The notes under the pieces were generated by a model. It worked only from the letters and a program-made list of their open reading frames with translations. It searched no databases and was not told the DNA's origin. A DNA stretch of 64,000 nucleotides, taken from NCBI GenBank assembly GCA_010093605.1, contig MU004196.1, forward strand, positions 146,606 to 210,605, in the 5' to 3' direction. The DNA comes from Lophium mytilinum. Lineage: Eukaryota. Positions within the stretch are counted from its first letter, which is position 1. Each line of letters begins with the position of its first letter. A program made the translations under genes and the position numbers. Positions 1-64,000 of this stretch are shown here, piece by piece.

Positions 1-2
1 AG

Positions 3-497
3 TTCCCACTGTACGAGTTCTTCAAAATGAAGTTTACTGGTCTAGAAATGGGACAAGCATCAAAGGAGGAAGACATCCACTGGATTGGGATTTTAGGAGC
101 AACGTTCCTCAGTAAGATATGCGCTACCTCAGCGACATATCCCCACGAAGTCCTCCGGACGAGGCTGCAAACGCAGCAGCGCTCTTTGCCGACAGCATCT
201 CCCGAGGAAATAGCCTTCCGTGGTGGTCATGCGCATGGATATCAAACTCGACCACCAGGAACGGCATCATCCGATGGTATGGTCAACGCTCTGCGGTACC
301 GTGGCGTCATTCGAACATGTAGGACGATCTTGGCCGAGGAAGGTTGGAGAGCTTTCTATAACGGCATGGGGACCAACATGGTTCGCGCGGTGCCGGCGGC
401 CATGACGACGATGCTGACTTACGAAAGCCTTAAACAAGCAACGTTTGAGCTGAAACGCGAAGGCCAGGAGATACTAGACTTGGATCGTGCAAGATGA
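3..497 (+). CDS. NDT1: Mitochondrial carrier (SLC25), probably NAD+ transporter Ndt1/Yia6-like; 3' part only, begins upstream of the window
   Basis: Frame open from position 3 (FPLYEFFK). Carrier signature PxExxRxRLQ (YPHEVLRTRLQ) and C-terminal YRGV...EEGWRAFYNGMGTNMVRAVPAAMTTMLTYE. Subfamily is assigned from remembered similarity. Confidence 0.8.
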   Translation, partial: FPLYEFFKMKFTGLEMGQASKEEDIHWIGILGATFLSKICATSATYPHEVLRTRLQTQQRSLPTASPEEIAFRGGHAHGYQTRPPGTASSDGMVNALRYRGVIRTCRTILAEEGWRAFYNGMGTNMVRAVPAAMTTMLTYESLKQATFELKREGQEILDLDRAR

Positions 498-1697
498 GAT
501 GACAGACCATTCTTATCCCCAAAAAGCAGACTACCGAGACCTGGCCTGTGTGGGCAGAAGTTCACACTAACTTCTTACTGTTTCCAATGCGGTATATCAC
601 TCCCGTTGAGCATCATTTTCTATTCCCTTCGTCTATGTACATAGTTGACAGCATTTACCTTGGTTCTGGGTGGCTGGTCAGGAACGGATCGGTGGACGGG
701 CTTTCTAGGCGTTTGCGGCGTACTTGCTGCTATTGGAAACTTTGAAGCATGCCTAAGTGTTTGCTTCCCGAGGGCGACGCGATTGCTAGTGCACTATTGA
801 GCAGTCTAGCGTGTCTGGTTTGGCGGATGTGAGCGTTGTCGTTGCATCGATGCGGTGGGTGCTTCGTTGAAAATACTATATCGATCAAGTCTTGCGTTAA
901 CGCTGAGCGTCTGCTAGTCTTCGGCGATCTCGTTCCATTGATAAATATTTTCTAGCGGGAGCTCTCGTATATATACAGGTAGACCAACAGTTCAGTAAGC
1001 CTTCCTTACATTCATAGTTCTCACAGTTCTCAAAGTGCCCCACACAATCCAATGGGAGTACATAAATGGTTGATTCTATCATCTCTATGCCCGGCTACCT
1101 GCACTCGCATACCCTACTCAATATTTCCTCGATATCACTCACTCATTTCCTGTTTCGTGATCATATATGACAGTTGGCTAAGATTTGATACAGCTATGAT
1201 CCCTTCACTACTCATGCATTCACCCTCGACGCCAATGATCAATCAACGATGTAAAAGCGAACGAGTCAATGAACGCCTCGAGATGTCATACCCTAGCCAT
1301 ATCAAAGCCCCATGGGTAGTGTCGGTCTCTGCTGCTATGATTCACCTTCACGAACGTGGCAAAAGCCGACTCCATCAACTCACGCGCTCTCTTTTTAGTA
1401 CGGCCTCGTATCCCTACCACGAGAACTAACCTCACACCGCGAAACTCGCCAACACCTCCATGTGCCAGCGTGAGCTTGGAGACCCTTCCGCACATGACGG
1501 TACACGACTGTATGCGTGTGTACAGCCAGCAGATATAGAATACAGTCATCTTATCGAAGTCGCTATTCATATAACGTATATTCCAATAAAAAAAACAGGT
1601 AGTTCCTAGCTCAGATGTTCCAGCGATTGTAGTACTAACGGTAGATTCAGATAGAGTAGCCCTTCTCCAGGTACATTACTGTACATCGGGAGCCGGC

Positions 1698-3767
1698 ATG
1701 GAAGGTTAGTCCTCCTGACAAGGCTTATATTGCCAACGACGACACTAACCAAGCACTGTCCCCAATATAGGCCAGTTCTCGAGTACCAGTATTCTTCACA
1801 GAATCCAGGAGCGTGTCAACGCGTCGACTAGGCGCATCACCGATCTAGATGACTCCTCAAACATAAATATTCTTAGCACGCTCCAACATGAGCTAAACGA
1901 CGTGATTGCCCAGTTCTCACACTTGTCGGCATCGACTCGAAGCAGCTCATCTCTTGCTTCAACTAGCGAGGGGGCGCTAACGTCATCAAGTCAAGGCAAT
2001 GAGAGCCTGAGACGTCTTGAATTGGGAGGCGAAGAGTTCCTCATCCCAGAAAGTCTGCACGTCCAGCCCCTTAGGCCAGTGTTGATTGGTAATGACGGGT
2101 ATCCGCCTCGCATCTCGAGTCTCACAGTCTCTAGCACAGCTAGGCCCGGGTCGCCGCAGCTTCCAGAGAGCTCTAAAGGGCTTGGCTACTTCGACGTTCC
2201 AATATTCGCAGATTGGTACGTCTACACGCCTATATCTCCACCTTCTCGACGTCGCTAACGGGGATAGGGACTATCCGTCGGCCACGCCTGAATTTCCCCA
2301 GTATAAATGTCAAACGGCTCGCGTATTTACGCCCGCACACAGCTCAACAAGAACCGCACCCGCGCCGAGTGAAGTTGGCGGCTTCACTGCACGCCGCGCT
2401 AAGAGAGGATTCGTCGCACCTCCTCCTCTTCTTGACCTCCAACACCTTTCGTCTTCTGCAACAACGCACCGCAACAGGACCGTGAGCCCTGAGGTGCTTC
2501 TTTCAAACAACGTCCTTCAAGAACTCAGCGCAGAATTGCAAGCGTCGACAACCATGCCGGACGATGAGATGGCCAATCCGGACGAGAGGGAGCGCGCTAT
2601 CAACAGGGCTTTGGCGCTGTTGGAAGGAAGAGAGAGCGATGGCGCTGTCGAGGGAGACCAGCAAGAGGAGCCAATGGACCCCGCCGGGGTGTACGCACAG
2701 ATCTTCCCGCAGGGTGATCACACGGCCAGTCACCAACCCTCAACCCCACAAGGTACAGTCCCTCAGCGTCATCCTTCAAGCCCCTTCTCCCTGCCCGGCT
2801 CTATGAGTCCTCCCCCCCTCCCAGTCCGTCCCAAGCCCTTCCCGCCCAGGAACGTTCCATCGCCGACCGCCTATGATGAACTCCCACCCCTGAGAGAGTC
2901 TCAACCCGACCGCTTCATCAATCGTTACCTCGCGGACCTCCCGACACGCGCATCCGCGATGGTCGACCCGAACAACACCCACCGCTCAGTCAACCAGTCC
3001 GAAGGGTCTTACAACTCGCCTCCCTCCAGTTTCTCCGCCCTCCGCATCACCAGCCAGGAGAACAGCCCCCCAGCCCGCCCAGCCCGCCCAGCCCGCCCCC
3101 GACCGCACGCCAGCAGCAGTGCCACGTCCTCGCAATCCCCAGCCGCAATCGACGCGGAGGTGCGGTTCAAATATGCAGTACAAGGAGTCATAGCCGCATT
3201 CCTAGCCGACCGCGCGGAGCTTGAGAGAGAAGGAGAGCGCACGCATAGTCCGCGGGTACCATCAGAGATAGTCAAGTTGACGTCACGTACGGCGCAAGTG
3301 GTCTTAGATCTGGAGAAAGAGTACTCTCGAAGGGACTATATCCCGAAGGTGAATGACTGGCTCCCGCACAGCTATTGGGTTGAGAAAATGCTAACGAAGC
3401 AGGCCCGGATTGAGGAAGATCCGGCGCTTGGCACCGTCCTAGAGGACCTCAGGAAGCTGAGAGAGGAGGAAGAGACGGCCCGTTTGTTGGCAGAATTGAA
3501 GGGTGCGGTACCGAGTGTGAGGAGCCCGGCGGCGGATTCGGAGCAGAGGCCCTCTCTGCAGAAGAAGGGCTCCCAGTTCAACATCAAGAAGGTACGGTTT
3601 TGCCCAGCCTGTTGGCGTATTGAAGCCAGTCCGTAGCTAATTTGAGATAGACGTTCAAGACCGCGATGGGGTTCTTCGATCCGGCCCGGAGGAGCGGTAG
3701 TTCTGGTAGTGCGGGTAGTGAGCGGAAGGTCTCCCGGGGTGGTGAGAGTGAGCGCAGCAGCAAGTGA
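1698..3767 (+). CDS. Hypothetical Pro/Ser-rich, largely disordered protein with C-terminal helical region; 4 exons
   Basis: ATG GAA G|gttagt..ctaac..tag joins the frame of ORF 1902-2258. Intron gtacgt..gctaac..tag near 2216-2267 joins ORF 2086-3636 (W|DYPSATP). Intron gtacgg..gctaat..tag near 3591-3650 leads to TFKTAMGFF...SSK TGA at 3765-3767. Confidence 0.7.
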
Positions 3768-3789
3768 GCTGCAGCGAGATCTGGAGGCC

Positions 3790-5475
3790 TTAGAGATAGC
3801 TGGCCTGAGTTGAATACGAATCCTGAATCCTGTGCATCTAATCCCAGACTGAGTGAGATGGAAGACTGCATTTACGCTTGCCTACCACCGTTTGGGGCCC
3901 TCCGATATGGCATGAAATCTTTAAACCCGACGGTTTCCCCAAGCCTGATAGCCCGCTAGGCCACCTCAAACGGTATCAAACTGTTGTGCCATTGCGGTGT
4001 GATTTGGGGATTTGGGGATAGCTGGCCTGAATTGGATACAAATGCCGTATACCCGAGCCTGGACTATGTGAATCAGTGACTGCATTTACGCTTGCCTACC
4101 ACCGTTTGAGGTCCTCTGATAAGGCATCAAAATCTTGAAACCGACGGTTTTCCCAATCCTAATAGTTCTCCGGGCCACCTCAGACGGTGCCAAACCAGCC
4201 TACCATAAGATTATGTATACCTGCCCAGCACTATTTAAGGTCCTACATTGAATACGAATGGCATATATCTAAACCTAGAGTGTGTGAATTAAGTGACTGC
4301 TTTACGCTTGCCCACCACCGTTTAAAGTCCTCTAGCGGCGCGAAAAATAAGAGATACGATGTCAAAGTTCGGGTGGTTCAGATTGCATTGGGTTGATTTG
4401 GACGGGTTTGGGTGGTGTTTGGTACCGTCTGAAGTCCTTTGGCGATGCCAAAACTTGAGGGATACGATGTCAAATTTCGAGTAGTTCAGATTGCACTGGC
4501 TTAGTTTAGGCGGGTTTGGGAGGTGGTTGATACCGTTTGAAGTCCTCTAGCAGTGCGAAAAAATGAGCGATAGGATGTCAAAGTTCGGGTCGTTCAGATT
4601 GCATTGGTTTGATTTGAGCGGGTTTGGGTGGTGATTGATACCGTCTGAAGTCCCTTAGCGGTGTGAGAAAATGAGAGAGAGGATGTCAAGGTTCGGGTTG
4701 TTCAGATTGCATTGGGTTAATTTAGACCGGTTTGGGGGGTGGTTGATACCGTCTGAAGTCCTTTACTAGCCTACATTTTCATATTTCCCGAATCTTGCAA
4801 ACTTACTATCAGATGATGTACACCTGCTTGGTACCGTTTGAAGTCCTCTGATACACTTTCAAAAACGCGGAAACTCTCATTTGGACACTCCCAATAACCC
4901 GCTGGGCCACGTCAAACGGCATCAAACTGCACTAATATTTTTGTATTCGGTAAATCTCACTCACCTACTCTAGGATCATGTACATCTGCTCAGCACCGTC
5001 TGAAGTGCTCTGACGCTCTCTCAAAAGCTCACCTCCGGTGTGAACACTCCAAATAGCCCGCCGGGCCACCTCAACGGCATTAAAATAGACTGCTACTGTG
5101 TTTCTACTACACAACGTGAATTAAGTTGTGGACTTTAGTAAAGATTACACGCCTATTCTGTGATCATGTGCACCTGCTTGACACCGTCTGAAGCCCGCTA
5201 GCATACTCTCAAACCTCGAGACTTCCGATTTGGACGACGAGAATAGCTCTCTGGGGCACCTCAGACGATATCAAATGGGCCTACCGCTTTACGTCTGCTG
5301 CAAAGCGTGATTTGGGTCGAGGCTTCAGCGAAGCCCACACGCTTACCATAGATCATGTACATCTGCTCAGCACCGTCCGAAGTCCGCTGGCATACTTCCA
5401 AAACCTCGAAACCTCCGGTTTGCGCAACCGCAATAGCTCTCTAGGCCACCTCAAACGGTACTAAACACGTCTGCA
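3790..5475. repeat. Degenerate tandem array A: units of about 215, 108 and 162-189 bp sharing the motif ACCGTYTGAAGTCCTCTAGC, with an inverted copy about 83 bp downstream in six units
   Basis: Forward ACCG cores at 3887, 4101, 4317, 4424, 4532, 4640, 4748, 4833, 4995, 5183, 5372. Inverted cores (GGCCACCTCARACGG) at about 3970, 4184, 4916, 5074, 5265, 5455. Confidence 0.9.
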
Positions 5476-5529
5476 ACTTCATCCCTGCTGCACAGCGTAA
5501 TTTGGCGCGAAGGCTTGGGGTGGTGGACT

Positions 5530-7030
5530 TGGCTCCTGAACTGGATACGAATGCCGTGCCCCTAAATCCAATGATAGATGGTTTTACTCCTAGTTGCTCG
5601 ATGCCACCGTAGGGGGTGGCCCAGCTAGCAGGTGGCTGGGCTGTCAAAAGAACGTCCAATATCTGTTGCGTTAAGCTTTACGTTGTTTTCTTCCTTTGGC
5701 ATGCTTGAAAGATGAGTGACTACGGGATATAGTAGTGGAAGGCTTCGCTTTTGATCGATCGACGCCGCCGTAAGAGGAGGCCCAGCTAGTAGGCAGCTGG
5801 GCAGTCAAAACGATGTCTAATATCTGCTGCGTTGAGCTTCATGTTGTGTTTTTCCTTTTGCTTGCTTGAAAGATGAGTGACTGCGAGATGCAGTAATGGA
5901 AGGCTTCGTTCTTGATCGATCGACGCCACCATAAGGGGTGGCCCAGCTAGTGGGCAGCTGGGTTGTCAAAAGGATGTCTAGAGTCTGTCACGTTGAGCTT
6001 TACATCGGTTTCTTCCCTTTGCTTACTTGAGAGCAGTGTTAGGAGTAGTCCAGGTAACGCCTACCTAGTCCGTTAAAAGGATGTTCAGATCCTGATGCAA
6101 GGAACCTTGTCTTAGTTTCTTCGTTCTGCATGCTTGATACTGCTGCTAGGAGGGCCCTATTTAGCACGTAGCTAGGAAGTCAAAAGGATGTCTAATATCT
6201 ACTGCGTTACGTTGTATATTGGTTTTTTCCTTTTGGATGCTCGATAGCGCTGTATGGAGAGCCCTAACTAGCACGTAGCTGAACGGTCAGAAAGATCTTT
6301 AATATCTATTGCGTTGAGCTGTACATCATTTTCTTCCTTTTGCATGCTCGATAGCACTGTACGGAGAGCCCTAGCTAGTACGTGTTGAATTCGTCCAAAT
6401 AGAGCCTGATTCCTACTGTCGCGACCTTTACGTTAGTCGCAAGGGGTGTTTAGATATGTGTCCTGGTACTGCACTCCACGGAATCTAGTCTTGATCAATC
6501 GACGACACCGTAAGGGGTGGTCCAGCTAGTAGACTTTTAGTCGGACAAAAGGGTGGCCTAATTCCCAGGCAGTGACTTTTACGTTAGTTTCGAGGAGTGC
6601 TTAGATATATATCTTAGTACTGCACTGTACTGGTTCTACTCTTGATTACTTAAAATCACTGTCAGGGGTGGCCCAGCTATCAGGCGTTCACATGCTCATA
6701 AGATAGCATGATATACGCTACAGCGACCTTTACACACTTTCCGGAATTTTGAGCTTGAGCACCCGGATATACAGCTTTACAGGCTTCAGTCTTGATCGGT
6801 CGACACCACCGTGAGGAGCGGTCTAGCTAGTAGGTGTCTAGTCAGTCAAAAGGTAGCCAAATATATACTGCAGCAATCTTAACATTGTATTTAGAGTTCC
6901 AACTTTGGGGGCCCTGATATACCACTGCACAGGTTCCGCTCTTGCTCGGTCGATACCACCGTTAGGGGTGGCCGAGCTAGCAGGTGTGCAATGAGTCAAA
7001 ACGTAGCCTGATATCCGGTGTAGCATTGGC
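5530..7030. repeat. Degenerate tandem array B: units of 161, 107 and 150-151 bp with core GCCACCGTAAGGGGTGGCCCAGCTAG
   Basis: Cores at 5606, 5767, 5928, 6035, 6142, 6249, 6356, 6507, 6658, 6808, 6958. The core aligns without gaps to the array A motif. Confidence 0.9.
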
Positions 7031-7050
7031 TCCTACATGGCGCTTATCAT

Positions 7051-7891
7051 TCATTTCTTTGTAATCGTGTAACTGCAATGGTGTCAGCGCATAGCCTAGA
7101 GTATCCTTGGGTAGAATACTAACAGGAAGATGTTCTCGCGCCGATAAGACGCCTTGTCCGAATCATCGTTCACTTCCTTGACATCAAACTTCTTTCGAAT
7201 TGCTTTCATGAAGTGTAGGTCCGCCCTCCTCCGCTTTTTGAAGCAGAAGTAGCAAACGGTCTCCTCCCCGATGAGGTCTTCCAACGTCTTCTGAAGAAGC
7301 GGGAAGGCAGGCTCAAAGTAAACGCAATCGGCCGCAAGAATGATATCGGGATGGCTGGGAACTTCTGAAGGAGCTGGCTCGCCCCAGTCGTATATTGCGG
7401 CTTTTGCTTTCGCTTCTAGCCCATTGAGAACGATGTTCTGCTCCATCAGCGCAAACATAGGCTTCTGGTCAGTGATGAGAAGAGGCTGGTCAATCTGGGA
7501 GCCGATTGCAACGGCCAAGCTACAACTGATATTAGCATACAAAAAGTGAACAAAGCCAAGATTGACAGACCCGACGAGACCGCCTCCTGCACCAAGTTCA
7601 ACTCTGCCGACAGACTTAGCATTCTATGATCGAAATGAGCCCAGAATTGGAGCGTACAAACATCGTTTTGCCTTTCAGATTGTTTTTATGCACTAGAAGC
7701 ATGTATTTGGCGAGGACCATGCCCGCAGGCCAAAGCTGCCCCCCGCATCCATTCGATAAGTCCTCCTTGAGCTTCAGCGGAGTCGAGAGCAGTCGATCGA
7801 AGTCCACAGTCGAGACACCAGCGGCTTTGTATTCGGGAAGTTGTACCAAATCCTCACCGAAACCGATCAAGTCGCTTGGCTCGTCTTCCAT
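7051..7891 (-). CDS. EFM6: Protein-lysine N-methyltransferase, METTL21/Efm6 family; 4 exons
   Basis: GCGGQLWPAG, ELGAGGGLVG (short exon near 7570-7605), TDQ, DWG, IILAADCVYFEPAF, KKRRRAD. The last intron gttagt..ctgac..cag gives ...IFLYTITKK TGA. Confidence 0.9.
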
Positions 7892-8264
7892 GTTGGTCGA
7901 TACGAGCGTGGTTGCGGTGAGGGTGATCCACAGATGACTGGTCGGTGTGAAATAACTGCCAGGGTTCCTTGAAGAAAAAGTGGCAGTCTGCGAATTCGTG
8001 ATTACGTGTATTCTCGATTTCCGATCCTTTAGATACACTCCCACTCTAGTCTTATGTGCAGCTGTCTGGCACCTCTTGAACCCGCTTGATATATCATTGT
8101 CATTCGGAAAACGTCAATTCTAAGGTGCGGGATAGCGCTTTAGGCTACTTCAGACAAAGGCCGAATAGACTACCACTTTATATACAACGAAGCCTAGGCT
8201 GCTCTCGAACAAGTCTCGTTCACACACCTTCGTTCTTACCACCACGCGCACAAGAGCTCTTGGG

Positions 8265-8774
8265 ATGGCCCAGCTATCTAAGACTGTACCCGTTACTCAG
8301 GCTGACAGTTTCCGTATCACCGACTTGGCCGTGTTCAAACCCAAGGACCAACAACGACTCCTTACCGAAGTCAAACGCATCGAAAAGAAGACGTTCCCAT
8401 CAAGCGAGGCGTTTGACTTTGACACTGAGCTCAAGAAACGTAATACTAAAGTAACCTTAGCTGTGGTAGAGGAAGGTGGGTCGACCGAAGTCGTAGGATA
8501 TCTCGTTTTCCTTCGGATGAAGCGCATCGTTTTGCTGCACAAGATTTGTGTTTCTCAAGCAAACCGGCAACGAGGGATCGCTAAAGCAATGGTGCTATCG
8601 CTTAGATCACGTCAAGAGAAAGAGGGCGCAGATTGTATTCAGCTATGGGTTGATGAGGATCGTACTGCGGCGAGAGCGTTATACGCTTCGCTTGGATTTT
8701 GCCAACTTGACCGCTGCACCGATTACTACGGGCCCGGACGTACAGGATTGAGAATGGTCCTCCAGATCGATTGA
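8265..8774 (+). CDS. GNAT-family N-acetyltransferase (RimI-like)
   Basis: Acetyl-CoA motif A VSQANRQRGIAKAM and motif B LWVDEDRTAARALYASLGF. Single-exon 169 aa. Confidence 0.9.
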   Translation: MAQLSKTVPVTQADSFRITDLAVFKPKDQQRLLTEVKRIEKKTFPSSEAFDFDTELKKRNTKVTLAVVEEGGSTEVVGYLVFLRMKRIVLLHKICVSQANRQRGIAKAMVLSLRSRQEKEGADCIQLWVDEDRTAARALYASLGFCQLDRCTDYYGPGRTGLRMVLQID

Positions 8775-8969
8775 ATGAATTACGTCTTGTTTCCTCTGTC
8801 GGTTCCTGAGCTCTCTGTTCCAAGGAGTTTATAAGGTGGCTGGATCAAGTGGTCATCCCTTGCCTAGGGAGAACGCCCACCTTCATGTCTCCTCATTCTT
8901 ATCCACCCCCATTCCTCCACAACTGTCAAATGTTTCGGGAAGAATGGATGTAAGGTCCTGCCACCGAAA

Positions 8970-8994
8970 ACGCGTCCGACGCGATCGAACGCGC
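8970..8994. promoter_or_regulatory. Cluster of three ACGCG (MCB-like) G1/S elements upstream of AXL2
   Basis: ACGCGT 8970, ACGCGA 8979, ACGCGC 8989, about 220-240 bp upstream of the ATG. Yeast AXL2 is G1/S-regulated. Confidence 0.45.
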
Positions 8995-9209
8995 CCCGCA
9001 GGAAACCATTAATCCTGTTCGTGGTCGGCCATGACTTGCCTTAGGTGACGCCGTGTCTCAGTCGTACCTGATACTAATCCAGCTGACGGCGCTTTGGAGT
9101 ATATCTCTCGATTGTTGGAAGTCATTTGGGTCTACGAAACACTGTTTCGTTGCTCGGTACGAACCTTCAGCTTCAGCCAGGATATATGCTAATCTTGAGA
9201 GTTTAGAGG

Positions 9210-12200
9210 ATGTGGAGCGCCGCTGTCTTGCTTCTGGCGGTGGTAGTGGCCGCAGCACCTCAGGTCAATTACCCCTTCAACTCGCAAGTTCCACCCGTTG
9301 CATATGTCGGAAAACCCTTCAGCTTTCAATTCGCCTCGACCACATTCGAACCTCAATCAGAGAATTTGCAATATTCTCTGACGGACAACCCTTCTTGGCT
9401 TTCTCTGGACGGCGCGACCAGAACTCTATGGGGATCCCCAGGACCCAACGATGCAGGGTCTAAGACTTTCATTATCACTGCTGCCGGAGCCGCGGGCGCG
9501 GTAGCCACTATGCAAGCAACAATGATGGTTACGGCATCGGGAGGCCCTGCTGCCAGCGCGAATGTGTCCGACGTTCTTGCAAAGGCCGGAAACTTGTCAG
9601 GGCCCTCTAGTCTAGCCCTCTTGGCCGCCAAGCCATTTGACTTCAAGTTTCCGCCAAACACCTTCACGGACGCCGGGAAGCCTCTGTCATACTACGCAAC
9701 CTTGTCTGATCACACGCCCTTGCCATCGTGGATCGCCTTTGACGGAGGGTCTCTTCATTTCTCTGGCACAACTCCTCAGCTATCGACGTCACCACAGACC
9801 TTCGAGATAAACCTCATGGCCTCAGATGTCCCGAATTATGCTGAGGCTTGGGTAACTTTCTCGCTCGTCGTGAGCAATCACGAGCTTCTTTTCAGTCCCT
9901 GGAGGCAGACAGTATCAGCACCGAAAGGCGATGCGATCAGCTTCGCTGCACTCCGTAGTCACTTGAGTCTGGACGGGAACCAGATCGCCGATGGAGATGT
10001 CCAGAGTGTGACGACCGACGCGCCATCATGGCTTTCGTTTGACTCCCACACGTTTGCTTTGACGGGCAAACCTCCGACTGGGCTGATGTCGCAAGAAGTC
10101 ACCGTAATTGCTAAAGACACTTATGGTGACACTGCGAATACGACAATTCATTTCTCGTTCGTATCGCCTTTGTTCAACGGAGAGATTGGACAAGTAAATG
10201 CTACTGTAGGCAAGGACTTCACCCATATACTGGATCACTCCATCCTCGGTCAAGAAGACGAGACTACTTCTGTCGAGCTTGGAAACGCGGCCACGTGGCT
10301 CAGCTACGATTCTGCAAATCTAACTATCCATGGGGAAATCCCAACAGGTACTACTCCACAAGATATCCAGGCTACATTGACAGCGAAGAGTAAGGACGGA
10401 TCTAGCCATGATTCTCAGACTTTCAACATACATATCTCTGCCTTCGACGCCAAAGATCCGACAGCTGGAACGCCCAAATCATCGAATGAAAACCCGGTCA
10501 ATTCCAATGCCGCTTCTGGAAAGGACAAGGAAGCAAACCAGCACTTCTCTAAAAGAACTGCTATCATCATTGGAGCTGTTGTTGGCGGTGTGGTACTGCT
10601 GACTGCGATCTTGGTCCTGGCCATTCTACTTTGCAGACGTCGGCGACAGAAGCAGCCCAAATCCTCGCCACGGCCGGAGATTTCGAGACCAATCACGCAT
10701 TTGGATGAATGGGAAGACATCGAAGATGTTAGTTCTAGCCCTACGCGAGACCTTGAGAAAGGAGAGGTTCGGGAAGTTCGAGAGCGGACACCGGAGCACC
10801 CTCCTCAACTCGCATTGAACCTGCCGGCTGCATCTCCAAAACATAAGAAGAATATGTCAACTGGATGTAGCTCTATCGGAGACGGCGAAGCAAAGATCCT
10901 TGAGGACTTTGATCGCTCATCTTGGGGCTACAAGGAAGAAATGGGATCGTTGCATAACCCACACGACTCGATGAAGATACCGACAGAGATAGCACGTATA
11001 TCTCGAGGCATATCCATGTCACAAAGCTCCGGTACGCCTACTAAGCGACGTCGCCAAACAACGCCCGTTTATCGCGACTCGTATCGAAGTAGCGGAAGGC
11101 CTGTAAATCGTCGTCTTACTGGCCTCGGACATGGCCGCAGTCCTTATTCTCCTTCTCGGAGCATGAGCAGTTGGTCAGCCGCTCGACGTCCACGCGACCA
11201 CACAAGCTTCGGCTCTTACAGTACACAGTCAACTAGCATGCTCTCAACGACACCGTCCGCCTTCCCTCAACCTCCATCTGCGCGCCAAACGGCCCAGTAT
11301 ATGACGACTGCGGATAAGCGTCGAAGCATTCGCGTTGTTTCCACAACCAGCGACAATGTCCCGGATCGGAGAACGTTAGACGAAAGACGCCGAAGCTACA
11401 TCAAGAAGCGCGCATCAAATCTGTCGCCGTTCTTTGCGGCTGGCTCTCGAGCATCGTCCTCTAGCTACAAGCCTCCAGTGATTCCATCTGACCCGGGACC
11501 ATCCAGCTTGGTGGACGCGGCCGCATCAACATCGGCTGCCATCGTCAGACCATCAGAGCCTGTACAGCAGAGAGACAGAAAGGAGTTCGCCGGCAGTCTT
11601 CGAACCCAGTCTGCGTCAACGTCATTGGCTTTCGGGTTCACAAAGGGCGAATTTCCAGGAAGTCTCCGCAAGCAACCAACCCATAGGTCTTTCGCACCCA
11701 CCTATTCTAGTACAGCTTCGGCTGGCCGCATCCAGAAACGAGAACGTCCCAGTTCATGGCGTCGTGGCATAGCCGATGGCTACACACGCCCAGTCAGTCG
11801 ATCCAACACGGGGGAAAGTATTCGCAGCCATGACATAAACTACAGCCTAGGGACCCTCCGCAGTAGTAAGATCTTTGAGGATGCCGAAATGAGCGAGAGC
11901 GTCTACTCAGTCGATTCCGATGCAGAGGACGATACCTTTGGTGAGAAAGAGACCCAATTCGTGCTCCCGCCCCTAAGAATCAACCACGCTCGCAAGAGCA
12001 ACAGAGAGAGCAGGACTTCAAGGCGTGTCAGCAAAGCGCTGACGCTAGACCCCGAGCACGGCGGCAAGGAGAACAGATACTCAGGCCCCGGCCCCATATC
12101 CACTACCAACGCGCCCCTCCGAAGCAACAACGACAAAGGCAAAGCCAGAGCCAGAGACACCATCACCGCCTCCCCGGAGCGCCACTCCCACTCCTCAAAA

Positions 12201-12902
12201 CGCACCACCCAGATCCGCCACCGCCGCTCCCCCTCGCGCGCTCAATCCAGCACCTCCCAAACCTCAAACCGCCCCTCTTCCTCCCGCCACTCCCGCAAAC
12301 CCTCATCCAGCACGACGAAATCCCACAAACGCGACCACTCCCGCACCCAGTCCTCTGCGTATCCGTACTTCGAAGCGCCCCCCGTCCCGCTGCCGCTCAA
12401 CATATCTCGCCAGTCCCAGTCTACGTCTCACACCCGCCACAGCGCCTCGAAGCGTCTTACACAGCATCGCACCCCCTCCTCCCTCCTCCCGCGCTCTCAA
12501 AGCGGGAATATAACCAACTACGCGCTCCACGAGTCTCCAGAGCTCGAGATTCTGGACCCGCGGCGCAGCATTGCGGTGCCTATTACCCAAGCGCAACGCA
12601 GTAGTGCAAGGGATCTTCTTGGTGGCGATAGTCCGACCGTGGGCTTTGGCGAGCTCGGGGGCTTGGGGCTAGGGTTGCGGGTGGAGGTTGACACGTCGGA
12701 GCGGGAGAGAACGCCGCTGGGGAAGATCGCAGGGGCGAATGGAACTATGGATGGGAATGGGAGTGGGAGCGAGAGATTGAGGGTTGTGGAGGGGAAAGGG
12801 CGTAGGCCTGTGAGTGTGGAGGTTAGGGAGGAAAGGGGGCGGAGGGGGTGGGGGAGCTTGAAGGCGGTTATGAGGGGGGGTGGGAGTGAGGCGTTTTTGT
12901 AG
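9210..12902 (+). CDS. AXL2: Axl2/Bud10-like polarity landmark: signal peptide, cadherin-like (CADG/He_PIG) repeats, one TM helix, long Ser/Arg-rich cytoplasmic tail
   Basis: N-terminus PQVNYPFNSQVPPVAYVGKPFSFQF, repeated PSWLS(F/L)D...L.G.P units, TM AIIIGAVVGGVVLLTAILVLAILLC followed by RRRR, and an ISRP motif. Confidence 0.9.
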   Translation: MWSAAVLLLAVVVAAAPQVNYPFNSQVPPVAYVGKPFSFQFASTTFEPQSENLQYSLTDNPSWLSLDGATRTLWGSPGPNDAGSKTFIITAAGAAGAVATMQATMMVTASGGPAASANVSDVLAKAGNLSGPSSLALLAAKPFDFKFPPNTFTDAGKPLSYYATLSDHTPLPSWIAFDGGSLHFSGTTPQLSTSPQTFEINLMASDVPNYAEAWVTFSLVVSNHELLFSPWRQTVSAPKGDAISFAALRSHLSLDGNQIADGDVQSVTTDAPSWLSFDSHTFALTGKPPTGLMSQEVTVIAKDTYGDTANTTIHFSFVSPLFNGEIGQVNATVGKDFTHILDHSILGQEDETTSVELGNAATWLSYDSANLTIHGEIPTGTTPQDIQATLTAKSKDGSSHDSQTFNIHISAFDAKDPTAGTPKSSNENPVNSNAASGKDKEANQHFSKRTAIIIGAVVGGVVLLTAILVLAILLCRRRRQKQPKSSPRPEISRPITHLDEWEDIEDVSSSPTRDLEKGEVREVRERTPEHPPQLALNLPAASPKHKKNMSTGCSSIGDGEAKILEDFDRSSWGYKEEMGSLHNPHDSMKIPTEIARISRGISMSQSSGTPTKRRRQTTPVYRDSYRSSGRPVNRRLTGLGHGRSPYSPSRSMSSWSAARRPRDHTSFGSYSTQSTSMLSTTPSAFPQPPSARQTAQYMTTADKRRSIRVVSTTSDNVPDRRTLDERRRSYIKKRASNLSPFFAAGSRASSSSYKPPVIPSDPGPSSLVDAAASTSAAIVRPSEPVQQRDRKEFAGSLRTQSASTSLAFGFTKGEFPGSLRKQPTHRSFAPTYSSTASAGRIQKRERPSSWRRGIADGYTRPVSRSNTGESIRSHDINYSLGTLRSSKIFEDAEMSESVYSVDSDAEDDTFGEKETQFVLPPLRINHARKSNRESRTSRRVSKALTLDPEHGGKENRYSGPGPISTTNAPLRSNNDKGKARARDTITASPERHSHSSKRTTQIRHRRSPSRAQSSTSQTSNRPSSSRHSRKPSSSTTKSHKRDHSRTQSSAYPYFEAPPVPLPLNISRQSQSTSHTRHSASKRLTQHRTPSSLLPRSQSGNITNYALHESPELEILDPRRSIAVPITQAQRSSARDLLGGDSPTVGFGELGGLGLGLRVEVDTSERERTPLGKIAGANGTMDGNGSGSERLRVVEGKGRRPVSVEVREERGRRGWGSLKAVMRGGGSEAFL

Positions 12903-13453
12903 GCTTGAAGGGGGACAAGGTAGTGTACACGCGTGGGGTTGCAGTGCTGGTTCGGTGCTTCGGTTATGAGATTGAAATGAATGCGCGATATCGGGTTGAT
13001 TGGAAGGTTCCCTAGGTCAGCTCTTTGGGGTTTCTAGCTTTCAAATCTCACAACAGCAACATCTTGAAGGCTAAGGATTTTGAGAACGGTGATCTTTGAT
13101 TAGTTCAGTCCATTTGATCGATTATACGTGGTTTGTTCATAAAGTCATGTCATCCCTTGTGACACCCGTGAAAAGAGAAAGGAAAGAAGAAGCTGGCTTA
13201 AAAGCCCATCACCTCCAATCCCTTCCGTCAATCAATCAGAATCGTACAAGAATCCACTACCGCCATCGTGGGGAGAAGAGTGGGAATAAGGAACATCCCA
13301 TCTTGACCGATTCAGAACAAAATGATCATAGCTGCCAGAGCAAGACCGGCCTTGCCCGACATAATTATGCCATTCCATTCCATTCGCACGTACGTCCCTT
13401 CTCAGCAGTGTATATCCCGTGTATAGTGCCGGAGGGGACAGTGCAGACGCCCG

Positions 13454-14341
13454 CTACAATTTCTTGGTAGCGGCATCGTCCTCGTCGACGGAGCCGGCGG
13501 AATTGGTGGTGGAGGCTTTCTCGAGGTCTTCGCCGACCAGGGCGCTGGCGCCGTGGAGGCTCTCTTCGAAGACGGGCTCCTGTTCGACGACCTCGAACTT
13601 GGTCTTGAAGTCCTTGAGGCCGGCGGCGTGAGTGCTGCTGTTGGAGCGGCGACGCGGGTTGGTCAGGTTGTAGGAGTAGTCTTCGATCTCGTCACCCTCG
13701 CGGCCCCTGAGAGAGGACCTGTTAGTGAGGTGAAGCTTGAGGTTGGAGAGATGTGATTGGGGTGCAATGCCTCATCATGGTCTGTGTTCACTTCTCGCTA
13801 CTGTCGTAGGTGCCTCAATGCTCGATGGAATCTGGAGTGACTCGCTTTTGACAGCGGGAGACCCGTCAGACTACATCGAGTAGTAGCGGAGAAGTGTACA
13901 CAAACTCATGATGGAGGCACTGTATGAGAGCTACCGGGGGAGAGGGGGTTCAACATGACGTACCAGTTGCCTTTACCAGCACCGTTCTTCTTGGTCTTGT
14001 TGGGTTCAGCGTCGGCGTGGCCAGCTTTGGCAAAGTAGCGGGGGAGATGGTCTTCATGCTCAGAGGTGCCATCGGCAATGGCGGAGTGGTCGCGGTCGTT
14101 TCTAGAAGCATGAATTACGTACTACGTAAACAACGTCAACAATACGTACTGCTTGTGGGATCGAGTCACTATAGAAGAGTATCAGCATTGTTTGACGTGA
14201 TTGAGATGAAAGAGTGTCTATGGAAGCTCCAATAAGCTCCCAAACAAGCACGAGCTAGCTGAAGGAGGCGAGTCGGATGGTAGGGAATTCGTGATGCAAT
14301 ATCAATGGTACACGGGGAGCATGGGACGGGGAGGACATACT
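13454..14341 (-). CDS. STF2: Stf2/Tma10-like small hydrophilic protein (HABP4/PAI-RBP1-type motif); 4 exons, missed by the ORF track
   Basis: Spliced product MTRSHKQNDRDHSAIADGTSEHEDHLPRYFAKAGHADAEPNKTKKNGAGKGNWGREGDEIEDYSYNLTNPRRRSNSS...KKL. KKxGxGKGNWGxxGDE and RRxSN match yeast Stf2. Introns at 14169-14340, about 14102-14149 and 13707-13963. Confidence 0.85.
13765..13922 (-). other. Long intronic RNA hairpin (about 38-bp outer stem) in intron 3 of the STF2-like gene
   Basis: Arms 13765-13802 and 13882-13922 are near reverse complements. Inner stems CTCGATG/CATCGAG and TCTG/CAGA. Confidence 0.75.
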
Positions 14342-16267
14342 GTTGAAGTTGTAGTGTGTTTGAGAGTTGGGTATGAGTGTTTGCAGATGTGAGGGAATCG
14401 TGAGCTGATGTAGTAGTTAGCCAGGCACAGGCTATGGCGGAATGAGATCGGTCATAAGGTGCTCTCGTGACCCCTCCGCATTGACCAACCACGGTGGGGT
14501 GAAGCTTTGATGGTTCCACCGGAGCTGGAGTCTTGGGCCGCGTACCTTGCAGATGATGGAGCGGCGATGACGACGGGAGTCACAGCAGACGATGGTGTTT
14601 GTGTGTGGTGTTGAAGAGCAGAGATAAGCACGCAAGATTGGTTGATGTAGGACAAAGCAGCTCCCCTCAGCACGTCTCACGCGAGTCGTTGCTTCAGGAG
14701 CGGGGTCGAATTCCCGCGTGGAAGGGCCAGGAATGCCCGTAGTGCACTCGATGCGGCAGGAATATGCTAGGCTCGGTGGTTTACATTCAATTCACGCATC
14801 AACGGGTGGATGGGCGGATGCCGCTGAGGCCGACGGAGCTGTTTGCACTGGACTACAGCTTCTTGTGGTCTCTGGAAGGCCTCAATGTCACTAAATAGCA
14901 TCCGAATCGTTTAATTGATCAGCGGGCAAGCTCGCCGGTCCATCTCAGACTGTGGGAGAGTGGTGGACCCAGAATGGACGTGTCCTGTAGCTCACATTGT
15001 CGGTCTCTTCAAACAGGGTCCAAGAGAAACAAAGACACAAAGACCAGCATTGACCGATTGTTTCGCAGCCCTGTCAAGACTGGCGAGCTCTGCCTGTTGT
15101 TGATAACGCCGCAGCCGCACTCCCTGAAGCTGTACAGGCTGTGGATTGGTGGTGGAGTGCCCGTGGGACTCAGGTACAGACGATCCTGGGGATGCTACGT
15201 CATCGCCAATTGCAACAGTTTGGCGTTGATGAGGCATTGGCGGTGGTGCCATGGCTCTCATGGAGCTCGCACCTTTTGGACTCTCATACCTAGAAAGTTT
15301 CCAGCAGATGGGAGGACTGTGGACTTCAACTGCGGGTCGTCTTCAGCTGAGGTGACTGAGGTGCTGAGTTTCCCCAGATTCTCGGCCTTAGCGTGAGCAC
15401 GGCCGTTCTAGCGCCTTCGTGGCGTGGTCTTGTGCCTGGTGTGCCTCCAAACCTCTCCCGCGTCCATCACAGCTTTTCCGAATATCGCCGTCTGGGGTGG
15501 CTAGGTGAGCATCCGGCTTCAAAGTGCTTGAGATACAGGCCTCGCAAATCTTGAAAAGGAGCTGAGGCACCTCAGACCGTCTAAGACAGGTGTGTACAGT
15601 CCCATGGTGACCAGGGATTCTATTCAGACCACAGAATGAAGAGCCTTTGTGGAAACTCTGTTCACTCAGCTCTCGAGTAGTTAACAGCATGAAGTAATCG
15701 TAGTACCCAGCGCGTCCAGTCGTACCCCTACATAAATGTTCTGAACTTGTGCATGCCACACTCCGCAGTCTACAAAAGTCGCATTCCAATATCCTCAGGT
15801 AGACAAATGTCAACTATGTACTAATGACTAAGTCTAATAATATACCGTGTTCGTAGTAGATGCTTCAGACGTAGTAAATACTTCAGAGACACTGTGAATC
15901 TCAGGCCGAATCAGGCAGCTTTGGGAATCCGCGTGACCGTGAGGGCCTAGTCCCGTGACTTCTCGAAAGCGGCCCTTCCATACAGGCAGGTATTCACACG
16001 TCCACACAAACAGATCTACTGATTCCCGATCAGAAACCCTTCCTGCATGCAAAACGACACCTCACCACCTCATCCACCCTGCCACCGTCCACGTCAGTCG
16101 TGCATCAATGATAGCGTTGGCAGTTTAACCACCAAAGTTCCAGGTAAAACGTCCCCGCTAAGCTCTGAAGGCGGTAAGCCCCTGCGACTCGCGGTTTCCA
16201 GAATCGAATCCAAACATCGTAACCAAAGGAGGAGACGCGCCTTCGACCCGCCTTCACCAACCTCATC

Positions 16268-19200
16268 ATGTTTTCGCCGGACTCCACCATCAATAGCCTG
16301 CACGGGTCCGTCTCGCGAAACCCTCGACGCCGCCAGCGCAAAGATTCCGATAGCGTGCGCCTGCAGCCCCATCGAAAGCGCAACAAGCTCTCGGAGGAGT
16401 CCTTTGTATCTCCGTCAGCCGTAAAAGTCAATGGAAATGGTTCAGCGGTGATGAATGGCCATGCTAGCCATGCTGATGGAGAGACTACATTCGTGTCCAT
16501 GGACATGCCGGTTCGCGAGAAGAAATTGACGGGAAAGCGGGCGCATAAGGATGACGGCAGCATCCTTTTGGTCAGTATCTCTTGCGTCGCAACTGAACTA
16601 CGACACCGAAGCTAATCTCATATTCCTTACAGAGTAAGAGTGCAAACCACAGCGTCAAGAAGCTACCGGGTTTCCCTACTCGTCTCAGCCAAAACCCAGC
16701 TGGTATGTGTTGGCATCCGTCTACTTGCGTCCACGCTAACAACGCTTTCTCGCAGTACCCTATCGAGCCTTCATCCTCCCTTCAATCGGCTATGCGCTTG
16801 CGCTGACTCACGAACACGCTCTTGGATGGGACTATACTTCGTCATCGGCGCCCTCAAAAGTCCACGCCTTGCCTTTGTCCTTCGGCCTAAAGCGCTCAGA
16901 TCCCCTCCCTCTAGGAGCTATCGTACAGAATGGGCCATCCGATGAATTTGGTATGGTTGTGGTTGCACCTACGACCGGCAAAATCACATTCTGGGAAAAC
17001 GTGGACAGTGCCGAAACATTCAGTCGTTTCCCTCAGCGGCACCAAGGCGTTGACGGATCAGTTGGCAAGCTATTTTCCGGCGAGACTATCACCGAGATTG
17101 TGGATATCGAACATGCAGGCTATGCTCTCATCTTCAGCAGCGGCCGAATAGCCCAGTTGACGTTAAGAGATTCGCAAGGCCGCCCGAGCATAAATGTCTA
17201 TCAACTCCAGACTATACGCACCGGTGGCGGGCTATTTGGAGGATTCAAGAACGTACTTGGTGGTGGAATCCGCAAAGAAATTGCTTCCGTCAAGGCTCGC
17301 TCTTCTGAATCGAAGGGCCAAATGGAGATCGTCACTGCAACCACGACCGGCATATTTCAACTCTGGGACCTCAGCTGGGCAGGACAACAAATCTTCAAAC
17401 GCGAAGTGGATGCGCATGCAGAAATCCTCACCACTCTCCTAGGTGCTGTCGCTCCGGAGCAGCAAGGTCGTCAAGATGTCAAGATTCTGGATTTTGCCAT
17501 AATGCAGCACTCTACAGCCGGCACAGAAGTCAGCATTGTCGACACGCGAGACAAAATCGACCTCCTAGTGTTGGTGGCTATGTGGGAGCCTACTTCAATT
17601 AATTATTCCCTGCTGGAGGTGTCCCTGGTGGGAGATACTGGTGTCATCCGTCGAGTTATCCCTATCAATGCTTACCAGCAACCACAACTCCCCAAGGAAC
17701 CAGCTGCAAAGCTCCTGCTACCGCTCCCTGGTCATACTGCACTCATTCAATTCAGTAACGGAATCGTAATGGCGTCGCTGAAGCAACCAGAGGAAACCCC
17801 TGATACTCAATTGATGGTGGATACTGGCAAAGCGCCTGTACCCTATCAAGACACTATGTATTTCCGAAAAGACAAGCAAGTGCGGATCGCAGGGTCTTCG
17901 ATAGAGGAGCCGGCCCGCAAGAGCCGAGGATCAGCGTGCATATTCGTTCTCGGGGGATTCGGCATCATTCGAGTCGCATGCCAGCCTGCGGCCGAAGATC
18001 AAACACGAGTCACTGCCAGGAGTAAGCTGGAGCAAGCAACCTTTTTCAGCAACAGGACGGACCAGATACTAGACTTCTCCATCCGTGGAAGGTACTCCTT
18101 CCCTACCGCTGAGGTGGAACAGGCTGCAACGGCTATCAGTGACGAAGTACTCAAGTCGAGCTCGGAATTCGTTGAGACGGGGCTGTTGTCAATGGAAGAG
18201 CAACTCAAGAAGAGATCCGTTGCTCTTCAGAATCTTGCTTCTCACTTGCGGTCAGACTATCCCCCGTTATCCTTTAGCGTTCGATGGGCACTACTGGAGG
18301 GCGCCGATAGATTGGCTGCTGCGCTCGAGGTATGGAAACACCATGAAGTGCGCGTCAAACTTGGTGAAAAGCATCCAGACAAGTTTGCACAAGAGCCTCT
18401 AATGACTCAGATGCTGGCCTATCTCCATGAGCGCTATAAGACGGAAATGAAGACCGAGATTGGCGAGCGAGACGAAGTTCGAACGTTCTTTGTCAGAGAC
18501 ATCTACCGATTTGAGGTCCTGGTTCCCTGGGCCTTCCACGTTCTGAAGGAGGCTTACAATGTTGGATCAAAGCAGCATGCGCTCTTAGCACAGCTGATCA
18601 GCGAAGCCGATGACTTTGTTCTGACAACCTTCGAGACAGCGTTCGCATTCAGAGAGCAGAATCTCGATCTCTATGGTCTGGATCCCGACTGCTTAGATGA
18701 CGGGATCCTCAAACTCGGCCAGGGGTATAGCCAAATATCGGGAATCTGGACCTCGACACACAACAACGTACAAAGCACAAAGCAACTTGTCGACACAGCA
18801 CGTACTCTGTCTACGAGAATCTCCGATCAGAGTGACACGAATGTCATGAAGCTTGCTGCAGAAAATCCTCGCTTGGTCCGAATCTCTTGTCAAGTTCATA
18901 TGGAGTTTTTCCGCTGGAGCTTGGAGCAATCCAGCGAAAAAATCCGTGCATCTGGCCAGCGACTTCTGCATGAGTTTGAAACAAGAGTTCGACCGGAACT
19001 TATTTTCGAGCTTACAAGTATCGGCCAAGCGACGCAGGGAATGGATCTCGCGGAGAAATACCGTGACATGCCCACGCTCGTGAGAATCATCAAAGCGGAG
19101 CACGACTACTACGCAGAGGAAATGGAACACCCGGGTTTTGTAATGGAGGCGGCGAAGCAGATGAAGAAGCTCCAGAAGCGGATAGCTGGCTACTTTACGA

Positions 19201-20483
19201 AGTACGACAAGGACTTTGCCGAAGCGTATTACACCAACCAAATCGCCAATAACGAGCAGAGTCAAGTGTTCTCGGAAGACTGCTTGAATCAGCCAGCTCT
19301 TACCGCATTCCTGCGTGCGGATCCCGCCCGCGCGAGGCTGGGATGGATGAACGAAATCGCTGGCGAGAAAAACTATGTTGGCGCAGCGACGATGCTGACA
19401 GAAGTCGGCTCTCGTCAGGAATCGAACAATTGGTGCAAAAAGGCGGAGTTGTCGCTGGCCAAGCTTGCATTGCTCTGTGTGAAGCAGAAAGGTGTACCGA
19501 ACCCTCAACTAGAGGAGCTCAAAGTTCGGAACCAGGCTGAGTTGAAGCTGGTCAGCATTCAAGACAAGCTTTACAACCACTTCCGTGAAACCATCTTCAA
19601 GGCTCTGGACGAAGATTCGGCAGTGGGCCTGCTCATGGGTGCTTACGGAGGAATGGTCGAGGAGCAGCCAGCACTACAGCAGCTGCTTAAGCAGAGTTTC
19701 GAAGAGATTATCGCCCATCGAGTCTTAGAGCCACTACTACTAATCGACACGTTGACACTGATCGGCCAGAGTCAGCGGGAAGGAAGCGACGATATCACTG
19801 GGTCAGAATTTTTCATGGCACTGCAGGTGCTGGAGATTTGCCGGCCAGATCTGACACAGGCTGCGTACGAGGACACGCGGAAACTCATCTGGAAGCGATG
19901 CTTCGTTCGTGACGACTGGGAGGTGCTCAACGACACAACGGACAAGGGCGACGCGGAGATTTCACGGGGCGTTATTACGACTATGCTTGGTTGGACTCTG
20001 CGGAAGTTGATCGAATCAACCAGTAAGTTTTTTCCCGAACTTGGCTTTCTTATCTAGGACGAATGATGCTAATCCACACTCGTAGGCGAATGGAGAAGCC
20101 AAGCTCCCGCTCCCAGCGCTGTCACAGGTGCCGGCTGCTCAACCGAAGCACTGGCATCCCGCTTCGCGTCCGAAGACCTCCGCAACCCCATTATCAAGGA
20201 TAATCTCTATGACGAAGACCAGCTGCAAAAATACCTCACCACCTGCCGTCTGGACACGTGGTTCGAGGCGTGCATTACCGCCACGAAGGAACAGATGCAG
20301 CACGAGGTCGAAGAGGAGAAGCTGTTAGCGGCGCAGATGTCGGTGATCAAGACTGGAATTGAGGACAAGGGGCTGTCAGAGAAGGCGTGGGTTGAGATGG
20401 AGGCGCGAGGGGCATCGGAGGCGTTTGAGGGCGACGACGAGGACAGCGTGGGTAATGAGGATACAGAGATGGATGACGAGTGA
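16268..20483 (+). CDS. NUP133: Nucleoporin Nup133; 4 exons
   Basis: N-terminal RNPRRRQR, beta-propeller region (GMVVVAPTTGKITFWENV), helical C-terminal region (LAEKYRDMPTL, LSLAKLA, IWKRCFVRDDW). Introns near 16571-16632, 16703-16755 and 20023-20085. Confidence 0.9.
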
Positions 20484-21804
20484 GGTTGAGAAGGAGATAA
20501 ACCTGCAGGGCCTCACATGGCCTGGTTTCTTTATGGGTAATCTGGTGATCTGGCAAGCATTGGGCGCGGCGTTCAGCGGAGCGGCTGGTATCACAGCGAG
20601 CGAAACAGTAGCACAGTAGTCACAGCTATGCAAAAGCATGGCGTCGGTTCTTTTGTACAACACAGATCTGGACAATTCTCTTTCTACAAGCCTCATCTCC
20701 GTATCCTTTGCAATTCAGTCGTGATGTGAATGCCTAATACAAGCAGCTATCTCACGGCCGAATGACTTCTTGCACCTACCCTGTCGGCGGTGATCTGAGG
20801 CTGCCAGGGGTGGCCCGTCGGCAAGTTGCTCGAGCAAGAGATTCGAGACCTAGGGCAGATCTTGCTTGCATTAGGGAGATTGCCTTTCGGGTACGCCGTA
20901 AATGGTTGAAGATGTAACCAGCTATCTCCAGTCGTCACGAAAGTACCAAGACACACGACACGCAGCCAGGGCATCAGCCCATCTGATTGATCCAGGGTGC
21001 ATTCTGCACAGCAATGCGGCTAGCGGTTGCAGGTGTCGACTGAAACAGCCGGCCATTGGCATGTGCGGTGTCTGGGAGGCGCGCAATCATAGCAGCGGGC
21101 GGTATAGCAGGGCGGGCTCTTGTCACCCTCGATCGGGGATTGTCGCGAGTGGCTGAGGTGCGGCGATGGGGCAAAGGGGGCATCTGATAGGCGTGGCAAT
21201 CAAAACGGCTCGAGTGCAGCGTCGAGAAGGGTGACACGGCGAACGAGCAGCGGAGACCATGCGAGCCGCGCCCATGGCCTGCATATTATGGGCCTGCCGC
21301 TTTCTGTGCAGCGGCGGAGACAACGAGACCAGACGGACCTGCAGCCGCGAAGCCGTACACGCAGCGACACGCAGCCACCGCTCCGGAATGTGCGCGATGC
21401 CACCGCTGCTGGCCACGGCGTGAGGCAGACGAGTGCCGCGACAGGCGGCCCTGAGGAATAGCTGTGGATGAGAGGCCGAGGGCGCATGCGTGATGCCTCT
21501 CCTCTCCGTCGCACCGGTTGATGCCAAGGCCCGTCGTTAATTGCGCGGGCCGCTCTCGTCCCCGTCTGGCTCTAGCCTTTTGTTCCACTCGGCTGGCCAC
21601 CAAGCCCCTTCGAGAATCCCCCCAAGACGCCCGAGCTGCTGGCAAGGACTTCTGCCGACTCCTCACCACCAACCTCACCATCTCGAGCCCATCCTCACCA
21701 CAACCCCCAAGAGCCCCCGACGAGCCTGCCGACTGCCTGACCGCCCTGTCCACGGTGCTGGCTCGACGCAGACACCCCCCCAACCCAGCCCGCACACAGC
21801 AAAC

Positions 21805-23527
21805 ATGGCCTCGTCGTCGTCCAACGTCGTCGGCGTCCACTACCGCGTGGGCAAGAAGATCGGAGAGGGCTCCTTTGGCGTCATCTTCGAGGGCACCAAC
21901 CTGCTCAACAATCAGCAGGTCGCCATCAAGTTTGTACGTGTCCCCATTGACCGGCGAAAGGGGCTGAGCCCAATGCTGAACGTCCACCCTTCAGGAACCG
22001 CGCAAAAGCGACGCACCCCAGCTGCGAGACGAATACCGGACATACAAGATACTTGTCGGCTGCCGTACGTCTAGAATCTCCTCGTCTGGTCTGTTACCGC
22101 CCCTCTGAGGCACTCCGTCCTGCTCGGCGGAAATGCCGACGACGACTCGGCACAGACCTTTCCTCACTCACCTCAGCCCCCACGTGCCTTTCTTTATCCG
22201 CAAGAGACTCTTCTGATCGCCTTCCCGTCATGCAATGTATTGTCGTCGTGCGTGTGCTGACTTTCCACAGCTGGAATTCCTAATGTCTACTACTTCGGCC
22301 AGGAGGGCCTGCACAACATTCTGGTCATCGACCTGCTAGGCCCGAGCTTGGAGGACCTGTTCGATCACTGCAATCGGAAGTTCTCCATCAAGACTGTCGT
22401 GATGGTGGCGAAGCAGATGGTACGTTTCGTGTCTCATTTGTTCTATATATAGCCTGCTAACTCCGCTAGCTCTCGCGAGTGCAAACAATACACGAGAAGA
22501 ACCTGATATACCGAGACATCAAGCCCGACAACTTCCTCATCGGCCGCCCCGGCTCCAAAGCCGCCAATGTCATCCATGTCGTCGATTTCGGCATGGCCAA
22601 GCAGTACCGCGATCCCAAGACTAAGCAGCACATTCCTTACCGAGAACGCAAATCGCTGTCGGGCACTGCGCGTTACATGAGCATCAACACACATTTGGGA
22701 CGCGAACAATCACGGCGAGACGATTTGGAAGCTTTAGGGCATGTTTTCATGTACTTCCTGCGCGGCGGTCTACCGTGGCAAGGTCTGAAAGCTGCCACCA
22801 ACAAGCAGAAATACGAGAAGATTGGAGAGAAGAAGCAGACTACTCCCATCAAGGATCTATGCGACAGCTTCCCAGGTACGGTCAATCTTACACTTGTCAC
22901 ATAGCAGTCACTAACACAATCACAGAGGAGCTGAACAAGTATCTCAGCTATGTGCGAAATCTCGGGTTCGAAGATACTCCGGATTATGACTACCTGCGCG
23001 AACTCTTCACCCAGGCCCTTAAGAGCACCGGGGAAGTCGAGGACGGTGAATATGACTGGATGAAGCTGAACAACGGGAAAGGATGGGAAGCGATGAAGGC
23101 ACACCCTTCGGCTGCTCATCTCCACCACGCCAACATCAACCAAAACTCGTCGACCGCCGTCAACCTGCACGGCCAACAAATTCGGCAGAAGGTGCAAATC
23201 CCAGCGGACCGCCTGCACCAGGAGCTTCCAAAGCCCGGTGCCACTCGAGGGCCCCCAGGAGGAAACCGCCATCCTCGCAACTCCGACCAAGGAAAGTATC
23301 ACCCGGATGCGGTCAAGAGGAAGAGTATGGGGGAGCTTGGTCCGCCAGAGGGATCCACACAGGCACAGTTCCAGAACAGCCAGCCGAACCTGACGGGAAA
23401 CCGGATGACCCAGTCGACGCCGATGACGGGAAACACGCCGGGTCTTCAATCAGTTGGGAGGGGCCAGCCGAATGAGCCCAAAGAAGGAGGAATGAAGAAG
23501 CTGATGCGGGTGTTTTGCTGCGGTTAG
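21805..23527 (+). CDS. YCK1: Casein kinase I, Yck1/Cki1 (gamma-type, C-terminally palmitoylated); 5 exons
   Basis: [64 protein letters not shown]. Ends in FCCG. Confidence 0.95.
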
Positions 23528-24656
23528 TTCAAGAGCCGGCCATCATGAGTATCCTTTCCCACGCATCTGGAAAGGAGCGTGAACGATTGGAAACAAGTGG
23601 GCTGGAGGACTATTCCCCCGAACCAACATATCGACATACCATGACCGGTAACGCATCGCTAGGAGCAGCACATCGGACACATCTCACCCTCTCTGCCTAT
23701 TCTTTTCGCCACCGGGCAGGACTCGTTCTGACGTAGCGACATTTTAATACCAATTCCCCTCTCCTTCCTGCTCCTCCCATCTACCATCCGGTTGCCTCTT
23801 CGTCCACCATGGTCATAGCATAAGGCATCCTGGTCTGGGACAAAAGACATACCCAACCTAACTCAAAAATATGGCGCGCTCCGGTTTTCGAGCAGTGTGT
23901 CGGGCGCCCAAAACCGGTTTTCATCAGCACGAGATTTCGAGATTCGGCGACAAAATGATCTGTGTCACTGGTTTTTCTTTCGACGATCAATCGGCTACGG
24001 AACGAAGCGTGAATGTGTCACGACCTCCTTTGCATCTTCCGTTTTCTCTCCTTGCTTTGTCTCTTTCTCTTCTCTCGCTGGCTGTGCGATGGTTGGCGAG
24101 AACGGACGAAAGAGGAAGCCCTTTTCTGGTGTTTTGTTAGCATGCAGCTGTCTTTTTGAAAGCGTGGTACGAAACGGACTGTATCGGTAGACTTTGTTTT
24201 CCCCTCTCTCTTCGGTTCGACGTAGTAATCTTTCCCAAGTGTTGGTAGCTGCTAGGTACCTCCGCTTTTTTCCTCCCTTTCCTCTAACCAAAGCGGGTAG
24301 TTTTAATTTTCTTTAGCCCGGGAGCTTTTCAACGTCACTTTCGGGGCCGGCCGCTTGCGTGCCAGCTTTTTTGTGTGGTTTTTCTGTTCAATCTTGGGGG
24401 GGTGTGATTGAGAAACTTGGGAAGCCTATGCTTTTGTTGCGTGGGCGTTAGAACGGGTTTACGGGGGGATTGGAAGAAGTGTATAATTGCATCTTTTCTT
24501 CTTAGCAAGCTGTTCTTTGTCTCTTTACTGTTGTGTTTTTTCCCTTTGATAAGACCTTTCGCTCGCTTGAAGATCGAAGATTGCATGGCGTGCGTTGGCT
24601 GGGGTGGTGGATGGGCTGAGCAGATGGTGGGGTGGGGCAGTTAGATGGTTGGACTC

Positions 24657-24678
24657 TGTGTGTGTGTGTGTGTGTGTG
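24657..24678. repeat. (TG)11 microsatellite in the long region 3' of the CK1 gene
   Basis: Read directly from the sequence. Confidence 0.95.
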
Positions 24679-25373
24679 GTTTTTCTTGTTAATAGGGAGT
24701 AATGAAAGAGTAAAATCTAAAAATGGTGCTGGAAACGTGCTCGTGGTGTGATGTCTTGGAGATGAGGTTGCTTAGGGTAGCCTTACTCTCCAGGAACGGT
24801 CGAGTGATATGTCCTCCTACTGACATGATATTGACTTACCCACGTCTTTCCAGCGATGTCTAGAATGCTTCAAATCCACTGCTGCATTTAGGAGTTCTGA
24901 GGGCGAAAGTTATACTCTGGAAAGGTGTAGGGGAATACGGAGCTGCTGCACGTGTATGAGACTTCTTCTACATTTGAGGCGAGTTAAGGCGCTGCAGATA
25001 TTGAAGTTAAGGGGGTAGCGTTAGGTGCCTGAGGAAAGAATGCTGCTGCACACTAAGATGTTCACGCTTTACGGGGAAGAGTTTAGCGTGCGGCATCGAG
25101 GATAGCATGCTTTCTGTATTGACTCCATGTACAGTTGAGCGTCTAATTGCGGCGAAGGGGATTAGCAATGACGAACTTCCGCTCACGAACGACCATCTGG
25201 CTTGAGCAAAGGCAATGGAGAGATAGAGGAGGAGTTTTTCATCCGCTTGAATAGTGCTTCTCTTGAATTCTAACTATCTGCTCATTCTCAGGATCTGCTC
25301 AGTCTCAATACCCACCGGTTCTCGATACCAACCTAGCTCCATCTTCACGCATTTCACATCTTATCTCCTTGGA

Positions 25374-26255
25374 ATGGCTAGCAATCCACAATATGAACTC
25401 GGAACCCTCATCGACGGTGAATGGAAACAGTGGACAGATAACGCTGGACAGGACTACTACGAAAACCTGAGCACCAAAGCTACGCAAATTGCTGGACCAA
25501 CCGGATATGAGGATGCTGTCACGGTACATATATACATACTAACCCCTATCAAAATCAAGCTATGATAATCCCGTCCAGGACACCTGGGCCCCCGACACCA
25601 CCAAGCCCCGGCCGCAATGGCACGCCCTCCCCGTCACTTACAACCCCCCAAAAGCGACTAGATCCTAGAAATCTCGACGAGAACCAAATAACCAACTCAC
25701 CCCCTCTCTCTCCCTCACAGACGCAACCTCCGCACCGGCCGTATCACCCTCTCACCTACCTCGACACCCCCATCCTGCGCGCCCACCTCCAGCGCCTCGA
25801 ACGCTCCCCCGACTCCCAAGCCGACTGTTACAGAAGCGTCATCCATGCCATCCTAACCCACTCCCTCCCCGCCGCCGAACACTTCGCCGTCTACCAGCGC
25901 GAGCCGCGCGGGGACGTCGCCCAAACCGACGCCAACGCGGGGGTAGCGGTGATGCAGCTCGCGGCGCGCCCGGGGGGGGAGTATGCACGCGTATGACTAC
26001 TGCCTCGTGTGGAGCGAGGGGGTTGGGGGGAGTTGGGATGCCGCGGAGGAGCGGCTGGGGAGGTATTGCGGGGGCACGGGGAACGGGTCGGGGCGGGTTT
26101 ATGGGGTTGGGTGTGTTGGGTTGGGGGTGAAGTTTTTCGTGGCGGATGGGGGGGTGTTGGAGGGGAGGAGTGGGGTGTTGGATGTGAGGGATGATGTTGA
26201 GGCTGTTGTGGCTATGTTTGGGGAGATGAAGAGGTGCCCGCTTGGGTTTGTGTGA
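25374..26255 (+). pseudogene. Probable pseudogene: N-terminal WW-like module plus an uncharacterised alpha/beta domain
   Basis: Exon 1 GEWKQWTDNAGQDYYENLSTKATQ resembles the WW consensus. Splicing at 25620-25720 (GC donor) creates TG|A. There is a frame change near 25750 and an extra G in the G8 run at 25972-25979 between ORFs 25562-25996 and 25983-26255. Confidence 0.55.
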
Positions 26256-26815
26256 TGGGAGAGTGGGGATGGTGGAAGGCTGATGGGCGGGGGTGTGGTG
26301 TTTTGCGAAGGGGGAGATGAGGTTAGGTGGAGTTTGATGTTTCTGAAGTGAAATGAATCTATGCAGCTATCTTTTTGCTAAGGGTGCTATTCTTGAAAGG
26401 GGTATTGAGGACGCGGGGTTGAGGTGCGTCAGTGTGCCAGGACCCTTGCAGCTTGAAAGGGTAAATGATAATGATGTCAAGGGCGATATGGGGGAAGTCA
26501 GACTAGCTTGTGACTGACGGATTATCTGTCTCTAGGGCGGCTACTAATAGTAGTTGTTAGTCTCGACGCATCACTCAAGTAGTGGTACATACGTGTGCCA
26601 TGTGGCCGGAGATAACCTAATACTACACAGTCAGCGATGAGAACAAGTCATTTACTTCACGTCACACACGATAGTCCACATCGCAAGAATGATAAGCTAG
26701 AACGAGTGTTTGACATTCATGGACTACAACTACAAGAACCAGTACAACGCTAAAAACCGAAAACGAAAAGAGAGGAAGGAAAAAGAACTAATGCCGTCCG
26801 CTGAACTCAAGCACA

Positions 26816-28420
26816 TCACTTCTCCTCGCCGTACGGGTAATCCATGCCGAAGTAAAATTCCAATTTGCCGCCCTCAGCGCAAATGCACCTGTATTCGTCC
26901 CAGCTGTCAGCATGCCCGAACACCTCGCTTGCGTTGTCGTGTGCGACGCCGAGGATGATACCATCGAGGTTGTCCTCGCCGTGGTTGAGGTGCGAGTATG
27001 GCAACTTGGAGGGAGACGGCGTCGGGGTGGATGATATGGAGCGAGTCGAGGTGTGAGTGTGGTTGAAGTAAGGCAGCTTGGAGGAGGAAGGTGATAGGGT
27101 GGGCAATATGGGGCGAGTCAAGGAGTGAGTGGGTGTGAAGGTGACGTAGATGCTTGAGGTTGAAGTCGAGGTCAAGGTCGATGGCGAAGTGCTCTTCACA
27201 CTCTTGGAATACCACTTGGTTGACGTCGATGTGGAGGAAGTCGACAGTGAGATTTTGGACTGCGTCCAATATTTCGCCCAACTGGTCTGGGACGTGGTGT
27301 GGCTCACAGTGGACGAGGCGGGACCAATCTTGCCCTTGATCGACTTGAACGTGGCGGAAGGCTTTGGAAGGTAGAACGGGGACGACCAGTGGAGTGACGA
27401 GTGAAACGTGGAAGCGGAGTAGCTGGTGTAATAGTAATCGTCGTGCTCTGGGGCCGTAGCATCACTGTGGTGGTGGTCGATGCCGTAATGGATCTCAAGA
27501 AGTTCGTAATCGATGTCAACGTCAACATCGTGAGATCCAGTGGAGTCTCCAGGCAGAGTACAATTGAGGAGTCCGAAATAGCACTCGGGCTCTTCCACGT
27601 CGACGGCAGGCTTTGTCGGGCTTAAGGAAGGCTTGCTCGGGTAAGAGACAGGCTTCTCTTGCTTGTCGGTCGGTTTGGACGGATTGATGGAAGGTCTCGA
27701 GAAAGAGTATGCGGACTTCGTGGCGGAGTATGCAGACTTCGAGGAAGAGTAGGCAATCTTCGAGGATGGTACGGTAGACCTCGAGGAAGTGACAGCAGAC
27801 TTTGAGGAATAGACTCTCGACGAAGTATGGGCAGGCTTCGAAGAGGGCTTATAAGGCAGCTTTCCAGTTTTCGACGGATGCCCGACATGCTTGAGCGTGT
27901 GGCTACCAGGCCCCACGGTAGGAGGACCGGGCTTCGATGAATGCCCAACATGCTTGAGGGTGTGGATACCCAGTCGTTGGGTAGGGGTGCCAGACTTCGG
28001 CCGACTAGTGATGGTCGACTTCGAATGGAAGGTAGACTTCCTCGTGGAGCTCGTTGGCGTTGCCAGAGGAACGAGAACGCTGACCCAGTCAATGAAGGGA
28101 ATGGACGTTGCGGATAGTGTCACGCCCTTGAGGGACTTCACAAGGCGGCGTTCGAGTCCACTGTCTCCGATGCTGCGGCTTAGAAGGCCCTCCATGTCCG
28201 CGTAGCTCACATCGCCTTTGAAACAGCAGCAGTGGGCGTTCTTGACCTGCTGACCAGTGGAGTTTCTGACGTTCTTGTATCCGCATTTGGGGGCGTCCGG
28301 TGTTGTAGAAGTCGAAGTTGAGATTGGATGAACGCGAGGGGACGGTTCAGTGGGTGGTTCAGGGCCAGCTGGAGCTGCAACAGCCGTAGCTCCAAGTGCG
28401 AGCAGAACGGCAAACTTCAT
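26816..28420 (-). CDS. Secreted Ser/Thr/Pro/His-rich mucin-like protein with small Cys clusters
   Basis: Signal peptide MKFAVLLALGATAVAA-P, 534-aa intronless ORF, Cys clusters at the N-terminus, middle and C-terminus. No obvious GPI signal. Confidence 0.8.
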   Translation of the reverse strand: MKFAVLLALGATAVAAPAGPEPPTEPSPRVHPISTSTSTTPDAPKCGYKNVRNSTGQQVKNAHCCCFKGDVSYADMEGLLSRSIGDSGLERRLVKSLKGVTLSATSIPFIDWVSVLVPLATPTSSTRKSTFHSKSTITSRPKSGTPTQRLGIHTLKHVGHSSKPGPPTVGPGSHTLKHVGHPSKTGKLPYKPSSKPAHTSSRVYSSKSAVTSSRSTVPSSKIAYSSSKSAYSATKSAYSFSRPSINPSKPTDKQEKPVSYPSKPSLSPTKPAVDVEEPECYFGLLNCTLPGDSTGSHDVDVDIDYELLEIHYGIDHHHSDATAPEHDDYYYTSYSASTFHSSLHWSSPFYLPKPSATFKSIKGKIGPASSTVSHTTSQTSWAKYWTQSKISLSTSSTSTSTKWYSKSVKSTSPSTLTSTSTSSIYVTFTPTHSLTRPILPTLSPSSSKLPYFNHTHTSTRSISSTPTPSPSKLPYSHLNHGEDNLDGIILGVAHDNASEVFGHADSWDEYRCICAEGGKLEFYFGMDYPYGEEK

Positions 28421-29115
28421 GACTGCACGATGAATAGCGGGATTTATCGATGGAGGACTGATGGATGATGTATGATGGAGCTGGTGGATGTTGAAGCTGA
28501 TGGGTGATGGAGTGGATGAATTGTGGAGTGTAAAGGTCTGGGTTGGGCGGGCAGGATGCTGTTATAAACACTGCCGCCACCTGTGGTCCTTCCTAGCATA
28601 CTCGCGACTATAAACATTGCGTGAGAATGCTTGCTGTGAGACGGAAGGTGGTTGCTCGAGACGGGCACGCTGCTCCCGTTGGCCAGCGATGCTTCTTGCC
28701 TTTCCAAGCGCGATCCATGCGTTTGCTAGCAGGATCTACGGGACGGTTTAGCAACTGAATAGAGACTTGGAGAGGGAGAGACGGACCGAAGAGCAAGAGC
28801 GTCAAGCTTGAAGCAACAACGGAGCAATACATTCGAGCTTCGTGGGGCATTGAAGGTGGAAGGCTAGTAACACGCTCCGCTGAACACAATGTTGCAGTTC
28901 GACACCGTCTAGAATAGCCCGGAGAGCTATGGGGCTTGCCCATACAAGCCTTTTAGAGGTTTAAAGACCTTACACAGAACTACAAGCGACGCTAGGCAAG
29001 CATGAATAAGCGTAGAAAGAGTGTGTACCTCAAGAATAGGAATATCTTGAATGGGAAGAATAGACTCGCGAAAGTCACTTCTTGCTCAAGGGAGCTAGAG
29101 TGGCCCTCTGGAGTT

Positions 29116-30072
29116 TCACATAACACTGCAAGCCTCCCGAACAAACTCAACCCCTTTGCCCTCGAGCTTGTCACCATCTTCTGGAGGAATTTCCAGGGCG
29201 ATGATCTTGGGCTTCACACCCTTCTGGAGCATCACCCGCACTTGAGCTTTCTCCCAAAACTCAATCTGTACGGCCCTCCGCCGCCGTAACTCGGTCACGA
29301 ATCTTGCAAACTCCTCATCGGTTTTGCACCGGAACTTCGCACTCTCAATCTTGCTGTCCACATCGTCCACCTCTGCATTTGCGCATCGTGGGCAGTACAC
29401 CGTTAGCATGCCGATGCTGTTCTCGTCCACAGTGTTGTACATCTTGAACAAAGACGCCGCGTAGACGCTGTACCACGGACGCTGGCAATTCTCTCGTGTA
29501 CACGGCCGCTCGTAGTACTTGAAGGTTTTCGAGTGCAAAATCGCTTCCTGTTGTCGGAGCAGCATGTTGGACTCGGCCTCACGGCTGCGGGCCACGTCTC
29601 GCACGTGTTGCTCAAACAGTTGCTGAACTTCTCGCATAGTCCTTCGTCCTGCCGTTGCGCGCAGCCGCCCATTCTCCGACTTCAAGTGAGCCTCAGCGAA
29701 TTGGCGGTCTTTGAAGGCGTGAGAGGGGCAGAGGCCGTGCTTATTGACCAGGCCGTGCGGTTTGCTGGGCGCGTAGAAGCTCGGTGAGAGCATGCTGATG
29801 AGGTAGTGCGCCTGGCAGCCTTCGGACATGCAAGGGACATAGTGGTCGCTGGGATTGTAGACTGCTGAGGACGGCACGCCTATGCGTGAGGGCTGAACGG
29901 TTTTGGCGCGAGACGGTTTGGCGGTTGACATTGTGTGCTTCAGGCTGACGAAGCTGCGGGATTTCTTGATCTCTGGTCGTGCGGACAGACGGGTGTAATC
30001 ACTTTTAGAAATGGAGATGTTTGACAATGATTTATGAGTTGATAATGACGGGGCCGCGCGGATGTCAGCCAT
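29116..30072 (-). CDS. Hypothetical protein with two Cx4C...Cx2[H/C] putative zinc-binding units, each followed by a helical/coiled-coil segment
   Basis: PCMSEGC...LCPSH and PCTRENC...YCPRC. First ATG at 30072. Confidence 0.7.
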   Translation of the reverse strand: MADIRAAPSLSTHKSLSNISISKSDYTRLSARPEIKKSRSFVSLKHTMSTAKPSRAKTVQPSRIGVPSSAVYNPSDHYVPCMSEGCQAHYLISMLSPSFYAPSKPHGLVNKHGLCPSHAFKDRQFAEAHLKSENGRLRATAGRRTMREVQQLFEQHVRDVARSREAESNMLLRQQEAILHSKTFKYYERPCTRENCQRPWYSVYAASLFKMYNTVDENSIGMLTVYCPRCANAEVDDVDSKIESAKFRCKTDEEFARFVTELRRRRAVQIEFWEKAQVRVMLQKGVKPKIIALEIPPEDGDKLEGKGVEFVREACSVM

Positions 30073-30801
30073 TATGAGAGAGGTGCGAGAAAGAGCAGGC
30101 ACAGGAAACGACAATGGAAGGTACGATTTGCGACATTAATGAATTGAATCGAAGGAGTCGCTTTTCAGCCCTGGAGGCTTAAGCCTATGGCGTCAAGCAA
30201 TCGGAAGCAGCGGCGCGATGAAGGCCTGGCAACTTCGAATCTGGATGGGAAAGTGAGGTGGTTGGTAGGAAAGCTCATCAATTATGGAAGCGGCATGGGC
30301 TCCAAGGTACCAGCTGGCCTATGAGAGATTAAAAGTCGGTGCCCTCGATGAAAAGGAGGCAGCGCGTGCAACTCTGTTAGCTGAAGAGGCGAGACCAGCG
30401 CCATTGTGCACTAGGTGGCTCCACAGCTGTTATTGGTGACAACCTTACGGCGCCACCGGATCGCGGATAAGCATCGATTAACGCCCGGCTACAAAGTGCC
30501 AAGGCCGTTGTAGGAATATCCTAACTAGATTGATCCCGTCCATAACATTTCGCTGGTCAAAGCCTAAAAATATATGGTATTACATCAGTGTCGACAGGAC
30601 CTCATACGAAAAAAACTACAGTCAACGAGGTAGAAGCCTAAAAGCATATCAATGGCCCCAAGTAGCCAGGCCTCAGGTGGTATCACTCTGTCCTGAACTC
30701 CTAATCCCACGATTAGCCAGCCTAGCCCTATCCTAAACGCCGTCAGCCATTCCACTGTCATACCAGTACCGTTACAACAAGAAAAGAGGGTATCCTGATA
30801 A

Positions 30802-32394
30802 TCAAACGTTATTCTTTCTCGTTCGAATCTTGCCATCCTTGACAACGCCAATGCTCACTCCAGCCTCTCCAGTCATCCAGCCAGGCATCCTCTCTCCATC
30901 GACCACTCCCTTTTCCACAAGCTGTCGGATGCCGGCAAACACATGGGATCCGTAGAAGGTGACACGGACGTCTGGACGCCAGTCTGCAGAGCCGGCTCCT
31001 GGTGTATTGGCTAGGTCATCGGCTGGTCTATCGAGCTCGGAAGGTCTCGATGGACGACCGTGCGCTTTGCTCTTTCTAGCCGCAGGTATGGGAGTTTGAA
31101 TGTCTTCTTCATCTAGAGCCGCGGAGACTACGTTGGCAGGAAATGCGTCATCAATCCTCACTTCAACGCGCTCGAGAGTCATGCCGTCGCCTACAATACC
31201 AGAATTACCGAATCGGCCCTCTGCAACTTGCTTCAGGCGCTTGCTCGCGGGCGATTCCGCGGGTTCCGCATCATCAAGAACTGCGTCTCTCCGTCCACGC
31301 TTAGTAGTGCGTGAATTGTTCTCTTTGTCCACGCCGTCGTGCGTAGAGTCTGGATTTGGTGGCTTGCTTTTCTTGATAGCATCTCCGGAAGGTGGATTGA
31401 TACCAAAGTCTAGCGTGTTTTGGTTGAGTTTGTTGTCGACGAATATGCTCCAACCACCCGGCGCGGCGTTGCTTCCACCTGAGCCCCGAAGACTGAGGAG
31501 GGCCTCGAGAGAGCGAGTGTGAAGTTTGGTATCTTGGAATTCGTAGCGCTTGAACGGTTTCGAAAGGGCATGTGGCACTGCATCGTACAGCAGCTTTTGA
31601 AGGCTTAGTACTTCCGACCCAACTCGTTGTCCGGGTGAAGTCGAAATCGACAGATACACGAAGGGTGAGCTGTCCGGGAACGCCACCCATACTGCCTTTG
31701 AAGTGTTCGAGCCGCCAGACACCTGTGGCTGAACATCTTGAAGCGACTGTTCGGTGTTGTATGGCGAATCGTGCATGAAGACGCGCAAGAGTGTGAGTCC
31801 CATGCCTTTGTGCATATTCTTCTGGCGAGTGAAGTAGTAATGTGCTTTCATTAATGGCGCAAGCCGGTTCGCGAGACTCTGGAGAAAGGTGGCCACTTGG
31901 AATCTCGGGAAGTCGTCGGTGTAGTCGCTAGGTTCCACGCCAGGCTCCTTGTCCTGCTTCCTCACGAGTCGCTTTCCGTACCACTTGTGGGAGGTGGGGT
32001 GCTCGAGGAGAAGGCGTTCCTCGACCATTGCGAGCTGATAAAGCGAGATGCCATGCCTCCAGTCTCCGTACAGGACGCGGTCGACAACCTCCTTGCGGCT
32101 CCCCTTTCCCCTCTGGTAGCCCTCGTACACTTCCTTTAATTCCTCGAGGCCCTGGGCCGGGGGGTCATACTCAAGATGCTCGTTCTCAGCGTCGTCGGGA
32201 TCATGGTCGGCGTACAGGTACGGCCGGCAGAAGTCGCGATGTTTCTTGTCTAGCCATTGCAGGACGATGGATATCAGGGCCTCTCGTCTGAGCCGAGACA
32301 GGGCGCGAACAAGCTCGGTGTTGGTTGTCGGAACACGGAGGCTGTGACCCAGGACGCCGTTGGTGGGAACAGAGAGGCCACCGCGAGGAGCCAT
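30802..32394 (-). CDS. CHL4: Kinetochore protein CENP-N/Chl4/Mis15
   Basis: LSRLRREALISIVLQWL, GDWRHGISLYQLAM, WVAFPDSSPFVY, and C-terminal FYGSHVFAGIRQLVEKG...MPGWMTGEAGVS. Confidence 0.9.
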   Translation of the reverse strand: MAPRGGLSVPTNGVLGHSLRVPTTNTELVRALSRLRREALISIVLQWLDKKHRDFCRPYLYADHDPDDAENEHLEYDPPAQGLEELKEVYEGYQRGKGSRKEVVDRVLYGDWRHGISLYQLAMVEERLLLEHPTSHKWYGKRLVRKQDKEPGVEPSDYTDDFPRFQVATFLQSLANRLAPLMKAHYYFTRQKNMHKGMGLTLLRVFMHDSPYNTEQSLQDVQPQVSGGSNTSKAVWVAFPDSSPFVYLSISTSPGQRVGSEVLSLQKLLYDAVPHALSKPFKRYEFQDTKLHTRSLEALLSLRGSGGSNAAPGGWSIFVDNKLNQNTLDFGINPPSGDAIKKSKPPNPDSTHDGVDKENNSRTTKRGRRDAVLDDAEPAESPASKRLKQVAEGRFGNSGIVGDGMTLERVEVRIDDAFPANVVSAALDEEDIQTPIPAARKSKAHGRPSRPSELDRPADDLANTPGAGSADWRPDVRVTFYGSHVFAGIRQLVEKGVVDGERMPGWMTGEAGVSIGVVKDGKIRTRKNNV

Positions 32395-32543
32395 CACGTC
32401 GAGGTCGTGGTGGGGGCTTCGCGAGGGTGGTAAGCGCTCGTATTGTTTGCATGGAGTCGCGAAGTGAAGTTGCGTCGACGCGTGTGGTTTAGCGCTAGCC
32501 TCGGTACGTAATAGCGTGGGGTGAATGCCTGTTAGTCCGGGCT

Positions 32544-32788
32544 GTCACGTGCTGTGGCCAGACTCCACGACGCCATGGCCGGAAACTCGGGCTGCTTCGG
32601 GCAATCCGCGATGTACTGCAGCATAGCAGCATTTGCCGGCCGGCACTGCCCGAAGTTCTTTCAACCGCCGTTGCCGCAGCTGCAGGTTCCCAGTGGCGTC
32701 ACGTGGCCCAGGGCCGCAAAGTGACGGCGAAGGCGGGGTGTGCATACAAAGAAAAAGAAACCCTGGGCTCGGTCAGCCAGTTCCACAG
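32544..32788. promoter_or_regulatory. Sulfur-regulon-type motif cluster upstream of metR
   Basis: TCACGTG at 32545 and 32699 (Cbf1-type). CTGTGG core at 32552 and inverted at 32783 (Met31/32-type). ACGACGCCAT at 32568 and GTGGCGTCAC at 32693 resemble the CYS3 site ATGRYRYCAT. Confidence 0.5.
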
Positions 32789-33262
32789 CAGTGCCTATTG
32801 CCACGCTCAGCCCACGACTCTCTCCATACGCTCTGCACCCTCTTCTTTCATTGTCCTGACGTTCTTCGGCCCAAAGGGCGCACTGGGACCCACTTTGCGA
32901 GCCTTATTGAGCGCCGGTCATCGCGACCTCGTCAAAGAGCAGTCTACCCGCGGGGCGGCCACACCAGCAGAATTCTCACCCCACGGCAGAGCGTCCTTCT
33001 GCGACAACAACACCACCATCGCCAGACGCTGTTCCTCACCTGCAGACCACTGCCGATATCGAATCTGCGACTTTGTCCGGTCTGCCGTCGCCGCGGCTGC
33101 GATCAGAGTCTCTGGCCGCCAATTACTCATCCTGACGCAGAGGATATCACACTCGCCTGCCGACATATTCGCTGCCAGACACCGGCAACGAGTCTCTATC
33201 TCGACGACTGCATTCAAGGCGCCTGACGCATCCTCAATTGGGGCATCCTCACAGCTGACGCC

Positions 33263-34535
33263 ATGTCTTACAACGGCCGTCGCGGGCCCAATGTGTCGCA
33301 GTACATCGCCAACCTCAACACGATCCAGCCAGCCGAGGACCTGCCTGACCCGCTGCTCAACATCGAGGAGGACCTCGCGCTCTTCACCAACACCGAGTTC
33401 ATCGACTGGGACCACGGTAGCCTCGACGTTCCCCAGACGCTGGACTACGACCCCGTCGCCGAGCAGCGTGCCCGCCGCATGAATGCGTCGCGCGGCAGCT
33501 ACAGCGGCGCCGCCAAGGACTTCGGCGCTGTGAGCAAGTCGGAATTTCTCAACAGTGAGTCTCCCCTTTTCTTCTGTCTCTTTTTCCCTCTCTTCATCTT
33601 CGTCGTCGTTGTCGTTGTCGTCGTCGCTGTCGTCGCTGCTGCGCCGTTATCTCGACTCTGCTGCGTTCTCCGTATTACCGCCGATCGCAGCGGTTTGGAG
33701 GAGGTTGCATGGACGTGGACCCCGCCAACGAGCTGCAGCAGCGCACGCCGGGCGCTCATTCGCTGAGCGGCGACGATACAGTTCTGACTCCATGCGCATG
33801 CATGGCTCGGGCTGGTTGCGTATTTGGTGGGCGTTCGCAGGGCTGCGAAAGCCCGAAGCACGCCATTCCCCGTGATGGCCCGCCTACAACTCCCCAACCA
33901 GCCCACGCACAACACCATCCCGTTCCTTTCTCACCGCTCGCGCCACTACTATGACTAACGTCGCCATCTATCCAGGCGACTTCCATTTCCAAGACTTCTC
34001 TGGCTTCAACAGCACCATCACCGACCCCCAATTGCCCAACCTGTCGCAAAACACGCCCGCCGGCTATCCGCTCGCTTCCTACGGGTCGCCCGTCTCCAAC
34101 TCGGCCTCGCCCGTGTCGCCCGAGTTTGGCCCTGGGCCTGGTGAGAAGCGCAAGCTTGACGCTATCACAGACCCTAACGGCTCCACAGGCGAAGAACCAA
34201 CCCGTGTCGCCGCCGAGGAGGACAAGCGCCGCCGCAACACAGCTGCCAGCGCCCGCTTCCGCGTCAAGAAGAAGCAACGCGAGCAGGCTCTCGAGAAGTC
34301 TGCCAAGGACATGACCGATAAGGTCGGCGTGCTGGAAACCAAGATCACACAGCTCGAGATGGAAAACAAGTGGCTCAAGAGCCTCATCACGGAGAAGAAC
34401 GAGAGCTCAGCAGACGTCAGCGCTATGTTCAAGAAGTTTCAGCAGAGCCAGGAGACAGCTGGTGAGCGGAGTACTGGCCTACGCACCGACGGCGTTGGCA
34501 CCGGCGCCGCCCACAAGGAAAAGGCAAAGGCCTAA
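33263..34535 (+). CDS. metR: bZIP sulfur-metabolism activator MetR/Cys-3; 2 exons with a 421-nt intron (33555-33975)
   Basis: N-terminal GRRGPNVSQYIANLN, DLALFTNTEFIDWD, bZIP AEEDKRRRNTAASARFRVKKKQREQALE...LEMENKWLKSLITEK. Confidence 0.92.
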
Positions 34536-36105
34536 ATTCTGATCTTCTCTCTTGCTTCTTTGGCTTCATTTGCGGTTCTTCCAGCTGTGGCGCCAGGAGA
34601 CATACTTACACCTATTGCTTGTTTTGATTTTTAGCCTCGATGGCTTTGCACTATGCCCGCGGGGTAGTGGCGGGCTTCTAGTCTGTGGATGGTTGCATGC
34701 GGTACGAAGTATGAACGGGGGCGTGGTACATCTTAACTTTATTCATGTCACTGGCTCTCTACTATCGCGTCATGCTCTAGTTGCTGGGGTCGATCCAATG
34801 AAGTAATGACCTAGATGGAAACAACTGCTGGAGGATCCAAAACAAAATACGTCGTCCCAAGCGCCAAATACCCAAGCACCAACATTACGCTATAGAATAG
34901 AATACCCGCTGGACCAAACCGAGCGCGACACGAGCGAGAAATAAAAAGTTCAAAATGTCTACCTAGGTATTCATGCTCTCTTCGTAGTGGGTTTCTTGTT
35001 CTAACGTTACTACAATGCTTCGTCAAGCTGCACAACTGCAATGTCTACGCAACGCATATTTAGGTATGTTTAGATATGAGCTGCTGCGTAGCACGGGAGA
35101 ACCATATTCGCCCATTATTCCGCCTCTACAGTTTCCTCGGCATATGCTCACTCCTCCATTCTTTGTATCATCCATTCGAGATGCGCCTCTCTACCATTTC
35201 CTTACGGCACCTGCAGCGCTTCCTCCCCCCGCTACTGCTTAGTTGAGAGTAGCCCAACATTATTCGCGCTAATCGCTGCGTCTGTTATATACAAGCATCC
35301 TCTCGTATACACAAACTCGAACCGCAACCCCCGTTGTTGTTCATAGCTCTCAACTACCAGCAAACACAATCGGCCTCTCGGATGAGACATAAAAACACTA
35401 AGACGGGAGTTTAAGCCTCCTTAAGGTGTGCTATAGCTGAAGATATTGTTGGAAGCCTGCCGAGGCCATCTACCAACGCCAAACCTAGCTCACCTCTATA
35501 TGCCGCATCATTAACTGTCCCGCGGAGATTCATATCTTTCTATTTGTTACAACTGCACACACTCTAACCCTTTTAAGCTCTTTGTAGAAAGTAGGCTCTC
35601 GAGTTGTACTATGCTGCGTATAGTGGTACGAATCTGCTAGAAACTGGAGACAAGCGTTGTGCAGGGCTAGCTTCGTAGATGTTGAGTGACTTGGTAGTAG
35701 TAAGGGGACTAGAACGGAATGCTCTAACGTCTTGCCTGTGTGTGTTAAAATAGAATAAATGCTTAGATTTCTCTTTGTAATCCTAAGCAGTGATTAAATC
35801 TTATGGGACTGAAAATCCCGTCCTAGGTTGTTAGGATTCTGTACCCGCTAGTATGGCACATCTTTGGAAGCCATCTCGACCAGCGTGTTTATAGATTCCA
35901 TCGTTTTGCTGAGCATCCTTGATAGTCATTAGCGGTGATAAGGAAATCGATTTTTTATATGATAGGAAACTCGGCACGTGACACCGGGTATTGGCGCTAG
36001 TGAGCCGTGTTTACGACGACCATCGTCCATATCGCGTCTGCCTTTTCCGCCTCATATACACAAAACATACTTTCTTGCCCCACCTTTTGGGTTGAAGATC
36101 TCACC

Positions 36106-37872
36106 ATGGCGCCAGCACCTCCGGGGGTGAGTCCACAACCCATTGCGACTGTCTTTTCACCAAACTCACTTCTATTTCCAGTCACAAATCGCCCCACTAC
36201 CAACCAATCTTCCGTTTCGCATAGTATCAAAAACAATAGGCCAGGGCGCATATGCTTCGTAAGTAGACTTTAAGGTGTTCCGGTTGATAACATGCTAATT
36301 GAACGCAGGATACGAAAAGCAACGCCCCTCAATGCCCCCAAACCCGTCATTGCCATCAAGTTCGTCAATAAGGAACATGCCTTCAAGCAAGGTCGTCTTT
36401 CGCCTAAGCAGCTTGCTATGGAGATTACTCTTCACAAGTATCTCGGGAAGCACCAGAACATAATACATTGCCTAGGGAATGGAGAGGATCCTCTGTGGAC
36501 GTGGATTGCTATGGAGCTTGCTGAAGGAGGAGACCTGTTCGACAAGATTGAGGCGGATGAGGGCGTTGGGGAGGATGTGGCACACTTTTACTTCACGCAG
36601 CTGATAGGGGCCGTCAGTTTTATGCACTCGAAGGGTGTTGCCCATCGGGATATAAAGCCAGAAAACGTCTTGCTATCCGGTGAAGGCGACCTCAAGCTTG
36701 CGGATTTTGGACTAGCAGCTCTTTTCAAGAGAGATGGAAAGACTCGAGTCTGCAACACCGTGTGTGGCAGTCCTCCCTATATCGCCCCCGAGATTCTCAG
36801 TGGGCGACGCAGCAAACGACCCGACGTTCTAGACACTGGTTACGTTGCCAATATCTCCGATATCTGGTCCTGTGGAGTGGTGCTCTTCGTGCTTCTTGTA
36901 GGCAATACCCCTTGGGACGAGCCCACCCGCCGTAGTGAAGAGTTCAAGGAATACGTAGACACCAACGGCCGCACAACCGACGAACTCTGGACCAAACTTC
37001 CCCAAGATATCGTCTCCCTCCTCCGCGGCATGCTTAAATTGGACCCAGCCACCCGCTTCACCCTCGACGAAATCCGCACACACCCGTGGTTTACACGGCC
37101 GAACCCCTTCCTTAATCCCTCCGGTACAGCCTCCAATCCAGTCGGTCTCGCAACCCAAATGCTCTCTTCCCTCCGCATCGACTTCAACGCCGACCCCACA
37201 CCCTCCCAACGCGCTGCCGCCTCAGACTCCGACGCAATGGACCTCGACACCGTCCCAGAATCTTTCCCAACACGCTCCCACGCTGTTCCTCTCTCTGCCA
37301 CCCAACCCGAAACCCCCATCGCCGACACTCCCTTCGACTGGGAACGACCGCCACGCCTCCCCATCTACGACGGCATCTCCGCCTCGCAACCCGTCGGCGC
37401 TGGTGCATCCCTTGCACCCGTATCCCAAGAGACGCTTGACCGCCTATCTGAAGACCCGTGTCTCTCCCAATTCACACAAACGCCTTCAGTGCCCCTATCA
37501 CTTACACAGGCCGCTCGCAAATTCGCCGACATCCTACCCACGCACTCTCTGGCGCGCTTTCTATCGCCACTGCCGTTTGCGCTTCTATTGCCACTGCTAG
37601 CGGAGGCATTGCACAGACTTGGCGTGCCCCTGCCGGCATTCAGCCCCGAGCAGATGCAGGAGTGGGAGCGCGACCAGGAAGCATGGGTACGGGTGAAGAC
37701 AGTAGATGGGCGAAAACAGGGACTGAATGGGCATGTGGTTGTGGAGAGGTTCGGGCGGGAGATGCTAGAGGTGCGGTTCGTGAAGGCGAGTGGTGATCCG
37801 CTGGAGTGGAGGCGGTTCTTTAAGAAGGTGGTTGTGCTGTGTCGCGAAGGCGTTATAGTGCCGAGTTCGTAG
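36106..37872 (+). CDS. CHK1: Checkpoint kinase Chk1; 3 exons
   Basis: Spliced MAPAPPG|SQIAPLPTNLPFRIVSKTIGQGAYAS|IRKA. Kinase motifs HRDIKPEN, DFG, CGSPPYIAPE and C-terminal KA1 motif GDPLEWRRFFKKV. Confidence 0.93.
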
Positions 37873-39146
37873 CGTGTGGTGTGGAAGGTGAGTTGATTGT
37901 ACGATGGCCTCTCGGGGTCAAATACACTAGTCTCGAACATAATAGTCTAGACTCTCTTCCGATGTCCCATAGTGTGATCTTTAGGTGATTTGGGAGTTTA
38001 TACTAGAGGCCGTCTCTCTTTACTCTGCACGCAATCCACGTTTCGCTGCATCCTTTGCTTATAGGTAGAAAAGGGCAACCTTCAAAACATGGCAAAGGCT
38101 ACTTATCCAATTACGATCTTCGACTATAGACCCAGTCGCGTTTCTGTACTCGGAACTGAGCAGGCGCTGCTTTAAATTAATCCAAGGAGGAGCAGCACTC
38201 CGGATTGCTCACCCTGTATCAGGCTTGGCGTCTTACGGAAGTAGATCTCGTACCTTTATACATCACGTTTCTTCACACGACATGCATTCCTCAGAATTTC
38301 GCTTATAGTTTCATAGAGTCTAAAAGACATGACCAATGTCTTGCTCATTCTAGTGCCTACTATCTGGGCATCTTTCTATTCATTCAAATGTATTCAAAGC
38401 ATTTGATCCGAAATCCACTTTCAACCACCCTCTTCCTACCAAGTAGTAGGTTAGGTGTGTCTGCGTGATGGCTACTGTAGTTGCTTGATTGTGTTGTCAG
38501 AGGTTGAGGCGTGTCGGATAAAGCGGTTGAGGGGGATTTTTTTTTTGCGGGAGGACTGAGAACTGTAGGTAGAGGGAGAGGAGAGGAAGGAGGTGTTTTG
38601 ACGGAATGGGTGGACGACGGAGAACGTCGGCGCGAAGTGAAGAAGATTTGACTTCACGTGGGAAGGTTGCCTGAGAAACTAGGGATGGGCCATACATCTC
38701 ACTTCACCTACGCTTCACCAGTATACCATCATCACGCTAGGCTATGTTTCACCTTACCAGTACCAGAGATATAAAACCCTTTAACTTACTCAAGTTCACA
38801 GAAAGATGATCCACTCAGCCGAGCGGTGCACTTAAGTATGGTCGCCAAACATTAGTGCGAAATCATGACGTGGTGAAAGAGGCCCTGGTGGGGGGCTTGC
38901 CCTTATCAAACAGAATTATTTGAAGGTAAATCGTGCATATACTACCGGCTGAACTCAAAGGGCGGTGAACTGCGTCCGAATCCAATGTAGTAGCTGATAG
39001 CAACTGCCAGAAAAGTCAAGAAATAACGATCGATCACATGTACAATTCTCCCTCCAAATCAAGCCGAACAATAGACACAAAGCCTGAACTAGACCCTATT
39101 GCAAGCGTGTTACCATATATCGCTAGACATTCGCCTGAAAAATAAG

Positions 39147-39174
39147 CAGGGAGTTGTGACGACTTCCAGGGAGT
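39147..39174. mobile_element. Probable transposon footprint: 12 bp flanked by an 8-bp direct repeat
   Basis: CAGGGAGT-TGTGACGACTTC-CAGGGAGT. Removing 20 bp restores the NLR frame (RLVLLP-AYFSGECLAIYGNTLAIG). Confidence 0.65.
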
Positions 39175-39234
39175 AAAACTAGCCGCTTCTCGCAACTTGT
39201 TATCCATCCATATTTGACGTTTGGTCTCCAAGAC

Positions 39235-39763
39235 CAGCGTGGTTAGTAAACCGGCCAATCCTCAATCGGATTGACAGACGGTTTATCAATATCACTTATA
39301 CTTAGTCCAATCGGATCAATCCTATAGCCAATGAAATTTCGAGCGTAGATTAATCCGATTAGTTTAATTAGTAGTAGATAAATTAGTGGGTGCAACGTAA
39401 GAGTACTATAGTAGTAAGAATCTAGAGGCGCAGAAGACCTAAAAATTCGCGTTAGACGTAATTTAACCTCTAGTAGTTAACTCTTGTTATCTATTTTAGC
39501 CTATCTTATTATAGTGTTATGCTAAAGGGGGGCCAGGGCCGTAGTAAATAAGGCTAGTAATACCTAGGTACCTGTTATTAGGGCGCGCTAACCCGCTAAT
39601 ATTATATCTTACTTATATAGGCTAAGCGCTGTTGTAATAAAATAGTTTAAACAGTTTAATCTAAAAATCTAATTAATCTAATCTATTAATCTTCATTCTA
39701 TATATAACAACCTAATCAAACTGCTACCTAGTTGAGCCGGCCGCCGGTTTAGTAACCACGCTG
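39235..39763. mobile_element. Non-autonomous DNA transposon (MITE, 529 bp), hAT-like termini, RIP-like AT-rich interior
   Basis: 21-bp TIR CAGCGTGGTTA(G/C)TAAACCGGC with 1 mismatch. 7-bp TSD CCAAGAC at 39228-39234 and 39764-39770. Subterminal CAATC/GATT repeats, interior rich in TA. Confidence 0.9.
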
Positions 39764-41869
39764 CCAAGACTCGACACCACTCGAAGATGCTGCTATAGCA
39801 ATCGAACTCGGGTCATCGTTGAGACGCATGCAGGTCTCTAAGTCCCAGAGCTCTCTACTTTCCGATCTGCACTCAAATATAATCTTCCGGTCGTCGCTCG
39901 AAAAGTCTAAAGATCGAACAGTGTAGTGTCGAGAAACTTCGAGTGTCTTTATTAGTGAGCCTGACTGGACGTCCCATATCCGTATCATCCAAAAAGATCC
40001 GGTTGCGATCTTCTGGTCGTCGCTAGAAAACACTGCCGACTCAACAAGGTATTTGTCTCCACAGAGCGTATGTAGTAGCGAGCCTGACCCAGCGTCCCAT
40101 ATCCGTGCAGTCCCATCGTCAGATCCCGAGACAATCTTCTGGCCGTCATGAGAGAATGCTACTAACATGATTACCGCAGATTGGGCTATAGAGGTTTGCG
40201 AGTTTAGCCCTACATCCCACAGCCGCACGTTACTATCGCTGGATCCAGATACGACACTCTGGCCATCAGGTGACAACGCTACCGAAATCACCTCCCCTGA
40301 GTTGTCTCTAAAGGTTTGTAGTAGCGAATCTGACGCAACGTCCCACACCCGTACTCCCTCGTGGCCATGTGCGGATACAATCTTTTGGCTGTCATTCGAG
40401 AAAGCTACTAAACATTTACCACACCATGAGTATGACTCGCCGGGCATTTCGAACTTCCATATTTGCGAGTATAACGTGGCGTCCCATACCCGTACGGTTC
40501 CATCCTCCGAGCCGGACGCAATCACCCGGCTGTCTCTTGAAAACGCTACCGAAGTGACCGGGCATGAGTGAATGAGCGTTTGTAGCAGCTTCAGCGTGTG
40601 TGGTTGTACATCCCATACCCGTAGAGTGTGATCTTGGGATCCGGATACGATTTTACCACCGTCACCCGAGAAGGCGACTGAATTGACCCCGTATCGATGG
40701 CTTTCAAGCGTCTGCGATAGCCGGCTTATGAGAAGCGAGCTCGACCCTATATCCCATAATCGCAGAGGGCCATCTTCGGACACGGACACGATCTTCTGGC
40801 CATCATGTGAGAATGCCACTGAGCTAATAGGAGTTGGGTGTTCGAGTGTCTGTAGTAGCAAGCCTGACCTTGCGTCCCATACCCGTGCGATTTTATCATA
40901 AGATCCAGACACAATCTTCTGGCTGTCTCCAGAAAACGCTACGGAACTGACGATGTTTGAGTGACCTTCCAGCGTCTGTAGCAGGGAGGCGGATCGTGCA
41001 TCCCATATTCGCAACGTGTCATCAGCAGACAAAATCTTCTGGCTGTCGGGCGAGAAAGCTACGGAAGAGACGCTACCTACGTGGCCTTCGAGCGTCTGCA
41101 ATAGTGAATCCCAGTTTTCTGGGACCGATGGCTTAAGCTTGATCCATGATGGAATCTGGTCTTCGAAAAGTACCCTTATTATGCTATGAAATGGGGTGAA
41201 TTTCAGAGCAGCACAATACGTCTGAAGGGGCGCTTGCTCGATCATAGAATGGTACGTCATACTGAACCGATATGCGTCGTAGACCAATTTCATCAATAGT
41301 TGGTGGTCAAAGATCTAAGACTAGATTAGAAAGTCAGTTACATAGATCACGGAAAGAATACTCACCTGGACTAAGTTATGTAAATCGAATAGCATCAAAC
41401 CACTTTTCTCCATTGTCCCCAATAGACTGAGCGCTTCAAACCAGTGAAGGAGATGTTCCTTAAGGAACGTATACACTACCTCAAGAAGAGAAGGATCCAC
41501 GACGCTCTTTTGAAAGTGGTGGACCCAATATGAGCAAGCATACTGCAGCTCTGGGGGAATACACTCCTCAACCTTGCTTCGATCAGCTTCCTCTGCAAGG
41601 ATTCCTGGCAAGCGTAGATTGCAAATGTCGTTCTTCAAACTCTTAGACATGATCGCAAGGCAACCCCTTGTTAAATCTGTATGTGTCCTTTTACCATCAA
41701 CCCAGAACCGAGGATCGCCGGCACGTCGATTCTTATCGAGAAGGAAGTCGCGGAAGGATGGGTGGACTAGCTGAGGAGCGACTTCGGTGAGGTTGGACAC
41801 GTCCAAGACTGATCCGAGTTTATCCAATGTGATCTTCACTTTGTCTTCGAAGTCAATCTCCTTGTCCTC

Positions 41870-42003
41870 CTCGCCATCCTCGTCATTCTTACCACCCTCG
41901 CCATGTTCACCATCATCGCCGTCGTCACCATCGTCGCCGTCATCGCCATCTTCGTCGTCCTGGTCATCCTGGTAGTCGTCACCATCCTCCTCGTCATCGC
42001 CAT
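41870..42003 (-). repeat. In-frame acidic low-complexity (Asp/Gly/Glu) 9-bp-type repeat expansion inside the NACHT-associated region
   Basis: GDDEEDGDDYQDDQDDEDGDDGDDGDDGDDGEHGEGGKNDEDGEED. Confidence 0.85.
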
Positions 42004-44604
42004 GGGTTTTGTCCTCCTCTGCTCTACCTCTTCTTTCCCAACCCCCACTTGCTTGAAGCAAATAGGACAAGTGTCTTACGCGGAGTGACTCAAACAAAAC
42101 GACAATAGTTCCCACGAGTGTTCGAAACCTTTCCAATATCTCTGGTTGATTCTCTTCGTCGCAATCACCCAATATTGACTGCCTTAAGACCTGCATATAC
42201 ATCTTATCCAGCTGGGCCGTCAGTGAGTTACCCCAGGAGCTCTTTTTCAGCAGCTTAGACAACTGATCTTTCGGAAGAAAATTCGTGTCCCCAATGAATC
42301 TGCACGCAGTCGCAGCATAGATGAACAGGCCATTGGCTTTCCTCACAAGTATTGTCAGGTCTTTGGTCTCTGGCCACTTTCCGCGGACACGACGCCTTTC
42401 ATGGACTAGCGCGAGCTCATGTTGTAGAAAAGCTAGAATGTCCTGTTTTGTTTCTTTCGGGAACATGCTGTGAAGGGCCACATCACGGTGTGCCGAATTC
42501 TCCAAGGATTCAATTCCTAGTTCGATTGGCTGCTCAGGCCTGCTCGTGACGAAGAATCGTAGCTTGACGTTGCCGACTGGTTTTGATTTCCCAAAAAGTC
42601 GAAGGATCAATCGAACATCATCCTGATTGTCGCATTCATCTAGCGCGTCGATAACGAAGATGATGACCATTGGAGTGTCGATTTTGGATAATGGCTCCAG
42701 GATGAATTGGTCCCATTGGTCTTCCGTCCGTTCGCTGATAGGATGATCGTTTATCGCTTTGTGAATGTGTTCGGCGATGTTAGGATCGTAATAGTAAAGC
42801 TGGAATGCAAGAGTCGTCACAAATTTTGAGGCATCGGCGAGAGCGCCCTTGCCTTTCGAAAAGAAAAAACTGGCTCCAAGTTGTCCCTTTTCTGAGACTC
42901 GGCGTGCCACAGTGCGGGCGATGGTCGATTTTCCTGTTCCTGCCATTCCACTCAGCCAGAAGATGTGCGAGCCGTCAGTCGCAGCGCTCCATTCGTAAAT
43001 CAAGCGGAGCATACTGGCTCGCGTATTCTCCAGACATAGTGGCTCATGCTGAAGCCTATTGGAGTTGAAGGCGGCACCTTCGGCACGCGGCAGCTTTTGC
43101 AAAGTTTTCTCTCGTTCTTCACGGATTGAGTGCTGCTTGAGTGCCTGGGAAATAGATGAGTATGACTAGGTAAAGAACTAGAACGGAATTTTACATCAAT
43201 CATGATTTCCAGATTTGATGTTTTGACGTTGATGGCCATAATCGTATGGCCATCAGTTACATGCAAATCTTTTCCAATGCTGTGTTCAAGAGTTTCTACC
43301 TCTGCGAGCATAGCTTTCCAGTCATCGGCGAGCACAACATCTCTGAAGTAGCGAGATAACTTTCCCCGTGTACAATGGTAGGCGAGTCGAATTTGGTATT
43401 CTAGTATCTGGGAATATAGCTTTATTGTCTTGTATTCGAAGGCGACTTCAAGTTGTTGTACTTCACTTTCGCTGATGAAAAATACATCATTTTTCATGGA
43501 ATACTAAGGAGTGTATGGGTAACATGCCTTTGTGGTGATGTTGGAGATGTGTATATGTTTCCCTCTCTGTAAGTGATCTCTATGGTCCTGAACCGTTTGA
43601 GCAGATTGGAAATATATTCGAGACCATCAAGCGCGGCAACATCCTGGGTAACTGGATTTAGAAGCAACTATACAGCTTGCTCAGTAGGTGAAGTTGTTCT
43701 TCTATAACGATCAAGTAGGGTCACTGGAAGCAGGACCGAGACTCCAGCCCACGCGAGCGCTGCGTGTGGTTCTAAACTGGCCGCAGCGGTAATGAGGTCC
43801 TTGGCAACGATAATTGCCCTGGTAATTTCGTCGACTTTCTTTTTGGCAACGATGGTGAGTCTGGATCGAGCTGCTTCCATGCCTTCGAGTTTCACGTCAA
43901 CAAGCTTTCCGAGTTGCATTTCTCGTTCTATACCTTGTATAGGTAACTCCTGTGTCTTTGTAGATGGATCACCACCAAGAGCATCTAGAGACATAATTAG
44001 AGTATCAGTGGAACGCAAAGGAGCAGACAATTGGGTAAATCCTGCGCAAACTAACCTGGCTGAGTTGAACCTGGGAAGGATGGTGGGTTTTGCAGAAATT
44101 TGTCATAACCGTCCATAAGCTTCTTCTTGTCCTTGTCATTCAGAAGCAGATTATAAGCCTCGTCCCACAGGTCTTTTAGGCCCAGGTCTTCTGCTCCTGT
44201 AGGCGAGGCTGCAGTTTCTCTATCTAGCCCATCTTTCGGCTCATCTACAAGCTTTTGAGAGTTGTCAGCAATTTAGCTAAGTTGCAGGCTCATAGCTATC
44301 GCTCACAGCGCTACCAGGCTGCACTGAAGTCTTTGCGGATCTCCACCTGGATCCAAGGCGTTTTGTTCGGATCCATGGCACCATTTCTACGACAACACAA
44401 AAAGAATGATTAGGTCTCTCGAAGTGTATATGCAAAGATAGAACTTCTCGGAATGAAGCGATGTTAAACCGTGTTGGAATAAGTCAGCTAATGCGTCGTT
44501 AGCACCGCAAGCTTGGGGAAAAGTCCAATGCCTAATGAAGGCAAGCAAAGATACCTGGGATCGACGGGCTGAGCCTTTTCAGCTCCTCAAAGGCCATGAT
44601 CTTG

Positions 44605-45001
44605 AATGCCAGCTGCTTGGCGCATTTCGCTCTTCAATGCCAGAAAACTCCACGAACACGCCGGATCAACAAGCCGACGCCCACTTGAGGCCTGCTTTAG
44701 CCTCTTAGAACTCCTATATTGCGGAGGAAAGCCCTTTTCTGGACCGAATGCTACCGCGTTTACGGTCGGTTTATCGATATCATGGTGCCGCAATAATTTA
44801 CTATCCAGGATCATCTTTCTTCTTGCTGCTGACTTGGCAGGCCGATCTCCGCGCTATCCCACCGGATGCGCCTCGCGATTGCATACATGGATGCTTGAAG
44901 CTAACCCATACACAGCCGTTTCCCGCTTGAAGTGAGAGCGATAATTTCCTGATGGCGTTTTTCTGGCATCCAAGAGCGAAATGCGCCAAGCAACTGGCAT
45001 T
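44605..45001. repeat. 43-bp inverted repeat pair (40/43 identical) enclosing about 310 bp; possible old MITE upstream of the NLR
   Basis: 44605-44647 AATGCCAGCTGCTTGGCGCATTTCGCTCTTCAATGCCAGAAAA versus the reverse complement of 44959-45001. No clear TSD. Confidence 0.75.
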
Positions 45002-46099
45002 GAAAACTATTGCCCATTATTCTCAGGTGCAGCATTTCGCCCGGGCATCCCGAATGTGTCTGTGTCTGATTCGTCCAGATTTTCCAGCTTTCGCATGTCT
45101 TTGATCTTGAAATGAAAGATGTTAGCAATCCGCCATGAAATATTTGCAGAACATCTTACAATATCAGCGTCAACGCTTCTCTTTCTTTCAGCCTATCCTA
45201 CTCCCAGCTCTAACACGGTGTCGAACCCCTTCCTGCCTATTTGCTTATCCAGCAGCTTCTTGCATATCCTTCTTTCTTCCATTCAATAGCTAGCTTCCTC
45301 ACGATACTAATCCAAACGGCACTTGTTGGCCCCACGTATGATCTTGATTGCCTTTCAGTCTCACTGTCAATTAACGGCAGTCAAGCGACCACAGCAGCCA
45401 TCAAACAGGCAGACTGATCTCGCAGATCGCTTCAAATGCTCTTCCAACGCACTCCAATACCTGTTTTACAGCCCTTCCCCGAGTCCCCTTATCCGCCTTT
45501 CTCCAGAAGCCGAGTCATCCAACTCCAATTGGAAAAGTTGGAGCCTCGCGCTATGACCTCAAAACGAACGATTGCTTAAGACCGACCATACAGACCAGCT
45601 GCCATAGAAGTTCACGGGAGATATATAAAAGGAAGCCATACATCTCACCAACTCAGGAATACCACATCATCGATCATCGGCGCCACATCCAAACGCGCGC
45701 TTTGCGATTACGCAGACCAGATATCGACACAAGAAAACGCGTATCATACGCACGCACGACGGAGAGTGAGATGGAAATGGACTGACATCTCAGGACCGCA
45801 GTCCCTAGTATTATTTTTCTCATGAAGCGAGATCATACAAACCCCAATACCTTTCTCAGAACCCTCACGAAGAGTTCTTATCCAACCACATCCTATCCCA
45901 TTATTACACACTCCAACGCAAAAACGCTCAGACGCAGCCCTCCACGCGCCCAAAATCCCACGCTATGCCCAGAACACCTGACCTAACCCAAGCCCCCTCG
46001 TACGCCGCGCTAGAACCCAAAAAAAGATCACAGGGTAGTGTAGTTATCAACAAGAAAAACGTCATGAACATCCCAATCGCTAGACAACCACAGAACTAA

Positions 46100-48517
46100 T
46101 CAAAACCGCCGTTGCCCACCCGCAAACTCATCATCCTGCACCTCAACAAACCTCCCCCGGATCGGCCGCTGCTCGCCGCTCACCGCCCGCACATTCAGCG
46201 GCTGCGGGTAGAAGTGCGCCGGCGTATTGGTCTTGCTGGGTGGGGAGTCGTAGTCCTCCCGGTTCACGCTCTCGTAACCGCCCCGTGTAGTCGCGGAGGT
46301 GGGCGTGACGGGCGCGGGAGGGGCGAGAGAGGGGGAGCGGGGTGGGGGGAAGTGCTCATTGGCCATGGCGTCGCGGGAGGGGTCGTAGGGAGGGTTGGAG
46401 AGGGTGCGGCGGTGTTGGTGGTGCTGCTGCTGCTGGGCGTAGGCGGCGGCGTAGTGAGGGTCGTTGGGGGAGAGTTGGGGGTCGTATTGCTGCTGTTGTT
46501 GGTCTTGGTAGCCTTGTGGGTAGGTGCCTGGGGGATATGCGGATGGTGGGTACGTTCCTGGAGGGTAGGGTTGCGGTGGGTATGATGTGTGTGGACTTGA
46601 GGGGTAGCTGCCTTGTTGCGTTGGATACCCAGAGATGGGTGTGTGGTATTCAGCGGGGCGAGTAGGTGGAGTTCCGTAAGGAGAGTGCTGATGGTTGTAG
46701 GATGGAGCAGCGCTTTGGGCGCCAGGAGAGTGAGCCCACTTCGCGGGGTTTTCGGCGACAGCGCTCATTTCGGTGGCCGGGTTGTTCACTGGTAGCTCTA
46801 CGGGTGGTGGAGGTGGAGCCTGGGGTGCTGGCTTATTCTTGAGGTTCTTCTTGTGGCGATGAAGACAGAAAAGCGCGAGAAGGAGCACTGCTATGAGAAA
46901 AACAAGACCGCCGACTGCACCTCCGGCGATGGCACCAACGTGGCTATTATGGTGGCTTGTGCCGTTTCCTGGCGCTGAGGTTCCAGAAGGGAAATATCGT
47001 GTTGCCGTACGAGCAGCAAAAGTGGGAACACGAGTGAAGTAGACAGAAAGATCAGGGTTGCTCCAATCGCTCGCAGGCTTCGTAGCTGTTGCTCCACCAG
47101 TAGGTCTGCACATGGTTAGAACTGTATCAATACAGGGAACTTCGTAACTTACCCGCCACCAATTACTGAAATGATCGGCGTAGGAATGAGATATTTGGTG
47201 ATATTCGGATGGTACTGGTCCCACAGCGAGTTTGCAGGGCCATTTTCGCCCAGATTCATGTTATGAGTTCCCCATACGTTCGGAGAGTCGCAGCTGTCAG
47301 TGTTCGCAAAGTAGCCTCCAATGACAAGCATTTGCGAGTAGTCGATAACGTTGCAGCTGCTGATGCCATGGGGGGCCGACCCTTCTCCGTACATCTTCAC
47401 CCACTTGAAAGAAGGTACGCTAAGGACGTAGGCATCATCGAATCCAGTAATGTTATGGATACCTTGTCCGCCGTAGAGATAGCTGCAATCCGTCAGTTCT
47501 CAGATATCAGGAGCCGGTAGTGGCGGTGTGTCTTACATGTTGTAAGATGAGTGGTCGTCAGCCCACGTGACGCCAGCGCAGAACTTCCTCCGCATGTCAG
47601 GGATCTCTCCGGTCGCGTTTTGAGTGTACCATTTCGATGATGCTACATCAAACAGATGAATTTCCTAGGCTTAGTCAGTAAAGCGATTCGGCGCGTTGTA
47701 TAGAAATGCCTTACACTCATGTTGGCGCCGACGACAGTCCCATCCTGGTACGGGTCCGTGACGCCGCCAAAATACACCAGCATCCCTCCGTCCGACGCCG
47801 GTAGATACGACATCACACCTTCTGCTCTGCCCATGCTGTCTGGTCCGGTATTGTTTGTCCAAGTGTTGGTGTTCATGTCGTACTTGATGAGGTTGCTTGT
47901 GGCAAGCGGAGCGCCATTCCATCCTGGCACAGTCTGATTGTTCATCCATCCACCGTAATAGAAGCCATATCCGAGGTCATCTATCGTCGTACCCGCGCCA
48001 AAAGCAACTCTTTCGATACCCTGCAGTACACCGTCGGTATGGTTCCATTGATTCAGAACGGTGTCGTACATCCAGAATGAAAAATCGTCAGGCGAGTCTT
48101 GGAATTGTCCGCCGTAAAGGTAGAACACTTTGTTGGCCTCATCGGTCCATAATATGCCACCAGAAACGCTTGGTATGGAGCTGTTCTTCGTCAAGTTCGC
48201 GTGCAGTTGGGGCATTCCGCCGTCGTCGGTGGTCGTGTTAAGGTCATTGTAAAGGAGCCATGTATCTTGCGCCAGGTCAGCAAGCAGTCTGAGAGCGGAA
48301 ACTGATATTTAGAATAGTACATACTAGTAAAGTTCGCTGGATTAGCTGATATGGGGCTCCATTGCACCAAGCCCCCGTCAATGTAAAGTTTTCTATCAAT
48401 GACAGCAGTCTGGTGTCCAAATCGGCGGCAGAAATCGTTCAAGGGATCTTTGGTGTCTTGCAAGGATTGAGCTGCAAACACAAGGGCGACGACTAGGCAA
48501 AACAGCGCGCGTGCCAT
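46100..48517 (-). CDS. Type I membrane protein with extracellular Kelch/galactose-oxidase-like propeller and Pro/Tyr/Gln-rich cytoplasmic tail; multi-exon
   Basis: Signal peptide, FCRRFGHQTAVIDRKLYIDGG, repeated xxxGG Kelch motifs (YLYGG, YYGG, VYFGG, LVIGG), TM GAIAGGAVGGLVFLIAVLLLALFC. Confidence 0.85.
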
Positions 48518-50651
48518 GGTCGAATCAAACTACAGGCTGCAAATGGCATATATGAATGCCCGTGGAGTGTGGCAGCCGGCCGCATGAGAGAAGAGGAGAC
48601 GAAGACACGAGAACCAGCAGCTTGGGATGAGAAAAGACGTGTGGCAGCACAGGGCTGAAAGGGTGGGTGGAGAGCGGAGGAGATCTCCAGCAGTCTTACT
48701 TGATTGACCGCGCCCCAGGATGGCGCTGACAGTGACACAACGGCAGGTCCCTCGTCTGCCCTCAGCGGACGTGCGGCGCCCTGCCGCCGAGTCCAATGGG
48801 CTGAGGGCTGAGCGTTGAAGGGCTCGAGCCAGGGCCGTGGTGGAGGCTGCGGCATCCTGGCATGGTGGTGGGTGGCTCTCACGAGACAGCGGGGGCTGCG
48901 TTGTCGAGCTGCAGGCCAGCATCCAGACGCTCTTTCGACTGCCTCGCGTGGCGGCAGTAGTTCATACTACTAGCCGTTTGAAGTTCCGCTCATCTCGATC
49001 AAACAGCGCGAGCCCGCGTGGCGTCGGCGTGCTAGACAGAGTGCGGTGAGGGCCATCAACCTCACAGCCGCACGCTGGGGGAACTGGGAGCGGCGAAGTA
49101 AGCACCGCGCCTCCTCCCATGGCCGTCGCTCTTGACTCGTCGACGGTGCAGCTGGCGGTGGAGACACGGCGCCCATCTCGGGACGAACACGATATCGGCG
49201 ACATTTTTCGCGAGGGAAGCACTTGGCAAATACTGCTGTGCTGCCAGCGGGAGCACCGAATCGACCCAGAAGCACGAGCGCGATGACGGGCCGTTGCACA
49301 AGTTCACGATTTGTGCGCCCGTCTGGCCATGGGGAAAACGGCGACCCGTGGTTGGCAGCATCACGCCAATATTGCAAACACTCGTTTACTGTTCTGTACA
49401 TCTTCGATGATATCACAGCACAGTGAACCTCGCCGAATGTAGTTGAGGCGATGCCAGGTTTATTGATGCCATATCTCCTGACGGAACCGAGGGCCCTATC
49501 CGCCGTACACCTCGTTCAGTTCTGCGTAAACTTCCGAGAATGCTTGCCTTGCGATATGCGATGCATGCTTGTCTTTCATGTGGCTCCTTGTGGCTCCTTG
49601 TCGTTCAGGCCTTCATATTTAGGCGTCCTGCCAGCCCTGATGGAGGATGGAGGATGCTTTTTTAAGATGAAGATCAGTGCTGTGCCCGGACTTCCACATT
49701 CTACCCGTGGCTTAAGCCAGCGAACGGTCCGATAAGAGAGACTCCGGCACGCATGATAGGAACAGGCAATTGATCCCGCCTCGTTTCACATCTTCTCGCC
49801 GCAGAGACCGTCTGCCGTTGTGAAGGAAGCTTAATCAAAGGGGACACGGGGGTCACGTCACGGGGGTGGGGATCTTCAGTGCAGGCTGTGTAGAACCCAA
49901 ATAGAACAGCAGTTCGCCCCTCCGCGAACATCAATATTGGCACCAGAGCGTAAAGTGAGACACAGCCTTGGCGACCAAAACCACGACCCAACGGCCCGAC
50001 TACCTAGCGACTGCACATCCAGTGGAAAATCTGTTGCCCTAAAAGCGAACCCGTAGCTCTCAAGCGCTCGCTGCGCGTCAGAAAAGACGCACAGCCACGC
50101 GAATCGCGAGCCCCAGGATTAGAAAGGAACTTCGTCGTTCTCGGTCAATCGAAAATATGGACAGCCAACGGAGATGTTTGTGACCGCCCAGGAGCATTGG
50201 AGACCTTGGTAATATGTAACGAGGAGGAAGCGAGGGACGCGGAGAAGAGTTTTTGATGTCAGTGGTGCACGGACGCAGCGCTAGGCCGGTTTGGGATGTC
50301 ACGGGCCTGGCCAACCTCCTTTTGAGGATGTCAATACTTTGTCACGTGGAGAAGCATCTGGATGAGGTTCAGAAGGTATGGCGAGCGGCAGGCAGTTTAT
50401 TGAAGAAGTTTGATTCATCGTGGAAAGTCTGACCGACGTGGAGTTATGGGGCTTCTCCAATCACATCGCAGGCGGTCTATTAGACCTCATAGCATTGCTA
50501 ACATACTCTAGGCATTATGTTGGTACCGGGAGCAAACGATATATAGAAACTAGTTGTTGATACCGCTAAACTAATCCTCAAATGCTATCATGGTGCCTTT
50601 TGCAAGTCATACCAAAATTCGCTTCGTGGAGCCTATTACTATAACTATAAC

Positions 50652-52580
50652 CTACCAATGCGCAGTTGGCAAATTCCGAACCGAGAAGACAGGGTTAAAA
50701 TCGATGTTCACCTGCTTCCATCGGGCTCCTTCCATCACATCTAGACTCTCTTTCCTGAAAGGGCCTGTCATCCGTGTAACCTCGATTCCCAACTCGCGGA
50801 AAGTCCAGAAGCGTGCTCGATCACAGCTTCGCTCTACGAAGCAAATATCTATGCGTTGTAGAGTAGTCGCATGTCTGTCTTGATAGAACCTCTCGAAGAG
50901 ATCCTCCATAAGTCTCGCGATGGGGCCCTCGATGTCGTGCGGAAACTCTTCATCCACTCCAACAATATCACAAAGTATAAAGATCTTCAAATGTTTGGAG
51001 GGACTAAAGGAGATAGGTAATGGCTTTTCCCACACAAACTGATCTCTTTATTAATACTGTTGATTGGAAATGAGTTACCCAGCAAATCGAAAAGAAGACA
51101 ATGAATATCAGGCTGGATACCTCGCACATACGCGGGTAATTGCTTTGGAAAACGGCCAACCATAGATCCACGAGATCTTGCGGGCATTCCTAAAAGTTGG
51201 CATGATCCAAAGCTTATCCATTCGAGATACATGACGTCTTCTCTTAGGAGCTTTACACTGACCTGTTCAAATGCTTCGATATTCATATCGATCTCAAGCT
51301 GCTCTAGGTTATCACAGAGTCCCGCTAGTTTCTCAAGCTCCACAATCGTCCATCCTGCGCTGTACTGTCGAGACAAGTCCACTGGTGCGCGAGCTGTGAG
51401 ACTTTGCAATGATTTCGCCTGCTTAGAAATGGCCGGTAACAAGATCTTCCAATCCATACTCTCATTGATGATCGAGAGTGTTTCCAAGCGATCTATAGAG
51501 TTTATGAAGTCTATGACAATACATGGATCATCGTATCCATCAATACATCCGTGATATGGCGCTTTCCGAAGACCGATACATAGTGATCGGAGATTTGGCA
51601 GTCGTCCGCAAAACCGCTTGAAGAAATGCGGAGGGCAACGGTTGCCTAGATCAAGGCATCTGAGGCGGCTCCAGTCCATGGATCTTTCCAAGGCCTCGCA
51701 ATGTTCCAGAGTGAAATCGTAAAACCCGACCTTGGTCTGCACTTTTCCCGGCAGACTGAGTTCTTGAAGGGGTGGAAGTCGGTCCTCCGACTGAAGAGGC
51801 AAATTAAGGTTTTCTTGTTGCCAGTATTGAACGCTGCGAATGGCAGACACTTGATCAGTGAGATCGTTCCATAATTCGGTTGACGCAATCTCTAGCTTCA
51901 GTATCCTGAGTCGGCTGTTTCCTACAAGTATTCGTCTCAATGCCTCAAGTTCGGACCTCGGTCGAAGAACATAGTTTGCCTCTCCATTCTCGACCACCAA
52001 GTCCCCTACAGTATCGTAGAGGAAGACCAAACATGTCAATGAATAGAGTAACGGAGAGCCGAGAAGGCGCAAGTCCAGTGGTATTGACGCAATTTCCGCC
52101 TCTGGTCTGCGGAGGTTGCTAACAAAGAGGTTTACAGATGGCCACCGGCTTTCAAGAATCGAGATAAAACTCTCCGGGATGTGTCGGTTCGCGTTCCAGG
52201 CGAAAGATTGGAGGTGTTTGAGGTTGCAGAGCACTTGCTCGAGCTTGAACCAGCCATTTTCTTCTTTGAAATCAGCTATCGTGATCTGCCTGACATGCTC
52301 CGACAGGTCGTGATTGGCATCGAGCAAGAGGATTATCAACTGCTGTGAAGCGCCTGCAAAGGGTCCGACGTCACTGAGTGTTATGGAGCGCCATCTGAAG
52401 GGATCTGCAAGGCGTTTTGTCCATTTTGATACTAACGCTAATTGCTTGAAGGATTGTGGACGGTCGGTATCGAGCTTCTCGCCGTTAGCTATTGAGCGGG
52501 AAGCGCCGAACGGAAGGAAAGAGAACCTGATCAAAAATAAGGCGCATGGAATCATCATTCAACTTCATCAGATTCGCCAT
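50652..52580 (-). CDS. F-box protein with degenerate LRR-like region; 3' exon structure uncertain
   Basis: Spliced N-terminus MANLMKLNDDSMRLIFDQ|LDTDRPQSFKQLALVSKWTKRLADPFRWRSITL fits an F-box. Repeated LxxLxL units (LRILKL, LQELSL, LRCLDL, LRSLCI, LETLSI, LEQLEI). Confidence 0.7.
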
Positions 52581-54553
52581 TATTGAGACGATTTCTATGT
52601 CTTCGTTGTAGGTGACGATTCGTCCGGTGGTTCAACGTCGCCTGTTTTTCTGTAGATACCGGCGTTCGAATGCTACGTTGGCGGCACAGTTGAAATGGGA
52701 TAGCTTGAATCTAGAGTAAGAAAGGAGTTGGAACTAGGCTGCAAGTCCGAAACCGTTTGCAATCACGATGAAGACGCGAAAACTCCAATTGCTCCCCTTG
52801 CAATATAGAGAAGCCTTGGTCCTTTGGATCTTCTTCGTCCAATTGCCTAGAACTTAGAAGTGTTTGTGTATGGTGTATTTATGGGAAGTTGAAGCGCGTC
52901 GTGGAGCGTCAGCCCAGTTTTGACTAACCCAATTTGGATAGCTCATGGCCCCCCACCAATTCTGTCAACGGCCAGCTCCCAGCCTCGTGCCTCCATCATC
53001 TCCATCGACCTGCCATTATGATATCTGCGGATGGAGTCCGATTTTGCACGGAATTAAGTTCGCTTCTATCGCTCTGTCTCAACATTGGTCTTCGACAGAC
53101 CCATGTGCCTGCGATGGATGGACCTACGGTTCTCTGGAGTATTGGAGTACATATCTTCTTACCAATATTCTACGCAATAGTGCATATTGGCGAACATGCT
53201 ACGTTTTTATGTCTTCTCATGGAACACAGGCCTATCGGCTATCTCGAGCAATTTGATCGCAAGGCTACATGACATTATGGCTGTTCTTGTTGTACCCCGC
53301 AGGAAGAGTCGAAGCAACCAGCAGCCAAATTTGCCCAGTCCTTCAATCCTTGGCTATTACCAGAAGTCATCTTGTCGGCATTTCTCCTTAGGTTCCCTAA
53401 ATCAGTCCAGTATCTCCAAAATGCTGTTGTATAGATTAGAAAGGTAACAGAGACAAAAGCAAATAAGACAGGGGTATAGTAGGACCAAAGCCTCGGAGCC
53501 ATCCATAGGGATCCGTGGTTCTTACCGATCAAATGACCGATACGTTCTAGAAATCTACAACGTCTACATGGAACGTCTCATACCTATCGGACTCCATTCT
53601 AGCACATACTGCTCCAGGACCTGGGGCCGAATATAATTCCCACCACAAAGTACTCTCAACCGCGACGCATGGAAAGGCATATACAACACATCCGCTTCTA
53701 CCATTATCATCTCGACTCTGATGCTATTGAGCTTCAGTATCTCTTGGCATTCCGCCATGAGGTGAAAGATCGTGCGAGAAGGCGCGTGTACGCTGGGTCA
53801 AAGCTCTTCCCTACCTGTGGGGAGTTAGTACAGGAAGAACCCAATTCAAGATATATGCCTCTCGTCTTCAGAAGCAGCGCCAGTCTTTCGAACCTCACAA
53901 GAGCTACCTCGCCAACGAGATAGGGTGGAGTTACGGTATGCACACACCGCGCCAAGAAATACATTCTGTCACTCAAAGTACGCAGGGGCAAAATACTAGC
54001 CAGCAGGTTTAGGAATAGACATTGAAGCTGCCCGATAGATCTAAGACACTTGTACAGTACCAAATTAGACGTTTGGGCACTCTTCACAGCTCTTTGGGGT
54101 ACGCCCATCGTCTCTAGAAACTACAGGTACATTGTAAAGGTCATCGCCATGGAAATTAGACTACCATTTGACTAACGGGAGACATGCTAACTAGGCCACT
54201 CCTAACAGTGATGTCGAGAGAGCAAGAGTAAGCTAGGGTAATCGTATATCCATGGCCCAGTGCTGTACTCACAAGACATCATGTAGATCAGACCCTGAGC
54301 GAGACTAACCGAATACTTCTAACTTTTCGAAACTACATTTCCAGTACACAAGTCTAGGCACGCCGCCCTCCAACATCTTCCAGGAATATGACAATGAGCT
54401 GAAGCACCCCAAACAGCGGCCAACCAGGCCAACCATAAGCGCATGCAACCTCCCCGATTCAAAGTCTCAAGTTCTTTACATATCCTCGGAAATTTGATAA
54501 CCCACTAGAGCACCCCAAACAGTGGCGAGCCAACAGCAAAAACGCTCCCAAAC

Positions 54554-55798
54554 CTACTCCTCTCCCAGCCCCCCCTTCCATGCTTCCAGCAGCGCCTCAT
54601 AAAACGCTGGCGTTCCCTCGTTCTCCCACAAATCCATCCCAACCGCCAATTCTTGACACCGCCTCTCCCCCAGCACCACGGACAACACCCCATCCAATCC
54701 CTTCGCCTTCTCCGCCTCCGCGACATACCCCACATATTCCGCTCTCAGCGCCGCCTTAGGCTCGCTATCCCGATCCATCCTCACCTCCCAGCTCTGCAGC
54801 TCTGGGTTCCCCCTCGCCGTCCGCCCCGCCTGGACCAGCACGTCCGGAAAGTCCGGCAGAAATAACGGCAAACGCACTAGCTCCCAGGGCACCGTCGTGC
54901 TCTGTTCCCAGTCGACCACCGCGGTGATCTTGGTAGTATTCGCGGCGTCGACAAGGACGTTATGGTGGGAGAAGTCGCCGTGGACTAGCGGAAACGGACC
55001 GGGGCGGAGAGGCATAGACGGAAGAAGTTCTTCCAGCGCTTTCGGAAAATTAAGAGCGGAGGCGACAAGGGGTTCTACAAGATCTGGTTCCTGGCGTTCG
55101 CAGACGGCGCGGAGGTTGCTTTCCGTGCGGTTAAAGGGCGTGTGGCGACACCAAGCTGCGAAGTAGTCGGCTGCGGTGTCAAACGGCCCGCCGAGATACG
55201 GGATGGGACCGATATCATACGTACCGTCGTCGAGCTGGATGATAGAGCCAATCTTCGGGAAGCGGACGGAGGCGATCTCTGCGTGGAGTTCAGCGAAGGC
55301 GGGGAAGAAGGAGGCGCGGTACTCCCTAGGGACTTGTCCGCCGCGGCCTAGCCCGCCAAAGGCGTCGATTGCGTTCATCCCGTATAAGAATTCCATGAGC
55401 ATGAAGGCGGCGCCTACGGGGCTATTGAGCGCATTGGGCTCGTAGGCGTACACTTGCGGGACGCGGATTGAGGTCTGCTCGGCGAGTAGCCGCATTGTGG
55501 CTACCTCGCTGTGGAAACGGAGTTCCTGGTCTGTTGACTCTGGCTCGCCGCCACTACGCCGCAGACGGACGACCCATTTGGTGCTGTCGCTGAAGTTGAG
55601 GAGGCGGAGGACGTTGCGGCCGCCGGCATTGCACTCGTTTGCTAGCTGGCAGGCGATGGCGGTTTCTTGATCTCCGAGCATTTCCTGCTTCTTGACGAGG
55701 GCGTAGTCGACGAGGGCGGGCCAGTTGACATCGCCCCACTCCCGCTCCCAGTCGATGTTGGTGTCCTTCCAAGCGAAGTCGCTTGAGTCGGCGGTCAT
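54554..55798 (-). CDS. Aminoglycoside phosphotransferase/choline kinase-like (APH) protein
   Basis: SEVATMRLL...VPQVY, FMLMEFLYG, Brenner-type HGDFSHHNVLV and AVVDWE. Confidence 0.88.
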   Translation of the reverse strand: MTADSSDFAWKDTNIDWEREWGDVNWPALVDYALVKKQEMLGDQETAIACQLANECNAGGRNVLRLLNFSDSTKWVVRLRRSGGEPESTDQELRFHSEVATMRLLAEQTSIRVPQVYAYEPNALNSPVGAAFMLMEFLYGMNAIDAFGGLGRGGQVPREYRASFFPAFAELHAEIASVRFPKIGSIIQLDDGTYDIGPIPYLGGPFDTAADYFAAWCRHTPFNRTESNLRAVCERQEPDLVEPLVASALNFPKALEELLPSMPLRPGPFPLVHGDFSHHNVLVDAANTTKITAVVDWEQSTTVPWELVRLPLFLPDFPDVLVQAGRTARGNPELQSWEVRMDRDSEPKAALRAEYVGYVAEAEKAKGLDGVLSVVLGERRCQELAVGMDLWENEGTPAFYEALLEAWKGGLGEE

Positions 55799-56313
55799 CT
55801 TCTGGAGGAGCGGGAAGGACTGGACAGGGCTTGTGGTGGTGTGGTGGTGGTGGTGGTGGTGATAGGAGGAGGTGTAGGGGTAAAGAGGGTGTTGATAAAA
55901 TCTTATATGAGAGAAGCAAGATGAACAATGGTTTTGTGAACGACATTGGTCGATGGAAGAGATTCACTTGGGATCTTAAAGATCTCCATGCTGAAGTGCC
56001 CTGCAAAAAGCGTGGGCTCATAAACTACGGATTGAGTTGCTCCGGCGCATCGAAAACACTGCGATAACATGTAAAGCCCCCGTGAGCTTAAATAAGAGAT
56101 ACCCTACTTGCTGGAACACGGCCTGCTTGCCTCTGTTTGTGGCGCTTCAGGACGTCATCATAACCTGGAAGAGATGGTAAGGCGGCGTGCTCAGATCCGT
56201 GTCGTCGTACTGGACAGTTCTGCACATCGTTGTAACCTCATTGTAGCTTGTACACAATGTGAATATTGCACCTCTTGTATACTTTAATCAGCTTGTTAAA
56301 GCACAATGAGTAC

Positions 56314-56835
56314 CTAAAGTGCAAATATGCAGACACCTAGGCCCTGACACTCCGGGTGATCCTGTTCGCATTGGCTGAAGTCATAATTGCAGTCTTGGGC
56401 GCCGGTGATAATGCACATCCAGGGTTCGTGAACATGACAGCTAACGGGATCAACAATATTGGAATCCCGAGGCTTCTTGATCTGGCAGTTGGCGGGGTTG
56501 CTGATAGGGCAGTGAACAGGCTCGCTGATATTGCAGAATCTGGCGTTAACGATGGCGCAGTTCTTGGGCTTATGGACATCGCAGCGCGTCGAGTCGGTGA
56601 TGATACCTCCTTGGGGAGCCCTGATATCGCAGCCGATGGCGTCGATAATAGTACAGTCCTCAGGATCCAAGATAGTACAGAATTGAGGATTGATAATGTG
56701 GCAACCAGTGGGGTTGGTAAGAAGCCAGCCTTGTGGGGCGATGATTTGGCCGCCTCTGCGTACGGTGATAATGCGGTAGGTAGGAGCAGTGTTTCTTTGG
56801 GCATTATGTAGGTTGACTTCTTGAGGAACGACCAT
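56314..56835 (-). CDS. Cys-rich octapeptide-repeat protein (15 x [ILV]xxPxxCx), predicted beta-solenoid
   Basis: Gap-free 8-residue periodicity over 120 aa with diverged DNA. ATG in good context (CACCATGG) and TATAA about 180 bp upstream. Confidence 0.8.
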   Translation of the reverse strand: MVVPQEVNLHNAQRNTAPTYRIITVRRGGQIIAPQGWLLTNPTGCHIINPQFCTILDPEDCTIIDAIGCDIRAPQGGIITDSTRCDVHKPKNCAIVNARFCNISEPVHCPISNPANCQIKKPRDSNIVDPVSCHVHEPWMCIITGAQDCNYDFSQCEQDHPECQGLGVCIFAL

Positions 56836-57679
56836 GGTGAATGATGTGTAAATGGCTATCGGTTCATGGACGGAATAATGAATTTAAATTTGCAGAAGAG
56901 GACGCGGCTGAAGCTTTTGAACTGGCATGAGAAGGTATTCTTTGCTTGGAAGGAAAGACACGTACGAGGAATTCGTCGACCCAGGGAAGTTGTAAGACAC
57001 ACTTCCGTGGTCTTATAACGTCTTACCCTTTCTAGCAAGACGAGGAGCATGGTAGGCATACAATTTGAGGGAGCGGTGCCCGGAGCAGCTGAAGTCCAAT
57101 GGATCGAGCCTTCGCTACCAGCCTTCCAGCTGCGCTTGATACTTTTGAGCGACGTCTCTGCTGCGACCTAGGTATAAGGCCTACAATGTACCAGAACTAA
57201 TGTAGAATCTAGTCATATGGTTGTACATACCGAACTAGCGTGACATCTCGAGATTGATTGCAACCGGAGATCTCCTTTTTGGAAACATTGATGATCATCT
57301 CCTCTCCCAGTAGACTCCAGACACGCTATCGCAGTTCCAATAAAAACAATATACAAAAAGAAGGGCGGAGCCAGCTACTTCCTAACCTCCTTTGACACTC
57401 ATCGTGTTAGTTGCAATATATCCAAGTTGAAATCGGTATTTCGCAATGACCAGAACAACATCAGCTCCCAAAATATAAACTTACAGCGCTTCGAAGGCCA
57501 TATTTATTTAGAATCCCCATATTCCTTTGCCAATACTACTTCAAGGTATGTGCAGGTGGAGTGATATGCTCCATCCTTCCGATCTGTCCTTGAATCGACG
57601 CCATGTCCTCGATACCGTTCCCACGGTAAATCATGAGCTATTTCGATATTGGTTATCCCCATCGTGAGTCCTACGATAC

Positions 57680-58178
57680 CTAGTCCTCCCTCTTCAAAAT
57701 CTTCCTCAATGCCTCCTCATTCTCCGACGTCCTCTTAACCTTGCCTTCTTCAACAGGCTTATCCGGTTTATCCTTCGCAAACAGCGCTTCCTTCAGAATT
57801 CCAGTATCATCGACTTTCTCTAGCTGCCCGTGCCGACGCCTGGATTCACGATACCAGCTGATCTGCCCTCCATCGGCTTCACGATGCTTTTGTGCATTGA
57901 GTTTCGCGGCGCGTATCGAGGTGCGGGAGTAGACGAAGAGAAGGCCGGCCATTGTCAGCGCGGCTAGGGGCGCCACGAGAGTCTGTTTTGATATCAGTCT
58001 CCTAATGCTTGGCGGTATAGAAGCTATCGACAGCGAGTCATAGCAGATTATAGCAGATTGAGTCACTTACTCGTCCATTGATGAGACTCCTCCGTACAAC
58101 TTTCTTAGCTCCTCCGGGAACGTTGGGGACTTCAGAGATGCCGTCTGCTGAGCGTGGTACTGACAGACGTCCTCCCAT
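57680..58178 (-). CDS. Small hypothetical single-TM protein; 2 exons
   Basis: MGGRLSVPR...INGR|gtaagt..ctgat..cag|TLVAPLAALTMAGLLFVYSRTSIRAAKLNAQKHREADGGQISW. Confidence 0.7.
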
Positions 58179-58655
58179 GCTGGCTTATAGCTGTGATGGT
58201 TGAGGATGAGTTGCGATGCTGGTGGTGTGAGCTTAGGTCGTGAATATACGCTACGTCATTAGATGGTTCGAGGGCGAGGCGCAATGGACCATGGCGGGAC
58301 GGCTCGTTTTCGGTAGAGCGATCCGAGAAGATCTTAAATATTAATTTAAAGTCTGTATAGCTGGTAGATGCTCTCAGGACGTGACTTTGCGAGGTGGTCG
58401 TCTGGTGGAGCAGTTTTAGCCGCAAAGCTCGGATGCGCGGCATGACTTGAGCTTCAAATAATTTAGAACAAACTCAAGTCATTATTCAGCCAATCGCCGA
58501 GGCAGGCGTTCTATACTCAACCCCTCGTGTTCTCCTTTCATTTGTCATTAAGCGCGTCTACGCTAAGCTGGCAGCTGGCAGAATCGAGAGTCGTTTGGGG
58601 CCAGATAGCACTGCTTCCGTCATTCTGAGACTGTTCTCGTCCAGGCCTTGCGTCA

Positions 58656-58662
58656 TTACTAA
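58656..58662. promoter_or_regulatory. Yap1/AP-1 response element TTACTAA upstream of glutathione reductase
   Basis: Exact YRE, adjacent to TGCGTCA. GLR1 is a known Yap1 target in yeast. Confidence 0.55.
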
Positions 58663-58706
58663 AAGTCGCATCCTTTCACCGGATAGGCCCTGTCACCATT
58701 CTACCT

Positions 58707-60314
58707 ATGAATTTCATCATACATAAAGTCACTGCTTCTGCCGTATCAGTCGCCGCATCGCCGCACTCCTCCACTTCCATCCTTCTGGCTTTCCGCGCTC
58801 CCTCGAAACTGGCCGCTCCACGCCTTGCATCGGTCTCCCGCCACTTCTCGTCGTCGCCGTCAATCATGGCGCCTATTCAGAAAGAGTGTGACTATCTGGT
58901 TATTGGGGGAGGAAGCGGGGGTATTGCATCTGCGCGACGAGCGGCAAAACACGGTGCGAAGGTTATTGCGATTGAGAGTGCCCGCTTGGGAGGGACCTGC
59001 GTGAACGTCGGTTGTGTGCCCAAGAAAGTGACCTGGAACGCCGCGGCGATAGCCGAGAACTTCAAGGACGCAAAAGCGTATGGGTTTGGCGGATTCGAAG
59101 AGCCTACTTTTGACTGGCCGTACTTCAAGAAGAAGCGTGATGCATATGTCAAAAGACTGAATGGCATCTACGCCAACAACCTCGGAAAGGACAAGATCGA
59201 CACCCTGCATGGTCGCGCGAGCTTTGTGAGCAAGAACGAAGTCGAGGTGAAGCTCGATGACGGCACGAAGCAGACTATCAAGGCGAAGAATATCCTTATT
59301 GCGACGGGAGGCCGACCTACAGTTCCGGACATCCCCGGAAAGGAACTATGCATCGACAGTGATGGCTTCTTCGACTTGGAGGAGCAGCCAAAGCGGATCG
59401 CAACCAGTGGTGCTGGCTACATTGGAGTGGAGATGTCTGGAATGCTACACGCTCTTGGTTCTAAAGTCGATTTCTTCATTCGTGGAGACAAATTACTCAG
59501 GAGTTTCGATCCTCTGATTCAAGACACTGTCACGAAGGAGTACGAGCGACAAGGCGTCAGCCTCCATAAGGGAGCCCAGATCACCAAGGTCGAGAAGCTA
59601 GACGACGGCTCGAAAAAGGTGTACTACAAAGAAGGTGACAAGGAGTCGAGCATCGAAGTCGATGTCGTTCTCTTCGCCGTCGGCCGAGTCCCAGAAATCG
59701 AGGATCTTCACCTCGACAAGCTTGGAATCAAGCTCAATGAAAAGAAGCACATCATCGTGGACGACTACCAGAATACCAACGTCGAGAACATCTTCGCCCT
59801 GGGAGATGTCTGCGATCGTGGTTTCGAACTGACACCCGTAGCTATTGCGGCCGGCCGCCGTCTCAGTGAGAGACTCTTCGCTGGAAAGAAGGACGCCCAT
59901 CTCGACTACAGCAACATCCCATCTGTCGTTTTCGCACACCCTGAAATTGGAAGCATCGGGTTGACCGAGCCACAAGCGCGAGAGAAATACGGCGATAGCC
60001 TCAAGATCTACAAGACCGAGTTCACAGCTATGTACTACGCCATGATGGAGCCGGAAGACAAGGGCCCTACCGCATACAAGATCATCTGCGAGGGCGTGAA
60101 TGAAAGAGTCGTTGGATTGCATATCTTGGGCGTGGGAAGCAGCGAGATTCTACAGGGCTTTGGTGTTGCTATCAAGATGGGCGCGACGAAGGCGGATTTC
60201 GATAATTGCGTCGTAAGTTCGAAGAAATCAGAACTGATATGCTACAGCAGAGCTAATTTATTCATCCAGGCAATTCATCCCGTCTCAGCAGAGGAACTGG
60301 TCACCATGACCTAG
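58707..60314 (+). CDS. GLR1: Glutathione reductase, with optional mitochondrial presequence (second ATG at 58866); intron 60213-60269
   Basis: GGGSGG FAD motif, redox-active GGTCVNVGCVPKK, GAGYIG, LTPVAIAAGR, C-terminal AIHPVSAEELVT. Confidence 0.97.
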   Translation: MNFIIHKVTASAVSVAASPHSSTSILLAFRAPSKLAAPRLASVSRHFSSSPSIMAPIQKECDYLVIGGGSGGIASARRAAKHGAKVIAIESARLGGTCVNVGCVPKKVTWNAAAIAENFKDAKAYGFGGFEEPTFDWPYFKKKRDAYVKRLNGIYANNLGKDKIDTLHGRASFVSKNEVEVKLDDGTKQTIKAKNILIATGGRPTVPDIPGKELCIDSDGFFDLEEQPKRIATSGAGYIGVEMSGMLHALGSKVDFFIRGDKLLRSFDPLIQDTVTKEYERQGVSLHKGAQITKVEKLDDGSKKVYYKEGDKESSIEVDVVLFAVGRVPEIEDLHLDKLGIKLNEKKHIIVDDYQNTNVENIFALGDVCDRGFELTPVAIAAGRRLSERLFAGKKDAHLDYSNIPSVVFAHPEIGSIGLTEPQAREKYGDSLKIYKTEFTAMYYAMMEPEDKGPTAYKIICEGVNERVVGLHILGVGSSEILQGFGVAIKMGATKADFDNCVVSSKKSELICYSRANLFIQAIHPVSAEELVTMT

Positions 60315-61684
60315 TCAAACGCATATTCAGTGTTTGCTGTGCGAAATGGAGAAACCGCATATACCTAGATTTCCTATTGTAGATGTACAATACGCACTCC
60401 AATAAAGACAGTAGAATATCTTCAACACCCAGGAGAAACATTGATACGCGAACTACGTGAGAACCTACTTCGGATACGAGATTGACTTTTCAGATACCTT
60501 CCTACGGCTCTATTCTTCCAGCCTTTACGCAGCTTCATCCTCTCACACCCTGTCGATTCTACTGGTCTCGTTCCTACGACAACTCTTCTCTTGCAGGACT
60601 TGCAGGACTTCTATGGCCACGTAATCGAATCGAATGTTATCACAATTCCACGGTTCCACCTCTCTACCACGACTATTATCCTCTAAATTTCTCAACGGCC
60701 ACGTCATCAGGAGCCCAGAGCGACTCTACCACGGAACCACCCACCCCCCGCTGACTCATCCCCCTCCCCCAAACCTACATAAGCCCGTCCTCCCCCGTCC
60801 CTCTTCTCCTCTTCGCCTTCGGGCATTCACTCCTTCCAATTTCCTAAAATCAAGGGCTCATTGCATGTATCGCCATATAATTTGTTATATGTAGAGCACA
60901 AACCCGGCTCTTGTAGACTATGCTATCTAGACCCTTCCCCCGCCATGTATTACCCACTTTTGTCACTCCTTGGGGGCAGCGGTTCAAACCCGACAGATAC
61001 TTAGTAGGAGACGATGCGCAGATGGATGAGAGCCTTGTGGATTTGGTTTGGATATATAGGAGGTTTTTGACCCCGAGAAAGGGTTTTCCTCACAATCATA
61101 TACTGTTCCCGATCTACATATGACCTTTTTGCTATGATTTTTGTGATGTGTGTTGAGGTTGTGGGGAGGACAGGTGGCCTGAGTGGTGTGGTGTTTGAGA
61201 CTGGCATAGACCTTTAACGTGCTGAGGCATCGTAGCAACTCATGATGACTTGACTAGTAACGTGAAGCTATTATATGACTGCTTAGGGTGCATCGAGGTA
61301 TTCCAGAGGCTCTGAGGTCGTATCCAGGCGTGAGTGATGAGTAGGAGTTGAAGCCAGCTCAACTCAGCCCTTCGCCACTGACACATCCTGTATGCCTATT
61401 CCCGGAGCACTACTTCAAATTATCAAGATACAGGACTCTGACAAATGTTCAGGACCTCGATTCGAATGAAAAATGACGTTGATTCAGTGTCCTACATAGA
61501 AGCTCCAACTCCCGCTACCCAGTACACACACTATGCGAGAACTTGAGGCAGAACAGCATGATTCCCAGCTCTTCCATGCCCCCAATATACACAATGAAAG
61601 CCTTTTCCCTCTCATACAAGCCCATCATCCCATCGCTCCCAAGCCGATCCCCATACACCCTCCTCTCCCCACCCTCACTCAACC

Positions 61685-62122
61685 TCACTCCCCCTTCTTC
61701 CCCGCGACAACCCTCAGCACAAAATTCACCACCACGGCCGCCAGCAGCGCAATCGCGAGCACCGTCGGGCCCAGCCTATCATCAAACCCGCCCTGCCCGC
61801 GCTGCCGGATGCTCTTCGCGCGCCAGTGGAACGTGAACAGCGCGTAGATCATAGCCGCCATGGCGACCAGCGTGAACAGCCCCGCGCTGATCTGTCCGAC
61901 TTTGTCGCCGAAGTTCAGCAGCCCGATGGCGAGCCCGCCGAGGATCACGGTGAAGTTGAGCCAGCTGAGGAAGGTGCGCTCGTTGGCGAAGAAGACTTTG
62001 GGCTCGACGCGCGTGGGGAGGGCGATGCGTTTGCCTGGGGGTTGTTAGGGACGGGGTATTGGAGAGAGGGGAGGGGAGGGAAGAGTACCTGGGGCGGTTT
62101 GGAGGAGAGGTTGGGTGGACAT
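61685..62122 (-). CDS. VTC1: Vacuolar transporter chaperone 1 (polyphosphate synthesis VTC complex); 2 exons
   Basis: [37 protein letters not shown]...FDDRLGP. Confidence 0.95.
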
Positions 62123-62498
62123 GGTGGGGATTTGTGGCTTTGGAGATGGTAAAAAGGTTGGTTTGGGGCCTCAATGGGTAGGATAGTTGTTTGAGGCAAT
62201 ATTTATGAGGCTTGGGGAGCTCGACAAGGAGTTTGAGGTGAATATCTGGATGTTCTGATGACAGAGAAAAGAAAGAAGCACGGCAAAGGTCTGCGATCCA
62301 TCGAGGGCTCTCGTCCGCCCACGTGCTCGGCAGCCAATCGCTAGAACCCCCGCCCAAAACCGGCGATCTCCAGGGCTCACCCTTCACTAATGCCAAACAC
62401 AACAACACCACTACTCAAAGCCCCAAACATCACCATTGGCACGCCCTCGCAACCCTATTAGCTCCTTAGACTCCTAACTTTACGCGATCGAGCCCATC

Positions 62499-63162
62499 AT
62501 GACTTCGGTATGGCTGGACTCTGGCTAAAGCGCATGTTTCCGAATGCTAATGTAAGCTCCCACAGCCTGTTTCGACGACCCGGCTGCAGCAAATCGCAAC
62601 AGACGTATGTACATCCACTTCCCACTTATATGTTCGAAGAAGCTGATTGGGCTCTCAGGCATGCGAAAGCGCCATCGGCAATTCAGAGAGCTACAACCAT
62701 AGCAGTGTCGCAGCTTGGAATACCGAGATCATCGTACGTTCACCGCATCACACGAGCACCCCGACTACACCTCCCAACCGCCTCATATCCTCAACACCGC
62801 CTTCCGCTCTCTATTGCTAGCATTATCTCGCCATTTCCGTCAATCCCCGCATCACTCATACTCGAAGTTTTAGTACTAACAATTCCCAGAACAGCGTGCT
62901 GAAAGCCCTCATCTCCGAAACCACATCCACCACCACCTCGCAACCCCCCTTCAAGTACGCCGTCAACAGCACCATCATCCAGCACATCACGCCCAGCCCT
63001 GGCGCCGCAGGCGAGAGCGGCAGCACCGGCCGGCGGGGCATGCACAGCGCCATGGGCGCGTACTGGAACAACGACCGGGACGGCATGTGGAGCTGGAAGT
63101 ACGACGGCGGGGAGAAGAAGGGCATGGATATTGTGGTCAGCATTATGTGGGTGGCGGTATAA
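62499..63162 (+). CDS. Dynein light chain, Tctex-1 family; 4 exons
   Basis: MTS|PVSTTRLQQIATD|ACESAIGNSESYNHSSVAAWNTEII|NSVLKAL...FKYAVNSTIIQH...GMHSAMGAYWNNDRDG. Confidence 0.9.
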
Positions 63163-63205
63163 GCGCGTGGCGTGTGTATAACAAAGGGGGACGTGTGCTG
63201 GAGTA

Positions 63206-63790
63206 TTAGTATCCTAGGGGGTGGAGCCGTGTGGTTGAGAGAGGTGAACAAAAATCGGAGGAGCGGACTGCGATGGTTGAGGCCTTGGGTGCTGCTGAGA
63301 CCGGTCGGTTGCGTGTTGCATCTGCTGGCGGTGCTTGGAGTCTGTCTCTTCTTCTTCGTTGGTGTGTGACTTCTTGCGACTTGGCGGTGAGGGAAATCCG
63401 AAATCGTAACTTTTCTCTTTGATTCTTGATCGGGCTGTGATGTTCTGGTATTCCGAATGTGTAAAGTCCAAGCTGTTGAGAGATAGGCCTCAAGGTTCGA
63501 CGTTGCCAAGACAAGATATACTTCCAAAAGGAAAAGGTGCTGGCGGGTGGCTGCAGGTGGACTTCGGGTAAAGACTTTTTCTTGTACCACCTCAGTATCG
63601 CATAAAGATCGAGCGCGCTCCGCTTCGCTTCCTTCTTCCTTATACATACTTTCCTGTACCGTAGCATCCCACCAAGGTCGAGCGCACTCCACTTCGCTTG
63701 CTTCTTCATTATACACATTTTCTTGTACCATCTAAGCATCCGGTAAAGATCGAGTGCACTCCACTTCGCTTTCTTCTTGATTGTACACAT
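63206..63790 (-). CDS. Possible orphan protein beginning with three cationic 23-24-aa repeats
   Basis: The only minus-strand frame open across all three repeats, with several synonymous differences between copies. No recognisable homology. Confidence 0.3.
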   Translation of the reverse strand: MCTIKKKAKWSALDLYRMLRWYKKMCIMKKQAKWSALDLGGMLRYRKVCIRKKEAKRSALDLYAILRWYKKKSLPEVHLQPPASTFSFWKYILSWQRRTLRPISQQLGLYTFGIPEHHSPIKNQREKLRFRISLTAKSQEVTHQRRRRDRLQAPPADATRNRPVSAAPKASTIAVRSSDFCSPLSTTRLHPLGY

Positions 63791-63795
63791 TTCCT
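63576..63795. repeat. Three-copy tandem repeat, periods 69 and 72 bp
   Basis: GRTCGAGYGC anchors at 63607, 63676 and 63748. Confidence 0.9.
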
Positions 63796-64000
63796 CCGCA
63801 GTCCCTCACGAGATGGCGTCGTCGACAGGAGCTATGAAGACCAGAGGGCCTTCGCCTATGTATGTTCTCGACAGGCATTACTATGATGAAAACTGGCTAA
63901 TAGAAGCGTAGAACGGTGGGGGGAAGGATCGTAAACCTCGTAAACCTGAAGGTGGGCTCGGAGGAGCGAATCTACCCCGTTAACGAGGATCTGCTCGCAT

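Follow-up and report, generated by a model that had tools for sequence, protein, structure and literature searches.

The non-coding block at 3790..7030 of the window (the whole 64-kb stretch of DNA analysed here) is a patchwork of MITE arms from this genome that were amplified in tandem. Its 108-bp and 161/107/151-bp sub-arrays are opposite arms of a TA-flanked MITE of the Tc1/mariner type, tandemly copied. The array is real, and it is one of many such arrays in the genome rather than a special locus. In the old arrays, the shared motif and the unit length look constrained from comparison of their sequences. We put at about one in two the probability that former transposon-end sites are kept on one face of the helix by a putative DNA-binding protein, through selection in place.

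Composition of the Array

With a matrix built from 285 sites, all outside the 3790..7030 array, 27 ungapped motif copies were found at 3887-6958, 22 on the plus and 5 on the minus strand. All but one of these (26/27) scored above 12 bits, whereas 200 shuffles of the region contained 0.03 such sites on average and never more than 1. A 28th, inverted copy near 5078 was read by eye and carries a 1-base deletion. The earlier count of about 28 copies was thereby recovered, but the claim that all share an ungapped 20-mer fails for the copy near 5078. The motif consensus, refined over 312 sites, is RNYRCYGTNWGRRGTNSYYYRG; two blocks accompany it, TT(T)G at -18..-14 and AAAAGG at +41..+46 relative to the motif. 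The site calls reproduced the previously listed forward spacings exactly, and TRF found periods of 108 and 161 in the block. The longest stop-free frame is 90 codons, in agreement with a non-coding array; this and the common unit lengths of 107, 151 and 161 ruled out a coding repeat. The parts of the array, and a second cluster in the window, are:

3870..4205, no strand: two inverted motif pairs, 87 bp apart (sites 3887+/3974- and 4101+/4188-; unit 214-216 bp)
4314..4770, plus strand: sub-array A108, 107-108-bp units (sites 4317, 4424, 4532, 4640, 4748; TRF period 108)
4816..5476, no strand: four further inverted pairs (4833/4920, 4995/about 5078 with the 1-base deletion, 5183/5269, 5372/5459; units 162, 188, 189 bp)
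5581..6030, plus strand: sub-array B161 (sites 5606, 5767, 5928; TRF period 161)
6013..6400, plus strand: sub-array B107 (sites 6035, 6142 (weak), 6249, 6356)
6420..7016, plus strand: sub-array B150/151 (sites 6507, 6658, 6808, 6958; TA-MITE profile E 6e-11 to 0.012)
6446..6473, minus strand: relic of the 28-bp terminal inverted repeat (TIR) of the TA-flanked MITE (19.9 bits)
6597..6624, minus strand: second relic of the same TIR (16.8 bits), 151 bp beyond the first
54053..54540, minus strand: second cluster in the window, a decayed TA-flanked MITE with two TIR relics (motif copies 54209, 54417, 54523)

The pairs in 3870..4205 are homologous to the 87-bp pair of a CAC-ended MITE (profile matches at 3853-3991, E 5.5e-13, and 4079-4193, E 2e-15), and the same profile matched the inverted pairs in 4816..5476 (E 6e-9, 7e-7 and 6e-10). 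Sub-array A108 is made of the 'F/A' arm of the TA-flanked MITE, copied in tandem; the motif-free interior of this MITE matched all four of its spacers on the minus strand (E 2e-6 to 0.26), and a sister array on contig C2 matches it at 78%. In sub-array B161, it is the 'B' arm that is repeated in tandem (profile positions 33-141, E 7e-7 to 5e-6), while the TA-MITE profile matched B107 with E 3.5e-4 to 0.14 per unit and 1.6e-9 for the sub-array consensus. For the TIR relics, the reversed 64-kb window served as reference, with a best score of 10.4 bits. The second cluster matched TA-MITE profile positions 35-214 at 54059-54236 (E 2.9e-15), and its TIR relics scored 21.7 and 27.8 bits.

In the 64-kb window, the motif-free interior of the TA-MITE had 11 matches, 10 in the array and one in the second cluster. 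The 10 array matches cover both arms, on opposite strands, and just three of them have E < 0.05; five of seven A-type array consensuses had no match to the TA-MITE profile. The array is not itself an intact MITE or TIR transposon, as its only TIR relics are two internal ones of the same orientation, and no CAC-type TIR or 5-bp duplication bounds it. Two suspected long TIR transposons (4.0 and 2.4 kb) were resolved into pairs of separate short elements. The block is thus assembled from fragments of MITE families that are dispersed in this genome, an outcome that the initial annotation had listed among those that would refute it, and the spacers of its separate sub-arrays are diverged, as had been noted, but share the same MITE ancestry.

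Carrier MITEs and Growth of the Arrays

Genome-wide, the motif had 2,033 matches, compared to 70 for the control. The TA-flanked MITE is short (214-232 bp), non-coding, TIR-bounded and of the Tc1/mariner type, with CAGT ends. Among the 9 of 20 fetched copies in which both ends were recognisable (the 11 missing one or both were excluded), TA stood outside the left end in 9/9 and the right end in 8/9. Its TIR pattern had 307 matches in the genome and none in the control. The CAC-ended MITE has CAC at the termini of the consensus and of the copies, and 5-bp target duplications with 64% G+C. These were exact in 10 of 20 loci and had at most one mismatch in 16 of 20 (shuffled maximum 2), after 10 of 30 loci had been dropped for want of a TIR pair by the matrix. 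Of the lengths 3 to 10, only 5 gave exact duplication. A looser TIR pattern added three pairs, of which only one had an exact 5-bp duplication.

TIR-bounded TA-MITE copies exist with one or two extra units of 144-152 bp and show array growth in progress. Several long arrays start 71-75 bp beyond a TIR relic, and some 151-bp units begin precisely at one. The arrays grow by duplication of one arm within or beside MITEs, and modules are common to several loci.

Two MITE shells with different target duplications carry the motif as inverted pairs, with spacings of 87, 97 or 120 bp, and a third shell with such pairs was seen by eye. This sharing would fit a motif that was an older host protein site, captured by several MITE families as a transposition enhancer or chromatin anchor, rather than a former transposon end. 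Autonomous Tc1-type relics lacking the motif point the same way, as does a Stowaway MITE with an internal enhancing sequence (PMC3660474). Nevertheless, we give such capture a low probability. Outside the motif, stand-alone 87-bp pairs have TA followed by CA at a constant distance of 12-14 bp, as in nested mini-elements: TA was present at -14/-13 in 36% of 78 ends, compared to 0-8% at the 11 other positions, and similarity has faded by about -16. By eye, every inspected site had family-type flanks rather than unrelated DNA.

Apparent Constraint on Motif and Unit Length

The constraint test covered 8 arrays of five or more units, with 1,043 spacer transversions. In these old arrays, only 1 of 60 indels was 3 bp or longer, whereas 77 such indels were expected, or 21 at the lower 95% rate (P about 2e-8 at that bound), from a neutral indel rate founded on four events. 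It is this scarcity of large indels that makes motif and length look constrained, and it upholds the earlier view that unit length is better kept than spacer sequence. Units were located via the motif, and a spacing tolerance of 3 bp delimited the runs. On contig C6, 49 consecutive units are all 149-151 or 106-108 bp long, with spacers about half identical. Neutral simulation gave P 4e-11 and 7e-20 for a motif kept in all units.

In 18 of 21 arrays, the motif had diverged less than the spacer, as the initial annotation had proposed for this block. Here, however, B150 is the only one of three testable sub-arrays that behaves in this way; the values for motif and spacer were 0.21 and 0.19 in A108 (transversions 0.023 and 0.078) and 0.45 and 0.37 in B107.

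These figures bear on a neutral MITE-derived minisatellite, in which the lengths of a few founder duplications fell near multiples of 10.75 by chance and motif 'conservation' arose from the unit-finding method. The two sub-arrays without motif excess favour it, and MITE-derived satellites are already described in the cited part of PMC6947457. We consider it improbable in view of the 49 consecutive units on C6, none of which deviates in length or has lost the motif although the spacers have diverged by about 50%, and of the large-indel deficit. Moreover, C3 of the motif is variable in 150 of 312 sites but its CpG partner G4 in 11. A homogenised satellite, which would have near-identical neighbouring units and one dominant monomer, was rejected on spacer identities of 0.45-0.84 inside arrays and on the many unit lengths.

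Alternatively, the constraint might have acted at unit birth only: a motif-bound transposase would join an end to a nearby target, or close a small circle, at whole turns, with units coming from diverged masters and serving no host function. The 151-bp units beginning precisely at a TIR relic are in keeping with this. So are the inverted spacings, which are tight (96-97 or 119-121 bp in 47 of the first 50 places listed for a 91-121 window) while the stretches outside the pairs in the same elements take indels freely, and a 10-11-bp deletion class in 7 of 18 copies (an apparent single origin of the 10-bp class was read by eye from three copies). The oldest arrays also resemble other arrays nearly as much as themselves, with spacer identity of 0.54 within and up to 0.55 between arrays. 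Work by Goryshin in 1994 is said to have found length and twist limits on short transposons. Against this, 95 of 134 units have their nearest spacer in their own array, and spacer identity drops with distance along the C6 arrays, indicating local copying and long residence. Large indels gather in decaying MITE copies and not in arrays, and nearly all of the 14 DDE_3 transposase matches in the genome are riddled with stops. On balance, constraint confined to unit birth seems unlikely, if well worth considering.

Helical Phase

In this array, 18 of 21 forward spacings deviate from a multiple of 10.75 by no more than 1.6 bp; the exceptions are 188 and 189, which the initial annotation had named, and 234. 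At loci picked by a single motif (n = 20, 29 per-locus classes), the best period was 10.8 bp (p = 1e-4). The ladder thus recurs outside the window, and spacings elsewhere are not random when counted per locus. The result is weaker by class: with each length class counted once, p was 0.02-0.3. With related units collapsed, p was 0.056 and 0.30; 16 classes gave 0.019, the 12 classes absent from this array 0.16, and all same-strand classes in later loci 0.13. The classes 107.5, 129, 151 and 161, which are related by descent, supply most spacings, and this, like the class-level p, speaks for the neutral minisatellite. Length sharing between A-arm and B-arm arrays reached only p = 0.05. A spacing of 134-135 bp recurs in five clusters half a turn off the ladder, as do 188-189 in this array, and spacings across an intervening inverted site (175-235 bp) form a continuum.

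A period of 10.5 bp plus a constant offset of 3.6 bp fits nearly as well as 10.75 (R 0.58 vs 0.62), which leaves some latitude in the exact period. The conservation profile had no 10.7-bp period. An internal 10-11-bp sub-repeat was rejected as the source of the ladder (autocorrelation 0.26-0.27 at lags 10-11 and 21-22, and 0.24-0.25 at 32, 43 and 54), as was intrinsic curvature, for which a 10.75-bp AA/TT harmonic came first in 4 of 21 unit consensuses, all of the A108 type.

Flanking Genes and RNA

The array lies between two convergent genes:

1460..3767, plus strand: left flanking gene, six exons, 674 aa (spliced frame; five GT..AG joints in run X3)
7096..7891, minus strand: right flanking gene, Methyltransf_16 (EFM6-like)

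No Pfam family was found in three scanned exon pieces of the left gene, and the ESM Atlas gave no usable match for it. Sequencing run X3 was taken as RNA from its GT..AG joints. The RNA contig of the left gene stops at about 3804, where the array starts, and that of the right gene extends to 6762, across the last two motif copies. Near motif sites, 17 of 20 long-ORF ends are 3' ends, and none of 152 sites lies inside an ORF of 250 aa or more. Run X3 has no cover at 4763-6017, a gap that carries no evidential weight, and its long pieces showed no differences and are hence uninformative on polymorphism.

RNA contigs over 6762-7072 and, at low depth, 6213-6598 raise the question of whether the unit acts as RNA, be it a hairpin, a signal in the 3' UTR, an intron-like unit or a cassette of the Pol III type, or whether it is a site of integron-like recombination, and the B-type copies resemble a tRNA A box. 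This likeness is missing from the A-type copies, and +56 to +70 is poorly conserved. No Rfam match up to E = 1 and no tRNA were found, six units folded at z-scores of -1.4 to +0.2, and the top 20 column pairs lacked hairpin-type covariation. RNA would also be indifferent to helical phase. As for recombination, the tyrosine recombinase profile PF00589 had no match, with its control positive in 14/14 genomes. Action as RNA or as an integron-like site is accordingly very improbable.

Candidate Partners and Relatives

Three of the 14 DDE_3 loci lie within elements with TA-CAGT ends, in which 13-18 of 28 TIR bases are identical to the MITE and the motif is absent; no partner transposase with matching TIRs was found among these Tc1-type DDE_3 relics. 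The RAG1-like PF12940 and Helitron PF14214 profiles had no match, and their controls were likewise silent. A Helitron or Helentron repeat was rejected because the carriers have TA or 5-bp duplications and folding was not above shuffles. One metagenome scan with one pattern returned 113 stretches; none of the 106 loci examined resembled this family, and most were in-frame coding repeats, mainly of 63-bp period. In the literature covered (mostly open-access main texts), we found no description of this family and no helical-turn ladder in MITE-derived arrays.

Proposed Explanation

The kept 22-base word and the near-whole-turn unit lengths suggest that a protein still reads the arrays. In the reading that we favour, selection in place for a phased binding site, the motif would descend from an older TA-flanked mini-element, in whose end repeat it would have formed the inner portion (about positions 10-31), the place that a transposase of the Tc1/mariner-pogo type would bind. 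Each copy may be occupied by a protein that binds DNA sequence-specifically, most likely a helix-turn-helix protein derived from a transposase and otherwise a host factor. If neighbouring copies need a fixed rotational relation, only whole-turn changes in length would survive, and purifying selection would hold the old arrays in place. The initial proposal of a phased binding array rather than a plain satellite thus gains from the ladder elsewhere and the length constraint, but has to accommodate an array built from MITE pieces. The likeliest use, although speculative, would be structural at gene 3' ends, as a chromatin anchor or a termination roadblock. A wider scheme, possible but doubtful, is a domesticated transposon-end motif with about 2,000 putative protein-binding sites at gene 3' ends, set in arrays with unit lengths quantised in helical turns (6 to 15) and recognised cooperatively by a domesticated transposase. 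This would amount to a dispersed chromatin-organising code of the CENP-B-box kind in a filamentous ascomycete, still spread as cargo by MITEs of two superfamilies.

Few boundary or architectural DNA elements are known in filamentous fungi. What calls for explanation here is that unit lengths fall on a helical-turn ladder while large indels are nearly absent. If selection is the cause, these arrays offer a testable case of transposon ends becoming phased binding arrays; if unit-making is the cause, helix geometry sets repeat lengths; if neither survives, this is an ordinary decayed repeat.

Comparison with Known Systems

The array resembles bacterial REP/REPIN sequences, as described in the cited part of PMC3116915, in its short motif, its fixed-spacing inverted doublets as mobile unit, its tandem arrays, its extragenic location and a motif better kept than the spacer. 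It differs in its TA or 5-bp duplications, which are eukaryotic DDE-type hallmarks, and no HUH enzyme was found (weak control); four doublets tested for a REP/REPIN-type hairpin folded at z -1.2 to +0.2, with no signal. For the binding step, the model is the CENP-B box and fission-yeast Cbp1, domesticated pogo transposases on transposon-end-like motifs in tandem repeats (10.1101/2022.12.06.519325 and PMC6947457, in the parts cited). Unlike CENP-B boxes, the arrays here are short, dispersed and gene-adjacent, with no centromere tie and a putative binder; CENP-B-like constraint is strong in long arrays elsewhere and absent in two of three sub-arrays here.

The CAC-ended MITE is like Transib and the CMCT clade, as portrayed in the cited sections of PMC1131882 and PMC12730594, in its CAC...GTG ends and G+C-rich 5-bp duplications. 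It lacks the heptamer-12/23-nonamer layout of the RSS-like Transib TIR (cited section of PMC1131882), its A run standing at TIR positions 14-19. Like this MITE, hAT5 also generates 5-bp duplications.

The TA-flanked MITE is like Tc1/mariner-derived MITEs (Stowaway-like; fungal Trem, cited part of PMC2836289) in its TA duplication, TIRs of about 28 bp, 150 or more copies and related Tc1-type DDE_3 relics in the genome. Unlike them, it holds an internal inverted pair of a second motif, common to the non-TA MITE, one of its arms has multiplied into arrays that reach dozens of units, and no matching autonomous element was found.

Close parallels to the arrays are the MITE-derived satellites Xstir, D1100, HindIII and BIV160 (cited part of PMC6947457) and Galileo, in whose account (cited part of PMC3573991) internal repeats are proposed as secondary transposase sites. 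All are tandem repeats from part of a transposon, with copy number varying between TIRs. Here, in contrast, many unit lengths lie on a ladder of about 10.7 bp, which is not apparent in those passages, the spacers are unhomogenised (about 50% identity), and some 2,000 sites lie between genes. Satellites born from MITEs are known, but in this genome all intermediates are present together: the element, the element with extra units, and the long array.

Motif copies, spacings and gene neighbours of the array

The gene features of the window fit a filamentous ascomycete, with short GT..AG introns and Axl2-like and EFM6-like genes. The array sits between two convergent genes:

Features of the array region and a related locus
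ends at 3767: left gene, spliced, 674 aa
3790..7030: repeat array
4314..4770: sub-array A108
5581..7016: sub-arrays B161, B107 and B150/151
6762: limit, over the array, of the RNA contig of the right, EFM6-like gene
G000:C7:2091577-2091939: linker on contig C7 of the same genome (locus L002) that matches the end of the left gene

The initial annotation had described about 28 ungapped copies of one motif. A scan with a matrix trained on 285 sites, all from outside the array, found 27 at 3887-6958, 26 of them scoring >12 bits (0.03 in shuffles); the 28th, near 5078, carries a 1-base deletion and departs from that description. The earlier list of spacings was reproduced exactly, and the non-coding reading was upheld by coding, Rfam and tRNA checks. 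That the motif is an RNA or recombination site is very improbable.

The left gene's final codons, stop and 3′ UTR (window 3754-3982) have 78% identity to the C7 linker, which lies between two motif pairs. From this similarity, either the gene's end may have been supplied by the repeat, or a gene-end piece may have been carried off with array units. Weaker isolated motif copies occur at window 15487, 28904, 8158, 13800 and 28146. A 72-bp unit repeated three times at 63577-63792 is unrelated to the motif.

A genome-wide motif family

The array belongs to a large family: blastn gave 63 matches. Other occurrences, which the initial annotation had left to a genome scan, proved to be many: with one mismatch allowed, the 22-letter motif pattern matched 2,033 times and its reversed control 70 times. 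In 233 kb of examined sequence there were 312 motif sites, and none on the same sequence reversed. Some stand alone, and others form inverted pairs or arrays with as many as 56 sites. In the surroundings of 20 loci chosen through a single motif, none of the 152 sites lay inside ORFs of at least 250 aa, and 3′ ends made up 17 of the 20 nearby ORF ends; the gene calling was crude and undercounts 5′ ends where the first exon is short.

The largest arrays seen were one on C6 with about 60 sites across 8.5 kb and no long ORF (G000:C6:162007-170499) and an A-type array on C23 that continues as 224-226-bp units (G000:C23:177503-180982). A metagenome scan with one pattern (loci L041-L146) found no second species with the motif family. 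Much of the likeness there came from a 63-bp in-frame coding repeat, present in many freshwater-type contigs, whose reverse strand mimics the motif; it was judged to be chance.

Two MITE carriers

The arrays have MITE ancestry, grew in tandem and have modules in common between loci; these gave 78-79% matches on C2 and C7. Inverted motif pairs spaced 119-121 bp apart make up the inner part of an element, 214-232 bp long, that has 28-bp TIRs and is flanked by TA on either side; 9 of 20 copies were complete. The TIR pattern had 307 genome matches (control, 0). Fungal Tc1/mariner elements are marked by TA duplication and TIRs, according to a section of PMC2836289.

A 75-bp profile of the interior, both motifs excluded, matched 11 times in the 64-kb window: ten times in the array and once near 54 kb, in another cluster of the family. 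The matches in the array fall on the minus strand in all four A108 spacers and on the plus strand in six B spacers, which makes sub-arrays A and B tandem copies of opposite arms, although singly just 3 of the 10 matches reach E <0.05. Two TIR relics, scoring 19.9 and 16.8 bits where the control peaked at 10.4, lie within B151 units, and several long arrays begin 71-75 bp past such a relic. Some TIR-bounded copies carry one or two additional 144-152-bp units, part of them starting at a degenerate TIR; this is array growth caught in the act. Five of seven A-type consensuses did not match the TA-MITE profile, so further subfamilies are involved.

A second element, 230-470 bp long with CAC...GTG ends, carries the 87-bp (also 97-bp) pairs. 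Its 5-bp duplication is perfect in 10 of 20 copies and has at most one mismatch in 16; two further exact duplications were seen at other loci. Its profile matches five of the six doublet pairs of the array, separately or jointly (E 7e-7 to 2e-15), and no CAC-type TIR was found in the array. The ends and duplication resemble Transib/CMCT (PMC1131882 section 9; PMC12730594, in part), but the RSS-like layout, as set out in that section 9, does not fit, and the element was therefore not assigned to them. Window 28885-29032 also matches the CAC profile (E 1e-9), and a 111-bp CAC-ended element (L191, G000:C11:201256-201366) is hardly more than two TIRs, without a motif pair. The 120-bp motif pair also occurs in a third shell, whose own common flanks are unlike the TIRs of either MITE (L197, L198, L208 and L209, on C1 and C4). 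Post hoc, we observed that both MITEs' 28-bp TIRs have the words CTAGGC and GGCACAC in common, and that the TA-MITE TIR contains the motif right half twice, as inverted copies.

Among 78 ends of stand-alone 87-bp pairs, 36% have TA at -14/-13, and similarity fades by -16. The pairs thus probably represent older mini-elements, flanked by TA, that are nested in both shells; the motif would occupy roughly positions 10-31 of their end repeat. In Tc1-like Bari elements, the ends contain 18-nt sites for the transposase (PMC5570127, in part), and we infer that the motif was once such a site. The genome also has three Tc1-type relics whose outer ends are similar to those of the TA-MITE; they lack the motif. 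We regard it as improbable that MITEs captured a host site. Transposase and recombinase profile searches, with inspection of the relics, found no binder and no partner enzyme for the motif.

The relics (L246, L247 and L243, on C21) are broken transposase elements, each about 1.35 kb long, that have TA-CAGT ends and RIP-type stops; two lie inside other TIR elements. On C2 (L238), C20 (L249) and C8 (L242) there are DDE_3 elements, 1.3-1.5 kb in length, whose long TIRs are perfect; L238 and L242 have few stops and are possibly recent.

Apparent constraint on motif and unit length

The earlier claim that the motif is better kept than the spacers held in 18 of 21 arrays (19 of 21 by transversions), but of the three sub-arrays of the array itself that could be tested, two did not show it. 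In eight arrays of at least five units, 1 of 60 indels was at least 3 bp, where 21-77 were expected at the most cautious rate, with a run definition that favors low large-indel counts; in free parts of the CAC element it was 55 of 83. On C6, 49 units in a row measure either 149-151 or 106-108 bp; every one has the motif, and the spacers are about half identical. This pattern was very unlikely under neutral simulation. A neutral satellite with lucky founders is rather unlikely as an explanation. For 95 of 134 units the nearest spacer was in the unit's own array, which supports local copying of units; the oldest arrays are almost as similar to other arrays as to themselves.

Probable helical phase of the spacings

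In the array, 18 of 21 spacings deviate by no more than 1.6 bp from a multiple of 10.75. Direct-neighbor classes elsewhere were 65.5, 77.5, 87.5, 97, 107.5, 118, 129, 141, 151 and 161 bp; others, at 83, 125, 134.7 (five clusters), 154 and 177, lie off the ladder. Outside the array, 166 of 190 mutually non-independent spacings were within 1.6 bp of such a multiple (chance 0.30). The helical phasing initially proposed was recovered per locus (best period 10.8, p=1e-4; 20 loci picked blind to spacing), but less clearly by class: p=0.019 with every class at these loci counted once, 0.16 for classes absent from the array, and 0.056 and 0.30 for recurrent classes alone. Later loci gave 0.035 for head-to-head, 0.018 for tail-to-tail and 0.13 for same-strand classes. 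Spacings of 107-108 and 161 bp are common to A-arm and B-arm arrays (p about 0.05). A repeat of 10.5 bp, offset by 3.6 bp, gives almost as good a fit. Given this fit and the mixed p values, a helical ladder of unit lengths is probable, not proven.

A search within the units for an internal sub-repeat accounting for the step of about 10.75 bp found none. That phase is imposed solely when units are made is unlikely. We favor, at a probability of roughly 0.5, a reading in which a putative protein would read the motif and neighboring copies would need a fixed rotational relation, so that selection would remove off-phase indels.

Comparison with known systems

The array is a variant of a known MITE-derived kind; for the motif family and for a helical ladder in such arrays, the literature searched (supplements excluded) gave no published account. 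As far as the consulted portions of these papers describe them, the array works like MITE-derived satellites (PMC6947457) and the internal repeats of Galileo (PMC3573991), its architecture is similar to that of bacterial REPINs (PMC3116915), and domesticated pogo transposases offer a model for the inferred binding step (10.1101/2022.12.06.519325).

Follow-up and report, generated by a model that had tools for sequence, protein, structure and literature searches.

Described solenoids closest to the octapeptide protein

The proteins CARP, C-CAP, tubulin cofactor C (TBCC) and RP2 share an intracellular right-handed beta-helix with internal stacks of Cys and aliphatic residues; the internal Cys stacks are described for TBCC and RP2 and the right-handed helix for TBCC (PMC4539340). 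Ice-nucleation proteins of the InaZ type (PF00818; bacterial and Mortierellaceae) are built from a 16-residue coil with two similar halves, in which the inward-pointing residues are Ser5, Ser13, Leu and Gln (PMC9418140, PMC13080227). For the fungal ice nucleators, the literature reports Cys-rich C-terminal caps (PMC12978214, PMC13365547, PMC13288671), a signal peptide (PMC12978214, PMC13365547) and 23–42 repeats, against 50–100 coils in the bacterial proteins. A yeast provides a precedent: its repeat protein, restricted to the species and of de novo origin, is predicted to be a solenoid but has a different, 17-residue repeat (bioRxiv 10.64898/2026.08.29.748005).

Within a 64,000-nucleotide window of Lophium mytilinum contig MU004196.1 (the whole stretch of DNA that was analysed), we studied a gene for a 173-residue, 19-kDa protein, P0001, which carries 15 octapeptides of the form [ILV]xxPxxCx. 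P0001 is predicted to resemble the CARP-type proteins in being an intracellular beta-helix of probably right hand, inside which Cys and aliphatic residues would likewise be stacked. Their coil is triangular with three strands, whereas that of P0001 would be two-fold (2×8) with a Pro ladder, and the identity is 10–14%. P0001 gave no Pfam match to CAP_C (PF08603) or TBCC (PF07986) at E ≤ 1. Searches with the CAP_C and TBCC profiles indicated that the genome has its own CAP and TBCC, one locus each, both on other contigs. Smith-Waterman scores of P0001 against these two proteins (24 and 26) were below the shuffle means (27 and 28), and 81% and 69% of 1000 shuffles, respectively, equalled or exceeded them. 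Judged from the models, P0001 would work like a CARP-type intracellular solenoid; having neither a profile match nor similarity to the genome's own CAP and TBCC, it is not a member of that family.

With the ice-nucleation proteins, P0001 shares the predicted 16-residue coil of two halves and an inward small residue placed two positions before an inward aliphatic one, which is Ser-x-Leu in those proteins and presumably Cys-x-Ile in P0001. It differs from them in having Pro where they have Gly, in lacking TxT, SLT and YGS, and in having a predicted 7.5 coils. PF00818 did not match P0001, and the best match of this profile in the genome lay elsewhere and below the cut-off (E = 0.5). The initial annotation had regarded the period as unassignable to a known family; this did not hold for the period itself, since ice-nucleation proteins have coils of this 2×8 length (PMC9418140), though the motifs that define their family are absent from P0001.

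An ungapped array of 15 octapeptides

P0001 is encoded by a single exon at 56314–56835 on the minus strand, as indicated by the ORF, codon bias, start context and an RNA contig. Its leader (residues 1–30; 56746–56835, minus strand) has low model confidence (pLDDT) and lacks a signal-like stretch by hydropathy. The 15-octapeptide array follows (residues 31–150; 56386–56745, minus strand) and forms a predicted 7.5-coil beta-solenoid, as judged by repeat statistics and models. The remainder (residues 151–173 plus stop; 56314–56385, minus strand) is a probable C-terminal cap, on the basis of its sequence and a short low-confidence helix. The gene is single-copy in the genome of 43.4 Mb (49 contigs).

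The 15 units were exactly those first listed, and no indel was found among them. Position 1 is aliphatic in all 15 units (I12/V2/L1), position 4 is Pro in 11 (Ala in three, Ser in one) and position 7 is Cys in 12, the same counts as in the initial annotation. Position 6 is G, N or D in 9/15 units, and Pro4 is present in 7/7 even units vs 4/8 odd units. A degenerate extra unit (residues 23–30) lies directly before the array. BLOSUM self-similarity of P0001 gave z = 8.1, 9.6, 8.7 and 7.9 at lags 8, 16, 24 and 32 (500 shuffles); none of the other lags from 2 to 33 rose above z = 0.8. When the 127,276 six-frame positions of the window were scanned for the ladder pattern, the array scored 38/45 and the best non-overlapping segment scored 16, a segment scoring 17 having been set aside as overlapping the repeat locus. 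The periodicity of the 15 units is thus far above chance.

P0001 contains 15 Cys and 7 His. Three more Cys than those of the array (Cys156, Cys163 and Cys169) lie in the last 23 residues, in agreement with the initial annotation; they form, with His160, a C156-x3-H160-x2-C163-x5-C169 cluster, which is accompanied by a hydrophobic last strand. A His pair, H134-x-H136, lies within the array. A hydropathy scan of the first 40 residues revealed no hydrophobic signal-like stretch (best 11-residue Kyte-Doolittle mean 0.75), in line with the earlier view that a signal peptide is absent. The C-terminus (56314–56331, minus strand) consists of a Cys and four residues, the last of which is Leu. We take this to resemble an extended C(x)3X prenylation signal; a capping strand is the more likely identity of this end.

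We compared the outward residues that flank the aliphatic ladder between odd and even strands. Charged residues or His occupy 1/16 of these positions in odd strands vs 7/14 in even strands, whereas I, L, V, T, A or P occupy 12/16 vs 4/14, and the mean hydropathy is 1.12 vs −1.9. In permutations, the alternation of faces gave p = 0.012 with a period of two and p = 0.70 with a period of three, the face statistics having been picked after the sequence had been looked at; the alternation of whole units between odd and even reached only p = 0.068. The odd/even pattern supports the two-sided helix that had been proposed (p about 0.012), and favours a 16-residue two-faced coil over a 24-residue coil or a triple-stranded helix. 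Internal ladders of Ile and Cys had also been proposed: the ladders themselves are borne out by the counts, and the inward direction of their side chains is presumed.

The repeat ORF behaves like a real gene

The repeat units are 43–54% identical in DNA and 22–35% in protein, with no stop and no indel, which agrees with the earlier statement that the DNA has diverged and the pattern is kept at the protein level. TRF called no tandem array at the locus. At ladder positions 1, 4 and 7, respectively, 15, 15 and 14 of the 15 units have the same second codon base, whereas just 10, 9 and 10 have the same third base. Among the pairs of units with the same ladder residue at these positions, the codons differ in 28/67, 34/58 and 27/66.

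Synonymous codon use of the ORF (z = 4.3) resembled that of the seven clear genes of the window and was reached by none of 5000 simulations; the ORF frame was the best of six. Its codon score was matched or bettered by 3.8% of random 522-nt windows, real genes being among these. With A at −3 and G at +4, the ATG has a strong start context. Two overlapping ORFs, at 56434–56811 (plus strand) and 56337–56804 (minus strand), were rejected as shadows on codon use. RIP indices were not raised, and Rfam gave no match in positions 52000–62000 of the window.

Three sequencing runs were compared, two of DNA (X1, X2) and one of RNA (X3). Run X3 was taken as RNA because GLR1 and the gene upstream of the repeat ORF are joined at canonical splice sites in it, joints that X1 and X2 lack. 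Contig X3/17 covered the whole ORF without gap or difference. The same X3 contig, and no other, carried the joint 56913–56966 of a 52-nt GT..AG intron in the 5' leader (56914–56965, minus strand), which ends 78 nt upstream of the ATG; the joint was absent from both DNA runs. In the spliced leader, a stop in frame 17 codons upstream of the ATG leaves the reading frame unextended, so no signal peptide is hidden behind the leader intron. As read from the sequence, an out-of-frame upstream ORF of three codons (56856–56867, minus strand) begins 32 nt before the main ATG. The RNA support is one contig, which extends over the neighbouring kinase gene as well and stops at the point where the transcript of the upstream gene branches or abuts, so read-through is possible. 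Codon use, ladder codons, start context and spliced RNA indicated that the repeat ORF behaves like a real gene, of which translation is putative.

Search for relatives

Pfam gave one match to P0001 at E ≤ 1, Cornifin (E = 2.4e-4; 21.7 bits), which is under the curated cut-off of 34.8. A confident match to a described repeat family, which would have counted against the initial annotation, was thus not obtained. PHROGs gave no match at E ≤ 1, NCBIfam gave one chance match, and PDB sequences gave four (E 0.71–1.5) and none with a profile.

An exhaustive phmmer search returned 20 matches at E ≤ 1e-3. All 20 were inspected, and none was a full-length orthologue: 13 were period-8 arrays, two were period-16 arrays and five were other repeats. 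The 13 period-8 arrays, which we call young, have a lag-8 identity of 52–94% vs 25% in P0001. Ten of the matches were looked up, and all belonged to clusters of 1–7 members. Near-perfect arrays resembling [ILV]xxPx[GD][SCT]x were present in P0008, P0010, P0011 and P0013; the proteins that harbour such arrays include an ENaC-type channel, a KRAB zinc-finger protein and one from a bacterium. The presence of such arrays in unrelated proteins suggests that this type of octapeptide may arise repeatedly via 24-nt expansions.

A word-indexed protein search, covering proteins of near length and longer, yielded no relative among two candidates of near length and 42 longer ones; with the pseudo-alignment described below, it yielded 1/7999, itself a member of that alignment. 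Back-translated scans found no relative among 23 stretches from metagenomes, five from viral contigs and 18 from prokaryote genomes. By tblastn, one phage and three plasmid matches were obtained, and the two that were opened (H1 and H4) are antisense to annotated repeat proteins. In Porphyromonas phage PP754928.1 (L002 1391–2164, minus strand), the annotated hypothetical protein XAW31785.1 has about 15 Ala/Thr/Val-rich octapeptides with Cys or Trp; it is a candidate further 2×8 solenoid, matched only via its antisense frame at E = 0.1.

The exact P0001 sequence is present in the Atlas, possibly from the same genome, and absent from a collection of 15 billion proteins in which the neighbouring kinase is present. 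The best Atlas feature scores (0.78–0.84) were within the range reached by shuffled proteins. As to the taxonomic spread that had been asked about, no orthologue was found in any collection searched; orphan here means not found in these collections, with fungal-genome collections outside the scope, and the spread is a lower bound. Since no orthologue was found, conservation and covariation provide no evidence. No paper on this octapeptide motif was found in searches of openly readable full texts.

Predicted fold of P0001

The Atlas language-model structure had a pTM of 0.77 and a pLDDT of 0.79 and matched beta-helix proteins with TM scores of 0.70–0.87 over residues 28–152. Single-sequence AlphaFold2 gave a poor model (pLDDT 44.9, pTM 0.38), in which strands nevertheless recurred every eight residues; its best structural matches were C-CAP (Z 9.7, rmsd 3.5, 102 aligned) and TBCC (Z 8.6), and bactofilin had Z 7.7. 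The evidence for order is mixed in that the Atlas model is confident and the single-sequence AlphaFold2 model is not. We obtained a second AlphaFold2 model with a pseudo-alignment of 8 of the 20 phmmer matches, that is, of unrelated near-perfect repeat arrays. Its pLDDT was 75.1 overall and 89–96 per ten-residue block over residues 31–120, and each unit had a strand of three residues plus a bridge of one. Residues 1–20 had a pLDDT of 42–43, one strand was at 22–23, and a short helix at 153–159 was present in both AlphaFold2 models with low confidence. According to PMC11795689, AlphaFold2 over-predicts solenoids for perfect repeats and ESMFold is without that bias; the confidence gained with the pseudo-alignment is therefore not independent evidence.

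The second model matched pentapeptide repeats (Z 12.3), TibA of the autotransporter helix type (10.5), TBCC (10.2), C-CAP (9.6) and bactofilin (8.7). The structural matches had 3–14% identity, and no row stood out. Structures of the CARP/C-CAP/TBCC/RP2 group gave Z 9.1–10.2 and rmsd 2.9–3.6 over 97–114 aligned residues, and C-CAP and TBCC were among the nearest folds of both AlphaFold2 models, which bears out the likeness to C-CAP/TBCC noted at the outset. The pentapeptide repeats MfpA, Qnr and Rfr resemble P0001 in their short strands and four corners per coil and provided the top rows (2j8k, Z 12.3, rmsd 3.9, 130 aligned; MfpA, Z 9.5, rmsd 2.7, 123 aligned). P0001 is unlike them in lacking a period of five (z = −0.1, −1.9 and −0.8 at lags 5, 10 and 20), in its narrower coil and in the lack of a Pfam match. 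Neither an ice-nucleation protein nor a gp5 chain was among the 50 structural rows listed for the AlphaFold2 models, which leaves room for those folds. The AlphaFold and Foldseek check that had been called for returned a predicted solenoid with weak Foldseek matches (TM by query at most 0.50 vs viral models and at most 0.39 vs PDB chains).

The second model superposed on right-handed helices with rmsd 2.4–3.9, vs 8.8–11 for left-handed ones, where the handedness of most matched structures is as we take it to be. The bactofilin alignment was nearly residue for residue (37–134 on 37–137, rmsd 2.8), and in the MfpA alignment 123 model residues spanned 167 of MfpA. With the coil lengths that we assume for bactofilin and MfpA, these alignments correspond to 15–17 residues per coil. 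The Atlas structure and both AlphaFold2 models agree with the earlier proposal of a beta-solenoid with about 16 residues per coil, as a prediction. From these models, P0001 likely folds as a beta-solenoid, probably a right-handed one whose coils have about 16 residues each.

Proposed function and alternative explanations

We favour, with a probability of roughly 0.45 for the mechanism as a whole, the reading that P0001 is a lineage-restricted, intracellular, non-enzymatic solenoid that serves as a binding platform with buried structural Cys. It would have originated in an ancient tandem expansion of a 24-nt unit, whose register has since been kept by selection at the protein level. Each coil, about 16 residues long, would comprise two octapeptides, so that the array has about 7.5 coils. 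Ile or Val at position 1 and Cys at position 7 would be stacked inside as reduced structural ladders, like those of C-CAP/TBCC, with Pro or Ala at position 4 and Gly, Asp or Asn at position 6 presumably forming the corners. Residues 151–173 would cap the C-terminal end, possibly round a Zn held by C156, H160, C163 and C169, and these four may form either a Zn site or a disulfide. The coil would be amphipathic, with a strip of Ile, Val, Thr and Ala on one sheet and His, Lys, Arg and Asp on the other; the apolar sheet may pack on a partner protein or on a second copy of P0001, with the charged sheet towards solvent.

P0001 offers a new sequence solution for a predicted fold of a familiar kind and could not be assigned to any family tested. 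It would be a natural and apparently selected way to build a beta-solenoid that is very narrow and has Pro at two corners per coil. Its small size should make expression easy, and a structure would test the reality of predicted solenoids in orphan repeat proteins, could serve protein designers as a minimal amphipathic scaffold and would reveal the path by which a tandem repeat of 24 nt becomes a folded protein.

The same solenoid might instead polymerise, end-to-end or side-by-side, into bactofilin- or curli-like filaments or a functional amyloid-like scaffold, the last a role suggested in the initial annotation; we regard this reading as unlikely. Bactofilin (PF04519), a right-handed solenoid that is small and stands alone, would have coils of nearly the same length as those predicted for P0001, and BacA matched the second model (Z 8.7, rmsd 2.8, 96 aligned), at a level shared with many solenoids. 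The model has no confident N-terminal cap, and the weak Atlas feature matches included clusters with 40–74% Bactofilin members (scores 0.78–0.79, below 0.9 and hence a lead only). The identity is only 6%, however, no Bactofilin Pfam match appeared at E ≤ 1, and the Cys and Pro ladders and the cap-like C-terminal segment set P0001 apart. P0001 and a NACHT-WD40 gene about 12 kb from it have no motif in common (tblastn of that region, E ≤ 10), which gives no hint of an NLR/amyloid pair. The NACHT-WD40 gene, at about 39749–44272 (minus strand), is of the fungal NLR (HET-E-like) type and has an acidic Asp/Gly insert in its NACHT-containing exon.

Metal or thiol buffering, which the initial annotation had proposed, would have P0001 bind Zn or Cu at the Cys/His cluster near its C-terminus or at the His pair of the charged face, or act as a 15-Cys redox buffer. 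The Cys and His content, the cluster and the pair are in its favour, and P0001 has no signal-like stretch, so its thiols are probably reduced. Metallothioneins have clustered CC, CxC or CxxC motifs. P0001 contains none of the three, and its 12 ladder Cys are spaced 8 or 16 apart and presumably buried. The link to GLR1, said to be about 2 kb away, found no support either: another gene lies in between, GLR1 is transcribed in the opposite direction, and no evidence of linkage was found. We consider this role improbable; a structural Zn in the cap is compatible with the favoured binding platform too.

In a further reading, P0001 would be the first member to be seen of an undescribed class of eukaryotic 2×8 solenoids. 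Having started de novo as an expansion of 24 nt, it would have converged on the ice-nucleation coil with Cys-for-Ser and Pro-for-Gly ladders. Its apolar sheet would self-assemble into fibres or sheets, giving a cytoplasmic or surface scaffold or a threonine-free binder of ice or hydrophobic surfaces. We hold the odds to be well against it; if true, the young near-perfect arrays in animal and bacterial proteins would be earlier stages on the way from tandem repeat to solenoid.

Cornifins are vertebrate, secreted-independent envelope proteins and are described as disordered. A disordered Pro/Cys-rich protein of this SPRR type (PF02389), cross-linked by disulfides into a wall or envelope, would share with P0001 the Pro and Cys in a period-8 register and could explain both the sole Pfam match and the low confidence of single-sequence AlphaFold2. 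The Cornifin score is below the curated cut-off, however, and 6 of the 20 phmmer matches carry Pfam matches, five of which are Cornifin in unrelated proteins, so the profile responds to period-8 arrays generally. The aliphatic position of P0001 is invariant, order-promoting residues make up 36% of the repeat region, and the language-model structure is confident, ESMFold being free of AlphaFold2's solenoid bias (PMC11795689). We regard this reading as quite doubtful.

Ice binding or ice nucleation through a flat Ile/Thr/Val/Ala face, another role that had been proposed, is very unlikely. The 2×8 coil, the Cys7-x-Ile1 placed in the register of the inward Ser-x-Leu/Gln (PMC9418140, PMC13080227), the presence of one uncharged and one charged face, and the Cys-rich caps described for fungal nucleators (PMC12978214) speak for it. 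Against these, TxT, SLT or SxLT and YGS each occur zero times in P0001, S or T stands at both outward positions (S/T-x-S/T) in 0/15 strands, and no Ice_nucleation match was found at the repeat locus. The coils are also few beside the repeats of the fungal nucleators, and P0001 lacks anything like the signal peptide reported for these (PMC12978214, PMC13365547).

P0001 might also be non-functional, a decayed 24-nt tandem repeat in an untranslated or read-through part of neighbouring transcripts. The lack of an orthologue in any search, the absence of the exact sequence from the 15-billion-protein collection that holds the neighbouring kinase, and the extension of the RNA contig beyond the repeat gene are consistent with this. 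The 15 units have, however, drifted to about 50% DNA identity without a stop or indel, conservation is concentrated at the second codon positions of the three ladder sites, codon use is gene-like and the start context is strong, which makes this reading very improbable.

The triple-stranded beta-helix of T4 gp5 and VgrG is the classic fold for octapeptide repeats, and the VxG motif is typical of gp5. An intertwined trimer of this kind would fit the period of eight without indels, and one of the 20 phmmer matches reached the cut-off of Gp5_trimer_C, but Gly at position 3 in 1/15 units, the lack of a PHROG match at E ≤ 1 and of a Pfam Gp5 match, and a two-strand alternation that suits a two-faced monomer coil make it the least credible alternative.

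Neighbourhood of the repeat gene

A gap of 515 nt separates the repeat ORF from the APH-type phosphotransferase gene downstream of it (54554–55798, minus strand). Upstream of the ORF lies a small minus-strand gene (57680–57952), beyond which GLR1 is placed on the plus strand. The small gene is a 90-aa ORF with no Pfam match, flanked in X3 by introns at 57983–58070 upstream and about 57389–57484 downstream.

Yeast GLR1 is known for dual mitochondrial and cytosolic targeting. In the GLR1 ORF of the window (58707–60314, plus strand), a second ATG near 58866 is preceded by a 53-residue extension rich in Ser, Arg and Ala, which suggests that the enzyme may likewise be targeted to both compartments; the GLR1 intron at 60213–60269 was spliced in X3. 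Just past GLR1, at 60725–61000, lies a short multi-copy element with a summed contig depth of about 39,700 in X3 vs 908 next door. It was raised about 10-fold in both DNA runs, had many variant contigs and no Rfam match at the gathering score, and may represent a transcribed repeat of high abundance.

At 62856–63790 (minus strand), two ORFs that overlap in different frames each open with about three copies of a unit of about 25 residues, encoded by a 75-nt tandem repeat; the one tested had no Pfam match. Near the phosphotransferase gene, a short dispersed repeat at 54133–54227 was the only part of the window to which several unrelated contigs of the DNA runs aligned.
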